Assembly: GCA_040390065.1 (NCBI GenBank)
Contig: JAZJZE010000002.1
Location: 1-64,000 of the forward strand
Length of the DNA: 64,000 nucleotides
Reading direction: 5' to 3'
From: a bacterium
GTDB taxonomy: Archaea; Thermoplasmatota; E2; JACPAO01; JAHFTW01
Numbering within the stretch: the stretch's first letter is position 1; every line of letters begins with the position of its first letter. This document shows, one piece after another, positions 1-64,000 of the stretch. Below the pieces are notes generated by a model. The model saw only the letters and a program-made list of their open reading frames with translations, did no database searches and was not told the DNA's origin. The position numbers were made by a program, and so were the translations under genes.

Positions 1-168
1 GAGGCCCAAGGCGAAGGCATTGATGCCCGAGTAGGCTCGGCCGGTGGCGAAGTTTAGGGGTCGACCCGCGTTGCTCCATGGCTTGTGCCACGCTGCAACG
101 CCTGCCCGCAACTTCTCCAATATGGCCTGCGTGACCTTCTCGTACACGGCCTGGCGGGGGGAGGGCAT
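1..168 (-). CDS. ardC: ArdC-family (DUF1738) anti-restriction/ssDNA-binding protein, 5' part only
   Basis: Manual translation from ATG 168: MPSPRQAVYEKVTQAILEKLRAGVAAWHKPWSNAGRPLNFATGRAYSGINAFALGL. This has the WxKPW and PxN..TGR.Y.GIN ArdC N-terminal motifs. It is absent from the ORF track because it runs off the window. Confidence 0.85.
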   Translation of the reverse strand, partial: MPSPRQAVYEKVTQAILEKLRAGVAAWHKPWSNAGRPLNFATGRAYSGINAFALGL

Positions 169-262
169 CAGAACACCCGCTGTGAAGGGCACGCGGGATG
201 CGTGCAGACGCCTTGCGCACACGTGCGGCCGCAAAAGGAGCAGACGGGAAGGGTCTTACTCG

Positions 263-754
263 TCATGCCGGCACCGCCGGTAGGTGCGACGCAAGCGGCA
301 ACTGGACCACCACGGGTGCCTGCACGGTGTACCGCAGCGACCGAACACCGCGCACAGCAAGCAACCCACCGACTGCGACGAGGCGACTGAGGCGGTGCTG
401 CGTCGTGGAACGCGGCCAGCCCTGCGCCTCGAAGGCCGTCAAGACGATGTTCTGCATGACGGAACCATTTGCTGCAACGAAGGCGTGAAGGGCGCCGAGG
501 CTTGGCTCAAGGTTCATCGTCGCCGCAACGGGGTCCGAAACGACGGCGTCGGCCGGGTAGAACAAGCGCCGGATGCCTAGGGGCCGCTCGGCCAATTGGC
601 CGTGCCGCTTCAAGACGCTCAGGTGGTGCGTCAGGGTACCGGTCGGGATGCGGGTGCCTCGTGAAAGGGCCCGGAAGCCTTGGCCAGGATTGGCTTCCAC
701 GTAGGCCATGATGGTTGTTCGGCGCTGGATGGCCTGGTTGGTCGGAAGGGGCAT
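263..754 (-). CDS. Winged-helix transcriptional regulator (two wHTH-like units)
   Basis: RRTTIMAYVEANPGQGFRALSRGTRIPTGTLTHHLSVLKRHGQL, and a second unit PRSTTQHRLSRLVAVG. Confidence 0.75.
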   Translation of the reverse strand: MPLPTNQAIQRRTTIMAYVEANPGQGFRALSRGTRIPTGTLTHHLSVLKRHGQLAERPLGIRRLFYPADAVVSDPVAATMNLEPSLGALHAFVAANGSVMQNIVLTAFEAQGWPRSTTQHRLSRLVAVGGLLAVRGVRSLRYTVQAPVVVQLPLASHLPAVPA

Positions 755-1303
755 TCAGGCACCTGCTGGGGCGCCGTAGCCGGCCAGGGTGGGCAATTGG
801 CCGCCGTACCGCATTACGGAGCGGGAGGCTTCGACGTCGAATTGGTCGTCCTCCACGCGGGCACGGGGCAAGGAGGGTCGAACGCGGCGGCCGGCGTCGT
901 CGTGGCCAATCGCGCGCGGTGGCGTGAAGGTCAGGACGTGGCCGGCGGAGAGCTTGCGTAGGCGCATCGTCGCCTCGGCAGACCGGAGTCGGTCGCCCGC
1001 GGTGGGCGTCCGCACGACGTCCGCGACGGGCGGCTCGTCGTCCGTCGGCTCAGGCCGGAATCGGCGCAGCCAGTCCCGCGTGGGGGCGCGGTCCGCAGTC
1101 AGGGTCGCCCTCGTCGTCGCGTCGCGGCACGCTTGGCATCGGGCCGTCGTGGGGGCGTAGTCGCGGGCCAGCAGGATCGTGGCGCCGCATTCAAGGCAGC
1201 CCGCGAGGCGGGCGCCCAGGATGCGGGGGCAGTGGCTTCCGTGTGGCTGGGGCACGGGGCAGGCAGTTTCGAGGCACTCGTCGGCAAATTCTGGTGGGGC
1301 CAT
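755..1303 (-). CDS. Hypothetical Cys-rich (Zn-finger-like) protein
   Basis: CLECG..CQAC pairs. It abuts the wHTH gene (stop at 755, next start at 754). Confidence 0.55.
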   Translation of the reverse strand: MAPPEFADECLETACPVPQPHGSHCPRILGARLAGCLECGATILLARDYAPTTARCQACRDATTRATLTADRAPTRDWLRRFRPEPTDDEPPVADVVRTPTAGDRLRSAEATMRLRKLSAGHVLTFTPPRAIGHDDAGRRVRPSLPRARVEDDQFDVEASRSVMRYGGQLPTLAGYGAPAGA

Positions 1304-1482
1304 GGGGCACCGAAGCCGGCTTTAGCCCCGCCGCGGCAAAGGGCGTGAAGGCAAAGCCCGCCACCCAAAAGGTTCGTTGGCCGAACTACCGTTTGGGTGG
1401 CGGGCGAAGCGCTCACGCTCTTGCCGGGCGGGGTTTACCGGATTTGGGGCCCGGCCCCACCAGACTTGCCGGCAGGTGCCCC
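1284..1482. promoter_or_regulatory. Large multi-stem inverted-repeat structure upstream of the ArdC-containing gene run
   Basis: Perfect 14-bp stem 1356-1369/1392-1405 inside an imperfect stem 1324-1435, with an outer stem 1304-1320/1468-1482. Confidence 0.6.
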
Positions 1483-1905
1483 GAACGCCGGGGCCCCCGT
1501 GACGCAATCCCATGGATGACCACCCGCAAGGGGGGCGCCCCTCCTATTCGGCCTGTCGCTGGACGCGGCGACGCGAATCCCGCGGGTGGTTGCCGTCAAC
1601 GATTGCCCAGCACTTCGCGTTCAGGGAAAAAGAGGGGGGCGCGCTCTTGCGTGATGCGCCGTCACCAGTTCTTCGGAGGCGCCCATAGGCGCCGACCGTG
1701 CTTGCCGGAGCCGCCGCAGCGGCGAAGGCCCGGCGCGGCGAACACTTGCAGCCGCGTCGCGGGTCAGGCCAAGAGCCATCACGCAAGCCGTCGTCTGGAC
1801 GCGGCACCCGGAGGCTGAAACAGGACTCATCGCAGTTGCTCGCTGCCCAGGCTCAGGGAGCCTTCGAGTCAGCAAGCAATTACGGCCGAACGCGGACTCG
1901 CCAAC

Positions 1906-2373
1906 TCACAGCGAGAATCGTATGAGCAGAAGATTCACGACCTTCGAAGCGCCATCGTAGTACCGCGACATGACCCCGAAGGAAAGACCTGTCCAATTGC
2001 CGTGGGCGATCAGGTGACGGTTGATGACAATGCTATCCACGGATGCCTTGAGTTCCCCTTCGCATGCCTTCTCCAGTTCGGCTGCCCAGCCGCTGTTGAA
2101 ACAGCGGACAACCTCCAAGATCTTCTCCATCCTAGGGTTGTGAAAATCTTCAATCGAACTTGCCACGAAATTGGCAACATTTGGATGAGCCACCGTGGCC
2201 GCGTATTCCTCGGCAATGCTCCTTACCGAGACCTCCAGATATCCGGATGCTAGGACGCACAAGTACCGCGTCCAGTGGGCTTTGGCCTCCAGATCTTGGA
2301 TGGCGCTCGCCTTTTTGAAAAGCCCGTCCAACCGAGTGGAGTACTCGTGGATGATGGCCCGGGCCGACGCCAT
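1906..2373 (-). CDS. HEPN-domain protein (RiboL-PSP-HEPN-like), putative RNase effector
   Basis: RxxxxH motif NRHLIAHG near the C-terminus; N-terminal GYLE helix; 2 nt downstream of the DUF262 gene. Confidence 0.8.
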   Translation of the reverse strand: MASARAIIHEYSTRLDGLFKKASAIQDLEAKAHWTRYLCVLASGYLEVSVRSIAEEYAATVAHPNVANFVASSIEDFHNPRMEKILEVVRCFNSGWAAELEKACEGELKASVDSIVINRHLIAHGNWTGLSFGVMSRYYDGASKVVNLLLIRFSL

Positions 2374-2375
2374 TC

Positions 2376-3440
2376 CTATGCAACCTTGGAGAAGGCGGCA
2401 ACTGACCTTTCGATTCTCTCGTGGACTTGTTTCTCGGCCGAAGTCGAGCTGGTGATTGCTTCGGAAAACTTTGGGTCAAGGAGCAACAAGTCGTACTTGG
2501 CCCGGAGTGCATGGTGGTCCGTAATGGGGCCAGCCTTGAGCCGTTCAGAAATTCCCACCATGACGGCGTCAAATGCTGCCGCGTTTAGGGTTCGCTGGGG
2601 GCGGAACGCGCCCTTGCCGAAGGCGCGGTTGGCGGTTTCGATGGCTGACCTGAAGGCGCCCACAAGTTGGTCTCGACTCTGGAGTTTCAGGTGCCGGTTG
2701 CGGCCCATGTAACCGTTGAGGAAGAGCTTCATCGGTTTGGAGTACGTGGCCCTGTCATATCTCAACGCTAGGAACCGAAGAATCAATTCTTGGTCTTTCA
2801 TCCGGGAGCTGACGGGGCCTACGATTTCGCGCCATTCACGAATGGTGTTCAACTCCTTCAACAAGTCGTTGAACTCTCCGTCGTAGATGCACGCCCGAAT
2901 CTCCTGGGAGTGAAGCGTCATGCCTCCCGTGTTGAGGCGCTCGAAAATTTGGTAGATGCTGCTACGGTCTTCCGTCGGTTCGTCCTGCTTGACAATGATT
3001 GCGTGGATGATGGAATCGTCGAGTTTCCGGCGCAGGTCCACGGGCAGCGTTTCGTAGGATTTTCCTTCTAGACCCTCTTGCACGTCTTGGAGCACGAACT
3101 TCTTTGCGGTGGGCTCGAAAATCCCGGTGTAGAAGTAAAGGAGTGTCTTCAAACGCTGCTGCCCGTCAATCACGAGGAAACGCTGGCTCTCGTCGTCTTT
3201 GGACAAGAAAACGGAAGGAACAGGTAGCCCAAGCAGAAGGGATTCGATGAAGCGGCAGGCGTCTTTGTAGCTCCATACGTAGCCGCGCTGGAAACGTGGC
3301 GTGTCAATGCTCTTGTCCTTCAAGCGGCGCACGAGCCCATCGACCAGCATGTCTGCTCCGTAGGCCGTTATTGAATAGCGGAAGGGAAGCGACGCCGAAT
3401 CGTCGGCTTCATCGACTAGCTCAAGATCGTCGTCTGCCAT
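2376..3440 (-). CDS. DUF262 (GmrS/ParB-like) domain protein
   Basis: FQRGYVW, FIESLLLGLPVPS, VIDGQQRLKT and IFERLNTGG motifs. Start reassigned to ATG 3440 (MADDDLE). Confidence 0.9.
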   Translation of the reverse strand: MADDDLELVDEADDSASLPFRYSITAYGADMLVDGLVRRLKDKSIDTPRFQRGYVWSYKDACRFIESLLLGLPVPSVFLSKDDESQRFLVIDGQQRLKTLLYFYTGIFEPTAKKFVLQDVQEGLEGKSYETLPVDLRRKLDDSIIHAIIVKQDEPTEDRSSIYQIFERLNTGGMTLHSQEIRACIYDGEFNDLLKELNTIREWREIVGPVSSRMKDQELILRFLALRYDRATYSKPMKLFLNGYMGRNRHLKLQSRDQLVGAFRSAIETANRAFGKGAFRPQRTLNAAAFDAVMVGISERLKAGPITDHHALRAKYDLLLLDPKFSEAITSSTSAEKQVHERIERSVAAFSKVA

Positions 3441-3545
3441 CGCTTTGCTGATGAAGGTGTGCCTAAAGGGGTTATCCTTGTTCCGGCAAGACGACGGCCC
3501 GGGGGCGCCGCCGCCCAAGCCATCCACCGTCGCCTACCGCCTGGT

Positions 3546-3773
3546 CTAGGGTGGGCCTTTGCGGGCCCAGTAGCCCCAGGTTCCGTCGGGGCGGCGTCGC
3601 TTCACGAGGAGGCCAGCCTTGAGTAGGATGGCGAGGTCTTCTTGGGTTTGGCGTGCCTCGTGGTTTGGCCTTCCCGGGGGGCGCTGCACGTCGTTGGCAT
3701 GTCGTGGCCCCTTTTTCATGCGGCCGGTCGCACCATTCCATGCGGCAGGCGCCAAGGTTGCCGTGCGGCTCAT
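3546..3773 (-). CDS. Small hypothetical protein, possible degenerate wHTH
   Basis: DLAILLKAGLLVKRRRPDGTWGY resembles a recognition helix plus wing. Confidence 0.3.
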   Translation of the reverse strand: MSRTATLAPAAWNGATGRMKKGPRHANDVQRPPGRPNHEARQTQEDLAILLKAGLLVKRRRPDGTWGYWARKGPP

Positions 3774-4120
3774 TGCCTCATGGTTGCCAATGCACGAATT
3801 CCCCGTGGCATGCTTCGGTGGCGAAGCAGGGGATGCGTTGGCGTTGGGCGCGAAACTCGTTGTAGGCTTCGGCCCACTCGTTGGTCAAGACGCGACGCGC
3901 ACCGCACAATGTGCATTGCACCGCCACTGCTCGCGTCGCCAAGAAGACAGCCATCTGGGCGAGGTGAAGGAGTGCACAAGGCGTCTGGCCAAGGGGCAAG
4001 CGCCAACGCGAATTAACTCTGCATTTCGCGCAAATCAAGCCTTGACCCGGGGGGTGAATCTCGCTGTTGGGCCCAACGTAGCCAATATGCTTAGGTTTTA
4101 CGAGAGATAGGTTTTGGTCG

Positions 4121-4603
4121 GTGGTCCCTCTGCGCTTCCCCCTGTCCGTCGCCTTCCTGCTGTTGACCGTTGGCACGGCCGCTGCCTGCCCGATTGGCCC
4201 CGGGGGATGCGTGACCTTGACGGACACGCAAACCTGTATCACGGCGCAAGGCGCCCCCAAACAAATCACGGGAAGCTACGACGCCTCCACGCACACCCTG
4301 ACGATTTCGTGGGTCGCCGACACCGGCACGACGCCCGATTCCTACAACGTGTACCGCGACGACGCAAAGATTGGCGGCACCACCACGACGAGCTACGCCG
4401 ACAACCTGGCCTCCTTGTCAGGCTTGCACTACTACTACGTCAAGGCCGTCACGTCCGGAGTCGAATCCCCGCAAAGCGACACGCTATGGCTCCTCAAGGG
4501 CGGCGGCGTTCCGCCAAGCGTTCCCTGCGACCCTTTGACCGTGAGCGTCTTCACCTACCCGCCATTCTTGGCCTACGGCGTTCACGACGAATGCCTTCCC
4601 TGA
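4121..4603 (+). CDS. Secreted FN3-like protein
   Basis: Signal peptide; ISW..SYNVYRD..TTSYAD..YYYVKAV..ESPQS FN3 pattern. Confidence 0.8.
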   Translation: MVPLRFPLSVAFLLLTVGTAAACPIGPGGCVTLTDTQTCITAQGAPKQITGSYDASTHTLTISWVADTGTTPDSYNVYRDDAKIGGTTTTSYADNLASLSGLHYYYVKAVTSGVESPQSDTLWLLKGGGVPPSVPCDPLTVSVFTYPPFLAYGVHDECLP

Positions 4604-4606
4604 GGA

Positions 4607-6160
4607 TTGACGATGTTCCGCATGGTGGCCGCGACAATGGTTCTGCTGCTGGTGGCCGTGCCGGCCGCGGCGACCTCGGCACCCATTTCCGCCCAAACCA
4701 CGGCGCAAAGCGCAGAAGGGTCCACAGGAACGCATCTCCAGGCCCCCCTTGCCGCCATGCTCCAAGAGCCGACGGGGGACGCCCAACCGATTCCCGGATT
4801 CTCGCTGACGGCCCAGCACATGCGTATCGAAGTCGACTCTGCAGACGTCTCGATTCATGCAACTGGAAACCCGAAGGACGTCAATCCGACCACCCAATCA
4901 AGCGAGTACACCGATGCCACTCTTCAGGGAACGACAACGCGAAACAACTTCCGCTGGAATGTCTTCGCAATGGACGGCGCTCCTGTACCCATCGTCGAAG
5001 CCACCTGCCGCTCTGCTCGTGCGTCCGACGCCGCGACCCTGGAACGCGTACCATACGTCAATGCGGCCCGTCAAGCAACGACGCGGAAAATCGACCTGTC
5101 GGTCGCGTGGTCGGAATGCAATGGCGTCGCGCAAATCACCGGCTCCTTTGGGCTCTCACTGTGGCAGTGGAACGCCACCTTGACCGCCAACGGCAGAACC
5201 CAAGACATCCGAACCGGCCCCCAACAATCACCCCTTGTGCCGGCCGGAGCGCCGGACATCTCCCAGGTCTTCGGCCGTGATGCAGAGGCATACGTCTACG
5301 TTACGGGCGGCAAACTGACCGTGCCTTTGGGCGCCTTGCCGCCGATACTTCTGACCACCGGGGATGCCGCGCTATCGACCACAGGACTGACTCTTGAGGC
5401 AGCGGTCGGCAACCTGGAGGTGGGCGACGCTTCCACACCCCTGAGCGGAAACCACGTCACTATCTCGGGAGACGTGGGTGCGCACCTTGCCGGTCGCGGC
5501 ACCTCGCTGCCAATGGCGGCCACCTTGTCAGGCGACGGGGAAGCGGTCGTCGACGGCCACCCGGTTTCTCCTTCCGGCGCCTCGGCTAGCCCCATGGCTT
5601 GGTTGCTGTGGCCCGTTGCTGCCTTGATTGGCAGCGCCGTTCTTGGTGGCCCGACGATTTACTTTGGTCGGCGCCGCTTCGTGATTCATCGCCGTCGCCC
5701 GGGCCGCGATCCGGTGGCGCAAGCCAAAGGCCGAGAGTACCAGGAAGCTGCCTACGAGGCGATCAACCAGCGGCGGTTCCCGGAGGCGTTGCGCCTCGTG
5801 GACAAGGCGTTGGACTTCGATGCGGCGGACTCGGAATCCACGTTCATCCGCGGCCTCTGCCTGGCCGGTCTCGGCCGACTGCCGGAAGCCCTCCTCATGC
5901 ATACCGAGGCGGACCTTTGGCTCCAGCAGGAAGCGCAGCTCGGCATGGACGTGGCGCCTCTGCGCGCCGAGAACGCCTACGAAGGCGCCCGCTGCTGCGC
6001 CCGCCTCTCTGGGGATGGGCAAATCGAGAAAGCCGCGCAATGGTTGCGCCTCGCCATCACGCTGCAAGATTCCTTTGCCGCCGACGCTGCCACAGACGCC
6101 GCGTTGGCGACCGTCCTTGACAAGGTCCGCGGGGACAAGAATTGGTGGCTGCAACCCTAA
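4607..6160 (+). CDS. Membrane protein: secreted N-terminal domain, one TM helix, cytoplasmic TPR repeats
   Basis: Signal peptide, TM WLLWPVAALIGSAVLGG, and TPR-like EALRLVDKALDFD..FIRGLCLAGLGRLPEAL. Confidence 0.75.
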   Translation: MTMFRMVAATMVLLLVAVPAAATSAPISAQTTAQSAEGSTGTHLQAPLAAMLQEPTGDAQPIPGFSLTAQHMRIEVDSADVSIHATGNPKDVNPTTQSSEYTDATLQGTTTRNNFRWNVFAMDGAPVPIVEATCRSARASDAATLERVPYVNAARQATTRKIDLSVAWSECNGVAQITGSFGLSLWQWNATLTANGRTQDIRTGPQQSPLVPAGAPDISQVFGRDAEAYVYVTGGKLTVPLGALPPILLTTGDAALSTTGLTLEAAVGNLEVGDASTPLSGNHVTISGDVGAHLAGRGTSLPMAATLSGDGEAVVDGHPVSPSGASASPMAWLLWPVAALIGSAVLGGPTIYFGRRRFVIHRRRPGRDPVAQAKGREYQEAAYEAINQRRFPEALRLVDKALDFDAADSESTFIRGLCLAGLGRLPEALLMHTEADLWLQQEAQLGMDVAPLRAENAYEGARCCARLSGDGQIEKAAQWLRLAITLQDSFAADAATDAALATVLDKVRGDKNWWLQP

Positions 6161-6429
6161 CGGTGCCGCGACTTGTCCAGCAACTCTTGGTACAGCAGCC
6201 ACATCGTCGTGTCCTTGAAAGGCACCTTGTTTTCCTTGCACGCCTGCCGCAGGGCCTCCTGCTCGTCCCGCAAGTGCCGAAGCGAGAACTCGACGGCGTG
6301 CGTCATGCTCCCGAAGGGTCCGCCCGGCACGAGATTCGCGTCAATCCACTTCAAGAGATCACGGTCGACGGCGACGTGGATGCGGTCCGTGGAATCCGGG
6401 TTGCTGCCTCGAATCTTCATGCGCGCCAT
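6157..6429 (-). CDS. Ribbon-helix-helix (CopG-like) regulator
   Basis: DRIHVAVDRDLLKWIDANL..FGSMTHAVEFSL. Start reassigned to ATG 6429. Divergent from the RHS gene. Confidence 0.7.
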   Translation of the reverse strand: MARMKIRGSNPDSTDRIHVAVDRDLLKWIDANLVPGGPFGSMTHAVEFSLRHLRDEQEALRQACKENKVPFKDTTMWLLYQELLDKSRHR

Positions 6430-6699
6430 CGGGGAACCTGCGGGGACAAACTCTATCACGACGCCAACCATGGGCCGTTTGTGGGCCACAATGGAATTGG
6501 CGCGGCGCGGAATACCCACCACCCGCCGCAACCCCGCCACTTCACCCCCGTAGAAAAACCGCATTGGTGAGTACGTGAACCACAATCCTTCCAGAATCCT
6601 TCCTGCTGAAGCCATCATTTACTCGTCGTACGACGACCATGCTGTGCAGTTCATCGTACCGGTAGCCACCATCCGACACGAACTCCAGAAGGCCCATCC

Positions 6700-9600
6700 A
6701 TGACGAACGCGCCTAGCGTCAACCCGGCACCAGGAAGCGTATTTGTAAGACCGCCCCTGGCCGGATTCGTGAATCCTGGAACGCAGGCAAACCTCGAACG
6801 GCAAGCCGGTGGCAACCGGGCGGCCAACCGTCTCATCCGCGCACTGCCGCTGGTCGCGCTTTGCCTTGCCGCACTCGTGCTGCTGACGCCCCACGCATCA
6901 GCGGACACTCCTGCCCCCTTCCTGCAGGCTCCCGGCGCCGGGACGGAACTGTCGAGCCCGATTAGCTTCACATGGGATGCCGTAACGGATGGTGATGCCG
7001 GCCAAATTTCGAGCTGGATTAGCGTGGTCGGGCCCTCGGGAGACGACCACTTGTGCACGAGCGCGATCGGGACCCCGGGTACGGCCAAGACCTTCAGTTG
7101 CAGCCTGCCACTGGCACCGGGATCATACACGTGGACCGCTACAGCGCACGACGCGGACGGCAACTGTAGTGACTGCGACGCGCTTGCGTACAACGGGCCG
7201 GCGGCCTTTTCAGTTCTGCCCCCGCCCGCACCGCCGACCTGCAGCCCTGGGTCACAGAATGTATACACGGACACTTGGGCGTATTTCTCGGCGACGGCGG
7301 GAACGGGAACATACGAATGGGCGGCTCCTGGAGCTCTGTCGACGAATGCGGGCGGAACCTCGGCTGGTTTTTCCGCCTTGTACAGTACCGAAGGCACCTT
7401 TGTCACCGCCGTCACGAGTGGCGAAGCGTCCGCCAATTGCACCGTCATCGTGACGACGGCGCCCCCGGAACTGGTCTGCGACCCCCGAGAACAAAATGTA
7501 ATGGTCGGCACAATCGCCCACTTCACAGCGTACGGCGGAACCGCGTCGAAGACATGGACATCGGCGGGATCGCCCGCCTCGGGCTCAGGCTCGACGTTTG
7601 ATACCACCTTCGCGACCAGTGGAGGCCAGAGCGTCGGCGTCACTTCGGCCGGCATGTCCTCTGCTTGTGCCGTTACCGTCACGCCGGGCCCTCCGCCCCC
7701 GCCTCCACCGGCCTGGGTCGATTGGGTTTCCCTCGAATGCAAGGACGCGCCGGGACGGATTACGTTCAAGTGGTTGAGCAACCGCGCCACGGTCGCGTTG
7801 TACCGCGGCACCTCCGTGAGCACACTGGCACCTTGGCAGAGCCTCACAGGTTCGCAATTCATCTACACGTACCCGTCCTCGGAGTACGGTCATTTCTACT
7901 ACTACCAGTTGCGGGCTGGATCGGACACCGACACGCGCTCCATTTACGTGTGCCGAGAACCGGACAAGCCCACGGGAATCCAGGCAGAGGCCGGCGCGGG
8001 GCAAGGGGCAATCCGCGTCTACTGGCCGCCAACAGGCAATGGGTGGCTGGGCCCGGTCAAGTATTCCTTGTATCGCGCGCCGGAGGAATCCGGTACCTAC
8101 ACGTTGATCAAGAGCGGAATCTCGGGTACGGAATGGACCGACGACGGCATGATGGACAACACTGTCATGTACTACAAGGTCACGGCTACAAATCCTGCCG
8201 GAACGAGTGCCGCCTCGCTTCCGGTCATGGGGAAAACGCGTCCACCCCCCGGCCCCGTCGAGAATTTCCATACGGCGCCTGGTAACAAGCAGATTACCCT
8301 CTCCTGGACCATTCCCGCCGGCAGACCGCCCATCGTCTTCTACCAACTCGAGGCGAAACAGCCAGACGGCGACGAAGTCCTCCTGTCCGTCCCGCAAGGC
8401 GCCCCTCCCTACGTTCACACAGGCCTCCAAAACGATGACGCGTGGACCTACGAATTGAGACCCTACAGCGCAACCGGACCATGGGAGCCAGCATTCACGA
8501 CCGGCAAGACGTTCGGCGTCCCCGATGCGCCAATCCACTTCCATGGCGAGGGCGGCCCGGCAGTTGGCCAAATCAAGACGACTTGGAGCGCAGGGTACGA
8601 TGGCGGCTTTGCCATCGAGAAGTACCGTCTCTACCGCAACACCGTCAACGATGCAGCCACGGCGACGCCTGTCGACTGGATCTATGGCCTTACCAGTCCG
8701 AACTACGTGGATGCCGGCTTGACGGGTGGAACCACGTACCACTACTTTGTGAGCGCATGGAATGAGGCCGGGGAGGGCAAGAAGGCTCACGTCTCGGCCA
8801 ATGCGCCAGAGCCTCCCTCGCCGCCTCGCCAACTGAACGCCATGCCATCGGGAGCCAACGCCAAACTGGATTGGCTGCCGCCCGCCTGGAACGGCGGAAG
8901 TGCGCTGGCCCACTACTCGATTTGGCAATCCGTCGACGGCACAACATTCACCCTGGTAGCCACGACGACAACCGCAGCGACGTTGACGTACACGTCCACG
9001 TGCGCCTCATGCACGTTCCACGTCACGGCGACGAACGCCGTTGGACTGGAAAGCCAACCATCCAATGACGCCAAGCTCACCGACCCCGTGTTCACGCCAG
9101 AATCCATTCGCGGCACAACGCCGGGAAGCGGCATCGGCCTCTTCCAGGCCTTCCCCTGCGTGGACGCTGACAAGGGTACCGTCAACGTGGTTAGCGGCCA
9201 ATTCGTCGGCTCCGTCTGCCTCCTGAATGACCCCTCCGCATATCCCGGTCTTGACGTGGCCGTGATCGCGACGCACCGCAGCAATTCGAAAAGCAGCGAC
9301 TTCATCGGCAAGAATTGGTATCTCTCCGTTGCCCGAAGCGTCGTCGATGCAGGCGGCACGTGGACGCTCATGGATGGGACAGGCCGCGCTGACGCCTTCC
9401 CTGGAGCGGGACCCACGTACGACTCACCGCCCGGTTTCTACGAGAAACTCACCGATGATCCTGCCACGGGCGGGAAAATCCTCGAACACGTCGGCGGAAC
9501 GAAGGAATACTTCAACGCCGACGGATTGCGCACCCGCATCGAAGACGTCTCCGGAAACAAGGTGCAATTCACATACGACTCCAGCAAGAAATTGTACGAG

Positions 9601-12600
9601 ATCACGGACGCGCACGAACGCGTCATACGATTCGAATACGACCACGAAAAACTCGTCACAATCACGAACCACGACGGTCACCAAACACTCCTGGAGTACG
9701 ACGCTGCCGGCGACCTGGCGCTAATCGCGTTTCCCGAAACGTATCATGAATTCACGTACGAGGCCCACAACCTGAAAACCGCAAAGGACAGCCCCTTGGT
9801 GCCGACGGTCAGCTTCCCGTACATGAGCATCGAATACAAGGCTTCGAGAGTATTCACCCAGACGGCGCTGGACGGTGGATTCTACCAATTCGATTACTAT
9901 CCGGAATCCACGAAGACGACGGTGAAGGACCCCGACAACAACAAGGTCGACTGGACTTACAAGAGCGCAGTCCTGCCCGTGCCAACCTCGAAGGCAACGT
10001 ACCGCGGCAGCGCCCAGCCCGGTCCCGCGACGATTTACGACTCTAATGCGAACCTGGAAATCATCCTTATCCAAAACCCCGACAAGACCGGCCAGAAGTT
10101 CGTGTTTGAACCGAGTCCGACCACGCCAACCGCGCGCGGCAACCTGCGCGAATCGCACGAGCTCTCAGCGGGAGCAGCCTTAGTCACGACGTTCACGTAC
10201 GAGAACACGTTCCAGGGCCTGAAAACGATGACCGCGCCAGAAGGCAACGACCCGACCTTCGTTCCCCCGAACGGCGGCGCCAACTTCCCGGGCCGCTACA
10301 CGACGACGTACGTGTACGGCCAGGAGGAGGTGGCCGTGGACCTCAACGGCGATGGCGCACTCGGTACTCCTGCGGGTCACGTCATTGTCGTCAACCACCC
10401 GACAAACAATCCTGTCTCGGCCTCGCCGCAGCCGCAGGTTGAGAAATTCGCCTACAATGCGCGGGGTCAAGTCACGAAGCACATGGCTCTGGATGGGATG
10501 ATTTGGAAGACCATCTACCGCGATGCCACAACCAGCGACGGCGCCAAGGGCACAGTGGCGAATACCATCCAGCTTGGCAGCGACGGGACAATGGTTGACC
10601 CCTCGTACACGTACGATGGCTCCGGCAACCTTGCCACCTACACGGATGAAGCCGGGCAAGTCACCACATACGAGCGCGACATCGTGGGACGCCCCACGAA
10701 GATTCTGCTGCCAGGCCCGCTGCATGGGGAACTCCAGTTCACGTATGACGAACGCGGAAACGTCCTGTCCAAAAAGGCCCTCAACGTCTTCATGAAACCG
10801 GACGGCACGATTTCGAAGGATTCGTCGGCCCCCTTCATCACGGACACATTCGCGTACGACGCCATGGGCCAGAAGACCGATGAATGGCTGTCGGCGGCCC
10901 GCCCCGCAGGAGCCCCCGCCAGTTCCTTGCCGGCGACGATTCACCGAGAATTCGGGTACGACTTGAACGGCAACCTCGCCCTCATCCGGGAAACCACATC
11001 CGCGGAAGGAACCGATGCCAACGACGCCACGACGCTAATCTACGACGAGGAGAACCGCGTGGTCGCCACCACGACGGGAGGCCTGAATCCCATCTTCAGC
11101 CACGTCCCCGGCAACGCCAACATCCCCGTCGCCGACATCAACGACCCCTTCACGCTGTTCCTCCACGATTCCCCCGCACCGCATGCCATAGCGACCTGCG
11201 TGGCGACGCCACCTGGTGTAGCCATGTTCTCGTGCGCGAGTCCGTTTGCATGCGTCGATTGCCCTTCCAATCTGGGTTGCACGAATCTTCCACCGCTGCC
11301 TTCGGCGTGTGCGCCGAGCCTGGTCTGCGCTAGCGGCGGTTTGACCGGTTGGAGCAATCCCGTGGACGTCACGATTGCCCCGCCGACGGTCACCGTGAAT
11401 CCGCCGTCGTGCGTGGCAACGGCATTGCAGAATTCGATGAGCCCTGCGTGGCCGACGAACGTGCGGCCGAAAACGGATCCGCCGCTTGTGCCGACGGCAG
11501 TGGCAAGCTCGGGTGCGCGCCTGGTTGCCTCCAATACGCCGCTTCAACAAGCTGCGGTATCCTGGACCTATGATGGGGCCATCAACAAGCAGAATGTCCG
11601 GATCGGATTGCAATTCTGGGCGATGCAGGCCGACTCGACGACGGCACCCAACACATGGATTGCCCGCCTGTATCAAGGCAGCACGCTCGTGGCCTCCAAT
11701 GACGTGACCACCGGGACGACCTTCCCCACCTGGCCCGTCGGCGAAGTCCACGAGTACCGCATCGCCATGGGCACCGCCACTATGACTGGGGCCAATTGGC
11801 GCCTCGAACTCGAAGCCGTCGGAGGCCAACCGGGACGCCTCATCCTCTTCGATTCACCCGAGGCGCCGTCGCGCCTGGAAATCGGCAACGCCGTGACTAC
11901 GACGACGGAGTACGACGATAATGGCCGCGTCGCCATGACGACGGACGGCAACGGCGCCCAGACGTACTACGAGTACGACGCGTTCGGTCGCCCAACCACG
12001 ACCAGGACGTCAACCGGAACCTCGACCGTGTCGACGTACGACGCCAGCGGACGCGTCGTCATGCAGGAAACCCGCGGACCCTTGAACGGAGTGGGTTGGC
12101 ACACCACGCCTGGCGCCAGCGTCCTTCTGGAGCGGTCCCGGTTCCTCTTTGATGAGGCTGGCCGCATGTTCCAATCCGATGTCGCGCGCTTCGACCCGGC
12201 CACCGGGACCCCGCTGCCAGATGCAGGCCTTACCCCCGGCGACGGTTACGCCACGACCAAGTACGAGTTCGACGCCGCCGGCCGAGTCACGCGAGAAACG
12301 CAGGACAATGGCGGCGCCCATGACTTCACCTACAATGGCCTGGGGCAACTCGCAACGGAGACCAACGCGGGCGGAACGACGACGGAGTACACATACGACG
12401 CCCTCGGGCAAGTCACGCGGAAGGACGTCACAGATACCCGCCCGAACTCCGCCCACAATTGGGCATTCGACCCAGTGACAATGACGACGCTCTACGACTA
12501 TGACGTGGACGGCCACGTCATCCGCGTCACAGATGATGGCGGAAACACGCACCGCGCCGGCTACGATTCCATGGGCAACCTGGCCTGGGAAATGGACGCC

Positions 12601-15309
12601 CAAGGCGAACTAGCCTCAGATCCAACGAATCGCTACGGCGGCAACATCAACAAGAACGGCAACCTCGTCACCTACCTCTACGATGCCCAGGGACGCCTCA
12701 TCCAGACGGACCGGGAACTGCACGCCGACGGCACCGCCCAATCATCCCTTGCGGGTCACATCAAGACGTGGCAGGAATGGGACCCCGACGGCCGCCTTGC
12801 TTCCCAAACGGATGATGCCGGCCACAAGACCACGTACACATACGACCACCAAGGCAAGCGCATCATCGAGGCCTTCGCCGACGGCACACAGACCAGGTAC
12901 TGGTACGACGCAGACGGCAACCTGGTGCGGAAGACGGACGCCAGCGGCAACACCATCGCCGTCACGTACGTAGAGGATCAGGCAGTCCGCGTCGCGGTGA
13001 CGGGACCCACCACTCGGTCCACGTTGCAGCTCTTCGAGTACGATGGAGCCGGCCACGTCACTAGGGCATTCGACAACAACGACCCCGCCACCACGGCGGA
13101 CGATGCCGCGGACACCATGGCTTACGACTCCATGGGCCATGTCACCTCCGAAGTGCAAGCCGGCAAGTCAGTCTCGCGCACGTTTGACGGCTTGGGGCAT
13201 CCTTTGACGCTCACGTACCCAAATGGACGAACCATCACCAAGACATACGACGGACTGGGGCGCCTGACACAGGTCACGGAACCCTACGACGCGGCCGTCC
13301 CATCCAATTACGGAATCCAGCATTATCTCTACGGGTCGGCGCGCCTGTTTGCAAAAGGAGTCGGCGTCGAGGCCATCGATTCCGCCTACGGCACCTCACC
13401 GCACAAGATGAGCTTCGCGTACGACGCGAATGGCCGCCTCTCAGGCATGAAGGGCCAGGGCTTCGACTTTGTTTACACGTACGATCGGGCAGGCCAAGTC
13501 GTTGGCGAGAAAACGGGCCATGCGCCCAACTTCAGCCGCCAAAACGTCTACGACTCCGTCGGGCGACTCCGGCAGTCAACGTGGGGCAACTTCGCCAACC
13601 TCCCGTTTGGCTCGTGGAACACGATGGCGCCAGCCGCGGGCGGCTTGCCGGATGCCACGGAGTATGGATTGGATTCCACGAATGCCTGGAGGACCGTAAA
13701 CACGACGACGGCCTCCACGATGGCAACGGAGACGCGTTCGTACGGCGTCATGGGCCAAGTGGGTTCCTCCACGACGGGCGGGGGCGCCTTCACGTACGCC
13801 TACAATGCTGCCGGCAATCGTCTCGATGACGGGCAACACAGGTACACGTGGGACGGATTCAATCGGCTACGCACAGTCTCGGACAAGATGACTGGAGCCC
13901 TGCAGGCCACGTACAATTATGACGCCTTCAACCGTCGCGTTGCCAAGGTTTTGCCCTTGGCAACGACCACGTTCACGTACGATGGCGTCAACGTCATCCA
14001 AGAGGACAATGGCCTTGGCGTCCTGCTGCGGCAATTCGTGCACGGCGACCACGTGGACGAACCCCTCATCATGGACACGAACGTGAATGGCGACGCATCC
14101 GCCGTCGGCGTCTTGGACGAGCGGCGCGCCTTCGTGCAGGACCGCCTCGGAAACGTTGTGGCGCTCCTGAGACCCTTTTCCGGGACGGGCTGGGTCCCCG
14201 CGGAAGTGTACGCCTACGATGCGTACGGGAGTCGCATCGTCATCCAAGCCGGCCTTGATGGCTTCATATCGTGGGGCTACGACGACATAGCATCGACGAC
14301 GTCCGCGTCTGGCAACCTGTACGCCTACACGGGGCAACGATTCGACCCGGAGAGCGGCTTGTACTATTACCGCGCCCGATACTATGACGCGGCGGCCGGC
14401 CAATTCCTCAGCCGCGACCCGATTGGAATCTGGGGTGACGCCAGTGCATCGGGGAATGGGTACGCATATGTTGGATCAAACCCCATTTCCTTTACTGACC
14501 CGTCAGGCCTCATGTGTACGGCTGCGCAATATTCTGACACGTGTTTTAGCCAATGCAATGACCTCAACCCGTGTGGTCTGCCGGCTCCGGGGACGAGCAC
14601 GTACCACGACGCATGGATGGACGTGCCGAGTTGTGGCCGTCCGCATGGATTGTCGCCGGATGCCGCCCGGGAGTGCGCCGCGCGCGACCCGGTTGGGAAT
14701 GGGCAGGTCGGAACGGTGATTCTGCAGGTGACGGGGGAGACGACGATTGCAATCGCGCAAGCTGGGTATCGGGAATTTGGATGCTTCATGGCTGAACATT
14801 GCGATCCGTGGGGGACGCCTGGGGGCCGGCTGGATTTCGTTCTTGGGTTTGCGCTTCCGGGGTTGTTTGCCGAATCGGAGGGCCTCACGGCCTCCTACGC
14901 AATTGACGACGCCCTAGCATATCGGGTCGGTCGACCCACCGGCTTTTGGGCCGACACGAGCGGCGAGTTGTTCCCCCGCATTGCGGCGGGGGAGGCTTCT
15001 ATCGGGACACAAGCCGAAGCTGCTGCGTTGATGCGCGCCAGCACTCCTGCCCGCTACGTGGTCAACGGCGAGGTTCAACTCGGAAAGTTCGGAGAGGACA
15101 TGGGCTGGGGCTCGGGAAACGCTGAAGCCAGGTCAAGGATGGGCACCATCACTGCCCAAGAGGCCCGCGGGCTGGGCCTGAATGCAGACATGGCCCGGGG
15201 CTGGGCCCGCGCATATGATGCAACGGCTAGACTATACCCCGCAAATCCCAGTGCGGCTGGGCGGGCCGAACTCATGTGGCATGTGTATGGACTTCTAGGG
15301 GGCGTTTGA
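6700..15309 (+). CDS. Secreted RHS/YD-repeat polymorphic toxin with FN3 repeats and a C-terminal toxin region
   Basis: Signal peptide (..LVLLTPHASA), several FN3 units, many YD repeats, core motif YTGQRFDPESGLYYYRARYYD..FLSRDPIG..PISFTDPSGL (DPSGL at 14497-14511). The exact start is uncertain. Confidence 0.95.
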   Translation: MTNAPSVNPAPGSVFVRPPLAGFVNPGTQANLERQAGGNRAANRLIRALPLVALCLAALVLLTPHASADTPAPFLQAPGAGTELSSPISFTWDAVTDGDAGQISSWISVVGPSGDDHLCTSAIGTPGTAKTFSCSLPLAPGSYTWTATAHDADGNCSDCDALAYNGPAAFSVLPPPAPPTCSPGSQNVYTDTWAYFSATAGTGTYEWAAPGALSTNAGGTSAGFSALYSTEGTFVTAVTSGEASANCTVIVTTAPPELVCDPREQNVMVGTIAHFTAYGGTASKTWTSAGSPASGSGSTFDTTFATSGGQSVGVTSAGMSSACAVTVTPGPPPPPPPAWVDWVSLECKDAPGRITFKWLSNRATVALYRGTSVSTLAPWQSLTGSQFIYTYPSSEYGHFYYYQLRAGSDTDTRSIYVCREPDKPTGIQAEAGAGQGAIRVYWPPTGNGWLGPVKYSLYRAPEESGTYTLIKSGISGTEWTDDGMMDNTVMYYKVTATNPAGTSAASLPVMGKTRPPPGPVENFHTAPGNKQITLSWTIPAGRPPIVFYQLEAKQPDGDEVLLSVPQGAPPYVHTGLQNDDAWTYELRPYSATGPWEPAFTTGKTFGVPDAPIHFHGEGGPAVGQIKTTWSAGYDGGFAIEKYRLYRNTVNDAATATPVDWIYGLTSPNYVDAGLTGGTTYHYFVSAWNEAGEGKKAHVSANAPEPPSPPRQLNAMPSGANAKLDWLPPAWNGGSALAHYSIWQSVDGTTFTLVATTTTAATLTYTSTCASCTFHVTATNAVGLESQPSNDAKLTDPVFTPESIRGTTPGSGIGLFQAFPCVDADKGTVNVVSGQFVGSVCLLNDPSAYPGLDVAVIATHRSNSKSSDFIGKNWYLSVARSVVDAGGTWTLMDGTGRADAFPGAGPTYDSPPGFYEKLTDDPATGGKILEHVGGTKEYFNADGLRTRIEDVSGNKVQFTYDSSKKLYEITDAHERVIRFEYDHEKLVTITNHDGHQTLLEYDAAGDLALIAFPETYHEFTYEAHNLKTAKDSPLVPTVSFPYMSIEYKASRVFTQTALDGGFYQFDYYPESTKTTVKDPDNNKVDWTYKSAVLPVPTSKATYRGSAQPGPATIYDSNANLEIILIQNPDKTGQKFVFEPSPTTPTARGNLRESHELSAGAALVTTFTYENTFQGLKTMTAPEGNDPTFVPPNGGANFPGRYTTTYVYGQEEVAVDLNGDGALGTPAGHVIVVNHPTNNPVSASPQPQVEKFAYNARGQVTKHMALDGMIWKTIYRDATTSDGAKGTVANTIQLGSDGTMVDPSYTYDGSGNLATYTDEAGQVTTYERDIVGRPTKILLPGPLHGELQFTYDERGNVLSKKALNVFMKPDGTISKDSSAPFITDTFAYDAMGQKTDEWLSAARPAGAPASSLPATIHREFGYDLNGNLALIRETTSAEGTDANDATTLIYDEENRVVATTTGGLNPIFSHVPGNANIPVADINDPFTLFLHDSPAPHAIATCVATPPGVAMFSCASPFACVDCPSNLGCTNLPPLPSACAPSLVCASGGLTGWSNPVDVTIAPPTVTVNPPSCVATALQNSMSPAWPTNVRPKTDPPLVPTAVASSGARLVASNTPLQQAAVSWTYDGAINKQNVRIGLQFWAMQADSTTAPNTWIARLYQGSTLVASNDVTTGTTFPTWPVGEVHEYRIAMGTATMTGANWRLELEAVGGQPGRLILFDSPEAPSRLEIGNAVTTTTEYDDNGRVAMTTDGNGAQTYYEYDAFGRPTTTRTSTGTSTVSTYDASGRVVMQETRGPLNGVGWHTTPGASVLLERSRFLFDEAGRMFQSDVARFDPATGTPLPDAGLTPGDGYATTKYEFDAAGRVTRETQDNGGAHDFTYNGLGQLATETNAGGTTTEYTYDALGQVTRKDVTDTRPNSAHNWAFDPVTMTTLYDYDVDGHVIRVTDDGGNTHRAGYDSMGNLAWEMDAQGELASDPTNRYGGNINKNGNLVTYLYDAQGRLIQTDRELHADGTAQSSLAGHIKTWQEWDPDGRLASQTDDAGHKTTYTYDHQGKRIIEAFADGTQTRYWYDADGNLVRKTDASGNTIAVTYVEDQAVRVAVTGPTTRSTLQLFEYDGAGHVTRAFDNNDPATTADDAADTMAYDSMGHVTSEVQAGKSVSRTFDGLGHPLTLTYPNGRTITKTYDGLGRLTQVTEPYDAAVPSNYGIQHYLYGSARLFAKGVGVEAIDSAYGTSPHKMSFAYDANGRLSGMKGQGFDFVYTYDRAGQVVGEKTGHAPNFSRQNVYDSVGRLRQSTWGNFANLPFGSWNTMAPAAGGLPDATEYGLDSTNAWRTVNTTTASTMATETRSYGVMGQVGSSTTGGGAFTYAYNAAGNRLDDGQHRYTWDGFNRLRTVSDKMTGALQATYNYDAFNRRVAKVLPLATTTFTYDGVNVIQEDNGLGVLLRQFVHGDHVDEPLIMDTNVNGDASAVGVLDERRAFVQDRLGNVVALLRPFSGTGWVPAEVYAYDAYGSRIVIQAGLDGFISWGYDDIASTTSASGNLYAYTGQRFDPESGLYYYRARYYDAAAGQFLSRDPIGIWGDASASGNGYAYVGSNPISFTDPSGLMCTAAQYSDTCFSQCNDLNPCGLPAPGTSTYHDAWMDVPSCGRPHGLSPDAARECAARDPVGNGQVGTVILQVTGETTIAIAQAGYREFGCFMAEHCDPWGTPGGRLDFVLGFALPGLFAESEGLTASYAIDDALAYRVGRPTGFWADTSGELFPRIAAGEASIGTQAEAAALMRASTPARYVVNGEVQLGKFGEDMGWGSGNAEARSRMGTITAQEARGLGLNADMARGWARAYDATARLYPANPSAAGRAELMWHVYGLLGGV

Positions 15310-15311
15310 AG

Positions 15312-15575
15312 ATGGCCCAGAAAATCCGTCTCAACAATCAAACCAACGACGAGATGCAGCTTTGGCTGGAACCTCTTGGGGATATGGTGCGCTGGCCGCC
15401 GCACACGGCCTTGGACTTGATTGGGTCAGGGGAATTCGAAGGCGTGGCACAGGAAGTTCGCCTTGCGCCTGGCCGGATTACCGTCTATGGCTGGGTTGAC
15501 CAAATCCTCCTTATCAAGGAGGATGCATCCCCCGTACCCATTTGGCCGCCTCCACCGGCATCTGCCCGGAAATGA
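15312..15575 (+). CDS. Putative immunity protein for the RHS C-terminal toxin
   Basis: 87-aa ORF starting 2 nt after the RHS stop (MAQKIRLNNQTNDEMQLWLEPLGD). Assigned by position. Confidence 0.65.
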   Translation: MAQKIRLNNQTNDEMQLWLEPLGDMVRWPPHTALDLIGSGEFEGVAQEVRLAPGRITVYGWVDQILLIKEDASPVPIWPPPPASARK

Positions 15576-15898
15576 AAGGACCTGGGGTTCTACCATGGCG
15601 CTGGTGCATAAGAGAGGAATCATGTCCGAGGGGTCCGTGTTGTTCGGCGAACTGCCGCAGACCGTTGTTTGGGATGACCTGACAAATCATCTGACTGCCA
15701 GCCCGTACGACTCGCGGCCGTCGCCGTCCTGGCCATTACGCTTCTGGCGGGCTGCGGAGGGCCTCCACTTCGAAGTGGACGTCCCCCGCTTTGTGGCTGC
15801 CTCGGTAGATTGTCCATGATTGGCCGCGGTGGCGAGTCATCCAATCCTCGGTCTCGGCCGGACAAGCCTTGTAAGGGAGGAACACCGACAGGATTTGC

Positions 15899-16654
15899 AT
15901 GAATTTCCGGGCTGTGGGCCCTGCCGACCGCGAAGAACCTGCTACTGGAGGACGTCCAAGTCCGGCCGGTTCCTTGCGGCTGCAAGCAGGCCAGGACGGC
16001 CGCCGCTTTCACATCCGAGGCTTGGAGACCCCAAACGGCCGTCGGCAAAGGGAGGCCATTGACGTTGTGGCTCGCAGCATCAACGTGGCGCAGGAATCGT
16101 GGCGGCTGGCAATCATTCCCATGTTGACGTTCCTGCGCGTCCTCAACGGGGGGCCACCCGGATTGAGCTTGGAAGGCTCGCGGCGCTTTGACCTCCAAAC
16201 GGCATGGGGTCGGCGCCAACTTGCCAACACGATTGCCGGCAAGGACCCAAAGGCACGCAAGTCCATGCTGGCCCTTCTGGAATCCATGGCAAACCGCATA
16301 CCCAATGGACTTGATTCCAAGGATGTCAGAAATGAACCCATTACGGATGTCGCCCTTGCATCCAGCCACGTTGGTGCCGACGCCCGAAACTACCGCCCAC
16401 TGTACCTCGCCGCCATGACGATCTCCAAGGAATTGCCCAAGGTGCTGCGAGAGTTCCGCAAACAACACGTCGCAAGCGGCGGCAATTGGCCCATGCGGCA
16501 ACGCACAGGCGGCCAATTCATCCAGCAAGCCACGTCGCGCGGTTTCTTCGAGTATGCAGTCAAGCACCGCGCATTCTGGCCCCGTGCCGCCGCTCCCACC
16601 TACATGATGCAGGCACTCGGAATACCCCTCCTTTCGCCAAAGAAGGCCGCATAG
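15899..16654 (+). CDS. Hypothetical protein (element core)
   Basis: 251-aa ORF co-oriented with the ATPase/HUH genes; no recognisable motif. Confidence 0.5.
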   Translation: MNFRAVGPADREEPATGGRPSPAGSLRLQAGQDGRRFHIRGLETPNGRRQREAIDVVARSINVAQESWRLAIIPMLTFLRVLNGGPPGLSLEGSRRFDLQTAWGRRQLANTIAGKDPKARKSMLALLESMANRIPNGLDSKDVRNEPITDVALASSHVGADARNYRPLYLAAMTISKELPKVLREFRKQHVASGGNWPMRQRTGGQFIQQATSRGFFEYAVKHRAFWPRAAAPTYMMQALGIPLLSPKKAA

Positions 16655-16807
16655 AAAGCCGCGAAAATCCACGCGGCCCTCCTGTTGCCTTTGTCCAAAG
16701 CCACGCCCTAACTACCCCGCCTCGGTCAGCGAACGGTAGGCGGCGCCAACCTCCCCCAGGACATCATGCCTGCGCGGGACGTTGGACCAGCCTCGGCACG
16801 GCCCGAC

Positions 16808-17143
16808 ATGAAAGCCCAATACCCTGCCAAGAAACGTGAAGCCCCCGACCACCACGCGCCAAGTGAGGCCCGACGGGAAGCCAATTGCAGGGCCGCCGAC
16901 CCGCTTGGTCGCTGCGTTCTGCAAGTCGTTGCGCAAACCACCATCCGCAGCGGGCCGTGGCTGTGGACGGTGCCGCAAGTCGCGGCCGCCATGGGGCGCG
17001 CCGAGGTGGACGGCATCCAGGACGCCTTGGACATCTTCACGCGGGGCGGCTTGGTCAAGCCGCAATTGCCGTTTCAAGTCACATCGGACGGCTACGTCAG
17101 GTCCCTCGCAACGCCCGACACGGACGCCCCGCAAGCGGAGTGA
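16808..17143 (+). CDS. Hypothetical protein, possible winged helix
   Basis: WTVPQVAAAMG..IQDALDIFTRGGLV..VTSDG pattern. Confidence 0.5.
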   Translation: MKAQYPAKKREAPDHHAPSEARREANCRAADPLGRCVLQVVAQTTIRSGPWLWTVPQVAAAMGRAEVDGIQDALDIFTRGGLVKPQLPFQVTSDGYVRSLATPDTDAPQAE

Positions 17144-17147
17144 CACC

Positions 17148-17315
17148 ATGCAAGTGCAACAAGGGGCCTCGCCCCACCGAGTCCCTTGGGCAATCGCCCG
17201 CGCGCACAACGCATCCGCCTCATTGGCCGCAAATGGGTGCGCCTGGACTCCGCAAGCCGCCGTTCCCGCGGCCGTCACCGTCGACCCCGTTGCGGAACCT
17301 TGCGAGGCCGCGTAA
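17148..17315 (+). CDS. Small hypothetical protein (55 aa)
   Basis: Fills the gap exactly; its TAA overlaps the next ATG (TAATG). Confidence 0.4.
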   Translation: MQVQQGASPHRVPWAIARAHNASASLAANGCAWTPQAAVPAAVTVDPVAEPCEAA

Positions 17316-18532
17316 TGGCCGTCCAAGCAACGGTGCCCTCGCCCGGCGCCCAGGTCCCCGGCCGCGTCGTGGCCAATGCGGGGTGGCTTGGCGAGGGCTT
17401 CTTGCCACGCCATGAAGCCGGCAAGCGCGCTGACCTAGTGCAGCGCTTGTCCCTGGCATACTCCTCGGTCCTGAATACGGCCGTCGAGAACTGGGGCCTC
17501 TGGCACAAGACCACCAAGACCGTCGAGGACTACCTTTGGCGCTACTTCCGCCGCGTCGGCTTGGAAGGCCCTTCGTTTGACGAGCATTCCCTGGCGGCGC
17601 GCTTCACGCCGCTTCTTAGTAGTCCGGTGGGGGCCGAAGCGCATCTGCGCCTTGTCTCTGCGCTCTTGACGGACTTCGGTGAAGACTTGGCCGACCACAT
17701 CCGCTACCGCCTCGAACACCAAGGCAACGTACACTTATCCTTCACGGGACCCACGGGGCTCGGCAAGAGCAGTTGCGCCGTATCGCTCATGGACTGGATT
17801 TCCGAGATTAAGCCTGGCGAACTCGTGAATCACCTGAGCCTGGACATCGGCGACCTGCCCGGCAAACTCCGCGGCAAGCGACCGGGCCAGAGCGTCCTTC
17901 AGGACGAATTCGTGCAAACCGCCGGCGAGGGCTCACGCACCCTGCAGAGCCTCTTCGAGAACCTGGAAGACACCCTGAGGGCCAGCGGCGTGAATCTGTT
18001 CGTGGCAAGTCCCCGCCGGCAGGAGCACGACTCCATGCAAGCCGAATTGGAGTTGATCCTGTGGAATCCCGAGAAGAAGTGGTCCCTGTTTCTCGTCTGG
18101 ATCGCTGGGACACCACACGGTGTTGTGGCCCTACCCTGGATGCGGCCGGCGCTGTACGAGGTGTACAAGCCGTGGAAGCACGCGAACGTCGAGCGCTCAA
18201 GGTCGGGTCACTTCAAGGACCGCACCTTCACCGCCAGAAGCGCCTTGCGCGCCATGGATAACCCGGACTTCATCGAATACCTGGAACTCGTGCAAGGCAA
18301 GCCCACCAAGCAGGACCTCGAGGCCGCCTTGGAGATGTTCCACCCCGAAATGTTAAGCGGCGGCCAAGCGGACCGCATCGTCAACTTCGTCTTCAGGCAC
18401 TGCAAGGGCTTCAAATCCTACGAACCCTCATTTGCGAGGATGTTCGGCGTCGAACCCAACGCCGGCATGCGGCGCCTTGCCGCCAAATTCAATCCCGTCA
18501 GGACGAAGCCAACCCCGCCCCCGGCGGCGTAG
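17315..18532 (+). CDS. P-loop ATPase, FtsK-HerA/Zot/viral packaging-like
   Basis: Walker A GPTGLGKS, Walker B SVLQDE, and LRASGVNLFVASP (arginine followed by a strand). Start reassigned to ATG 17315. Confidence 0.75.
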   Translation: MAVQATVPSPGAQVPGRVVANAGWLGEGFLPRHEAGKRADLVQRLSLAYSSVLNTAVENWGLWHKTTKTVEDYLWRYFRRVGLEGPSFDEHSLAARFTPLLSSPVGAEAHLRLVSALLTDFGEDLADHIRYRLEHQGNVHLSFTGPTGLGKSSCAVSLMDWISEIKPGELVNHLSLDIGDLPGKLRGKRPGQSVLQDEFVQTAGEGSRTLQSLFENLEDTLRASGVNLFVASPRRQEHDSMQAELELILWNPEKKWSLFLVWIAGTPHGVVALPWMRPALYEVYKPWKHANVERSRSGHFKDRTFTARSALRAMDNPDFIEYLELVQGKPTKQDLEAALEMFHPEMLSGGQADRIVNFVFRHCKGFKSYEPSFARMFGVEPNAGMRRLAAKFNPVRTKPTPPPAA

Positions 18533-18534
18533 CG

Positions 18535-19632
18535 ATGCCGGTCGTCGCAAGCGATAGCGTCGAAGAAGCCACCGTTGCCCTGCAACGCAAGGTCAACAGG
18601 CGATGGAACGACGCCACGCATGCGGCCAGGTTCCTCCAGGACAATCTCCCCTCCGTATGGGAGCGCGTCAAGACGTGCAGCCTCACGTACAAGCGCTACG
18701 AGAATCCCCTCAGGCCTGGGGAGACGAAGCTGCAACCCTACGTCTGCAACCTGCAGCCCTGGTGCCTCAACTGCCTCACCTTCGCCCACTGGCGACGAAC
18801 GCAGCGCACCGTCGAAAAGTTCCAACGATGCACCCCCGCCGGCGAGGAGCCGCGCTTCATGCATATCGTGCAAACCGCCCCCATCTATGATGCGGCGCCG
18901 AGTTGGGGCATGGCGGCCAGCCGGAATCCGACAGGCTTCAGCAGCGTCATTTGGAAGGCAATCGAGGAAGGCTTTGGCCCAGGTGTTGGCGGTGTTGCAT
19001 CCTACCAGGATTTCGGGGAGGGCGCCTTCGTGCGCCGGCATCCCCACATTGACATGACCATCAACGGCTGGACCATTAAGGACGGCAAGGCGATGGAGTT
19101 GCCTTTCTACGACCTGGGCGGCGGCCGCGACGGCAACGACGGCCTCATGGCGTGGAAAGCGAATGTCTTACGCCAAGCCCAGGCATTGCACCTCGGCGCG
19201 GACGCGACTTCAACGTACTTCGGCGTCCTAGTCGAGGGAGTCGCCAGGTACCACAAGATCCTGAGCTACCAACTACGCGAAATGGTCGACTTGCGCAAAA
19301 TCGAGTACAACGCCGAGGAACGCATCGTAACATGGGTTAGCTACAAGAACGCCGAACGCACGGACATGACGGTCCGCAAATTCATGCTGGGCTTCCATGA
19401 TTACGCGGCTCGCCTCGACGTCTTCAACGGCTCAAGCGGCGACAAACTACACCGGGCCCATGGCCACATGGCCAACCGCGTCATTCGCGCCACCAGCAAA
19501 GCCATCGGCGGAAAGGGCGACCCTCACTCAGAGAATTGTGGGTGTGTCCGTTGTGGTGAGTGGGTGCGCGTCTTTGGCCAAGGCGCCCATCCGGATGCCG
19601 AGTGGCCTGAACTTGAGGTGGCAACCCAATAG
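18535..19632 (+). CDS. IS91/Y2-transposase-like HUH endonuclease, candidate rolling-circle initiator
   Basis: N-terminal Zn motif C..CNLQPWCLNC, motif 1 FMHIVQTAP, motif 2 QDFG..RHPHID, catalytic-Tyr region RYHKILSYQLRE, IS91-like tail IVTWVSYK..MTVRKF..HRAHGHMANR, and C-terminal CxCxxC. Confidence 0.7.
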   Translation: MPVVASDSVEEATVALQRKVNRRWNDATHAARFLQDNLPSVWERVKTCSLTYKRYENPLRPGETKLQPYVCNLQPWCLNCLTFAHWRRTQRTVEKFQRCTPAGEEPRFMHIVQTAPIYDAAPSWGMAASRNPTGFSSVIWKAIEEGFGPGVGGVASYQDFGEGAFVRRHPHIDMTINGWTIKDGKAMELPFYDLGGGRDGNDGLMAWKANVLRQAQALHLGADATSTYFGVLVEGVARYHKILSYQLREMVDLRKIEYNAEERIVTWVSYKNAERTDMTVRKFMLGFHDYAARLDVFNGSSGDKLHRAHGHMANRVIRATSKAIGGKGDPHSENCGCVRCGEWVRVFGQGAHPDAEWPELEVATQ

Positions 19633-19724
19633 AGCCAGCCCGCCCGAGCAGCATCGGTCGTGGTCCGGGGTTGGGTCTTCATCCGGGCCGCAAACCCATC
19701 AGACCCGCATGTGCGCGTGTCCGC

Positions 19725-20963
19725 CTATGCGGCTTGGGCCGCTGCGGCTCCCGCAGGCGGGGTTCCGTCCGTCATGATGGCGGGCGCAGCACCCGCACCC
19801 TCGCGCCCAAGGGCTGCCATGGCTCGTGCCAGTTGGTTGGCCAATTGGTTGACCAAGTCGACGGCCGCCGGCAAGGCCGGGGCGGAGCCGGCTGGTCGCG
19901 TTGCTAGGACGCGTTGGCGGGCGTCTTCCTCGCTCAGGTGTACGTAGTGGCTTGGCATAGGGCTCGACCCGCTCCAGCCGTACTTGAGGCGTAGGGCGGG
20001 CTCCCGGTAGCCTTGCTGGGCGTCCCGCGTTGCGGCGGTGTGGCGAAAGTCGTGGGCACTGAAGTTTGTCCGCTTGCCGGTTGGCCGCGCGTCCACCATG
20101 GCAAAGACTTCTTGGATGAGGCGGTTGACGGTGTCCACATTCATTCCCCGCACGCCGTTGCGGTAGTAGGCGAGGCTCGTGATAATCGGCGACTCGCCGT
20201 CGCTGCGGCCGGGGTGGATAGCGAGCCACGTCTTGAGGGCTGGGACGGCGTCACGGATGATCACGTACCGGGCGCCTGTCTTGAGGCCGTGCGTGGCAGC
20301 CAGTTCCTCGCGCAATTGGAGTTTGGCCGTGCCGGTGGCGTCGTCGAAGGCTACGTCGTTGATGCGCAGGGACAGGAGTTCACTGATGCGGAATCCGGCG
20401 TCCCACATGAGCCAGAACAGGGCCCGCACGAGTTCCGTCGTGTAGGTGGCTGTCTGGTCGTAGTGCGGCAATCGTGGTACGGCCTCGATGGCTGCCAGGA
20501 ACGCCTTTTCGGCAAAGACTTGGCCGCGCACGGCGTTTGCTGGGCGGGCGACGTGGTAGGCTTGCCGCAGGGCGCGCGGGATGTCCTTGGATTCCTCAAG
20601 GCCCAATGCTTCGCGCATGATGAGGCCGACGTGGATGCACATGCCCCGCATGGTGGATGCGCTGCGCGGTCGACCGACTCGGGTGTGGGCTGCGTTGTTG
20701 GTGGATTCGTCCTCGCCCCGGCGCAACTTGTCCATGAAGCGCGCCAAGTCGTCTGGAGTGGCTTCCTTGAAGGCGCGTCCGGTGAGGTGGCGGTCGAGGC
20801 GAATCATGGCCCAGGCGAAGGCGTAGTTGCTGCTTGCTCGGACACCGTTGTTCTTGCGCCGCGCGAGGAATTCGACGGCGAAGGGCAGGTTCGTTTCCGA
20901 CATGTGCCCAAGCGCCCGGGCGGTGTTGCGTTCAAAGCTCTGGTTTCGGTTTTCGGGGTTCAT
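19725..20963 (-). CDS. Tyrosine recombinase/integrase
   Basis: GFRISELLSL, LKTG, HDFRH, YGW and HYVH catalytic motifs. Start reassigned to ATG 20963. Confidence 0.95.
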   Translation of the reverse strand: MNPENRNQSFERNTARALGHMSETNLPFAVEFLARRKNNGVRASSNYAFAWAMIRLDRHLTGRAFKEATPDDLARFMDKLRRGEDESTNNAAHTRVGRPRSASTMRGMCIHVGLIMREALGLEESKDIPRALRQAYHVARPANAVRGQVFAEKAFLAAIEAVPRLPHYDQTATYTTELVRALFWLMWDAGFRISELLSLRINDVAFDDATGTAKLQLREELAATHGLKTGARYVIIRDAVPALKTWLAIHPGRSDGESPIITSLAYYRNGVRGMNVDTVNRLIQEVFAMVDARPTGKRTNFSAHDFRHTAATRDAQQGYREPALRLKYGWSGSSPMPSHYVHLSEEDARQRVLATRPAGSAPALPAAVDLVNQLANQLARAMAALGREGAGAAPAIMTDGTPPAGAAAAQAA

Positions 20964-21015
20964 GTTTGCTGTCTCCTTGGTTGGTTCGGTCAAACCCACC
21001 AAAGAGAGGCCCTAC

Positions 21016-21041
21016 CACTGAACTCACTGAACCCACTGAAA
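21016..21041 (+). repeat. Three tandem CACTGAA repeats (9-bp period) upstream of the integrase
   Basis: CACTGAAC 21016, CACTGAAC 21025, CACTGAAA 21034. Confidence 0.7.
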
Positions 21042-21271
21042 CCTGCGTGTCAAAGGCCGGCGCCCGATTCGTCAAGCCTCCGACGGCGGCGACTGCAACG
21101 AGGGAATCCAAGATGACGAAACGCAAAGCCCCCGGTCGGGGCGAGCGTCGGCGAGGCGCAGCCGCCGCGCGAGGGCGTGGCAGCCGCGATGCGAAGCGAG
21201 CGGCGGGGCCGCCGGGGGCCCGCCCGACGAAACGGGGAACCCCGAGGAGCCCCGGGGATGACTTGGGCCGA

Positions 21272-21589
21272 CTATTCGAAGTACCGCGGCCAGTGCCCCT
21301 TGCATGCAGGATTGAAACCGGCGCGGCATACCGGGCACCTTGAGTTGCAGCCGACGTACTCGGCGACTGTCATCTCGTGCCTGCAGACGCCGCAGATGAC
21401 GGACGGTTGCGCGTGCCTTGATTTCGGCCACGGCATCGCTTTGTGCCCCGCCGTTTCGTCGTGGCAATCGTGGCAGGGCCACCAGCCATCGCAACAGGCG
21501 AAGCGGAAGGCGACGACGTCGAGGGGGCCGTGCCAGTGGACGCAACGGGTTTGGGGGTCGAGGGGATGGCCGCGGAGCTCGCCGATCAT
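21272..21589 (-). CDS. CHY-type zinc-finger protein (Hot13-like)
   Basis: TRCVHWH..FACC..PCHDCH..CGVC..CPVC..FNPAC..H. Start at ATG 21589. Confidence 0.9.
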   Translation of the reverse strand: MIGELRGHPLDPQTRCVHWHGPLDVVAFRFACCDGWWPCHDCHDETAGHKAMPWPKSRHAQPSVICGVCRHEMTVAEYVGCNSRCPVCRAGFNPACKGHWPRYFE

Positions 21590-22065
21590 TTCTGTTGCCA
21601 ACCCTCTGGCGGCTCGGGGAATCGGCGGAGGACGTGTTCTGCAAGGAATTGCCAATCTCTCTTGCGCATGGCGCTCGTCGTCACCCGCAATGCCCTGCTG
21701 TTGCGCCCGCGGACCGTTCGGAACCGCAGGCGGCGCATGTAGGCCCCACGGTAGCCAACCGTATACGACTTGATGCCAACGACCTCGTCGAAGCGGACGG
21801 TCTGGTGGAACCAAAGGACGCCACGCGTAATTTCATCACCATCCACGCGAAATCGTTCGGTGACAGTCCAGGCCAGCACCAAGGGAATGCCGATTGCAAA
21901 GGCCGTCATTCCACAAATCACGGCCGCGGGGCCAAGAGGACTCACGCTGACCAGCGAGCCGAACTTGAAAAGCGCGAACGCAAGGAATCCCAGGAGTCCG
22001 ACGCAATTCACCACGACGCCGAGCGGGGATTGTGCCCATATCACTCGTACGGGCCCGTTTGTCAA
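21586..22065 (-). CDS. Membrane protein, two TM helices plus a bacterial PH-like domain
   Basis: C-terminal 159 aa of the 841-aa track ORF; its TTG start overlaps the purH stop. Confidence 0.6.
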   Translation of the reverse strand: MTNGPVRVIWAQSPLGVVVNCVGLLGFLAFALFKFGSLVSVSPLGPAAVICGMTAFAIGIPLVLAWTVTERFRVDGDEITRGVLWFHQTVRFDEVVGIKSYTVGYRGAYMRRLRFRTVRGRNSRALRVTTSAMRKRDWQFLAEHVLRRFPEPPEGWQQK

Positions 22066-23681
22066 TGCCTGAAACTCCTCTGTCCTGAGAACATCATGGC
22101 AATGCCTTTCTCGTCCGCAGCCCCGATGACTTCGGCGTCCCGAATCGAGCCGCCCGGCTGGACAATCGCAGCCACACCGTGCTCGGCCGCGACGTCGATG
22201 GCGTCGCGGAACGGGAAGAATGCGTCGCTCGCCATGACGCTTCCCTTGATGCGGTCCTTGCCTTTGTGGGTGGCGATGAAGGTGGAGTCGACGCGGGCGG
22301 TTTGGCCGCCGCCGATGCCGACGGTTCTCGTGCCTTGGACGAAGACGACGGCGTTGCTGCGGATGTGCTTGACGCAGCGCGCGGCGAAGAGGAGGCTCTC
22401 CATTTGCGGCTTCGTGGGCGTGGTCTTCGTGACGGATTTCCACGAGGCGACGTCGTAGGGTTTGAGGTCGCGGTCCTGGACGAGGAGGCCGCCGGTGACG
22501 GTGCGGACCTGGGTGCCGCTGCGGTTGTGTGGGCGGTCGAGTCCGGGGAGTTCGAGGAGGCGCAGGTTCTTGCGTTTCTCCATGTGCGCAAGGGCGTCCG
22601 CGGCGAATGCTGGTGCGATGACGATTTCGAGGAACAACTCGTCGAGGGCCTTCGCCGTGTCGAGCGTGAATTTGCGGTTGACGCAGACGATGCCGCCGAA
22701 GGGTGAGTACGGGTCGCATGCCAAGGCGTCCTTGTACGCCTGAGTCACGTCCGCAGCGGATGCAATGCCGCACGGTGTGGCGTGCTTGACGATGACGCAC
22801 GTGGCTTTCTCCGGGAATTCCTTCACGCATTCGATGGAGACGTCGGCGTCGAGGATGTTGTTGTAGGAAAGTTGCTTGCCGTGCAACTGCCTCGCGTGGA
22901 TGATGGAGGGCTCCTGCGTGTTGCGGGGCCCGGCCTTCTCGTAGAATGCCGCGCGTTGGTGCTCGTTCTCGCCGTACCGGAGAGTCTCGATGCGGTCGTA
23001 GGCGAACACCAAGTGCTCGGGATAATCGGTGAGGCCGAAGCGCTTCGACAGGACGCGTGCGATGATTGCGTCGTAGCGGGCGGTGTGCTGGAAGGCGCGC
23101 AGTGCAAGTTCCTGGCGGAATGGAAGGGGTACGTCTCCTTTCTCCACGGCCGCCGCGACGGCGTCGTACTGCGACGGGTCCGTGACGACCAGGACGTGGC
23201 GGTGGTTCTTCGCGGCGGCGCGCACGAGGCTCGGGCCGCCGATGTCGATCTGCTCCTCGAGTTCCTCGAGGTCGACGCCCTCCTTCGTCGCCGTCTGCTC
23301 GAACGGGTAGAGGTTCACGACGACGACGTCGATGGGCCGGATGCCGTGCTCCGCCATCGATGCCCGGTGGCCCGCGTCGCCGCGCTTGGCCAGGATGCCG
23401 CCCGCGACCTTGGGGTGCAGCGTCTTGACGCGGCCCTCCATCATCTCGGGGAAGCCGGTGAAGTCGGAGACGTCCTGGACGACCAGCCCGGCTTTCCGGA
23501 GGGCCTGCGCGGTGCCGCCCGTCGAGAGGAGGTGGATGCCCATCTTGGAAAGACGCTTGGCGAAGTCGACGAGGCCTGCCTTGTCGGAAACGGAGAGGAG
23601 TGCAGCCGGGGCGTCCTTGCCGACGGGCTTGACGGGAGGTGCGGCGGCAGGTTTCCCTGCGGGTACGGGCGGGCCGGCCAT
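22062..23681 (-). CDS. purH: Bifunctional AICAR transformylase/IMP cyclohydrolase
   Basis: ALLSVSDK, GRVKTLHPK, IDIGGPSLVRAAAKN, LRYGENEHQ, SDAFFPF and RSFRH. Confidence 0.98.
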   Translation of the reverse strand: MAGPPVPAGKPAAAPPVKPVGKDAPAALLSVSDKAGLVDFAKRLSKMGIHLLSTGGTAQALRKAGLVVQDVSDFTGFPEMMEGRVKTLHPKVAGGILAKRGDAGHRASMAEHGIRPIDVVVVNLYPFEQTATKEGVDLEELEEQIDIGGPSLVRAAAKNHRHVLVVTDPSQYDAVAAAVEKGDVPLPFRQELALRAFQHTARYDAIIARVLSKRFGLTDYPEHLVFAYDRIETLRYGENEHQRAAFYEKAGPRNTQEPSIIHARQLHGKQLSYNNILDADVSIECVKEFPEKATCVIVKHATPCGIASAADVTQAYKDALACDPYSPFGGIVCVNRKFTLDTAKALDELFLEIVIAPAFAADALAHMEKRKNLRLLELPGLDRPHNRSGTQVRTVTGGLLVQDRDLKPYDVASWKSVTKTTPTKPQMESLLFAARCVKHIRSNAVVFVQGTRTVGIGGGQTARVDSTFIATHKGKDRIKGSVMASDAFFPFRDAIDVAAEHGVAAIVQPGGSIRDAEVIGAADEKGIAMMFSGQRSFRH

Positions 23682-23732
23682 ACTTACGTTTCGTCGATGA
23701 GGACGCCGTATATAGGTGAGGGGGCGCAGCGG

Positions 23733-24101
23733 CTAGCGTCGCTTCTTTCCGAAGGCCGAGTCGAGGGTGGCGATGAGCTCGCTTTCGTCCACGGAGGCGT
23801 CGCCGTCGGAGGCGACGAGTTCCTTGACGGTGGTGAGGAGGGGCTGCTGCAAGTGCGGAGGCACCGTGGCGACGGCTTCGGTGAGGACCGCTTGGACGCC
23901 GTTGCGCCGCATGCGTTCCCCGACGGCCTTCATGGCGGCCTCGAGGGATTCCGACGCCCAAAGTTCGGGGAATTCGGCAAGGCAGCCGCGCAAGGTGTCG
24001 TTCTCCTCTTGCGTCACGGAGCCGTCGCCGAAGACGGCCTGGGAGGCGATGGCGGCCACGGCTTGGCCAGGAGTGAGGGGGAGGTTGGTGCGGACGCCCA
24101 T
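23733..24101 (-). CDS. TerB-like family protein
   Basis: GDGSVTQEE ... SDGDASVDESELI tandem motifs. Confidence 0.7.
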   Translation of the reverse strand: MGVRTNLPLTPGQAVAAIASQAVFGDGSVTQEENDTLRGCLAEFPELWASESLEAAMKAVGERMRRNGVQAVLTEAVATVPPHLQQPLLTTVKELVASDGDASVDESELIATLDSAFGKKRR

Positions 24102-24156
24102 GCCTCATCATCCCGGGAGGGGGACGTAAAGGTTGGGTGTGGCGTGGTCACGTCGT

Positions 24157-24690
24157 CTAAGAGTCGACGTACTCGAAATTCTTCGAGTTCACCCAGGCGA
24201 TGAGGTCGAGGGCCACGTCGCAGGATTCCGCGACCTCGGGGTGGGGGTCGTGGCGGTGCCGTTCGAGCACCGGGATGGATTCGCTCTGGCCGATTGCGCC
24301 AAGGGCTTCGGCGCATTCGTGGCGCACCATGACGTGTTCGTCCGGCTTGTCCAGGACCGCCGTGAGGAACGGCACGGCGTGCGGGTCCTGCATCTGTCCC
24401 ATCACGTAGGCGACTTCGTGGCGCAGGAGGGCGGACGGGTCGTCGAAGCAAGCCGCCAGCGCCTCGACGGCGTCGGGCCCGCCAAGGTTGCGCAGCGTGA
24501 AGACGCAGCGCATGCGTTGGAACATGGGCAGGTGCACGTCGGTGAGGCGGGCGCGCAACTCGGCCACTTTGCCGCGATGGGCCGCGTACGGGCCATCCAG
24601 AGGCGGGGCCGGATCGACGCTGGTGTAGCCGGCGTCGGCGATGGTGCCCGCTGGCACGTTCCGGTTCACGAGCGCTTTCCAGCCTTGCAC
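24157..24690 (-). CDS. Half-size deoxyhypusine hydroxylase (DOHH)-like HEAT-repeat protein
   Basis: YTSVDPAPP, PMFQRMRCVFTLRNLGG, SALLRHEVAYVMGQMQ, MVRHECAEALGAIG, ESCDVALD and FEYVD. GTG start at 24690 or 24669. Confidence 0.85.
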   Translation of the reverse strand: MQGWKALVNRNVPAGTIADAGYTSVDPAPPLDGPYAAHRGKVAELRARLTDVHLPMFQRMRCVFTLRNLGGPDAVEALAACFDDPSALLRHEVAYVMGQMQDPHAVPFLTAVLDKPDEHVMVRHECAEALGAIGQSESIPVLERHRHDPHPEVAESCDVALDLIAWVNSKNFEYVDS

Positions 24691-24694
24691 TGAT

Positions 24695-26038
24695 TTAGGG
24701 CTTGCGGCCCGTCGAATGGCGTCGCAGGAGGGCCACCGCCATGAGGCCCGCGAACGCCGGCGCAATTGGCAGGTTGGTGGAGTGCGGCGGCGTCGACGAC
24801 GACGTTGACGCGGGGCCGGTGCCGGGCAGGAGGGCCGCGTCGTGCACGTAGCCGTAGTGCCCGAGGCTTCCGGTGCGTGCCGCGTAGTAGGCGACCGTGC
24901 CGCCGATGCGCGCTTCCGTGTCGTAGCCCGCGACAAGGAGGTCTTTGCCACCGGCCTCGACCTCGAGGGCGGCAAGGGTGTCCGTCGGCTGGTGGTAGTG
25001 CGGATACTCCGCATCGTGGCTGCCTTGGATGCGCATACCGGCATGGCCCATCGCGATGAGCGGGACGTGGTCGCTGCGGCCGTACGCGTCGTCGTACACC
25101 CAAATGTACTGCGGGGGAAGGCGCAGGAGGTCGTAGGCGACTTCGCGCACGAGGAACTGGTAGTTCGTGTTGTTCGCGAGGATGGCCGGGAAGTCCGGCC
25201 TCGCCTTGAGGTCCTGGTAGCACCCGTACGAGAAGCAGGCCCAGTCGTCGTCGGCGTGGATGGGCGCGGTGCGCAGGTTCAGGACCGCCGTCTTGGAGAC
25301 GTCGGTGGCGTTGCCGTATTGCACCCAGTTGTTCATGGCCGGGTAGTTGAGGCCCGGCATGTCGAAGGATTGCGACAGCAGGATGTCAATGCGGTCCGTC
25401 GCGTTCAACCCAAGGAGGCCCGCGGCGACAGAGTGGTCCTTGGCAAATGCGATGGACCCGTACAAGCCCCACTCCTCGCCGTCGTACCAGAGGAAGACGA
25501 CGGTGGCCTCGAGCGTCTGGCGGTCGCTTGCCGCCTTGAACGCTCGGGCCAGTTCACGCACCGTGCAGATGCCGGAGGCGTTGTCGAGGGCGCCGCCGCC
25601 GAACGTCGCCTCGCGCGTGTCATAATGACCGCCGACGACCACCCATCGTTGCAAGTCGCGGCCTGGCAGGACGCCGACGATGTTGGTGCCGCCCGTCGGG
25701 ACCGTGACGCCGACACCGGGGCCGCCGTCCGTGAAGGTCTGCAGAGCCGTCTTGAGCCCGAGTTCTCCAAACACGTTGCGGTACTTCGCCACGAAGGCAT
25801 CATGCGTCGGCGTCCCCATCAGCCGGTAGCTGTCGGGAGCGCCCAGCGTCACGTCCGAGACGCAAGCGTGGATGCTGGCACCGGAGACGTCGGCAGCCAA
25901 GGCCCGCAGATCCGCGACTGTCGCATTGCCGTCGAGCTCGAACGGGACCCCATCCGTCACGGCGTCCGCCGCGCCCGGAGCTTGGGCGCCGGCCGGCAGG
26001 GCGACGAGCAAGACGACGGCCGCGACGACAATGCGCAT
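24695..26038 (-). CDS. Secreted M28-family metallopeptidase with a C-terminal membrane anchor
   Basis: GGHYDT, GALDNASG, DGEEWGLYGS, RSDH and YHQPTDT; hydrophobic and basic tail. Confidence 0.92.
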   Translation of the reverse strand: MRIVVAAVVLLVALPAGAQAPGAADAVTDGVPFELDGNATVADLRALAADVSGASIHACVSDVTLGAPDSYRLMGTPTHDAFVAKYRNVFGELGLKTALQTFTDGGPGVGVTVPTGGTNIVGVLPGRDLQRWVVVGGHYDTREATFGGGALDNASGICTVRELARAFKAASDRQTLEATVVFLWYDGEEWGLYGSIAFAKDHSVAAGLLGLNATDRIDILLSQSFDMPGLNYPAMNNWVQYGNATDVSKTAVLNLRTAPIHADDDWACFSYGCYQDLKARPDFPAILANNTNYQFLVREVAYDLLRLPPQYIWVYDDAYGRSDHVPLIAMGHAGMRIQGSHDAEYPHYHQPTDTLAALEVEAGGKDLLVAGYDTEARIGGTVAYYAARTGSLGHYGYVHDAALLPGTGPASTSSSTPPHSTNLPIAPAFAGLMAVALLRRHSTGRKP

Positions 26039-26085
26039 CGGCCGTGGACGCCAACCCCCGCACATCTACGTGATGGTGGCCAACC

Positions 26086-27624
26086 TTACCGCTGCAGCAG
26101 GCTCTTGGCCGTCATCTCCGGCGGCACGGGAAGCCCCATCGCGTCCAGGAGCGTGGGCGAGACGTTCTCCAACGCGCCCGAACGCAGGGTGGCACCCGCC
26201 GGCCCATTCACAAGGATGAGCGGGCTCGGGTTCATAGTGTGCTTCGTGACGGCCTCGCCGCGCGACCCGTCAGGGTTGACCTTGCACATCTGTTCGCAGT
26301 TGCCGTGGTCGGCGGTGATGAGGGTGACGAAGCCGAGCGCGGTGGCGACGGCCACGACGCGGTTCAGGCAGTTGTCGATGAACTCGACGGCTTCGATGGC
26401 GGCGTCGAGCTTGCCGGTGTGGCCGACCATGTCGGGGCTGGCGTAGTTGACGACGACGAGGTCGTGGCCGCCCGAGCCGAGAGCCAGCAGGAGTCGATCC
26501 GTGACCTCGCCGGAGGACATGCGTGGAGCCAAATCGTAGGTTGCGACCTTTGGGCTCGGGACGAGGACGCGCTCCTCGCCTGCAAATGGTTGCTCGCGGC
26601 CACCGTTTAGGAAATACGTGACGTGCGCGTACTTCTCCGTCTCCGCGATGTGGAACTGCGTCAGTCCGAGATGCGATACGTGCTCGGCGAGGCAGTTGGC
26701 GACGGCCGTCGGTGCAAAGGCGACGTGCAGGCCAGGCCAGCCGGCGAACGACTTGTCGTATTGCGTCATGCAGACCCACACGAGGTTGTCGATTTTGGTC
26801 CGGGGGAAGCCCTTGAAATCGGGGTCCATGAAGGCCCGGGTCATCTGCCGGCTGCGGTCGGGACGGAAATTGAGCCAGACGACGGCGTCGCCGGAACGCA
26901 CTGCGCCGGAGGCATCCGGCGCCGTGGCGGCGACGAATTCGTCCCCTTCCCCACGGCCATGGGCCCCCTCAATCGCGGCGGATGCCGTGGGCGCCTGAAC
27001 GGCGAGGCCACCCACGTACAATTCGTAGGCCGATTGGATGCGTTCCCAGCGGTTGTCGCGGTCCATGGCGTAGTAGCGACCGACGACATCGGCGATGCGC
27101 CCGACGCCGGCCGCTTTCATCTGCCCCTGCAAAATGGAGAGATAACCGAGGGCGCTTCGGGGTGGTGTGTCGCGTCCGTCCCCGATCGGGTGCACCCAGA
27201 CGTCCTTGACGCCGGCGGCCGCAGCGGCTCGGAGAGCGGCGGCCATGTGAGCCTCGTGGGCATGCACCCCGCCAGGCCCAAGCAGCCCCATGAGGTGCAA
27301 GCGCCCGCCTGTCCGCCGGATGTGGTCGAACGCCGCTGCAAGGTGCGAGGAAAACGACCCATCGGCGATGGCGTTGTTGATGCGCATGAAGTCCTGGTAG
27401 ACGACGCGGCCGGCGCCGATATTCAGGTGGCCGACCTCGGAGTTTCCCATCTGTCCGTGGGGCAGGCCGACGGCGGGACCGTTGTTCTGCAGCTCGACGT
27501 TCGGGAATGTTGAGCGCAAGCGGTCAAAGGTCGGCGTCTTGGCGATGGCAACCGCATTGCAGATGTCACGCGGGTCGCCCCAGGCAAAACCGTCCAGGAT
27601 GACCAGGAGGCCGGGACGGTGCAC
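26086..27624 (-). CDS. gpmI: 2,3-bisphosphoglycerate-independent phosphoglycerate mutase (bacterial-type)
   Basis: ILDGF, GQMGNSEVGH, GRYYAMDRDNRW, AETEKYAHVT, PDMVGHTG and TADHGN. Confidence 0.97.
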   Translation of the reverse strand: MHRPGLLVILDGFAWGDPRDICNAVAIAKTPTFDRLRSTFPNVELQNNGPAVGLPHGQMGNSEVGHLNIGAGRVVYQDFMRINNAIADGSFSSHLAAAFDHIRRTGGRLHLMGLLGPGGVHAHEAHMAAALRAAAAAGVKDVWVHPIGDGRDTPPRSALGYLSILQGQMKAAGVGRIADVVGRYYAMDRDNRWERIQSAYELYVGGLAVQAPTASAAIEGAHGRGEGDEFVAATAPDASGAVRSGDAVVWLNFRPDRSRQMTRAFMDPDFKGFPRTKIDNLVWVCMTQYDKSFAGWPGLHVAFAPTAVANCLAEHVSHLGLTQFHIAETEKYAHVTYFLNGGREQPFAGEERVLVPSPKVATYDLAPRMSSGEVTDRLLLALGSGGHDLVVVNYASPDMVGHTGKLDAAIEAVEFIDNCLNRVVAVATALGFVTLITADHGNCEQMCKVNPDGSRGEAVTKHTMNPSPLILVNGPAGATLRSGALENVSPTLLDAMGLPVPPEMTAKSLLQR

Positions 27625-27626
27625 GT

Positions 27627-28229
27627 CTATGGCGAGCCAGCCCGGGGCGATGAAGGCTGCGGCTTTAGCGTGTACGTCTCGACGGGCTCGTAGGCGGGCC
27701 CCACTGAACGCAGCACCGAACTGAAGAGGACGACGGTATCGAGGGGGGCTGGCCCGAATTCGATGCCGGCACGCGTCGTCAAGAACTTGGAGACGTCCCG
27801 CGCATCCCGCAAGCGCGCCAACGTGACGTGCGCGACGAAGTCATGCCGTTCTGGAGGGTCGCCAAACTCTGCCGTCGCGCTGATGACTCGCCGAGCGATG
27901 GCATCGATTCCCGGTGCTAGGATTCCCGCCCACAAGATGCGGGCACGGCGTCGGTCCGGGAAGGCCCCAATCCCGGTGACGCGGCCCGGCGCCGCCCGGG
28001 CATCGGCGAGCCGCGCCCGCAACGCGGCGCGCACCGGATCCACGTCGTCGACCTCGCCGAGAAAGCGCAGCGTGACATGCCAGGTGCCGGGCGGGACGGA
28101 CCGTACGCCGGGCACTTCGCTTTCGAGAGCCGTTGTCAGCTCGGGGAGGCCGGCTGCCGGGACGGGCATACCCACGAAGAGGCGCACGTCGGCGCATGCC
28201 GGCAGGGCCTGATGAAGGGGGGCGGTCAT
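27627..28229 (-). CDS. thpR: RNA 2',3'-cyclic phosphodiesterase (2H family)
   Basis: RLFVG, HVTLRFLG and HVTLAR (two HxT motifs). Confidence 0.9.
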   Translation of the reverse strand: MTAPLHQALPACADVRLFVGMPVPAAGLPELTTALESEVPGVRSVPPGTWHVTLRFLGEVDDVDPVRAALRARLADARAAPGRVTGIGAFPDRRRARILWAGILAPGIDAIARRVISATAEFGDPPERHDFVAHVTLARLRDARDVSKFLTTRAGIEFGPAPLDTVVLFSSVLRSVGPAYEPVETYTLKPQPSSPRAGSP

Positions 28230-28522
28230 GCCTGCGACAATTCGTGCGCCTCGCGCCACAGGAGGACTTGGCCGCCATGCCGCTGTGCGACTGCAAGCGC
28301 ATCGTACAGGGCCCGGAACGTTTCCGCGTAGCCCAGGCGACTCGTCCATTCGTCACGGTACTGGTCGCTGCAGAAGAGGCGCGACCCGTCGGGGACTTGG
28401 ACGACCGCCACGTAGCGGACTGCCATGTCGGTCTGCATGGCGATCCGAAGCAGGCGCGGGTTCTCCAAGTCACTGCAGAGGTGGGCGAAAGTGGCAGCAC
28501 AACGCTCGTCGGGCGGCGTCAC
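28226..28522 (-). CDS. Hypothetical protein
   Basis: 98-aa ORF whose stop overlaps the thpR start (ATGA). Confidence 0.5.
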   Translation of the reverse strand: MTPPDERCAATFAHLCSDLENPRLLRIAMQTDMAVRYVAVVQVPDGSRLFCSDQYRDEWTSRLGYAETFRALYDALAVAQRHGGQVLLWREAHELSQA

Positions 28523-28560
28523 CGCAACCCTTGTAGGGGGTCCCGGTGGATGCCCCGCCC

Positions 28561-30018
28561 ATGAGGGTCACCGCCATTGCCATCCTTGTCGCCATCGGGG
28601 CGTCGGGCTGCTTCGAGCACACCACACCGACGACGGCGCCACCACCCGTGGCGAGCCCCGTCGGCATCATGGCGTTCCAGTCCATCGGGGACACGGCGCA
28701 AGGGGTGCCGCTGCCGGCATCGTTTGGCGGCGACATCCGCGTGCTGAGCGTATCGACGGCGCATGCCGGCCCGGAGCCGTCCCTGGGCGTGACGAAGAAC
28801 GGGTGGATCTTCGCCGCCGCCGGGGCCAGCGTGCTGCGCTCCCAAGACGGCGGCCGGACGTGGCCCGTCAACCACTCCGTGCCCGGCACGGACCGCGATC
28901 CCATGCTATGGGTCGATCCCGTGACGGACCGGGTGTTTGCCACGCACATGAACCCGGCGGCGACCTGCAGCACCATCGCAGTCAGCGACGACCAGGGCAA
29001 TTCCTGGTCCGACCCGACGCTCGTCTGCCCCGCCCTGCCCGGCCAAATCGATCACCAGAAACTGGCCACGGGCCCATACGCCGGCCCCCTTGCCACCGCC
29101 GAAGCCAAAGGTGTGTATCCGCAGCTCGTGACGATGTGCTTCAGCCAGCCCCGCGTCACGCATTGCGCGGCCAGCCACGATGGCGGCAAGACGTTCGCCC
29201 AGGACCGCAACGTCGCCGGCGCCCCATCCACGCCGGCCGGGCCCGTGCCCCTGGCCAGCCAACTCTTCGGCGACTGCGGCGGCCTCAACGGCCGGCAACG
29301 CCATGCCCCGGATGGCACCATCTACGTCCCCTACGGTCACACCTGCGAGCGGACCGTGGTGGCGGTCTCGACCGACGGCGGCATCACGTGGGTCGAGCGC
29401 AACGCCAACCACAAGCAACTCGAGATGGACCCCGCCGTCGCGGTCGACAAGGCCGGCATGGCCTACTACGTGTACCGCAGCGACGACCAGCGCGTCCACC
29501 TGCTGCGCAGCAGCGACCGCTTCGCCACCGTGGAGGGGCCGTTCATCGTGTCGCCCCCAGCCATCAAGGGAACGGTCTTCACCTCCATCGTCGCCGGCTC
29601 CAAGGGCCGCATCGCCGTCGCCTACCTCGGCAACAACGCCAGCTCCGCTGCCCCGGACGACGTCCCGCGCACCACCGCCTGGAACCTCTACCTCTCCATG
29701 AGCCTCGACGCCGACGACCCTGAGCCCACGTTCGCCACCGTGCAAGTCAACCCCGACCCGGACCCAATCCAGCGCGGCAGTGTGTGCAGCATCAACGACT
29801 GCAAGCACGACGACCGCAACCTCCTCGAGTTCCAGGACCTCGAAATGGGACCCGACGGCCGTCCATGGCTCGCCTACGCCGACGGATGCACACCGGGACC
29901 ATGCACGGCTCCGGGCCAGACCAACCCAAACACGTCACACGACGGCGCCTTGACCGTCGCCTGGGTCAACGAAGGGCCGAGCCTCCTGGAAGAGAAGGGC
30001 CGGCTTGGCAGCACGTAA
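28561..30018 (+). CDS. Lipoprotein with BNR/Asp-box (sialidase-like) repeats
   Basis: Lipobox ASGC; Asp boxes SQDGGRTW, SDDQGNSW, SHDGGKTF and STDGGITW. Confidence 0.85.
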   Translation: MRVTAIAILVAIGASGCFEHTTPTTAPPPVASPVGIMAFQSIGDTAQGVPLPASFGGDIRVLSVSTAHAGPEPSLGVTKNGWIFAAAGASVLRSQDGGRTWPVNHSVPGTDRDPMLWVDPVTDRVFATHMNPAATCSTIAVSDDQGNSWSDPTLVCPALPGQIDHQKLATGPYAGPLATAEAKGVYPQLVTMCFSQPRVTHCAASHDGGKTFAQDRNVAGAPSTPAGPVPLASQLFGDCGGLNGRQRHAPDGTIYVPYGHTCERTVVAVSTDGGITWVERNANHKQLEMDPAVAVDKAGMAYYVYRSDDQRVHLLRSSDRFATVEGPFIVSPPAIKGTVFTSIVAGSKGRIAVAYLGNNASSAAPDDVPRTTAWNLYLSMSLDADDPEPTFATVQVNPDPDPIQRGSVCSINDCKHDDRNLLEFQDLEMGPDGRPWLAYADGCTPGPCTAPGQTNPNTSHDGALTVAWVNEGPSLLEEKGRLGST

Positions 30019-30058
30019 AGGCCCCCAGGTGTTGCGAACCTGCCTCCTGGGGCATTCC

Positions 30059-30181
30059 TCGCCGCAACCCAGCCCAGCCCCGTAGTCTAGCGGTCAGTGG
30101 CGCGGGCCCGGCAAGCCGGGCCCCGCCAGGCTCGGACTTCGCTTCGCGAAGTCCATCACCAGGATAGGGGCCTTTGAATCC
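30059..30181 (+). pseudogene. Duplicated 5' fragment of tRNA-Gln interrupted by a 64-nt hairpin insert
   Basis: 30059-30096 is identical to 30211-30248. Insert at 30097-30160. 30161-30181 matches the tRNA D/anticodon arm with 1 mismatch. No T arm. Confidence 0.75.
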
Positions 30182-30227
30182 GCACGTTGCCTTCATCAAG
30201 GCCACGTTCGTCGCCGCAACCCAGCCC

Positions 30228-30300
30228 AGCCCCGTAGTCTAGCGGTCAAGGATAGGGGACTTTGAATCCTTTGACGTCGGTTCGAATCCGACCGGGGCTA
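30228..30300 (+). tRNA. tRNA-Gln (TTG)
   Basis: Acceptor stem AGCCCCG/CGGGGCT, anticodon loop CTTTGAA, T loop TTCGAAT; 73 nt; CCA not encoded. Confidence 0.95.
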
Positions 30301-30404
30301 TCCGAGCGCAGCGAGGCAGACCCGGGCGGGTTTGCCGATGCGAAGCGAGGTATCCCTACGGCTGCCGCTTGGCGGCCGTAGGGTCGAATCCGACCGGGGC
30401 TATC
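30282..30404 (+). repeat. 21-bp direct repeat of the tRNA 3' end flanking an 81-bp hairpin cassette
   Basis: TCGAATCCGACCGGGGCTATC at 30282-30302 and 30384-30404. Confidence 0.85.
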
Positions 30405-30787
30405 TCATGCGGCGGCGTCCGCCCTGCCAGGGGGACGGCATCGGCGGCGAGGCCCTGAGACAGCGCCTGGAGGGCATTGAGAAGGCTGGGCTCGAGCTGC
30501 GGCGGGCGGGGCCGCGACGGTTGGGAGCCTTGTGAGGCCAGGTGAAGGAGTGCGCGGTCGGCCCCGTAGATGCGCACGAATCCGACATTGGGTTGGTTGG
30601 ACGGTCGGGGCCGCAGGGCTGGGTGCCCTTGGTCGCAGCGAACGGTCCCGAGCGTGTCGCCGCACTGCGGGCACCGGACCACGGCTTGGGCGACGGAGCC
30701 GACGCGGATGCCCGACACGGCCGTCCAACAGCCGCCGCATCCGGGGCAGTCGAAATCCGCGGCCTCGATGCCGGGCATGGAGTGCAC
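30356..30787 (-). CDS. Hypothetical Zn-ribbon protein (3' end uncertain)
   Basis: CPGCG and CPQCG motifs. The C-terminus runs into the tRNA-derived repeat. Confidence 0.45.
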   Translation of the reverse strand: MHSMPGIEAADFDCPGCGGCWTAVSGIRVGSVAQAVVRCPQCGDTLGTVRCDQGHPALRPRPSNQPNVGFVRIYGADRALLHLASQGSQPSRPRPPQLEPSLLNALQALSQGLAADAVPLAGRTPPHEIAPVGFDPTAAKRQP

Positions 30788-30865
30788 GATTTCCCCTGCA
30801 TACTAGCGCCTTGGGTTCGCGGCAAGGGCTCGCGCCTCGCCGGTTCGGGGGCGACGTGAACGGGT

Positions 30866-32671
30866 TCAGGTCATCTCTTCGATGCGGCCCTCGGCCTCTG
30901 CCCAGCGCAGGAGGCGCCGGAAACCCTGGGTCTCGAGGCCGCTGATCTCGATTACGTCACCGAAGTGGAACTTCGTGTCGGTCTCCCAGTTCTTGAAGGC
31001 GCGCAGGACCTTGTAGCGGCCCTTGGCCCCGGTCGCCGCGAAGTCGGCCATGCGCTTGGAGGTCCAGGCCGTGCTGAAGTTGCCGGCAAAGACGCCGACG
31101 CGGCGGTGCGCGATGATGGCGATGCGGTTGCACACCTCGTCGAGGAAGCTGCGATTGTGCGACACGACGATGACGGTTCCTTCGTACTCGCGCAGCGCGG
31201 CCGCGACGATGTCCTGGGACTCGATATCGAGGTGATTGGTCGGTTCGTCCAGAACGAGCGTGTTGTGCTTGCCGACGATGAACTTGGCAAGGGCCAGGCG
31301 GGCCCGCTCGCCGCCGGACAGGTCGCGCACTTTCTTGAACACCTCGTCGCCGCTGAAGTGGAATCGCCCGAGAAGACCGCGGCTCCACTCGTCGGGGGGC
31401 GGTGGGTCGCGCAGGCTCTGGGCCTCCTCGATGAGCGTGCGCTCAGGGTCGAGGCTTTCGTGGTGCTGGTCGAAGTACCCGATATTCACGGCTGGGGCGC
31501 GTTTTACGGTGCCCGCGTCGGCCTTCATCCGCCCGGTGAGGAGCTTGATCAGTGTCGACTTGCCGCAGCCGTTCGGGCCGATGAGGCCGATCTTGTCGCC
31601 GCCTTCCACCTCGAAGTTGACGTGCGAGAACAGGAGGCGGTCGCCGAACGACTTCGACAGGTCTTCCACTTGCAGGGATTCGCGGGGCGGCGTGTCCGTG
31701 TCGAAGAGCATGCGGAACGCCTTTCGGGTGGTCGGCGCCTCCTCGACGGGTTGCTCGACGTGCTTCATGCGCGTCTTGCGGCTGCGCACCTGGGCGTCGA
31801 ACTTGTTGCGCACCTTCAGCTCCTCGATGATCTTGAGTTGCCGCTTGACCTCGTTCTCGTTGCGGGACTTGCGCGCGGCGATGGCTGCCTGCAGGGCGCG
31901 CCTCTGCCCTTGGTAGCTCGTATAGTTGCCCGTGTACGACGCGACGCGGCGGAGGTCGACCTCGAAGACGCGGTCGGCCACGTTGTCGAGGAGGTACTTG
32001 TCGTGTGCCGAGACGATGACGGAGCCCTTCAGGTCCATGAGGTACTGCTCGATGAACTCCACGGTCGGGATGTCCATGTGGTTCGTCGGCTCGTCGAGGA
32101 GAAGCAGGTCGGTCTCCTTCGCGGCGGCCAGCGTCTTGGCGAGGAGCACCTTGCTGCGTTCGCCACCCGACAGGCTGCCGAAGTTCGCCTCGAGGGTCTC
32201 TTCGGGGAGCCCCAGGTCGTTGAGAAGCGGCGAGTCGGTGGCGCGTCCTTTACTGCGCTCCTCGTGCAGTTTGCCCTGCAGGTCGGAGTAGCGCGCCATG
32301 CGCTCGTTGGCATCCGGTTGTTCGAAGGCTGCGGGTTCCGCCATCCAGGCTTCGAGTTCGCCGAGTTCGGTTTCGATGCGGCGGGCGGCCCCCGACGGCG
32401 CGGCAAGGAGGTCCTGAACCGGCGTCTCGGGCGGGATGTCGGGTACTTGCGGCATGTACGCGATGCGCAGGTCCGGGTCCATCTGGATCTCGCCGAGGTC
32501 GGGCTTGAGTTGTCCCGAGAGGAGCTTGAAGATGGTCGTCTTGCCGGCGCCGTTGGGGCCGACGAGGGCGATCTTGTCGCCGGCATGGATGGTGAAGCTC
32601 GCGCCGCGCAGGACGTGCGTCGGGCCGAAACTCAGGTGCAAGTCGTCGGCCTTGACGAGCGGCTGGCTCAT
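30866..32671 (-). CDS. ABC-F family ATPase (ribosome-associated)
   Basis: Two NBDs (GPNGAGKT/LSGGE/LLDEPTNH and GPNGCGKS/LSGGE/LDEPTNH), linker YTGNYTSY, no TM helices. Confidence 0.95.
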   Translation of the reverse strand: MSQPLVKADDLHLSFGPTHVLRGASFTIHAGDKIALVGPNGAGKTTIFKLLSGQLKPDLGEIQMDPDLRIAYMPQVPDIPPETPVQDLLAAPSGAARRIETELGELEAWMAEPAAFEQPDANERMARYSDLQGKLHEERSKGRATDSPLLNDLGLPEETLEANFGSLSGGERSKVLLAKTLAAAKETDLLLLDEPTNHMDIPTVEFIEQYLMDLKGSVIVSAHDKYLLDNVADRVFEVDLRRVASYTGNYTSYQGQRRALQAAIAARKSRNENEVKRQLKIIEELKVRNKFDAQVRSRKTRMKHVEQPVEEAPTTRKAFRMLFDTDTPPRESLQVEDLSKSFGDRLLFSHVNFEVEGGDKIGLIGPNGCGKSTLIKLLTGRMKADAGTVKRAPAVNIGYFDQHHESLDPERTLIEEAQSLRDPPPPDEWSRGLLGRFHFSGDEVFKKVRDLSGGERARLALAKFIVGKHNTLVLDEPTNHLDIESQDIVAAALREYEGTVIVVSHNRSFLDEVCNRIAIIAHRRVGVFAGNFSTAWTSKRMADFAATGAKGRYKVLRAFKNWETDTKFHFGDVIEISGLETQGFRRLLRWAEAEGRIEEMT

Positions 32672-33409
32672 GCATCACCCCCGGGCACGGGCGCGCCGAC
32701 GCGGGCTTCGGGCTTAAGATTGCGGCCTTTGCCGTGGCGTGGCAAAGTGTGGGCGGCGTGGGATTCCAGTGAACTGACTGAAACGGGCGAAGGACGGTTG
32801 CACCAATGAGGGACGCCTCTCAAGGATGGGCCGCTCGGTTGCATCCGTGCCATCGGTGGTTCGGCGGGGCATGAACGCTGCATCCCTCGCGCGAAGCCAG
32901 GCCGACGACCGGCCACACCAACCTCCGACGGCGGCGCGGGCTACGAGGTGGCCGCGTGGCTGAGTGTGGGAGGCCCGGGAGAACAGGAATCAAGTGGAGA
33001 GAAGGGGAATGGGTTCCTGTTCTCCGTTCGGCTCCTGTTCTTCCCGGCCGTCGTTGTCAGACGGACGGCGAAGTCTCCGAAGACTGGCAAGGTCGCTTTC
33101 CCGTTTTTTCCGTGGCTTCCTGGTCTTTCAGGCGCCCGGCGGCCCTCGCGCGACTTTCAGAAAGGTCGATCATCAAGCAGTGAGGCCTTGGCCTTTGCAA
33201 GGCTCCGGCCCCACGGCGCGGACGCTTGCGGAATTCATGTTCGGCGCCGCGCCTGGGGCGCGCGACCGCAGCCCTGACCGGGGGCTCACGTTCGTCGGTT
33301 GCAGCGGTTGCTTCTGCGTTCGCCGCGTCTTCTTGCCATTCCTTCACCTCGGCGCCGCCGTCGGAGCATGCTTGGAATGGTTCGCTGGCTTGGACAAGCA
33401 GGTCGACCG

Positions 33410-33916
33410 TTACGCGTCCCCTTCGTCGTCGCCCGCCACGGCGCCCGCCTGGCCTTCCGGGTCATCGCCGGTGCCTTCGCCTTCCTCGAGTTCCGGCCCC
33501 GGGTGGTAGCCGATGGGCAGGTCGGGATCTTGCGGGCCCTGGTCGAAGTCGTACGGGAACTTGTTCCAGTACGGCGAGTCGTCGAGGACCGTGTACAGGC
33601 CGGTCTCCGCGTTGATGCCGCGGATCAGGTGGCTGCCGATGCGGTCGACGTGGTACAGAAGCGTGCCTTGGAACACCTTGTCGCCGATCTGCTTGAAGAA
33701 GCGGCCGCACACGGTGATGCCGATGGTGCGCTCCGTCACGAATTCGTCGAGGTAGTGCGCCATGTGGTACGCCGACGGCAACTCGATGTGGGGCCGGATG
33801 GTGACCTCTTCGCGCAGGCCGTGCAGGATCATAAGCGGCGTCGGGACGCCATCCTCACCGGAGGTGGAGTCGTGGTAGGCCTGCAACAGGCCGCGGACGG
33901 TCTGGTCGTCCAGCAT
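33410..33916 (-). CDS. Hypothetical protein with acidic tail
   Basis: Host-like codon usage; start at ATG 33916. Confidence 0.7.
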   Translation of the reverse strand: MLDDQTVRGLLQAYHDSTSGEDGVPTPLMILHGLREEVTIRPHIELPSAYHMAHYLDEFVTERTIGITVCGRFFKQIGDKVFQGTLLYHVDRIGSHLIRGINAETGLYTVLDDSPYWNKFPYDFDQGPQDPDLPIGYHPGPELEEGEGTGDDPEGQAGAVAGDDEGDA

Positions 33917-33997
33917 CTTGGTCCCACGCCAGGGGCATCCCGCCCTGACGGCTGCGCCCAGGTGTGCACCCATTTGAGCTTATTCGTCGCCGCCCTT

Positions 33998-36900
33998 CTA
34001 GGAGGGGCGTCCGGTCGGCGTGTGTCGCCGGCGCCACAACGCGAAGAACAGGACGCCGGCCACCGCCAACGTGCCGAGGGCCGCGATGAGGATGATGGGC
34101 AGCGCTGATCCCGCGCTCGACGTTGGCGTTGCGCCGGCGTTGCCGAAGGCACCCGTGGCGCCAGCCGGCACCGAGCGGCCGGACGAACCGAGGCGTTGGC
34201 AGGCGTCGCCGACGCCGTCGCCGTTGGCGTCCGCTTGGTCCTTGTTGGGCAGGGCCGGGCAGTTGTCGCGCAACGCGCCCGTGGGGCCGTCGTCCGGCAC
34301 CGCGTCGCCGTCGACGTCCGTGTCGCAGGCGTCGCCGACGCCGTCACGGTCCAGGTCGGCCTGGTCGCGGTTCGGGATGTCCGGGCAGTCGTCCGCGCGG
34401 TCGATGATGCCGTCGCTGTCCCAGTCCCCGGGTTGCGATTCATTGGGGATGACGGGCTCGGGGCCGGGCTGCGGCGGTGCGGGCGCGTCCGTCTCGCAGG
34501 CGTCGCCGATGCCGTCGTGGTCCGAATCCGTCTGGTCGTGGTTGGAGATGGACGGACAGTTGTCCGCGGCTTCCTCGATGCCGTCGTTGTCGTTGTCCGT
34601 GTGCGGCCCGCTGTCGCGCGCGTTGGGGTCGCGCCTGACCCAGATGGTGAACGTGTCGCAGGTCGTGTCGACGCCACCGTTGGCATTGCCACCGTCGTCC
34701 CTGAGGCAGACCTTGACATCGGCTGTTCCGTACGTGCCCTTCTTGACCTCGTACGTGAGGTCGCCCCAGCCATTGGCCGCATCGTAGGGACCGTTGCAGC
34801 CCGCCATCGGGCACGACCACTTGACGACCGACGGGGGCGTCGTGAAGGTCAGGCCCGCGGACGTTCCCGTCACCGTCGTCGTGAACACGAGGTGCTGCTG
34901 CGTCGCAGCGCCCCACAATTCATCGGTCGCCGTGGCGCGCGCCGGCGCGATGCCGGTCGCCCAGGCGGCGACGAGCTGCGGCCCTGCGTCCTGGGTAAGC
35001 TCCTGGTCCAAGCCTACGAAGACCGGCGCGTCGTTGACGCAGGTGGCCGTGATGGCGAAATCGGCAGGCGTGTAGAGATTGACGGCCGGCGCGACGTTCA
35101 TACCGCTGTCCGTGAGCGTGACGCGGAAGCGCGCCGTGCCGCACTGGTCCTGCGCCAGCGTGTAGGTGAGGTCACCCCAGGTGCCGCCGCTGAACGGCGA
35201 CGCCGTAAAGAGCGTCGGGGACACGGCGGGAGGCATGGCAAACAGGCCTGGATTCGTGACGACGGTGACGGTGAACTTGACGGTCTGTGTGGCGTCCTCA
35301 CCGGCGTTGCCTGCCGTGATTCCGGTGGCCCAGCCCGCGACGGTCACAGGGCCGGCGCCGGGCAGGTTGTCCTCGCGCACCGTTGGCGGGTTGGCTGCGT
35401 TGAAGTGCGGCGCCTGGTTGACGCACGCCACCGAAATGGCCAGGCTGTGGTCGATGCTCGTCGCCGGCTGCGAGTCGGGCGGCGGCGTCATGGTGCCGTC
35501 ATCGATGAGGGTGATGGTGTACGTGGCCAATCCGCATTCGTTGGCCGCGATGGTGTAGCTCAGGTCGCCCCAACCGTTTGCAGCCGTGAACGGACCCGGA
35601 CAGTAGCTGGGGGACACCATTGTGCAGCCTGGCTCGCCGCCCTTCTTGCTGACGATTGGATCCGCCATGAGAAGCGTGGAACTGCCCGAGGCAAAGACGA
35701 CCTTGAAGCGCATCTGCTGGTTCGCCTCGCTCGCCGGCACGCCCGTCTTGATGTTGTACGCCCAGGCCGGCGTGGAGACGACGGTGCTCGTTCCGGACTG
35801 CGAGATGGCGGCCGGGCTGCCGTTGTCGTCGAACGTCGGCTTGTCGTTGGGGCACGAGACGGTGAGCGTGAAGTCCGTCGCTGGCGTATAGGAGTTGACG
35901 TCGGGTGCGACGCTTGCGCCGTTGTCCGTGAGGGTGACGCGGAACGTGGCTTGGCCGCACAACCCCGTGGCGGACGTGTACGTGAGGTCGCCCCACGGGA
36001 CGGCGGTGAACGGCCCGGCCGTTGACGTCGTCTGGGCGACCGACGGCGCCACAGCAAAGAGCGCCGCGTTCGTGATGACGGCGGTCGAGAAGACGAGCTG
36101 CTGCGACGATTCGTCGCCCGGGTCGCCTGCGATGGCGGGGCCGGGCGAGATTGCCGAGGCCCAGCCGATGACCGTCTGCGCGCCGGCGTCCTGCGCCACC
36201 GACGGCGGGTCGGCCGCAACGAAGGAGGGCGCGTCGTTGACGCACGTGACCTTCAACGTGACCGATCTCTGGTCCGTCTTGGCGCCGCCGGTCCCGGTGT
36301 TGCCGAGGTCGTCGACGTTGGCGGTCAGCGTGGTGAAGGTGCCGACGGCGCACTTGTCGGCCGCCGGCGTGAACTGCATGCCATCCAGCGCCGCATCGAT
36401 GTCGGCCTGCTTGCCTTCGAAGATCATCGTGGCGTCGGCCGTGCCGTCGCCGACGCAGGCCGCAATGGACGGTGTGCCGGGCGATGCGCCGCCGCAGGCG
36501 AAGGACAGACCGGTGACCGTGGCCAGCGTCAAGGTCCCCTTGCCGACGGCCAAGCGCATGCGCAGCGGGCTCGGGTCGGAGTCAGCGTCGGCAACCGAAA
36601 TGAGGTTGGAGTTGGCTGTCGAGAAGGTGACCGCGTTGTCTTCGAGCATGGTCTGCGCGGCGGCCGGCACCGTGATGACCGGGGCGGAGTTGGCGCTCGT
36701 CAGGGTAATGGATACTTCGTTGCTCAGGACGGAATCGCCCACACAGTTGCGGGCAAGCACGCGGTAGTAGTTGGTTCCGGATGTCGGGCTGTGCGTGTAG
36801 GTGAGGATGCCGGGCAGGGTCGTGCCCAGAAGCGTGTCCGCCGTGGTGACGCCGGCCGAGGCCTTCCAGTAGATCTTGTACACGAAGCCATACAACGCAT

Positions 36901-39442
36901 CGCCCTTGAGGCCGCAGCCGCCGGGGCGGTCGATGCCGCCGGGGGTGTTGATGGGGGCCGTCCAGTCCAGCTTGACGGAGGAGGGCGTCAGCTGGCTGGC
37001 CGTCAGCGCGGTCGGCGCCTGCGGCTTCTTCACTTCGGCGTAAAAGTAGCCCGACTTCAGCCCCTCGCCGAAGCACGTGACGGCCGTGACTTGGTAGTAG
37101 TAGTCATTCTCGCCGGCCACGGACAAGTCGTCGGTGAAGAAATCGGTAATCGCGGTCGCGGACGGCGGCGTCGCACCGCGCCACACGCCGACTTGGCTCG
37201 TGACGGGAGTGCCGGCGCCGCCCGACGCGCCCGTGCCGCGGTAGACGCGGTAGTCGATGATGGGTAGCCCGCCGTCCGTCGGGACGTTCCAGGCCAGCTT
37301 GGCCTGCACGAGCGGCGTCGTCGTGTCGCCACCCGGGGACGCCTTGCTCGTGGCGAAGGCCCAGGGCGCGACCGTGTTGAACGCCGTGGGCGTGGTGAAG
37401 CTCGGAGGCGAGGGCAGTACAGCGTTGGTGCCCTTGAAGGCGGCAAGCGAACCGTTGTCCATGCCGACCAGCAGCTCGGGGCGACAGTCGCCGTTCAGGT
37501 CGCCAAGTGCCATCGGCGAGGTGCCCGCCCCGGACGTGACGGGCGGCGTGGCCCAGAATGCCGTGGGAGGCGTGGCCCCGCGCGACACCGCGAGGGTCTT
37601 GTCCAGCGAACCGAAGGCGAATTCCAGGGTCGGGGTCGCGCCTTGCACGTAATTGAGGTCGGCAAGCGCGCCGCCGCCGGGGGACTCCGTGTTCGTCGCG
37701 GGAGGGGCCGGCACACGGGCCAGGGTCCCCTTGTCGACGATTGACCCCGTGTAGCCGCGGATTGTGACGTCGCCCTGCTTGGCGCTGTCGGCCGAGTCGG
37801 CGGAAGCCTTCACGTTCGCGATGTCCGGCTTGCCGTCGCCGTCGACGTCGCCGAGGGCCGGCGCGTTCCAGAGGTACGAGTCGGCGGCAGGGGACGTCAC
37901 AAGCGACGCGCCCGACAGGGCGGCAGCGGTCTTGACCACGAACAGGGATGGTGTCTGCGTTGGCGTCCCGCTGCGGAAACCGGCGTTCACGGCGATTTCC
38001 TGCACGCCATCGCCATCGAGGTCGGCGACGGCCAGACCTTTCACTTGGTCGCCGGTTCCGGCCTGCTGGTTGCCGGGCAGGGAGACGACCTCACCGAATG
38101 TGATGGTCGAACCCACGACGGTGACGATGTAGACGCGCCCGTTGGGTGGGGCGGGGATGTCGGGGGAGTCGTCGGTGCCCAGGACGATCTCGAGGCCATC
38201 GTGGGCGCTGCGCAGTTCGGCAAGGGCCGGGGCGGCGGACGCGAACTGGTTGTACGTCCCGGTGAGGACACCCGTGGTCACGGCCACCTGGGGGAACTTG
38301 GCGTTGGCGACGATGGAGATTGCGCCCGCAGCATAGTCGAGAACGTACAGGGCCGCAGCCTCCGGCCCATAGCCCCCCGACGTCGCATCCATGGTCAGGA
38401 CCACGATGTCGTTCTTGCCGTCGCCGTTGACGTCGCCGATTGTCGGCGCGATGGGCGTGGTCAGCATGAACGGGGGCGCCCAAGCCGCCAACTGGGCTCC
38501 AGTCTGGCCGTTCAGGACCCGGATTTGGTCGGCAGGGCCGAGGAAACCGCCGGCACCGCCGTCCGTGAAGTCAGCAAAATAGAGGACCACTTCCGGCCAC
38601 TGGTCTCCGTCCAGGTCGCCGGCTGCCAGTGTAGCGTGCCCGTCCTTGACGTTCGTGAAGCCTGCAATTCCCGACGACAGCCACAGGGTCGTGAACGCGC
38701 CCGCCGGGGACTGGCGCATGGCGCGCACGCCTGGCGTGCCGGATGCCGTGTTAGAAAAGTCCGTGACGGCGACGATGTCCATGAGGCCGTCGCGGTCGAG
38801 GTCGACGATAAGCGGGCTTGATCCGATGGCTCGCGTTGCGCCGGCGCCCGGCGTCGTCACCACGAGGTCCGCCATCGCCGTCGGGGTCGTCATGGCCGCA
38901 GAGAACACGGTCGCCGCCGTGTGGCGACTGTCCTTGTGGAACTGGGGCCACGCCGCGCCGCTTTGCACGTCGAACGGTGCGCTGGCCACCGACGTCAGGC
39001 CGGCGGCGGTCGCCGTCAGGACGTATCCTTTGCCGATGGTGTCGATGCGCACGTTGCTAAACGTCGCGATGCCGCTTACGAGGCTGGCCGTGACCGTGCT
39101 CTGTTTCCCGGCGACGGGGCCCTGCAGAAGGACGCCGCATGGGCGCGCCGGCGGGCCGGCGGTGGGACACGGGGGCCACGTCGTGATGGCGAGCGTCACG
39201 GTGCCGGAGGCGCCGGCGTCGACCGCGTTGGAACCATCGACGGCTGCGACCTGGATGGCGGGCGTGAAGGCTTCGCCGGCACCGACGTTGGCGGGGGGGA
39301 CTGTGAACTTGAGGCTGACGGCCCCTGCGGCCTGCGCGGGCGGAACGGCGAAGAGGCCGGCGACGAAGAGGACTGCGAGGAGCAGGGACGCCGTGCGCGA
39401 GCGAGACCTTGGACTACCTTGACCGTCGAACGCGACCACCAT
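33998..39442 (-). CDS. Large surface protein: FG-GAP/VCBS repeats, FN3, cadherin/Ig-like repeats, TSP3 repeats, C-terminal TM
   Basis: DLDGDG-type repeats, VNDAP units, DNCP..NxDQxDxDxDGxGDAC, TM followed by RRRH. Confidence 0.92.
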   Translation of the reverse strand: MVVAFDGQGSPRSRSRTASLLLAVLFVAGLFAVPPAQAAGAVSLKFTVPPANVGAGEAFTPAIQVAAVDGSNAVDAGASGTVTLAITTWPPCPTAGPPARPCGVLLQGPVAGKQSTVTASLVSGIATFSNVRIDTIGKGYVLTATAAGLTSVASAPFDVQSGAAWPQFHKDSRHTAATVFSAAMTTPTAMADLVVTTPGAGATRAIGSSPLIVDLDRDGLMDIVAVTDFSNTASGTPGVRAMRQSPAGAFTTLWLSSGIAGFTNVKDGHATLAAGDLDGDQWPEVVLYFADFTDGGAGGFLGPADQIRVLNGQTGAQLAAWAPPFMLTTPIAPTIGDVNGDGKNDIVVLTMDATSGGYGPEAAALYVLDYAAGAISIVANAKFPQVAVTTGVLTGTYNQFASAAPALAELRSAHDGLEIVLGTDDSPDIPAPPNGRVYIVTVVGSTITFGEVVSLPGNQQAGTGDQVKGLAVADLDGDGVQEIAVNAGFRSGTPTQTPSLFVVKTAAALSGASLVTSPAADSYLWNAPALGDVDGDGKPDIANVKASADSADSAKQGDVTIRGYTGSIVDKGTLARVPAPPATNTESPGGGALADLNYVQGATPTLEFAFGSLDKTLAVSRGATPPTAFWATPPVTSGAGTSPMALGDLNGDCRPELLVGMDNGSLAAFKGTNAVLPSPPSFTTPTAFNTVAPWAFATSKASPGGDTTTPLVQAKLAWNVPTDGGLPIIDYRVYRGTGASGGAGTPVTSQVGVWRGATPPSATAITDFFTDDLSVAGENDYYYQVTAVTCFGEGLKSGYFYAEVKKPQAPTALTASQLTPSSVKLDWTAPINTPGGIDRPGGCGLKGDALYGFVYKIYWKASAGVTTADTLLGTTLPGILTYTHSPTSGTNYYRVLARNCVGDSVLSNEVSITLTSANSAPVITVPAAAQTMLEDNAVTFSTANSNLISVADADSDPSPLRMRLAVGKGTLTLATVTGLSFACGGASPGTPSIAACVGDGTADATMIFEGKQADIDAALDGMQFTPAADKCAVGTFTTLTANVDDLGNTGTGGAKTDQRSVTLKVTCVNDAPSFVAADPPSVAQDAGAQTVIGWASAISPGPAIAGDPGDESSQQLVFSTAVITNAALFAVAPSVAQTTSTAGPFTAVPWGDLTYTSATGLCGQATFRVTLTDNGASVAPDVNSYTPATDFTLTVSCPNDKPTFDDNGSPAAISQSGTSTVVSTPAWAYNIKTGVPASEANQQMRFKVVFASGSSTLLMADPIVSKKGGEPGCTMVSPSYCPGPFTAANGWGDLSYTIAANECGLATYTITLIDDGTMTPPPDSQPATSIDHSLAISVACVNQAPHFNAANPPTVREDNLPGAGPVTVAGWATGITAGNAGEDATQTVKFTVTVVTNPGLFAMPPAVSPTLFTASPFSGGTWGDLTYTLAQDQCGTARFRVTLTDSGMNVAPAVNLYTPADFAITATCVNDAPVFVGLDQELTQDAGPQLVAAWATGIAPARATATDELWGAATQQHLVFTTTVTGTSAGLTFTTPPSVVKWSCPMAGCNGPYDAANGWGDLTYEVKKGTYGTADVKVCLRDDGGNANGGVDTTCDTFTIWVRRDPNARDSGPHTDNDNDGIEEAADNCPSISNHDQTDSDHDGIGDACETDAPAPPQPGPEPVIPNESQPGDWDSDGIIDRADDCPDIPNRDQADLDRDGVGDACDTDVDGDAVPDDGPTGALRDNCPALPNKDQADANGDGVGDACQRLGSSGRSVPAGATGAFGNAGATPTSSAGSALPIILIAALGTLAVAGVLFFALWRRRHTPTGRPS

Positions 39443-39538
39443 TGGATGCCACCGAGCCCTTCCGGGGAAGGGTACCTCGGACCTAGTTTGGCCCTACTTA
39501 GGCTTTCCGGCCATTGCGTCGCTCGAATCGCATCGAAA

Positions 39539-40891
39539 CTATTGCGGTCGCACGGGCGGCTTGGGGCGCATGGCCAAGGCCACGACTGCGACCAGGGCCG
39601 CGATGGCGAGGGCTCCGACGAGGACGCCGACTCCCCACAGCATGTTGGTGGCGGCCGTGTTTGGCGCCGGCGCGGGTTGGTTGCCCCCGGCCGCGCTCGT
39701 ATCCCTTACGTGGCCGGCGCCGCCAGCCGATGCAGGCGTGCCGTAGATATTGTCGAAGTCGCACGCGTCGCCGATGCCGTCCTTGTCGGAGTCCGCCTGG
39801 TCCGGATTGGACACGGATGGGCAGTTGTCCGTGTAGGTGCTGGAGATGCCGTCGTCGGCGATGGCCTGGTTGGGCACGCCGTCGCCGTCGATGTCGTCGT
39901 CGCACAGGTCGCCGTGGGTGTCCTCGTCGACGTTCGTCTGGGCGTTGTTGGCCTTGTCGGGGCAGTTGTCCGAGGCGTCCGGCACGCCGTCGAAGTCGCG
40001 GTCCGGCTGTTGCTGCGGCGGTGGCGTCGGGGGCGGCGTCTCGCCAGCGGGCGGAGCGGCCGTGTCGTCGTCGCACGCGTCGCCCACGTTGTCACGGTCG
40101 GCATCGTCCTGGTCGTGGTTCGGCATGGCGGGGCAGTTGTCGGCGACGTCGATGACGCCGTCCTGGTCGGTGTCCTGGCCGTCGGCGCCGTCGAAGGGCG
40201 TGCAGGAGATGTTGATGTCGTCGAGGAGCGGGCCCTTGTTGTCGCTGCTGGACGGTGGCTGCGGCGCCGCCTGGAATCCGAGATAGTACGTGCCTTGGTC
40301 CGTGACCGTGTACACCGGCGTCTTGAACGTGGTCCAGACGGTGTTGGAGCTCACGGCCTGGCTGAAGGGCGAGGGCCCCCAGCTGTTGGTGGGCAACGGC
40401 CGCGTCAAGGTCGTCGGGGCCGGGATTAGATAGGCAAGGACAGTGTCCGCCGTTGCCGAGCGCTGCGGACCCGCAAGCGAGAAGGTGAGCGTGTAGTTGC
40501 CCGGCGACAGGAACATCGTGTGGTAGAAGAAGCCGGCCCGGAACGTCTGGCCGTCGAGCTCGACGAAGGAGCCCATGGTCTTGGTGGCAAACCCTGCGCC
40601 CGGGGCCGTGAAGACCGGGTCGTTGGGGCTGGTGAAGAAGTCGACGGTGCCGTCGAAGACCTTCCAGTTGCGCCACGTCGTGGCCTTGTTCACTTCGCTG
40701 GTCTGCGACGTGCCGCTCTGGATGCGGTCGCCATCGAAATTGTCGTGGAACGTGGCGAAGCCTTCGCAGCCGCGCGCCTGCGCGACGGCGCCGTGCGGCA
40801 CGACCAGCATGCCGATGGCCAGCACCGCCACGACGAGGCACGAACGGGAGAGAGACAGTCCACCCACGCCCTTCACATTTCGGCCAGGCAT
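39539..40891 (-). CDS. Surface protein: carbohydrate-binding-like N-domain, TSP3 repeats, C-terminal TM
   Basis: Signal peptide, YTLTFSLAG..GPLLDDI (DUF642-like), TSP3 repeats. Start at ATG 40891. Confidence 0.85.
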   Translation of the reverse strand: MPGRNVKGVGGLSLSRSCLVVAVLAIGMLVVPHGAVAQARGCEGFATFHDNFDGDRIQSGTSQTSEVNKATTWRNWKVFDGTVDFFTSPNDPVFTAPGAGFATKTMGSFVELDGQTFRAGFFYHTMFLSPGNYTLTFSLAGPQRSATADTVLAYLIPAPTTLTRPLPTNSWGPSPFSQAVSSNTVWTTFKTPVYTVTDQGTYYLGFQAAPQPPSSSDNKGPLLDDINISCTPFDGADGQDTDQDGVIDVADNCPAMPNHDQDDADRDNVGDACDDDTAAPPAGETPPPTPPPQQQPDRDFDGVPDASDNCPDKANNAQTNVDEDTHGDLCDDDIDGDGVPNQAIADDGISSTYTDNCPSVSNPDQADSDKDGIGDACDFDNIYGTPASAGGAGHVRDTSAAGGNQPAPAPNTAATNMLWGVGVLVGALAIAALVAVVALAMRPKPPVRPQ

Positions 40892-40932
40892 ATGAGGCTT
40901 GTCTGCGGACCCCTGGAGGGCCGCGGTGCTCG

Positions 40933-43374
40933 CTACTCGGGGCGCATGCGGCGCCGCAGCAGCAGCATCAGGAGGCCAACCGTCAGGACGGCTCCGACGA
41001 CCGCCATCGTTGCGGCCGTCGTCCAGGACATGCCGGCGACACCTTGCGTGGCCGATGCGCCCACCGGGGAAGCATCGCGCGCCGAGCCACCGGAGGACAA
41101 GTAGGAGCACTCGTCACCGACGCCGTCGTTGTTGGAGTCGAGTTGATCCGGGTTGGCGTACCATGGGCAGTTGTCGAGGAAGGCCCCTGTCGGGCCCGAG
41201 TTGCGGACCCCGTCGCCATCGATGTCGATGTCGCAGACGTCGCCCTTGCGGTCGGCGTCCATGTCAGCCTGATCGTGGTTGGGCGTGCTCTGGCAGTCGT
41301 CGGCCACGTCGGGGACACCGTCATGGTCCGCATCCGGCAGGGGCACGACCACGGGCGTCTCGGTGACTGGGGCCCATTCTGTGACCGGGGCCTCGACCGT
41401 GCATGCATCGCCCATGCCATCGCCGTTCGTGTCGGCCTGGTCGAAGTTGGCAACGGACGGGCAGTTGTCGGACAAGTCAGGGATGCCGTCGAGGTCGCTG
41501 TCGAGCGACACGCCGAAGGGCCAGCGGAGGGACGGGTCGTTGTGCTTCGTGCCCGTGAAGCCGTCGCACGAAGAGTCCTGGCGGATGGGCACGATGGCCG
41601 TCGCCGTCGACTGCAGGCCGGAATTGTAGTAGCTGCTGAGGCCGTTGAAGTCGGTGACGGTCACGGTGACCGTGTAGATGCCTTCCTTGGAGAAGACGTG
41701 CGGCACGAAGGCGTACTGGTTGTACCAGTCATAGGGATGCGCAAACCAGCGGCCCTGCACGACGTTGAGGGCACCACTGCCCGGGTCGCCGAAGTTCCAC
41801 TTGGCCCACTTGAAGTCCGCTTCGCCCACGATGGAGTCGCGAGCGTCGAACCAGATGGGGTAGTTGGGACACGTGAAGGCGTACGTCGGCTGCAGGACGG
41901 CTTGCGGCTTGCACTTGCCGAACCACGTGATCTTGTCCGAGATGGGGCCGTCCGGGGGCGCAGTCACGGGGATGCCGTCGACGAGTCCGCCGAAGAGGTA
42001 TGCGCTGCATCCCGTCGAGATGGCGGTTGTGCCGACGAAGCCGCCGCGGCTGTAGTCGTCGGCCTTGGTCGGGCTGCCGGCTCCCGTCGGCATTCCGGAG
42101 GCGAAGACCGGCGCAACGGTCGGCGTCGTGGGATCGTAGCGGTAGACCAGGTTCTTGAACGGCCCGCCGTTGAAGATGAAGATGTAGCGGCCGTCGTAGA
42201 CGGCGGAAAGCGAACCGCACAGTGGCGTGAAGTTCTGCTGGTAGATCGTGGTCACTCCCGTGGACGGGGTGAACTTCATGATGGAGCACTCCGGAACGGG
42301 GCAGGGGCCGACCGTGGGGCAGAGCGGGCTGTAGACGCAGGCGCCGTTCGAGACCTCGGTCGGCGTGCTGCAGGCGACGTCGTCGAGCCAGGTGCCGCCG
42401 AAGAGGTAGATGTCGGAGCCCACCGTGACGGCCTCCATGTCGTAGCGCTTGCCTTCCGGTGTGATGGAGCCGGCGGTGTTGGGCGGCAGCGGGTTCGGGT
42501 TCAACGACACGGTGCAGGATGCCGGGTCGAAGCGGTAGATCTCGTTGGACGTGTGCAGGCTGAACGGGACCAGGTTGCCGTCGCCTTCCAGGTAGCGGCC
42601 GCCGAAGACGTAGGCGGCACCTTCGGCCCAGGCCCCGGCCATGTAGTCGAACTGCCGCGGCAGGACGCAGTTCATCGTGGTGACCAACTGCGATGGCGGG
42701 TAGAAACTGTAGATTTCGTTGTTGAGGGCGCCGCCATTCGTGCCAGCGAACGTGTACGCCATGTCGAGGTCGGGGTCGTACGCGAGGGCCTGGCGACCGA
42801 GGGGCTTCGGCAGGCTGTTGGCCGGGTTGATCTCGCCGCCCGGGGCGTTGGGGGTGTACGGGATGCCCGGCGAGGGACCGAACGTTGGGCCTTGGGGCAT
42901 GCCGCGGCTGAACTTGGTGATGCTGGAGAGTTCCGTGCCGCCCAGGTCCTTGACACCGCCCAACACGTAGGCGTCCGTGCCGTCCCAGAATGACGTCGCC
43001 TCCATGACTTGGTCGGGGAGCACGACGGGGATGGGCGTCGGCGTGTCAGGCGTCGGCCCAGGGCCGGGCGGGCCGCAGAGGTCCAGGTTGGGAGCGGTGA
43101 CGGGGTCGGGTGAGATGATGGTGGGCTCGACCGGGCCCGGCATGCCGATCATTTGGTCGCAGTATTCCTGGTGGACGACGAGTTGCACGCCGTACGTGGG
43201 CGACGTGTTCCAGAAGCCGCTCCATGGGTTGGACGGGGGGAAGCCTTGCTGGGTGGGGACGCACCCTGGGTTGGCGTACGTGCACGGGTCGATGACGGCC
43301 TGGCCCGGGATGGGGACGAGAGCGACAAGCAGGACTGCGGCGGCGAGTTTCAACGTCAGGGCTGGAACGGACAT
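40933..43374 (-). CDS. Surface protein: Kelch propeller, PKD domain, TSP3 repeats, TM (paralog A)
   Basis: Y(V/L)FGG Kelch blades, WNFGD..HVFSKEGIYTVTVTV PKD, TSP3. Confidence 0.9.
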   Translation of the reverse strand: MSVPALTLKLAAAVLLVALVPIPGQAVIDPCTYANPGCVPTQQGFPPSNPWSGFWNTSPTYGVQLVVHQEYCDQMIGMPGPVEPTIISPDPVTAPNLDLCGPPGPGPTPDTPTPIPVVLPDQVMEATSFWDGTDAYVLGGVKDLGGTELSSITKFSRGMPQGPTFGPSPGIPYTPNAPGGEINPANSLPKPLGRQALAYDPDLDMAYTFAGTNGGALNNEIYSFYPPSQLVTTMNCVLPRQFDYMAGAWAEGAAYVFGGRYLEGDGNLVPFSLHTSNEIYRFDPASCTVSLNPNPLPPNTAGSITPEGKRYDMEAVTVGSDIYLFGGTWLDDVACSTPTEVSNGACVYSPLCPTVGPCPVPECSIMKFTPSTGVTTIYQQNFTPLCGSLSAVYDGRYIFIFNGGPFKNLVYRYDPTTPTVAPVFASGMPTGAGSPTKADDYSRGGFVGTTAISTGCSAYLFGGLVDGIPVTAPPDGPISDKITWFGKCKPQAVLQPTYAFTCPNYPIWFDARDSIVGEADFKWAKWNFGDPGSGALNVVQGRWFAHPYDWYNQYAFVPHVFSKEGIYTVTVTVTDFNGLSSYYNSGLQSTATAIVPIRQDSSCDGFTGTKHNDPSLRWPFGVSLDSDLDGIPDLSDNCPSVANFDQADTNGDGMGDACTVEAPVTEWAPVTETPVVVPLPDADHDGVPDVADDCQSTPNHDQADMDADRKGDVCDIDIDGDGVRNSGPTGAFLDNCPWYANPDQLDSNNDGVGDECSYLSSGGSARDASPVGASATQGVAGMSWTTAATMAVVGAVLTVGLLMLLLRRRMRPE

Positions 43375-43463
43375 CAGGAGGACTCCCACCGGCGATTCTC
43401 GCCAGAGAAGGACCGCCCAGGTCCCTATTTACGGTTTTTGGGCCGTCTCCTTCGGGCGCGTCC

Positions 43464-45929
43464 CTACGTCTTGCCCTTGTCGCCCTTCATCGGGCGGCGC
43501 AGCACCAGGAGCAGGAGCGCCGCCGTTCCGAGCGCAGCCAGCACCGCCATCGTGGCCGCCGACGACCATGGCAGGCCGCCGGCCCGCTCGGCCGCATTGC
43601 CTGCGGCGGAGCCCGCGCGCACGGCACTGCCGGGCGAGTCGATGTACGAGCATTCGTTGCCGACGCCGTCGTTGTTGGAGTCGAGCTGGTCGGGGTTCGG
43701 GTACCATGGGCAGTTGTCCAGGAACGCCCCCGCGGGGCCCGAATTGCGAACGCCGTCGCCATCGATGTCGATGTCGCAGACGTCGCCCTTGCGGTCCGTG
43801 TCCATGTCGGCTTGGTCGTGGTTGGGCGTGCTTGCGCAGTCGTCGGCCACGTCGGGGATGCCGTCATGGTCGGCGTCCGGTAGCGGGATGACTTGCTCCT
43901 CCGGCGCCGTGGTGACGACCGGCGGCGGCACGGTTTCGGCAGTGCACGCGTCGCCCATGCCGTCGCCGTTGCCGTCGGCTTGGTCGTTGTTGGCAACGGA
44001 GGGGCAATCGTCGGAAAGGTCCGGGATGCCGTCGAGGTCGCTGTCGAGCGACACGCCGAAGGGCCAGGTCAGAAGCGGGTCGTGGTGCTTGGTGCCCGTG
44101 AATCCGTCGCACGTTGAGTCCTGAACGATTGGCACGGTGGCGGTCGCCGTCGCCTTGAAGCCGGAGGTCAGCACGCTGCTCAGGCCGTTGAGGTCCGTGA
44201 TGGTCACGGTGACGGTGTAGATGCCGGGGTTCGCGTAGACGTGCGAGACGAAGGCGTACTGGTTGTACCAGTCGTACGGGTGGTCGAACCAGCGGCCCTG
44301 GATCGGGTTCGTGGCGCTCGGGCCATCGCCGAAGTCCCATTTTGCCCACTTGAAGTCGGCTTCGCCCACGATGGAGTCGCGAGCGTCGAACCAGATGGGA
44401 TAGTTGGGGCACGTGAAGGCGTAGGTCGGCTGCAGGATGGCTTGCGGCTTGCACTTGCCGAACCACGTGATCTTGTCCGAGATGGGGCCGTCCGGCGGGG
44501 CGGTCACGGGGATGCCGTCGACCAAGCCGCCAAACAGGTAGCCGCTGCAGCCGGTGCTGATGGCCGAGACGCCGACGAAGCCGCCGCGCATGTAGTCGTT
44601 CGTCTTGAGCGGGTTGCCGGTGCCAACGGGGAGGCCGGCGATGAAGGTGGGATTGACAAACGGCGTCGTCGGGTCGTACCGGTACGCGCTGCCGCCGGCG
44701 AAGACGTAGATGTAGCGGCCATCGTAGATGCTCGAGAGCGAACCGCACAACTGCGGGAAGTACGGGTTGATCATGGTCGTGACGCCCGTCGACGGCGTGA
44801 ACTTCATGATTGAGCACTGCGGCACGGGGCACGGCACGTTGGGCGCCGACGTCGGGCACAGCGGGTTGTAGATGCACGCGCCGCTCGAGATCTCCGTGGG
44901 CGTGCTGCACGCCACGTCCTCCAAGTACGTCCCGCCGAAGAGGAAGATGTCGCTGCCGGTGCTTTGCGCCTCCAGGTCGTAGCGCTTTCCTTCCGTCGTC
45001 GGGTTGGGGGTCGGCGCCACCGTCGGCGGCAACGGGTTCGGGCTGAGGGACACCGTGCACGTGGCCGGGTCGAACCGGTAGATTTCGTTTGACGTGTGCA
45101 GGCTGAAGGGCACGGTGTTGCCGTCGCCTTCGAGGTAGCGGCCGCCGAAGAGATAGGCCGCACCGTCGGCCCACGCGCCGGCCATGTAGTCGAACTGCCG
45201 CGGCAGCACGCAGTTCATGGTCGAGACGAGAAGCGATGGCGGGTAGAAGCTGTAGATTTCGTTGTTGAGTGCGCCGGCGTTCGTGCCGCCGAAGGTGTAC
45301 ACTGTGTCCAGGTTGGGATCGTACGCCAGGGCCTGGCGACCGAGGGGATGGGGCAACGAGGCCACCGTCTGAATCTCGCCGCCTGGCGCATTCGGGACCC
45401 AGGGTCCGCCGTTGGGGCCGAACGGTCCCAGGGGCATGCCTTGGCTGAAGCGGGTAATGTCGGACACTTCCGTGCCGGCCAGATCCTTGACGCCACCGAT
45501 CACGTAGGCGTCCTTGCCGTCCCAGAACGCGGTCGTCTCCATCAGCTGGCTCGGCAGCAGGACCGGCAGCGGCTCCGGCGTGTCAGGGCAGATGCACGGA
45601 GGGCTCGGGATGCCGCTCGGTGCGGCGCATGCGACATAGTTCGGGTCGGTGATGGGATCGGGCGACAGGATGAGCGGCTCGGCGCCGGGCGTCATGCCGA
45701 GCATCTGGTCGCAGATGTCCTGGTGCACGACGAGCTGCGTGCCGTAGGTTGGCGACCTGTTCCAGAAGCCGGCCCAGCCGTTGGATGGGGCAAAGCCGTT
45801 GTTGCCGGCGGGCACGCAGCCGGAGCTGTCGATGGTGCAGCGGTCGATGATGGCCGACGCCGGCATCGGCACGAGGAGGCCCACGAGAAGGGCGATGGCG
45901 GCTTTGGACGCAAGCGATTGGACGGACAT
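43464..45929 (-). CDS. Surface protein: Kelch propeller, PKD domain, TSP3 repeats, TM (paralog B)
   Basis: Collinear with and highly similar to paralog A; WDFGDG PKD motif. Confidence 0.9.
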   Translation of the reverse strand: MSVQSLASKAAIALLVGLLVPMPASAIIDRCTIDSSGCVPAGNNGFAPSNGWAGFWNRSPTYGTQLVVHQDICDQMLGMTPGAEPLILSPDPITDPNYVACAAPSGIPSPPCICPDTPEPLPVLLPSQLMETTAFWDGKDAYVIGGVKDLAGTEVSDITRFSQGMPLGPFGPNGGPWVPNAPGGEIQTVASLPHPLGRQALAYDPNLDTVYTFGGTNAGALNNEIYSFYPPSLLVSTMNCVLPRQFDYMAGAWADGAAYLFGGRYLEGDGNTVPFSLHTSNEIYRFDPATCTVSLSPNPLPPTVAPTPNPTTEGKRYDLEAQSTGSDIFLFGGTYLEDVACSTPTEISSGACIYNPLCPTSAPNVPCPVPQCSIMKFTPSTGVTTMINPYFPQLCGSLSSIYDGRYIYVFAGGSAYRYDPTTPFVNPTFIAGLPVGTGNPLKTNDYMRGGFVGVSAISTGCSGYLFGGLVDGIPVTAPPDGPISDKITWFGKCKPQAILQPTYAFTCPNYPIWFDARDSIVGEADFKWAKWDFGDGPSATNPIQGRWFDHPYDWYNQYAFVSHVYANPGIYTVTVTITDLNGLSSVLTSGFKATATATVPIVQDSTCDGFTGTKHHDPLLTWPFGVSLDSDLDGIPDLSDDCPSVANNDQADGNGDGMGDACTAETVPPPVVTTAPEEQVIPLPDADHDGIPDVADDCASTPNHDQADMDTDRKGDVCDIDIDGDGVRNSGPAGAFLDNCPWYPNPDQLDSNNDGVGNECSYIDSPGSAVRAGSAAGNAAERAGGLPWSSAATMAVLAALGTAALLLLVLRRPMKGDKGKT

Positions 45930-46085
45930 GGCGGACCCCGGTGGCACGTTGGCCTAGTTGGCAACCCCCTGGCGCCTATTTGCGGTTTCTGGACCGAACA
46001 CTGAGCCGCCAAGCCGCCTCCCGGCCCCGCCCATATTCGTTATCTAGGGGGTGGCTCTGGCGCGAAACATCCTGGTGACTGGACC

Positions 46086-47135
46086 ATGAGCGAGCCCACC
46101 GCAGTGGCCTCGGTCGCGCACGACGGTGCGCCCCCGGAGCCCGCCCCGAACCCCCCGATGGACGCCCCCGAGCCCGAGATGCAGGCCCCGGCCGTCCCCG
46201 AAGGCGCCTCCCCCGTGGATGCCGATGCCCCCGCCGAGCTCGCCCCGGCACCGCCCGTGCCGAACCCGAACGGCCCCAAGCCCGGCATGAAGAAGGAAGA
46301 GTTGCAGAACCGCGCCAACCTCCTGCGCCGCGAACGCGACCGCCTCAACGACGACGCCCGCAAGCACGCGGAAGAGCGCGACGGATTCAACGCGCAAGTG
46401 CGCGGACTCGTCAACGAAGCCAACGAGCACAAGAAGCGCCGCGACGAACTGAACGAAGGCGTCAAGCGCGCGAAGGAGGCCCGCGACGAGGCCAACCGCA
46501 TCGCGGACGAGGCGGGCAAGGGCGCCGACCAACTGCGCCGCGAGCGCATGCCGGAAGGCGACGCAACCCTCACGGTCGCGAAACTCAAGAAGGAGGCCAA
46601 GCAGCTGGAATTCCAGCAGATGACCTCCGTCCTCACCGTCACCAAGGAGAAGGCCCTCATGGAGCGCCTCAAGGAGATCGGCAAGCAGATCCGCGAGAAG
46701 GAGAAGACGCTGCGCGCCGACCCCGAACTCAAGGCCGCGCTCGAAAAGGCCGAGGAACTGAAGGAGAAGGCAGAGAAGTCGCACGCCAAGGTCGGCGAGA
46801 TGGCCGAGAAGGCGCAAGGCGAACACGACGCCATGATCAAGCTCTACAAGCAGTCTGACAAACTGCGAAAGACTGCGGACAAGCTGCAGGAACGCTTCGT
46901 CATCAGCAAGATGGAAGCGGACAAGATCCACAAGACGTACATCGAGTTCGTGAACGCCATCCACGAGATCGAAGACCAGGCCGCCACGTCAGGCGCCCCC
47001 CCGGGCTCGAGCCGCGCCGAGGCCAACCAAGCCCGCAGCGAGGCCGCCGCAGAACTCGTGTTCCAGAAGTTCAAAGCCGGCGAGAAGTTGTCGACCGAGG
47101 ACTTGCTGACACTGCAGAAGGCTGGGCTCCTCTAG
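46086..47135 (+). CDS. Archaeal coiled-coil protein (COG1340-like)
   Basis: RDRLN/RDGFN/RDELN/RDEAN heptads, LEFQQMTSVL, C-terminal KFKAGEKLSTEDLLTLQK. Confidence 0.85.
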   Translation: MSEPTAVASVAHDGAPPEPAPNPPMDAPEPEMQAPAVPEGASPVDADAPAELAPAPPVPNPNGPKPGMKKEELQNRANLLRRERDRLNDDARKHAEERDGFNAQVRGLVNEANEHKKRRDELNEGVKRAKEARDEANRIADEAGKGADQLRRERMPEGDATLTVAKLKKEAKQLEFQQMTSVLTVTKEKALMERLKEIGKQIREKEKTLRADPELKAALEKAEELKEKAEKSHAKVGEMAEKAQGEHDAMIKLYKQSDKLRKTADKLQERFVISKMEADKIHKTYIEFVNAIHEIEDQAATSGAPPGSSRAEANQARSEAAAELVFQKFKAGEKLSTEDLLTLQKAGLL

Positions 47136-47493
47136 GGCAGCGCGACGCCATCGACCTGGGCGGCCGGGCCGAACGGGAGTCGGGCGGAGAAGACGAAACG
47201 ATTCATCTTCGCGCCACGTGGTTCCGGTACTCCCTCGCATCCCGAGCGCGCCAACCCACGGGACGCACTGAGGTCACGGACAACGCCGTACCGGCCGCAT
47301 CGGCGCACTCGGCGGCTTGGGACGAGCCGAAACCAACCACGCGGCCATCTCCTTGCCGTAGCCGTGCGACGCGACCTCACTGCCCCGCATTGGCTCGCCT
47401 TGACCGATGCCGTTCGCGCGCCGCCACGAACCGCCGATGGCGCGGATGCCGCGGATCGACGCAGCATTTGGCTGGTCGCATGCCGTCGCTTGA

Positions 47494-50400
47494 CTACGCC
47501 TTGCGGCGCGCCAGCAGCCCGACGGCCGCCAAGCCGACCAGCAGGCCGACCAATTCGAAGCCCGGCGAGCCCTTGCCCGTCGTCGACGAGCCCGACGGAG
47601 TCGGGGTGGGCGTCGCTTCGCCTGTCACTTGCAGGAGCGTGAAGCCAGTGACGCCGTCCTTGAAGACCGTGACCGTGTGCGTGCCCGGCGCCGTCGCCGT
47701 GCAGGTCGATCCGGAGCAGGTGCCGTCGGGCATCATGTCGAACCGGGCGCCCGACTGGGCGCTGGCCAACGGATTGTCGAAGGCGTCGAAGCCGCTGACG
47801 CTGAAGGTCTTGGGCACGCCGACCCCCACGGTGGCGCCGGCGGGCGTGACCTCGAGGCGACCGAGCGGTCCAGCGATCGTGGTGGCCGTCGTGGTTCCCG
47901 ACAAGCTACCGGAGCGCGCCGTGATGGTCGCCGTGCCGATGGACCTGCTCGAGAACGTGACGGTCGCCTGCCCGTTGGCGTCAGTCGTCGACAGTTGCGC
48001 CGAAAGGCTGCCGTCCGTGGCCGACCACGTGAGCGTCGCTCCCGTGATGCCCTTGCCGTTGGCGTCCTTCAGGGTCGCCTGCAACGGCCGTGATCCGCCG
48101 GCGCCGAAGGTGAAGGTGCCGGGCGTGATGGTCAAGGCCGAGGGTGTGGCCGACGTGACCGTGAACGTCACCGGGCTGTTCGTGAGACCTGCGGCTGCCG
48201 CGGTCACCGTGTTTGCGCCCGCCGTCGTGCCCGTCGTCACGGTCGCTGATGCCAGCCCTGACGAGGAGCTTGGACCGGAGGTCGGGGCGATGGAGCCTCC
48301 CCCGCTTGTCACAGCCCACGTCACGGTGACGCCCGGCACGCCGTTCTCGAACGCGTCGCTGACCTTGGCCTGCAGCGCCTGCGACGTCCCTGGAGCGTTG
48401 TTGGCCGCCGTGAAGGGATGCGCCGTGATCTTCTTCGCGACACCCGGCGTGACCGTCAGACTGAATTTGCCGGTGATGCCCAGGTTGTTGCCTGTCACGT
48501 TATGCACGCCGGCCTTGGTGAGCCCGTTGCACACGTTGCCCGTGGCGCAGGCGCCGCCGTTGTCGACCGTGAACGTCGTCGTCGACGTGACGTCGCCGAG
48601 GCTGCGACCGAGATCGTCGAAGGCGACAGCCGACAGCGTCACCTGGCCGACGTCGGCGCTCACGGTGGCGGGCGTGGCCGTCACGTTGAGACGCGCGATG
48701 ACGGGGCCACCGTTGCCGGAGACGCCAAGCGGATTGACCTTGAAGATGATGGGACTGTTCGTGAGCGCCGCGCCTTGCGCGTTGTTCGCCGATGCCGTGA
48801 CCGTGAGGGCCGGCGCCGTGGCCGACGCGGGTCCGTCCGTCGTGATCTGCGCGGTCGCGATGCCGGAGTCGTCCGTGACCGACGTCGTCGCGCCAAGGAT
48901 GCCGGCGCCGCTGGTCTTCGCCCACGTGACTGTCCGCCCGGCAACACCGTTGCCTGACGCGTCGCGGATCTTGACCTGCAGGACGAGGCTGCGGTTGCCC
49001 GGGACGCCGACAAAGGTCGATGCGGGGGAGACGATGTCGCTTGCCGGCTGGCTGATGAAGACGGAGCCGAAGTGCTCCTCGAGGACGACGCCGGGTGCGA
49101 TGAGGCGCACTTCGATCATGCCTGTTCGCCCGGTGCCAGACGGGTTGACGATGCCGGACAACTGCGCGGTGATGGTGCCCGGCGGGCACGGGGCGCCGTC
49201 GCCCGCGCGCATGATCAGCATCTCGTAGTAGAAGGACGTGACATAGTAGGTGCCAGAGCAGCCCGTGACGATGGCCACTGGGGGCGCGGCCCAGATGGTC
49301 ACTCCTCCGGCCGATGCGAAGGGCAACGTGCTCTGCGATAGCGTGATGGAGCCGCCGCCTGCCGCCACCGCGGCGACCGTCGTGCCGGTCGGGACATTCC
49401 AGCCCGTGACGGGCTTGCCGACATCGGAGTCGAGGAACAGGTTCAGCGCGCTCGTCACGGTGGTCGTTCCTCCGGTGACGAAGGCGCTGTCGCTGACCCA
49501 ACGCGGGCTCGCATACGGGCCGGGTGGGGTTTTCTCGAAGAAGGAGATGCCGAGCGACCCGGTGGCCGGCCACGTCGATGTCGACCCGATGAGGAACGTG
49601 TACGTTGCGGCGACGCCGGGGTCCAGGTGGTCGGCGCCGATGACGACTGGCGTCGCCGGGCCGGTCGTGATGGCCACGCCACCGGTGTCGATGATGCCGC
49701 CGGACGAGGTCGTGGTCTGGAACGGGATGAAGCTGGACTGCGGCCCTGCCGGGTTCGTGATGCCGGCGGTGATCGTGACCGTGAGCGACGTCCCGGCCAG
49801 GCATTTGGCCCCGGCCGCGCGGTCGAACAACGCCGTTCCGCCCGCACTTCCACTGCCCGTCGACAGGGCGTCCATGAGGAACGTGTCGCCCGTGGTGCAA
49901 GGGTTTCCGGACAGGGTCGCCGCGAGGGAGCCGGGGCCGGCCACGACGACGCCGTAGCCCGCGGGAAAGGTTGCGGTGAACAGGCCGTTGTTCGGCCAGT
50001 CGTTCGCGAGCGTGAACTGGAACGTGTACGACGACGTCACGCCGGCGGCCGGAGTGCTCGGCGACAGGGATACGGACGTGAGCGCCGAAGGCAGGATGGA
50101 CACCGTCACGGGGGACGCGGCGGCTGGGCCTTGGTCCACCTTCACGGATGGCCCGGGTGTGGCCGAGGTCCACGTCGAGAAGGCGGTCGGCGACGTGAAG
50201 GTCTGTACGCCGGCGACGCCGGGGTTCTTGACACCAGTCAAGGTCATCGTGACCGTCGTGCCGGCTGCGCAGGCGGTGCCTCCGGAGCGCGTGATGGTGG
50301 CCACGGTCGTCGTGTGCGTCACGGCAAAGGTTCCGTCACAGCCTGTGACCGTGGCAATCGTGCCGAGCGCGCCCAAGTCAAAAGTGCCCGGAGTCGTGCC

Positions 50401-53010
50401 GAAGTCGACCTTGAAAAGGCCGCCAATCGGCCAGGGGTTCGTGAGCTTGAACTGGATCGAGTACGTCGTGGTCGCTCCGTCGAAGACCGAGGTCGGCGTT
50501 GCCGAAATTCCCGTCAGCGCGGCGACCGTGATGCTTGCGGTTTGGCCGACTTGCGGCGGCGTCGTCAGGGCAGGCGTCGCATCGATTGCAGCGCCGGTGG
50601 ACGTCTCGGTCTCCCACAGGAGGCCGTAGTTGCCCGGCACGGGGGGATTCTTGACGCCCGAAATGGTCAGGATGGCGCTGGAGCCGGGCGCGCAGTCCGA
50701 CGCGGCTCCGCTGCGCTGGATGGTGACGACCTGGGTCGTGCCGACGCGCGTCGCTGTGAACGTCCCCGAGAAACAGGTCGCCCCCGTCGTGCCCACGCTG
50801 GGCGACATGCCGGCGAGGTCGACTTGGGACGGGAACGTGACCTTCGCCATGCCCGTGGACGGCCATTGGTTGACCAACGTGAATGCGATGCTGTACGCCG
50901 CCGTGGATCCTGCCGTCGACGGGATCGGCACGACCGAGGAGGGCCCGTCCGAGAAGGTTGCTGCAACGTACGTGATGGCCGCCGCCGTGCCGACGTCAAT
51001 ATCCGCGCCGAGAGCGGTGCGCGTGCGTAGCGTGAAGGGGCCTGCAACGCCGGAGAACGGCTGGTTGGTGACGCCCGAGATTTCCACCGCCAGGGGCGTG
51101 CCAGCGACACAACCGGTGCCGCCCGTGCGGGCCGCCATCTTGACGGTGCCCGGGGCAACGAGGCTGAAGATGGTGGCGCCGTTCGTCACGCCGTTCAGGC
51201 ATCCCGAGGCCGGCACGATGAGGGCGGCGCCGGAGACGCCAAGCGACGTCGGCAAGCCCGAGATCCAGAGTTCATCCGTCGTGGTCCACAAGTTGGCGGG
51301 CGTGAATTCGAGGCGGTAGGTGACCGGGTTCTTCCCCGCCGTGTAATCCGAGAGCCACGCGGCAGTCGCCGTGAGCACCCCCGGGTTAATCGTGATCGTG
51401 CCGGTCCCGTAGTCGATTTCGGGGACGCCGGCGGTCATCGTCTTGATGTTGCCCGACGTCAACGCTCCGAAGTCCTGGAGGCCGCCGTAACGGGGATTGC
51501 GGATGCCTCCCAGCGTCAACGTCCATGCGCCCCGGGAGCAGACTGCGGGGACGTTCGTGCCGCTCGTAGCGCGCGTCACCGTGATGACGTGGAGGCTGGT
51601 GATGGTAACAGGGAACACGCCGGTCGTGCAGCCGGTCACCGTGGCCGGCGTAGTCACGCCCGACAGGATGACGTCATCGGGGAAGGTGAACTGGATGCGG
51701 CCGTCCATCGGCAGGGCGTTTGCGCTCGTCCAGGCGAATTCCCAGGAAGAAAGGACGCCTGCGACGGCCGGGGTGGGCGTCGTCGTGATGGTGACCCCCG
51801 ACAGCGTGCCGACGGTCATCAGCGGCGAGACCCCCGCCACATTGGTGTCCACGAGGCCGTCGAGGATCGTGATGACGCTGCCAGCCGCCTGGGCGCCGGT
51901 CGCGCTCTGCGACATGGTGACGCTCGAGGCGCTCGTGAACGAGATGATCGTCGTGCCAGAAGGGATGTTCGGGCCCATGACGAGGCGACCGACGTCCGCG
52001 GCGGTGAAGACGGCGCCTGCGGCGCTGCCGAGGGCGGGCGACAGGTTCGCGGTGGTGCCGTCGACGAAGCCGCGCTGCGACCCCGTCGAGGTGAAGGTGC
52101 GGATGGTGAAGGCTCCAGGTTGGGCCGCAACGCCCGGATTCGTGACACCACTGACGGTCACGGACAGAACCTGGCCGGGGGTGCAGGCGCCGCCGGGGAC
52201 GCGCGTCAAGGTGATGGTCGGAACCGTCAAGACGGCCGGTCCGGCGGGCGTCGGGCTGATGTTGGCGCCCACTGCGCTCAACGTGCCAGTCACGCAGCTG
52301 CCGCCGCTTGCCGTCGGCGTCGCGGCCAAGGCGTAGGGCTGCGGCGTGTAGTCGTTGGGGAATTGGATGACCATCTTGCCATTGGCAGGCCACGTCCCGG
52401 CCCCGGTTTCGGTGAAGGTGTAGGTCGTGACCGCCCCGGCAACCGGCGTCGCCGGGAGGGTCGAGATGCTGCCAGAGGAGAACGCACCGTTGATCACGAT
52501 GCTCGCCGTCGCCGAGTCGATCGTGGCGCCGCCGGCGTTGCGCGTGCGCATGTCGATGACGTACGGGCCCGATGCGGCAGGGTTGTCGAGTCCACCGAAG
52601 CCGATGGTGGCGATGGCGCCGGCCGGACAGGCACCGCCGTCGTTGGAACGCGTAAGGAGGATGCGGCCCGGCAGCGAGAAGTCGGGGGCTGCCAGGGTGC
52701 CCGCGCCAGGGGCGGCGCATGCCGTGCCCGACATTGCGAAGGAGACGGCGCCGGATGCAGTGTCCGCCCAGGCGGCCGGGAATTGGATGAGCAAGTCGCC
52801 GTTGGCGTCCCAGCTGCTTGCGAGCTTGAGCGAGAAGAGGTGCGTCGGAGTCGCGCCCGCGGCCAGGTTGCTGGGGACGTCGAACGGCTGCGTGCCCGAC
52901 TGCGCAAGCGCGCCGGCTTGGGCGCCAGGGGCGGTCAGGACGAGGACGGCCAAGGTGGCCACGACGGCCAGTCCGAGGACGGCGAACAGGCCAGTGCGTT
53001 CATTCGACAT
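47494..53010 (-). CDS. Large Thr/Gly-rich surface glycoprotein with Ig-like (Big_1) domains and PGF-CTERM
   Basis: Signal peptide, repeated beta-sandwich units ending GVxNP, invasin-like repeats, tail KGSPGFELVGLLVGLAAVGLLARRKA. Confidence 0.9.
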   Translation of the reverse strand: MSNERTGLFAVLGLAVVATLAVLVLTAPGAQAGALAQSGTQPFDVPSNLAAGATPTHLFSLKLASSWDANGDLLIQFPAAWADTASGAVSFAMSGTACAAPGAGTLAAPDFSLPGRILLTRSNDGGACPAGAIATIGFGGLDNPAASGPYVIDMRTRNAGGATIDSATASIVINGAFSSGSISTLPATPVAGAVTTYTFTETGAGTWPANGKMVIQFPNDYTPQPYALAATPTASGGSCVTGTLSAVGANISPTPAGPAVLTVPTITLTRVPGGACTPGQVLSVTVSGVTNPGVAAQPGAFTIRTFTSTGSQRGFVDGTTANLSPALGSAAGAVFTAADVGRLVMGPNIPSGTTIISFTSASSVTMSQSATGAQAAGSVITILDGLVDTNVAGVSPLMTVGTLSGVTITTTPTPAVAGVLSSWEFAWTSANALPMDGRIQFTFPDDVILSGVTTPATVTGCTTGVFPVTITSLHVITVTRATSGTNVPAVCSRGAWTLTLGGIRNPRYGGLQDFGALTSGNIKTMTAGVPEIDYGTGTITINPGVLTATAAWLSDYTAGKNPVTYRLEFTPANLWTTTDELWISGLPTSLGVSGAALIVPASGCLNGVTNGATIFSLVAPGTVKMAARTGGTGCVAGTPLAVEISGVTNQPFSGVAGPFTLRTRTALGADIDVGTAAAITYVAATFSDGPSSVVPIPSTAGSTAAYSIAFTLVNQWPSTGMAKVTFPSQVDLAGMSPSVGTTGATCFSGTFTATRVGTTQVVTIQRSGAASDCAPGSSAILTISGVKNPPVPGNYGLLWETETSTGAAIDATPALTTPPQVGQTASITVAALTGISATPTSVFDGATTTYSIQFKLTNPWPIGGLFKVDFGTTPGTFDLGALGTIATVTGCDGTFAVTHTTTVATITRSGGTACAAGTTVTMTLTGVKNPGVAGVQTFTSPTAFSTWTSATPGPSVKVDQGPAAASPVTVSILPSALTSVSLSPSTPAAGVTSSYTFQFTLANDWPNNGLFTATFPAGYGVVVAGPGSLAATLSGNPCTTGDTFLMDALSTGSGSAGGTALFDRAAGAKCLAGTSLTVTITAGITNPAGPQSSFIPFQTTTSSGGIIDTGGVAITTGPATPVVIGADHLDPGVAATYTFLIGSTSTWPATGSLGISFFEKTPPGPYASPRWVSDSAFVTGGTTTVTSALNLFLDSDVGKPVTGWNVPTGTTVAAVAAGGGSITLSQSTLPFASAGGVTIWAAPPVAIVTGCSGTYYVTSFYYEMLIMRAGDGAPCPPGTITAQLSGIVNPSGTGRTGMIEVRLIAPGVVLEEHFGSVFISQPASDIVSPASTFVGVPGNRSLVLQVKIRDASGNGVAGRTVTWAKTSGAGILGATTSVTDDSGIATAQITTDGPASATAPALTVTASANNAQGAALTNSPIIFKVNPLGVSGNGGPVIARLNVTATPATVSADVGQVTLSAVAFDDLGRSLGDVTSTTTFTVDNGGACATGNVCNGLTKAGVHNVTGNNLGITGKFSLTVTPGVAKKITAHPFTAANNAPGTSQALQAKVSDAFENGVPGVTVTWAVTSGGGSIAPTSGPSSSSGLASATVTTGTTAGANTVTAAAAGLTNSPVTFTVTSATPSALTITPGTFTFGAGGSRPLQATLKDANGKGITGATLTWSATDGSLSAQLSTTDANGQATVTFSSRSIGTATITARSGSLSGTTTATTIAGPLGRLEVTPAGATVGVGVPKTFSVSGFDAFDNPLASAQSGARFDMMPDGTCSGSTCTATAPGTHTVTVFKDGVTGFTLLQVTGEATPTPTPSGSSTTGKGSPGFELVGLLVGLAAVGLLARRKA

Positions 53011-53216
53011 GACGTCGGGGGGCGACCCGGACCACATGGGTCAAACGACTCGCGCGCCCCTACTTAAGGTCTTATGGAGGATTCGGTGGCTGCCTGGACA
53101 GGGGAAATCCTCGGGTTTTTCCGGCCTGGAAATTCTATTGGCCGGCTGGATGGGGTTGCGGCCGCGGTCAGGGCCCCGGCCTGAAACGCTTTCTCGGGGC
53201 CGGGCGTCCGAAGGGC

Positions 53217-54155
53217 GTGTCCGTTTGCTCGAAGTGCCGCTCGCCGAGCGTCATCTTCCTGCGTTATGCCGGGACGCACTTGTGTCGCGAGCACTTCCTC
53301 GAATTCTTCGCGCGGCGCGCCAAACTCGAGATCGCTCGGCAAGGCCGTCTGCCCGAAGGGACAGTCGCCGTCGCGCTGTCGGGCGGCAAGGATTCCGTCT
53401 CGGTCCTGCACTTCCTGCACCAGATGCTCGGCGGCCGCCCCGGCATCCGGCTCGTCGCCGTCACCGTCGATGAGGGGATCGCGGGCTACCGCGACTCGGC
53501 CCTGGACATCTGCCGCGAGGTGACGAAGCGTCTTGGCGTCCCATGGACACTCGTGAAGACGGAGGAGCTTGCGGGCTACTCCATCGACCAGTACGCGGCA
53601 GGAACGCACGGACCCGGGGGCGAGTCGCACACGAATGCCCCGCGGGCGGCGTGTGGCCCTTGCGGTGTCTTCCGGCGCGTTGGCATGAACCGACTTGCAC
53701 GCGACGCGGGGGCATCCGCCATCGTGACCGGCCACAACCTTGACGACCAGGCGCAGACCATCCTGATGAACCACCTCAAGGGCGACCTGGACCGGGCCTC
53801 GCGGATGGCGCCCCATGACCAAGGCGATCGCCATGATGGCCTTGTGCCGCGACTCATGCCGTTTCGGACGATCCCCGAGAAGGAAGTCCTCCTGTACGCC
53901 GTGCTGAACGACTTGCCACTGCACCATGAGGCGGAGTGTCCCTACGCCGAGCGCAGCCAGCGCTTCGCCTTGCGCGATGTCTTGACCAGCCTGGAAGAAA
54001 GGACGCCCGGGACGCGACATGCGCTCGTGCGTGGGCAGGACCGGTTGCAACCGATTCTCCTGGCGGCGCTGCCGAAGACTCCGCTTGCGTCATGCCCGGA
54101 GTGCGGCGAGGCGACGAGCGGGGAGCGCTGCATGGCATGCGCCCTACGCGCCTGA
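53217..54155 (+). CDS. ttuA: tRNA 2-thiolation protein, Ncs6/TtuA family
   Basis: CSKC..HLC..HF, PP-loop SGGKDS, CGPCGVFRR, TGHNLDD, CPY and CPEC..CMAC. Confidence 0.92.
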   Translation: MSVCSKCRSPSVIFLRYAGTHLCREHFLEFFARRAKLEIARQGRLPEGTVAVALSGGKDSVSVLHFLHQMLGGRPGIRLVAVTVDEGIAGYRDSALDICREVTKRLGVPWTLVKTEELAGYSIDQYAAGTHGPGGESHTNAPRAACGPCGVFRRVGMNRLARDAGASAIVTGHNLDDQAQTILMNHLKGDLDRASRMAPHDQGDRHDGLVPRLMPFRTIPEKEVLLYAVLNDLPLHHEAECPYAERSQRFALRDVLTSLEERTPGTRHALVRGQDRLQPILLAALPKTPLASCPECGEATSGERCMACALRA

Positions 54156-54252
54156 GCGGCCCATCAAACGAAACAACCGACGCAACAGACGGCCCGCTGA
54201 TTCGGTTGCCTCAGGTACATCGGTTGATGGACCGGGCGATGCGATGAGGGGG

Positions 54253-55434
54253 CTACTGCGTGGCCGCCGTCGTGGCACCCATCTTCCCCGTGCACGGGTT
54301 GAGGTGGTGGCCCGAGTTGGGGCCAGGAAGGACGCAGCCGCTGGGCAGGTCGACGTCGATGGAGTGGTACCCGATGCCTTCGGTCAGGACGAGGCCGGGC
54401 CCGATGGCTTGGTGGTCGAGTTTCCAGGTTCCGGTGGGGTCGCCCGTGCCGAAGAAGACGATCTTGAGGCCGCTCTCGCCCGCGCCGGAATGGACGGAGT
54501 ACACAGTGCCGTTGGGCGAGGTCACCGTCTCCGTGTAGTCACCGACGCCGGGGGATTGTGCGGGCAGGCCGGGCACGATGAAGTTGGTGAGGTCGCCGAC
54601 GAGGATGGTGAACGCGAGGTGGTCGTAGCCGGGCTGGACGTCGACGGTTTCGCTTGCGGCCGCTGGCTTGGGGTCCTGCGTGGGGCTGGTCTGCGCGTTC
54701 CATGGTCCGAGGCGGCCGTTCTGGAACACGAGGTCATGCGCATGGGGGACACGCACGACGCCGTGGTAGCCGTAGCCGTGTGCCGCGACTTCGACGGTTG
54801 CGTAGTTGGGGTCGTCGAGGCGCACGACTTCGCCGGTCTCGGCGTCGTACGTCGCGGTCCAGTTGAAGGAGCCGTTGGCGGTGTCCTCGAAGTGGATCGT
54901 GGCCTTTCCGTCGGCTGCGGCAGTGACGAGGGCATGGCCGGGCCGGCCTTCGAAGGCGGAGTCCCAGCGCTTGCCGGTCGCCAGGGGGAAGTCGAGGATC
55001 TTCATGCCGACGTCGTGCACTTCGAAGGAGAGGTCCTTCTGGTCGATGTCGCCATAGCCGGGCACGTGCAGGACGAGTGCGTCGTTGGAGAAGCCGTCGA
55101 TGGGGAAGCCGACGAGATACTGGGTGCCGAAGGTGCCGGCGACGACGCGCTTGATGTGCAGCACGTGTCCCGCGAAGTGGTCCGTGACCGTGTACTCCCA
55201 CCATTCGCCGAGGCGCCATTGCGGCGGCGCCTGAAGCGTGCGCTCTCCCGGTGCGGGCGGTGTGGCGTTGAGGATGGGGATGTCCACCTTGTTGGCGCCG
55301 CCGTCGTCGTACTGCAGCAGGACGCCTCCCGTGTTGGACTGCTCCGTCGTCCCGCCGGTGCATCCGGCGACGAGGAGGACGACAAGGGCAAGGATTGCGC
55401 CGCGCACAGCCGGCAAGGCCGGGCGTTCGTTCAT
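54253..55434 (-). CDS. Hypothetical lipoprotein
   Basis: Lipobox VAGC; PQWRLGEWWEY motif. Confidence 0.8.
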   Translation of the reverse strand: MNERPALPAVRGAILALVVLLVAGCTGGTTEQSNTGGVLLQYDDGGANKVDIPILNATPPAPGERTLQAPPQWRLGEWWEYTVTDHFAGHVLHIKRVVAGTFGTQYLVGFPIDGFSNDALVLHVPGYGDIDQKDLSFEVHDVGMKILDFPLATGKRWDSAFEGRPGHALVTAAADGKATIHFEDTANGSFNWTATYDAETGEVVRLDDPNYATVEVAAHGYGYHGVVRVPHAHDLVFQNGRLGPWNAQTSPTQDPKPAAASETVDVQPGYDHLAFTILVGDLTNFIVPGLPAQSPGVGDYTETVTSPNGTVYSVHSGAGESGLKIVFFGTGDPTGTWKLDHQAIGPGLVLTEGIGYHSIDVDLPSGCVLPGPNSGHHLNPCTGKMGATTAATQ

Positions 55435-55460
55435 GAGCGTTGCGTCTGCGGAGCGAAGCC

Positions 55461-56513
55461 CTAGGTCCGTGAAGGCTGGACCAGGAAGAAGACTTGGAGG
55501 TAGTAGTGTGCGGGGAGGCCGGACCCGTCGTCGACGACTGCCATGAAGGTGCGGCCGGTGGCGTTGAGGTTGGGGTCGTAGAATCGCAGTGCCTCGCGCT
55601 CGTACGGCGAGTTGGACTCAGCGAGGAACGCCCCACTCGCGTCGAGGAGTTGCAAATCAAGGTCGGTGGGGACGCCATTGGTGCCGTTGGCGGACACGAC
55701 GACGACCATGCCGCGCGCGTCGGCGGGGACGAGGATTGGAATTGGCGGGCTCGAGCTGGCCGAACCGCCGCCCACCGCGACTCCGGGCCCGAGTGAGCCT
55801 TCCTGGTGGGGGCCGGCCAGGATGGAGTTGGTCGTGCGGTTCCACGGGGCGACGACGGGGTGGACGTGCGAATTCTTGTCGCCGCCGACGTCGAGGTAGA
55901 GTGGCGCCGCCGCGGACTGCGAGCCTTGCACGGCAACGAGGAAAACGGGACGGGCTCCTGCGGGGATGCCGACGCCTCCTGGCGTGAGGGCCGTGTCGTT
56001 GATGCGGACGTCGAAGCGCGTCCCGGCCTGCTGCAAGGCGACGCGGGCTTGGCCGTTGACGGGGAAGGATGGCGCGGCGGCTGCGTCGTCGGGCAAGTCG
56101 TAGCCGAACCAGACCTCGACGCCGCCGAAGTCCTGCAAGTCACCGGTCCACGCCTGGCTGGTCTCGAAGATGAGGTGGACGGTGAAGTTGGACATCCAGA
56201 CCGCTGTCGCGACCGGCTGGCCCGTGAAGCGCAGGAGGTCGCGCTCGTGCGTCGGGTCGCTGCCGCCGGAGATGGCAATCTGGCCGGAGGTCACGTTCGC
56301 GGCGACGAGGCCGTAGGACGTATCCAGGTTCCACGTGAGGCGGACGGGGGCGATGGGAGCCGTTGCGTTGCTGATTGCGCCGTGCAGGGGAGGTCCCGTC
56401 GCGGACGTGGACGCATCCTGCGTCGGCGACGACGATGAGCAGCCGGCAAGCAGCAGGCCCAAGAGCAGTCCGACGACGGCCTTCACGCGGCTGGAGGCGG
56501 CAGCGAGGGTCAT
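55461..56513 (-). CDS. Hypothetical lipoprotein with a PPC-like C-terminal domain
   Basis: Lipobox LAGC; DLDLQLLDASG motif. Confidence 0.75.
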   Translation of the reverse strand: MTLAAASSRVKAVVGLLLGLLLAGCSSSSPTQDASTSATGPPLHGAISNATAPIAPVRLTWNLDTSYGLVAANVTSGQIAISGGSDPTHERDLLRFTGQPVATAVWMSNFTVHLIFETSQAWTGDLQDFGGVEVWFGYDLPDDAAAAPSFPVNGQARVALQQAGTRFDVRINDTALTPGGVGIPAGARPVFLVAVQGSQSAAAPLYLDVGGDKNSHVHPVVAPWNRTTNSILAGPHQEGSLGPGVAVGGGSASSSPPIPILVPADARGMVVVVSANGTNGVPTDLDLQLLDASGAFLAESNSPYEREALRFYDPNLNATGRTFMAVVDDGSGLPAHYYLQVFFLVQPSRT

Positions 56514-56582
56514 GAGGATTCCGCCGAGGCCGGGGGCAACACACGCACACGGAAACAGGATACATCGCACCCGGCGAGGGGC

Positions 56583-56826
56583 CGAGCCCGCCGGAGCGAA
56601 GCGAACGGCGGGCGAGTGGGGTTGGGCTCAAGCGGGCCCAAGCGAAGCGCGGGCAAGCGTGGGCCGCCGGGGGCGCGTTGCGGAACGCCCTGGACAAGCC
56701 CCTGCGAGCGCAGGTGCGCGAGCCCTTGGGGGCCGTGGGGGCCGAAATGCCCTCCGCCGGGGGGAAACGCGCGGGGGGCGGGAAGCCCCCCGCCGCTATG
56801 TGGTGTCGAGCGCAGCGAGACATCAC
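56583..56826. repeat. Cluster of GC-rich hairpins with GAGCG(A/C)AGCGA loops
   Basis: At least five stems, e.g. GCCCGCCG/CGGCGGGC, GCGGGGGGC/GCCCCCCGC and GTGGTGTC/GACATCAC. Confidence 0.65.
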
Positions 56827-56982
56827 GAAGAAAATGATCGACCTGGTTGCAGGTCGAGTGCAACCCCCGCCCCCGCCGTTGGGAGGAGCCGATGACCGTG
56901 GGAGGACAGCCATCAACGCGGCGGGGGCGGGTGTGCGGGGAGGAGGGAGGAGGAGAGGGAAGAGGGAGGCATCACGATGATT

Positions 56983-58182
56983 CTACTGCACGAAGTCGAT
57001 GCCGCCGGTCGAGGGCGGGGCTTGTCCCCGGCCGCTGCGGCTGCCCATGCTGGTCGGGCGGTCGAACTTGAAGCCCTCGGGCTTGGCCGGTCCGCCGCTC
57101 GGGGTGCGAGCCGCGGCGCCCTTGCCGTTGGCCGTCTGCACCGCGTGCAGTTGCACGGGGGCGTTGGCCTGCTGCAGGTTCGGGGCGACTTCGATGGTGC
57201 TGATGCCGGTCATGATGGCCATGACGCGGCAGCGGCCCTCGAACTGGGGCAGCACGCGGGCGCCCCAGATGACGTTGGCCTGGGAGTCGAGTTCGTAGGT
57301 GAGTCCTTCGGCGACTTCCTCGGCGTGCTTGAGGGTGAGGTCGGGGCCGCCGGTGATGTGGATGAGGGCGCCGGTCGCGCCGCGGTAGTCCACGTCCAGA
57401 AGCGGGTGGTTGAGTGCCTCGGAGACGACCGACGAGGGGCCGTCGGAGACCTTGGATTCGCCCCAGAGCATGACGGCGACGCCGCCTTCGCCCATGATGG
57501 CCTTCACGTCGGCGTAGTCCAGGTTGATGAGGGACGGCTGGGTGATGGTCTCGCTGATGCCCTTGACGGTCTCCGCGATGAGTTGGTCCATGACCGAGAA
57601 GGCCTGGTCGATCGGGAGGTTGGGGACGTAGTTCAGCAGGCGGTTGTTGTCGAGGACGATGACCGAGTCGGCGCGGCTGCGCAGCTTCTGCAGGCCTTCG
57701 TCGCCGCGGATGATGCGGGCGCGCTCGACGTTGAACGGCGTCGACACCATGCCGACGACGATGGCGCCCATCTTCTTCGCGACGTCCGCGACGACGGGGG
57801 CGGTGCCGGTGCCCGTGCCGCCGCCCATGCCGGCCGTGATGAAGACGAGGTCCGCGCCCTTCAGCATCTCTTCGAGCTTGCCGCGGGCCTGTTCGGCGCA
57901 GCGCTCTGCGACCTCAGGGTAGCCGCCGGCGCCAAGTCCGCGGGTGATGGTCTTGCCGACCAGGAGCTTCTTGTCCGCCTCGACGAGGTCAAGCGCTTGC
58001 TTGTCCGTGTTGATGGCGATGGTCTCGGCGCCCTTCACGCCCACCTTGTGCAGGCGGTTGATCGTGTTGCCGCCTGCGCCGCCGCAGCCGACAATCACGA
58101 TCTTCGGTTCGCCGAAGTTCTCGTACTCTTTGAGTTCCTGCTCTTGGGCGTACCCAACAGCGACTCCAATCAGGCTTTGCAT
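56983..58182 (-). CDS. ftsZ: Cell division protein FtsZ (FtsZ2-like by its cdrS context)
   Basis: [18 protein letters not shown] and INLDYAD. Start at ATG 58182. Confidence 0.97.
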
Positions 58183-58317
58183 GGTGTGTTCAGCTCCTCC
58201 ACTTGTTGACGCCGGTATGGCCGGACCTTGCCGGCATAGGGAATGAGGGGCCGGCGTCGGCCCCCCATCCCCCGAGTGCATCCCATCCCAGCCTTGTGAG
58301 GCGAGGACCGTGAAACC

Positions 58318-58578
58318 CTACTCGAGGCCAAGCTTCTGCTTGGTGGCCTTCTGGCGCGCCAGCTCTTGCTGGAGTTCCAGGACGCCCCGGCTCGACTCCA
58401 TGATCTTCATCGCCTCCGAGCCCTTGGTGAACAGGAGCTCCTTGATGGCGTTGTAGACCAGGTCGGTCGTGTTGCGGTACATGCCGGCGTGGACCAGGGC
58501 TTCCATTTGCTGGATCTGGTTCACGGGCAGGCGCACCGTGACGCGGTCGGACGGGTTCTTGGCGTGTTTTGCGGCCAT
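58318..58578 (-). CDS. cdrS: RHH cell-division regulator, CdrS-like
   Basis: DRVTVRLP..MEALVHAGMYRNTTDLVYNAIKELL directly upstream of ftsZ, matching the conserved archaeal cdrS-ftsZ2 arrangement. Confidence 0.8.
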   Translation of the reverse strand: MAAKHAKNPSDRVTVRLPVNQIQQMEALVHAGMYRNTTDLVYNAIKELLFTKGSEAMKIMESSRGVLELQQELARQKATKQKLGLE

Positions 58579-58600
58579 TGTTTGACCTCTTGGGGCGCCG

Positions 58601-58704
58601 CAGTTGTCAGACAACTGTGGCTGGCAAAGGTCCACCCGCAGACCCATTCGGGCCTGTTTGTGGTCATTTGTCTGACAGTCCCATTGTCCCTGTGGTATTT
58701 AATG
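58601..58704 (-). promoter_or_regulatory. cdrS-ftsZ promoter with two TGTC-N-GACA palindromes
   Basis: CAGTTGTCAGACAACTG 58601-58617, TGTCTGACA 58669-58677, TATA-like TTAAATA on the minus strand at about 58696-58702. Confidence 0.6.
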
Positions 58705-58969
58705 ACTTGGGAAAAAACCGGGCGGCGAAAAGGCGCCGCCTCCTGTTGGATGCCCAACCATGGCCTTGCCTTGAACCTTCGTTTCCGATGGAGTCCATCG
58801 GAAATGGTGGTCCGCCGAGCTGCCGAATGGAGGCGTCTGAGGGAAGGCCGGCCCGCCAAGAACTGACCCATTGTGGGAGGGGGGAGCTGCAATCACGGAG
58901 CGGGCCGGACTTCCGACGACGAGGCCAAAGCCCGCCAAGCCGAAACCTTTGCCGCCAGGTCAGTGAAAC

Positions 58970-59575
58970 CTAGGGGCCCGCCGGCGGCAAGGGGACGCCA
59001 GGCGCCGCTGCACCCGACCGCAGCCACGCACCGAACTCCGTCCAGTGCCGCAGGTAGTCGTCGCGCCACTTCTGCCGGTAGATGACCGCCGCCGGGTGCA
59101 GGCTGACGAAGATGGGCACGCCATCAGGGCCGGCCAGGAAGGTCCCGGCCAGGGCGGAGAAGGCCTCCGGGACGTGGCCGATCAAGCCCGACAGGCCGTG
59201 CCGGCCGAGCGCCACGATGACACGCGGGCGCAGCGCGGCGACTTGCGCCAGGAGGTACGGCCGGCACGCGCCTTTCTCGTCGTCCTTCGGATCGCGGTTG
59301 GCCGGCGGGCGGCACTTGACGATGCTCGTGACGAAGCAGGCGCTTCGGTCGATGCCGGCAGCTGCGAGGGCGAGGTCCAGTTTCTTCCCGGCGGCGCCGC
59401 AGAAAGGCCGCCCCGTCTCGTCCTCGTTGCGGCCCGGCGCCTCGCCGACCAGCATGACGCCGCTTGCCCCCGTGCCTTCTCCCGGGACCGCATTCGTCCG
59501 CGTCTCGCAGAGCCGGCAAAGGCGGCAGGCCCGCACCGCGTCGGCCAGGCGCAGGAGGGCTGCGTCGTCGGGCAC
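58970..59575 (-). CDS. Uracil-DNA glycosylase, family 4 (Fe-S)
   Basis: CRLC.LC, GEAPG..ED..GRPF.G, KCRPP.NR and HPAA. GTG start at about 59575. Confidence 0.93.
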   Translation of the reverse strand: MPDDAALLRLADAVRACRLCRLCETRTNAVPGEGTGASGVMLVGEAPGRNEDETGRPFCGAAGKKLDLALAAAGIDRSACFVTSIVKCRPPANRDPKDDEKGACRPYLLAQVAALRPRVIVALGRHGLSGLIGHVPEAFSALAGTFLAGPDGVPIFVSLHPAAVIYRQKWRDDYLRHWTEFGAWLRSGAAAPGVPLPPAGP

Positions 59576-59733
59576 GCATCTCGCACAAGCGGACCCACCG
59601 ATAACTTGGATGGACCCGTTGGACGACCGATTCCGTCGGCAAAAGCCGGCCAAGGCACGCCCAGGTGGAAGGCGGGGCGACGGCGTAGCCGGGTCATGCA
59701 AAACCTTAGGCGACGGGCCGGCGGTCGGGACGC

Positions 59734-60765
59734 GTGCGTCGCGCCGCCGGCTTGGCTCTCCTTCTGATCCTTCTGCCCGCGTGCTTGGGACCTGCCACCA
59801 CCACCTCGACCAGCACGTCACCCGTTCTGTCGAACCCGATCGTTCGCTTCGTCGCTCTGGGTGACGCCGGCACGGGCGAAGCCGACCAGTTCACCGTCGC
59901 GGCCGCCATCGCCAAGGTCTGCGCCGAGCGCGGCTGCGACTTCGCCGTCGGCCTCGGCGACAACATCTACGACGCGGGCGCCAGCTCGGACCGCGACCCG
60001 CAGTTCGACAGCAAGTTCGAGGTCCCCTACGCGAACTTGGCGATGCCGTTCTGGATGGTCCTCGGCAACCACGACAACTCGCAAGACCCGGCGGCAAGCG
60101 GCGCAACGGGGGGCCTTGGTCTGTGGTACTCGGCCGGCAACAACGAGGTCGCGTACGGCAAGCGCACGGACACGTCGGGCAAGTGGCACATGCCGGCGCG
60201 ATACTACACCTTCACGCAGGGACCCGCCGCCTTCGTCGCCCTCGACACGAACACGCTCTTGTTCGACGATGTTCCGGTGCCGCCTGGCCAGGCCGCAGAG
60301 GTGCAGGCGCAGACGAAGTGGGTCGACGGCGCCATCGCGGCTCTGCCGGCCAACACCACTTGGCGCATCGCCATCGGCCACCACGGCTACCTCTCGAACG
60401 GCCCGCACGGCAACGCGGGGGCCTACGACGGGCGCGCCGGCGTGCCGGGCCAATCGGGCGACTACACGAAGCAGTTCTTCGAAGCGCACGTCTGCGACAA
60501 GGTGGACCTGTACCTCTTCGGCCACGACCACGACTTGCAATGGCTCGACGCAGTGGCGCCTTGCGGAAGGACGCAGTTCATCGGCTCCGGAGCGGGCGGC
60601 GCCGGCACGTACGAGTTGGTGGGCACGAACGCCGGCCGTTTCCAGGCCAGCGAGCACGGCTTCTGGTACTTCGAAGTCGACGCCAAGAATGTCTACGCGA
60701 CCGCCTACGATGCCGACGGCAAGATCCTGTACACGGGCGTCATCTCGAAGCACCTTGCCGCGTGA
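59734..60765 (+). CDS. Secreted metallophosphoesterase (purple acid phosphatase-like)
   Basis: GDAG, GDNIY, GNHD, GHH and GHDH motifs; lipoprotein-like signal. Confidence 0.92.
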   Translation: MRRAAGLALLLILLPACLGPATTTSTSTSPVLSNPIVRFVALGDAGTGEADQFTVAAAIAKVCAERGCDFAVGLGDNIYDAGASSDRDPQFDSKFEVPYANLAMPFWMVLGNHDNSQDPAASGATGGLGLWYSAGNNEVAYGKRTDTSGKWHMPARYYTFTQGPAAFVALDTNTLLFDDVPVPPGQAAEVQAQTKWVDGAIAALPANTTWRIAIGHHGYLSNGPHGNAGAYDGRAGVPGQSGDYTKQFFEAHVCDKVDLYLFGHDHDLQWLDAVAPCGRTQFIGSGAGGAGTYELVGTNAGRFQASEHGFWYFEVDAKNVYATAYDADGKILYTGVISKHLAA

Positions 60766-60860
60766 CGCCTCGAGCCATCCCGCCGCCACCCGTTCCGCTT
60801 AAGTGGGACACTCCCGTCGTCGCAATCCCGCCACCGCACTGCGATGGCGGCCCGGCGCAA

Positions 60861-61172
60861 GGCGGGGACTAGGTGAGGGAGTAGGCGCCCCTCTTCGTGC
60901 AAGTCTACATGGCGCGACCGAACCCCTGTCGTGGCGCCCGGGGTCCGCTGCAAGCCCTCGTCTTACGGTGAAACCTCGTCCCCCGAGGTCGGCGGTGGCA
61001 GGAAACGTCCCGGAAGGGACGCCGAATGCCTTCGCTGCGGGGACCGGGTCAGGCCCGGAAGGGAGCAGCCTTACCGCAAACGACCGACGTTTGGGGGGGC
61101 GCGGGGTGGAGAACAACGAGGGATCCAAACTTGCACGGGTTCCGTGGCCGTCGCGGCAGGATCGTCCCCGCC
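60861..61172 (+). ncRNA. ffs: Archaeal 7S SRP RNA
   Basis: Helix 8 signature TCAGGCCCGGAAGGGAGCAGC; helix 6 with a GGAA tetraloop; terminal helix GGCGGGGAC/GTCCCCGCC; 312 nt. Confidence 0.92.
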
Positions 61173-61322
61173 CGCTAAAGGGCCTGCCGGGGAATGTAAA
61201 CCCCTCACGGAGTATCGAACATGTTCATGCTGGGCGAATACGCGCCGGTGGACAATGCCGCCCCGCGCCGCAACGCTTAACATAGCACGCAGGCTAAAGT
61301 CAATTCCTCCCTGGCGATTTCC

Positions 61323-61559
61323 ATGGTCCTCCTCCGCTGTGCAAAGTGTGGTTCCGATGCCGGTTTCCTCATCGAGACGTCCGACCGCAAGACGCTCGAA
61401 GTGAAGGGCAAGCTCCCCATGGAGCGCATCCTCAAGACCGTCCTCGTCACCTGCGTCTACTGCAACAACCGCTGGGACCACGTCCCGGTCATCGTGACCG
61501 ACCCCTCCATCGACGAGAAGGTCAGCGCCCCTCGCAAAGACCGCGAACTGCTCAACTGA
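61323..61559 (+). CDS. Small Zn-ribbon protein
   Basis: CAKCG and CVYC; host-like codon usage. Confidence 0.8.
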   Translation: MVLLRCAKCGSDAGFLIETSDRKTLEVKGKLPMERILKTVLVTCVYCNNRWDHVPVIVTDPSIDEKVSAPRKDRELLN

Positions 61560-61747
61560 GTGGGTATTCCGCAGAATCCCTCCGGTCGGTCATCCATCTG
61601 GAGACTCGCAGATTGACTTCACCCGCTTAGTCAGTCGGCGGAATCTGCTCCCAGTCCGTGCCATTGCAAGACGTGCAAGCGTTCACCAGGACGATGCCGG
61701 GGATGTCGGCGAAATCCGCGGATGAGTCGTCGCGACGAGCGCCCACC

Positions 61748-62827
61748 TCAACGGGCAAGCGCCAGTTCGTCCCCGAACTCCTTCAGCATCTTGATGCCGT
61801 GCACGTCGCGGCGCCGTAGCGGCACGAGCACCTGCGGCACCTTCGGCAGGCGGCGTTCGAGTTCGGCGATGTGTTCAAGGTTCATGGCGCGGCGCACGCG
61901 CCCGAATTCCGTTGCGGCGACGAGGGCCTCGACGAATTCCGGCTTGGTCTGCGTCGCCGCCGAAGCGGACTTGGCAAAGGCTGCCCTTGCCTCGGCGTCG
62001 CCGGCCAAATGCGTGAAGGCTCCATCGAACCCGGCGACGGGATCCGGTTGCACCTTGTTGACGACGACGAGGCGGACGTGCATGCCGAGTCCGGTGACCG
62101 CCGCGTGCAGTTCGCAGGTCTCCTCGACCGGCAGTTTCTCGGGCAGGCACACGAGGACGAGGGCCGAGTGCTTGGGATCCGTCAGGAAGGCGCGGATGCG
62201 CTTTGCCTCCTCGGCGATGTCCCCGAACACCTTCTCGAAGTCGACGTCGGGTGGTGGCGCCCGCTTGGCCTCGCGCTTCACGACGTTTTGCATGCGGCGT
62301 GCGGCTCCCGACAGTTTCTGCCAGACCGCGTAGCCCTTCACGGCCCACTTGAGCAGGCTTCGATCGGAGACGAGTTCCTCGATGGCCGCCGGTGCGGACA
62401 GGAACGACAGCGCGTGGCCCGTCGGCGCCGTGTCGACGACGATGACGTCGTAGGCGTTCTCGCGGCGCAGGTCGTTGAGCTTGCCGATGGCCATGAGTTC
62501 GTTGAGGCCAGGCAGGGCGCGCGTCGCCTGCTTGAACAACGGGTGGTCGGTCACCTGGACGCCCGGGAGTTCGCGCGCGAAGTGCTCTCGTACCACGGAT
62601 TCGGGGTCGAGCATCAGCGCAGTGAGGTTGGGCTGCACCGGCGTGGCCACGAAACCGACCGGGACGCCCAGCGAGTCCTGTAGCCGCTTGGCGGGGTCGA
62701 CCGTGACGAGCATGGTCTTGCGGCCGTCGCGGGCAAACCGCAGGGCCAGGGCCGCAGAACACGTGGTCTTGCCCACGCCCCCCTTGCCAGCCACGATGAC
62801 GAGGTTGCGGCCGTCCAGCTCCTTCAC
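61748..62827 (-). CDS. ArsA/GET3-family ATPase (single domain)
   Basis: GKGGVGKTT, TVDPA, DTAPTGH and VNK motifs. Confidence 0.9.
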   Translation of the reverse strand: MKELDGRNLVIVAGKGGVGKTTCSAALALRFARDGRKTMLVTVDPAKRLQDSLGVPVGFVATPVQPNLTALMLDPESVVREHFARELPGVQVTDHPLFKQATRALPGLNELMAIGKLNDLRRENAYDVIVVDTAPTGHALSFLSAPAAIEELVSDRSLLKWAVKGYAVWQKLSGAARRMQNVVKREAKRAPPPDVDFEKVFGDIAEEAKRIRAFLTDPKHSALVLVCLPEKLPVEETCELHAAVTGLGMHVRLVVVNKVQPDPVAGFDGAFTHLAGDAEARAAFAKSASAATQTKPEFVEALVAATEFGRVRRAMNLEHIAELERRLPKVPQVLVPLRRRDVHGIKMLKEFGDELALAR

Positions 62828-62869
62828 GGCGCCGCGATGGGCACCGACCGGATAGCAATGACGGCGACG

Positions 62870-64000
62870 TCAGGCCCGCCGACGCATGACGGCGACGACG
62901 ACTCCGGCTCCGGCGAGAAGACCGACGCCCGATGCCAGCAGGATGCCGGCAAGGCTGCCGGTCGCCGCCTGGGCGGCCGGGCTGCCCGCAACAGTCTTGT
63001 CGAGCGGGCGGGCGCCTTCGCTTGGCGCCGCGCCGTCGCGGTACGTGAAGATGCTGCAGGCGTCGCCGGCGGCGTCGAGGTCCGAGTTCTCCTGCAGCGG
63101 GTTGCGGATTTGCGGGCAGTTGTCCGTCGCGTCGGGCACGAGGTCCCCGTCCCGATCGTCGTCGCACGCGTCGCCCATGGCGTCCCCGTCGAGGTTCTCC
63201 TGGTCTGCGTTGGAAACGGCCGCACAGTCGTCCGCGGCGTTCACGATGCCGTCGTTGTCGGCGTCCGCATCGCACGCGTCGCCCAGCAAGTCGTCGTCGG
63301 CGTCCGTCTGTGATGGGTTGGCATCCAGCGGGCAGTTGTCGACACGGTCGATCCAGCCGTCGCCGTCGGAGTCGGCGCCGGCCACTTGGTCGTCCACGCC
63401 GTCATGCGGCGGACGCGGCGCTTGGCCATTGTCCTGGGAGATGGTTCTCGGGATGCACATGGTTCCCTCCGTCGCGACCACTTGCGACGTGTGCGTCGAG
63501 GTCATTCCGTTCTCGACCGTGACGGTCTCCGTGACTGTGTATTGGCCCGGCTGCGCGTACTGGTGCGTCGGGCTCGGGTCCGTGCTCGTGGCACCGTCGC
63601 CGAAGTCCCACGCCCAGCCCGTGATGTTGTACGTGCCGCCTGCGGACTGGTCCGCAAAGGAGACCGGATGCGGGCCACACGTCCCCGAGGAACTCGTCGC
63701 CTTGAAGCGAGCCGCCGGCGGGATGGGGGGCGGCGGGGGCGGCGGGACCCCGAGTTGCGAGAAGCGCGTGTTGTGCGCGGCGTAGACCGATTCATGGGCC
63801 GGGATGCTGAAACTCCAGCTCAACCCCGCGCCGGAGTCGAGGTTGGTCGAACACGTGCACGTGTCGGGGAAGGGCAGGTGCAGGCCGATCTGGCGCCAGA
63901 CGGTGCTGTAGAAGTCCTCCATGTAGTTCGAGCCGGCCGTGAGCGGCACCCATTGTTCGATGCGGCCGTTGGGCGTATTGTCGACGTTGACGCTGCAGCC
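62870..64000 (-). CDS. Surface protein with PKD and TSP3 repeats and a C-terminal TM (5' part outside window)
   Basis: WAWDFGDG..PTHQY, TSP3 repeats, TM followed by MRRRA. Confidence 0.88.
   Translation of the reverse strand, partial: GCSVNVDNTPNGRIEQWVPLTAGSNYMEDFYSTVWRQIGLHLPFPDTCTCSTNLDSGAGLSWSFSIPAHESVYAAHNTRFSQLGVPPPPPPPIPPAARFKATSSSGTCGPHPVSFADQSAGGTYNITGWAWDFGDGATSTDPSPTHQYAQPGQYTVTETVTVENGMTSTHTSQVVATEGTMCIPRTISQDNGQAPRPPHDGVDDQVAGADSDGDGWIDRVDNCPLDANPSQTDADDDLLGDACDADADNDGIVNAADDCAAVSNADQENLDGDAMGDACDDDRDGDLVPDATDNCPQIRNPLQENSDLDAAGDACSIFTYRDGAAPSEGARPLDKTVAGSPAAQAATGSLAGILLASGVGLLAGAGVVVAVMRRRA

Follow-up and report, generated by a model that had tools for sequence, protein, structure and literature searches.

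In eukaryotes, deoxyhypusine hydroxylase (DOHH, EC 1.14.99.29), as known from the human enzyme (PDB 4d4z/4d50) and from Lia1 of yeast, is a single chain of ~300 aa in which eight HEAT repeats carry four His-Glu motifs, with a two-iron centre formed between the N and C domains. The iron ligands of the human protein are H56, H89, E90, H207, H240 and E241 (PMC3306375), and the four His-Glu sites cooperate across both arms of the dyad (PMC8153317). Human DOHH is also reported to show the absorption of a long-lived peroxo-diiron(III) species. Mutagenesis of eukaryotic DOHH has also assigned substrate binding to the positions equivalent to Glu85 and Gly91 of the archaeal protein described below. Archaea have deoxyhypusine synthase (DHS), and no archaeal orthologue of DOHH had been found according to the reviews and primary papers published in 2012 (PMC3306375), 2016 (PMC5178350), 2018 (PMC6105217) and 2021 (PMC8153317). 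In this line, searches of the open-access literature that covered Thermoplasmatota, Asgard archaea, metagenomes and homodimers listed no paper concerned with an archaeal DOHH, judging by titles and the first lines of abstracts, subscription journals and supplements being outside the scope of the search; the match for Asgard archaea deals with spermine and thermospermine synthases. For Trichomonas vaginalis, a bifunctional DHS has been proposed (see PMC6105217), an unrelated protein that would match the chemical outcome of DOHH. Similarly, the bacterial EF-P hydroxylase EpmC, which hydroxylates the extended lysine side chain of EF-P, is an unrelated protein.

The window considered here, which is the whole stretch of DNA that was analysed (64,000 nucleotides of contig JAZJZE010000002.1), belongs to a Thermoplasmatota genome (GCA_040390065.1; 2.68 Mb in 50 contigs, 89% complete, 0.3% contamination) and encodes a true homologue of DOHH, closer to this enzyme than to any other HEAT family. 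The archaeal protein and eukaryotic DOHH share the HEAT-repeat fold, His-Glu motifs spaced by 33 residues that align with the human iron ligands, the motifs SALL(K/R)HE, MVRHE, ESCEVALD and SVDPAPP, and a core identity of 44-48% to each eukaryotic half. On the other hand, the archaeal chain has 170 aa, four repeats and two His-Glu motifs instead of ~300 aa, eight repeats and four motifs, its host is an archaeon, and its putative substrate is the archaeal factor aIF5A. Because there are only two His-Glu motifs per chain, an archaeal two-iron site would have to form between two chains. Altogether, a known enzyme family gains a new structural variant, which is widespread among archaea that are abundant and uncultured, and which only automatic pipelines have named. 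These call it 'deoxyhypusine monooxygenase' (IMG), 'putative DOHH' (ESM Atlas) or 'HEAT repeat domain-containing protein' (NCBI); the link to DOHH had already been made, by automatic annotation only.

The coordinates of the gene and its neighbours are collected in Table 1. The minus-strand frame at window positions 24157-24690(-) is real and, from its first GTG, translates into 177 residues and a stop. A sequence-only reading of the window had proposed a HEAT protein of 170-177 aa with a set of DOHH-like motifs, and every motif quoted there was found in the translation (YTSVDPAPP, FQRMRCVFTLRNLGG, SALLRHEVAYVMGQ, MVRHECAEALGAIG, ESCDVALD and FEYVD). The same reading had placed the end of the upstream M28 gene 5 nt away, which is slightly off, as 4 nt separate its stop codon from the GTG at 24690; its claim that an N-terminal half has no room upstream held, because the M28 gene stops at this very place. 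The 170-aa product is more likely than the 177-aa one, since the initial Met of close relatives of 168-170 aa aligns with the second GTG (24667-24669), a start that leaves a spacing of 25 nt after the M28 gene. A variant of 295 aa from an ATG at 25044, also listed by the program, was rejected: its extension crosses the M28 gene out of frame and consists of Arg/Ser/Thr/Pro-rich filler without counterpart in relatives. The purH-like gene is a neighbour of the half-size gene in 20 related loci. Contamination as the source of the half-size gene is ruled out by its GC content (0.67-0.70), equal to that of the flanks, and by its presence in two single-contig genomes (G037 and G185).

Table 1. Features of the half-size DOHH locus, in window coordinates.
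Feature	Position	Strand	Remarks
Half-size DOHH homologue, most likely CDS	24157..24669	-	170 aa; GTG 24667-24669, stop 24157-24159
Possible 7-codon N-terminal extension	24670..24690	-	Alternative GTG 24688-24690 giving the 177-aa form; not conserved in relatives
N-terminal tail motif YTSVDPAPP	24601..24627	-	Residues 22-30 of the 177-aa form; aligns with Y-x-SVDPAPP of the human DOHH inter-domain linker
First His-Glu motif, H84-E85 (170-aa numbering)	24415..24420	-	Codons CAC GAA; aligns with human H56-E57 and H207-E208
Second His-Glu motif, H117-E118 (170-aa numbering)	24316..24321	-	Codons CAC GAA; aligns with human H89-E90 and H240-E241
M28-family peptidase, upstream neighbour	24695..26065	-	Pfam Peptidase_M28, 2.3e-26; TAA at 24695-24697
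TerB-domain protein, downstream neighbour	23733..24101	-	122 aa; PF05099, 3.3e-07
purH-like ORF, further downstream	22062..23681	-	539 aa; named from reading the translation, no family scan

Homology to DOHH is supported by sequence, structure prediction and profiles alike. A phmmer search of all PDB sequences matched human DOHH at an E value of 2.5e-68 in two separate matches, one with the N half (115.5 bits) and another with the linker and C half (119.5 bits), whereas natural HEAT proteins in the PDB followed at 1e-13 to 0.3, more than 50 orders of magnitude weaker. The AlphaFold2 model of the 170-aa form (pLDDT 89.9, pTM 0.84, nine helices) retrieved human DOHH 4d4z first in Foldseek (E 4.2e-11, TMq 0.78, 47-50% identity), with artificial alphaRep proteins as the runners-up at about 2e-05. 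An all-helical HEAT-repeat fold with four repeats per half fits the protein according to Pfam HEAT_2, the AlphaFold2 model and Foldseek. Conversely, when eukaryotic halves were scored against a profile of 128 archaeal halves, the N halves reached 140-171 bits and the C halves 176-211 bits.

A rival explanation sees in the protein a non-catalytic HEAT scaffold of the PBS-lyase type, with no more than a resemblance to DOHH. In its favour, Pfam recognises only generic HEAT_2 (4.1e-23) and HEAT_PBS domains, the NCBI name is equally generic, and NCBIfam, which has no model for the half-size family, gives only weak matches far below threshold to NblB (38.5 bits against a cut-off of 300) and CpcE (19.2 bits against 330). 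The PBS-lyase HEAT-like proteins (CpcE, NblB, E. coli YibA, MTH187), together with the alphaRep proteins derived from them, do share the repeat type and the HEAT_2/HEAT_PBS matches, and some have a similar length (~130-200 aa). However, they lack the His-Glu pairs and the SVDPAPP tail, score far lower and form a separate clade. Against the archaeal profile, the generic HEAT_PBS proteins that were scored (15 giant ones) do not exceed 60 bits in their best segments, compared with the 140-211 bits of the eukaryotic halves, and these segments carry almost no RHE motifs; in the aligned outgroup segments, Arg and a variable residue occupy the positions where archaeal halves have an invariant His-Glu. 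Moreover, both careful trees described below join archaeal and DOHH halves on a branch apart from the outgroup with supports of 99/99 or 99/100. These data all but exclude the scaffold explanation.

A close-up view of the conserved positions shows that the two His-Glu pairs lie 33 residues apart, as they do in each eukaryotic half. Among the residues invariant in 106 archaeal halves we find D19, P20, H84, E85, G91, H117, E118, E145, S149 and C150, the Asp and Pro of the YTSVDPAPP tail being thus fully conserved (human residues are given in native numbering, to which 5 must be added for the index of the PDB chain).

Half size is the rule across the archaeal relatives and not an accident of this genome. 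The source genome contains a single match, and so do nearly all of the 107 positive genomes (match at E ≤ 1e-20) among the 401 sampled Thermoplasmatota, with open frames of about 159-215 aa. The gene occurs in 54 of 262 high-quality genomes and in 33 of 162 genera, and its distribution by family is uneven: 17/18 in the family of the window, 51/58, 22/36 and 7/9 in three others, and none at all in several large families (0/54, 0/48, 0/24 and 0/14). No archaeal fused form was present among the best 120 of 1299 longer matches (311-2000 aa), where every named one was eukaryotic. The record titles of carriers are those of Thermoplasmatota, Poseidoniales, Thalassarchaeaceae and Marine Group II MAGs. 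In agreement with these titles, the best 80 of 132 loci in a contig scan with close patterns were all Thermoplasmatota-type records, and a protein search started from a divergent half yielded, among named archaea, this type alone. Hypusine in Sulfolobus and other Thermoproteota is not explained by the half-size gene, as none of them was among the named matches.

Some further observations concern the edges of this distribution. Two MAGs are labelled Halobacteriales, yet their gene order is the same as in the window. The ESM Atlas holds clusters of 164-170-aa HEAT proteins in Bathyarchaeota and Nitrososphaerota with a score of 0.96, a cluster-level result without sequences. A full-length relative of 309 aa (P0038, 58% identity) was found on a 31-kb metagenome contig; 54 loci related to it show 35-56% identity, many of them with split matches that suggest introns, and their ORF density gave no clear answer on where they come from.

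The rest of the pathway is present in the source genome, which encodes two DHS-family proteins (PF01916, 339.7 and 230 bits) and an aIF5A (TIGR00037, 143 bits) with the loop SKPGKHGASKAR. Moreover, 102 of the 107 genomes carrying the half-size gene also encode haem-copper oxidase subunit I, and the gene occurs in only 5 of the 227 genomes without this subunit. Such a co-occurrence is what would be expected for an O2-dependent enzyme, in an indirect manner and with counts that overstate independence, since the genomes are related. Another 72 genomes have the oxidase and lack the half-size gene, which is therefore not needed for aerobic life in Thermoplasmatota.

Our preferred reading, which we consider more likely than not, is a DOHH that works as a di-iron homodimer on deoxyhypusine-aIF5A. 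The analysis shows homology, half size and a single gene copy, together with conserved ligands, the accompanying DHS and aIF5A and the restriction to oxygen-respiring lineages; iron binding, substrate and reaction are inferred only, the dimer is predicted by a model, and there is no biochemistry. In the proposed mechanism, each protein of four HEAT repeats would represent one half of eukaryotic DOHH, and two copies would associate with two-fold symmetry, concave face against concave face. Each chain would hold one iron through His84, His117 and Glu118, so that the dimer may rebuild the four-His-Glu, two-iron centre that eukaryotic DOHH forms between its two domains, with Glu85 and Gly91 at the positions of the eukaryotic substrate-binding residues. 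DHS would previously have built the deoxyhypusine side chain on aIF5A, and the dimer, with O2, would hydroxylate this side chain on the Lys of the KPGKHG loop to complete hypusine. Besides the oxidase-positive genomes without the gene and the mqn neighbourhood described below, two facts count against the DOHH reading. First, when cultured Euryarchaeota, 'thermoplasmales' among them, were subjected to amino-acid analysis, deoxyhypusine was present with little or no hypusine (PMC5178350), although those analyses do not cover the uncultured lineages that carry the gene. Second, there is no linkage to the genes of the pathway: neither aIF5A nor either DHS paralogue was ever near the half-size gene in a tblastn of 130 loci (1,016,029 bases).

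The prediction of the homodimer reached an ipSAE of 0.83 (0.82, 0.84 and 0.83 in the individual runs), compared with 0.00 for the best of three controls. The runs had at least 70% of their contacts in common and a partner pLDDT of at least 83. In the calibration of the tool, 20 of 30 proteins with a solved structure of one-chain pairs reached the ipSAE mark, compared with 1 of the 23 whose solved structures are single chains; the set-up used here, with two copies, an author-supplied alignment of 106 rows and two Fe ions, differs from that calibration. The modelled interface is symmetric and comprises residues 48-50, 53, 79-81, 84, 112-114, 117, 144-145, 148-149, 151-152, 155-156 and 159. It contains H84, H117, M114, E145, E148 and S149 of both chains, several interface residues being invariant, and the iron itself was not scored. 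This arrangement is like the one between the two domains of eukaryotic DOHH. Since the two domains of the solved human enzyme form the same kind of interface, the score may reflect the memory of the model, in which case what it predicts would be likeness to DOHH and not binding.

A second rival explanation accepts a di-iron hydroxylase of the DOHH fold and assigns it a substrate other than aIF5A, such as a step of menaquinone synthesis by the futalosine pathway or a modification of quinones. This idea comes from 76 loci, all of them of Poseidoniales (families f12 and f30), where the gene lies a median of 34 nt downstream of a VitK2_biosynth gene of the MqnA/MqnD family (PF02621, 216 bits) on the same strand, faces another PF02621 gene (145 bits) in convergent orientation and has a radical-SAM gene of the CofH/MqnC type nearby, in what is a futalosine-pathway cluster. 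The failure to find linkage to aIF5A or DHS in the loci examined is also in its favour. However, PF02621 was not found in the genome of the window or in any other of its family (0/18), where 17/18 have the half-size gene, and the 25 genomes of family f37 that have PF02621 include none of the 107 positives. The neighbours in other families are different and mutually unrelated (M28/TerB/purH, PurU-like, SfsA, CLC channel, VIT1, Hsp20 and DEAD helicase). Given this mismatch in phyletic pattern and the unrelated neighbours elsewhere, the mqn association is most likely a matter of local gene order. In addition, the protein retains every ligand and pocket position and is 44-48% identical to either eukaryotic half, which fits an unchanged substrate, and we consider the alternative substrate unlikely.

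If aIF5A is indeed the substrate, the gene would provide a concrete and expressible DOHH candidate for one large archaeal group. The predicted consequence is fully hydroxylated hypusine in Marine Group II and in the aerobic Thermoplasmatota related to it, unlike in the cultured euryarchaeota analysed so far. The protein would also be a natural half-enzyme in which to study how a two-iron site is assembled across a symmetric interface. Two open questions are addressed, namely the synthesis of hypusine in some archaea and the origin of eukaryotic DOHH; for the latter, a sequence that stands between both eukaryotic halves bears on the duplication that created them.

Over 124 core columns, archaeal halves have a mean identity of 44.4% to eukaryotic N halves and of 47.7% to C halves, and identity between the N and C halves of one eukaryotic protein is only 40.5%. 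In 162 (N) and 168 (C) of 175 eukaryotic proteins, the N-C value is lower than the archaeal mean. Among the sites with a consensus defined in all three groups, 41 are common to all. The archaeal residue matches C but not N at 5 sites and N but not C at another 5, and there is no site where N and C share a residue that the archaeal consensus lacks. The archaeal sequence looks, in this respect, like the midpoint of the two halves. In a quick tree of 97 rows without outgroup, the archaeal rows lay between an N split and a C split (SH-aLRT 82 and 89, respectively).

Two careful trees were rooted with ten segments of giant HEAT_PBS proteins, and the position of the root differed between them. The first one (81 rows) supported the N halves (97/79), the C halves (100/99) and the outgroup (99/99), whereas the archaeal rows never formed a single clade in the bootstraps; its rooted backbone was (N,(archaeal A,(archaeal B,C)93/66)74/55). 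AU tests on constrained topologies rejected neither N and C as one clade (delta lnL 5.1, p-AU 0.385) nor archaeal monophyly (delta lnL 10.6, p 0.28). The second tree included 15 named eukaryotes of Opisthokonta, Amoebozoa, Apusozoa and Archaeplastida, Acropora being left out as its protein gave three domain matches. Here the C halves were again together (97/90), as were 14 of the 15 N halves, that of Porphyridium being stray, and the N (14) and C (15) halves appeared as sisters (77/86) inside an archaeal grade, with the root among archaeal rows at a support of only 13-25. Because the root moved and the AU tests rejected neither constraint, no polarity is drawn from these trees. The stable feature is the position of the archaeal halves, on short branches and outside the two crown clades of eukaryotes, which makes a recent transfer from a sampled crown eukaryote an unlikely source of the archaeal gene. 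The trees cannot tell apart a pre-duplication relic, a derivative of the stem C half acquired by ancient transfer and a donor lineage.

The other claims of the sequence-only reading can be judged at this point. The DOHH identity held, as the test that might have refuted it was run and neither profile scores nor trees grouped the protein with generic PBS-lyase HEAT proteins. The half size with two His-Glu motifs held as well: relatives are half-size and nearly always single-copy, and the motifs align with the human iron ligands. The statement that archaea have DHS and aIF5A without a described DOHH was confirmed for the genes of the source genome and for the four papers cited above. The homodimer is supported only by a model that scores above its controls, with dimerisation in solution, iron binding and hydroxylation of aIF5A remaining inferences. 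Of the checks suggested there, co-occurrence gave DHS in the source genome and the oxidase in 102 of 107 carriers, and the phylogeny with separated halves placed the archaeal proteins with DOHH, between N and C, leaving relic versus transfer unresolved. On origin, the choice offered between a pre-duplication form and a transfer from eukaryotes to archaea had left out a third option, the transfer from an archaeon to eukaryotes.

Two readings of the origin deserve attention. According to the first one, the archaeal gene derives from the linker and C half of an already duplicated DOHH of eukaryotic type, acquired by an ancient transfer whose donor was a stem eukaryote, after which it spread through the aerobic Thermoplasmatota; we hold this for possible, with the balance against it. 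In its support, the eukaryotic order of linker motif (Y-x-SVDPAPP), C half and C-terminal F-x-Y tail is matched along the archaeal protein, whose core resembles C halves (47.7% identity) slightly more than N halves (44.4%), the 81-row tree groups C with one archaeal subgroup (93/66) and has N branching first, and all named carriers have Thermoplasmatota-type labels. Against it, the archaeal consensus sides equally with C and N (5 sites each) and never stands alone against both, N and C as one clade was not rejected (p-AU 0.385), the tree of named eukaryotes shows them as sisters (77/86) in an archaeal grade, and a truncated C half would have needed to function immediately as a homodimer. A second and bolder reading, tentative and also short of an even chance in our opinion, regards the 160-170-aa proteins as living representatives of a homodimeric ancestor of DOHH, from which the eukaryotic enzyme of eight repeats would have arisen by tandem duplication and fusion, possibly with a gene from an aerobic archaeon. 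If this ancestor reading were true, eukaryotes would not have invented full hypusination (DHS plus DOHH), and the process would be active in present-day marine archaea that are abundant, namely Marine Group II and its relatives. As a minor observation, the Y-x-SVDPAPP tail and the C-terminal F-x-Y flank only the C half in eukaryotes, which fits either a C-half origin or a loss from the N copy after fusion.

In Marine Group II genomes, the gene of the half-size DOHH is enclosed by a futalosine-pathway cluster, as found at 76 Poseidoniales loci, where a gene of the MqnA/MqnD family (PF02621) lies upstream on the same strand, at a median gap of 34 nt. A second PF02621 gene in these loci takes a convergent orientation, and the nearby genes also include a CofH/MqnC-type radical-SAM gene, the small subunit of primase and the halves of a transketolase. 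In one Poseidoniales genome, the half-size DOHH gene carries in-frame TAG and TAA stops together with changed motifs, and this copy (L130) appears to be a pseudogene; the mqn neighbour still adjoins it.

A different neighbour is found in the sampled family f21, where a gene for a VIT1-family iron transporter (PF01988, 6.2e-59) precedes the half-size DOHH by 73 nt on the same strand. Such an adjacency, which may point to a tie with iron supply, rests on a single locus (L117).

Coordinates of the neighbouring and related features
Feature	Location	Strand
Futalosine-cluster locus, example	L070:6001-6441	
Futalosine-cluster locus, example	L105:4909-5967	
Futalosine-cluster locus, example	L113:4850-5833	
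Futalosine-cluster locus, example	L085:7256-8698	
Degenerate half-size DOHH copy	L130 (G267:C122:4359-4766)	
VIT1-family iron transporter	L117:616-1422	
M28 peptidase	window 24695-26065	(-)
Second DHS-family gene	L003:1138-2622 (G000:C4:35859-36785)	

Within the window itself, the C-terminus of the adjoining M28 peptidase consists of a stretch rich in Ser, Thr and Pro, then a hydrophobic segment and finally a basic tail (…PIAPAFAGLMAVALLRRHSTGRKP), which looks like the kind of membrane anchor that a secreted archaeal protein has at its C-terminal end. Elsewhere in the same genome lies another DHS-family gene, which has diverged further (230 bits versus 339.7 for the first) and whose product has an extended N-terminus and a Lys-rich C-terminal tail; either a second DHS or a homospermidine-synthase-like enzyme is possible.

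Close relatives of the half-size DOHH were also detected in two MAGs labelled 'uncultured Halobacteriales archaeon', with 87% (L034) and 78% (L039) identity. The former keeps the M28 and purH neighbours of the window, the latter has purH in common with it, as well as one neighbour cluster that has no name, and both labels are probably mistaken. From Bathyarchaeota and Nitrososphaerota, the ESM Atlas returned HEAT-protein clusters with members of 164-170 aa (score 0.96), a match based only on language-model features, without sequences to show whether His-Glu motifs are present. The full-length two-half DOHH closest in identity to the window protein (58%) is a 309-aa protein (P0038) encoded on a 31-kb metagenome contig.
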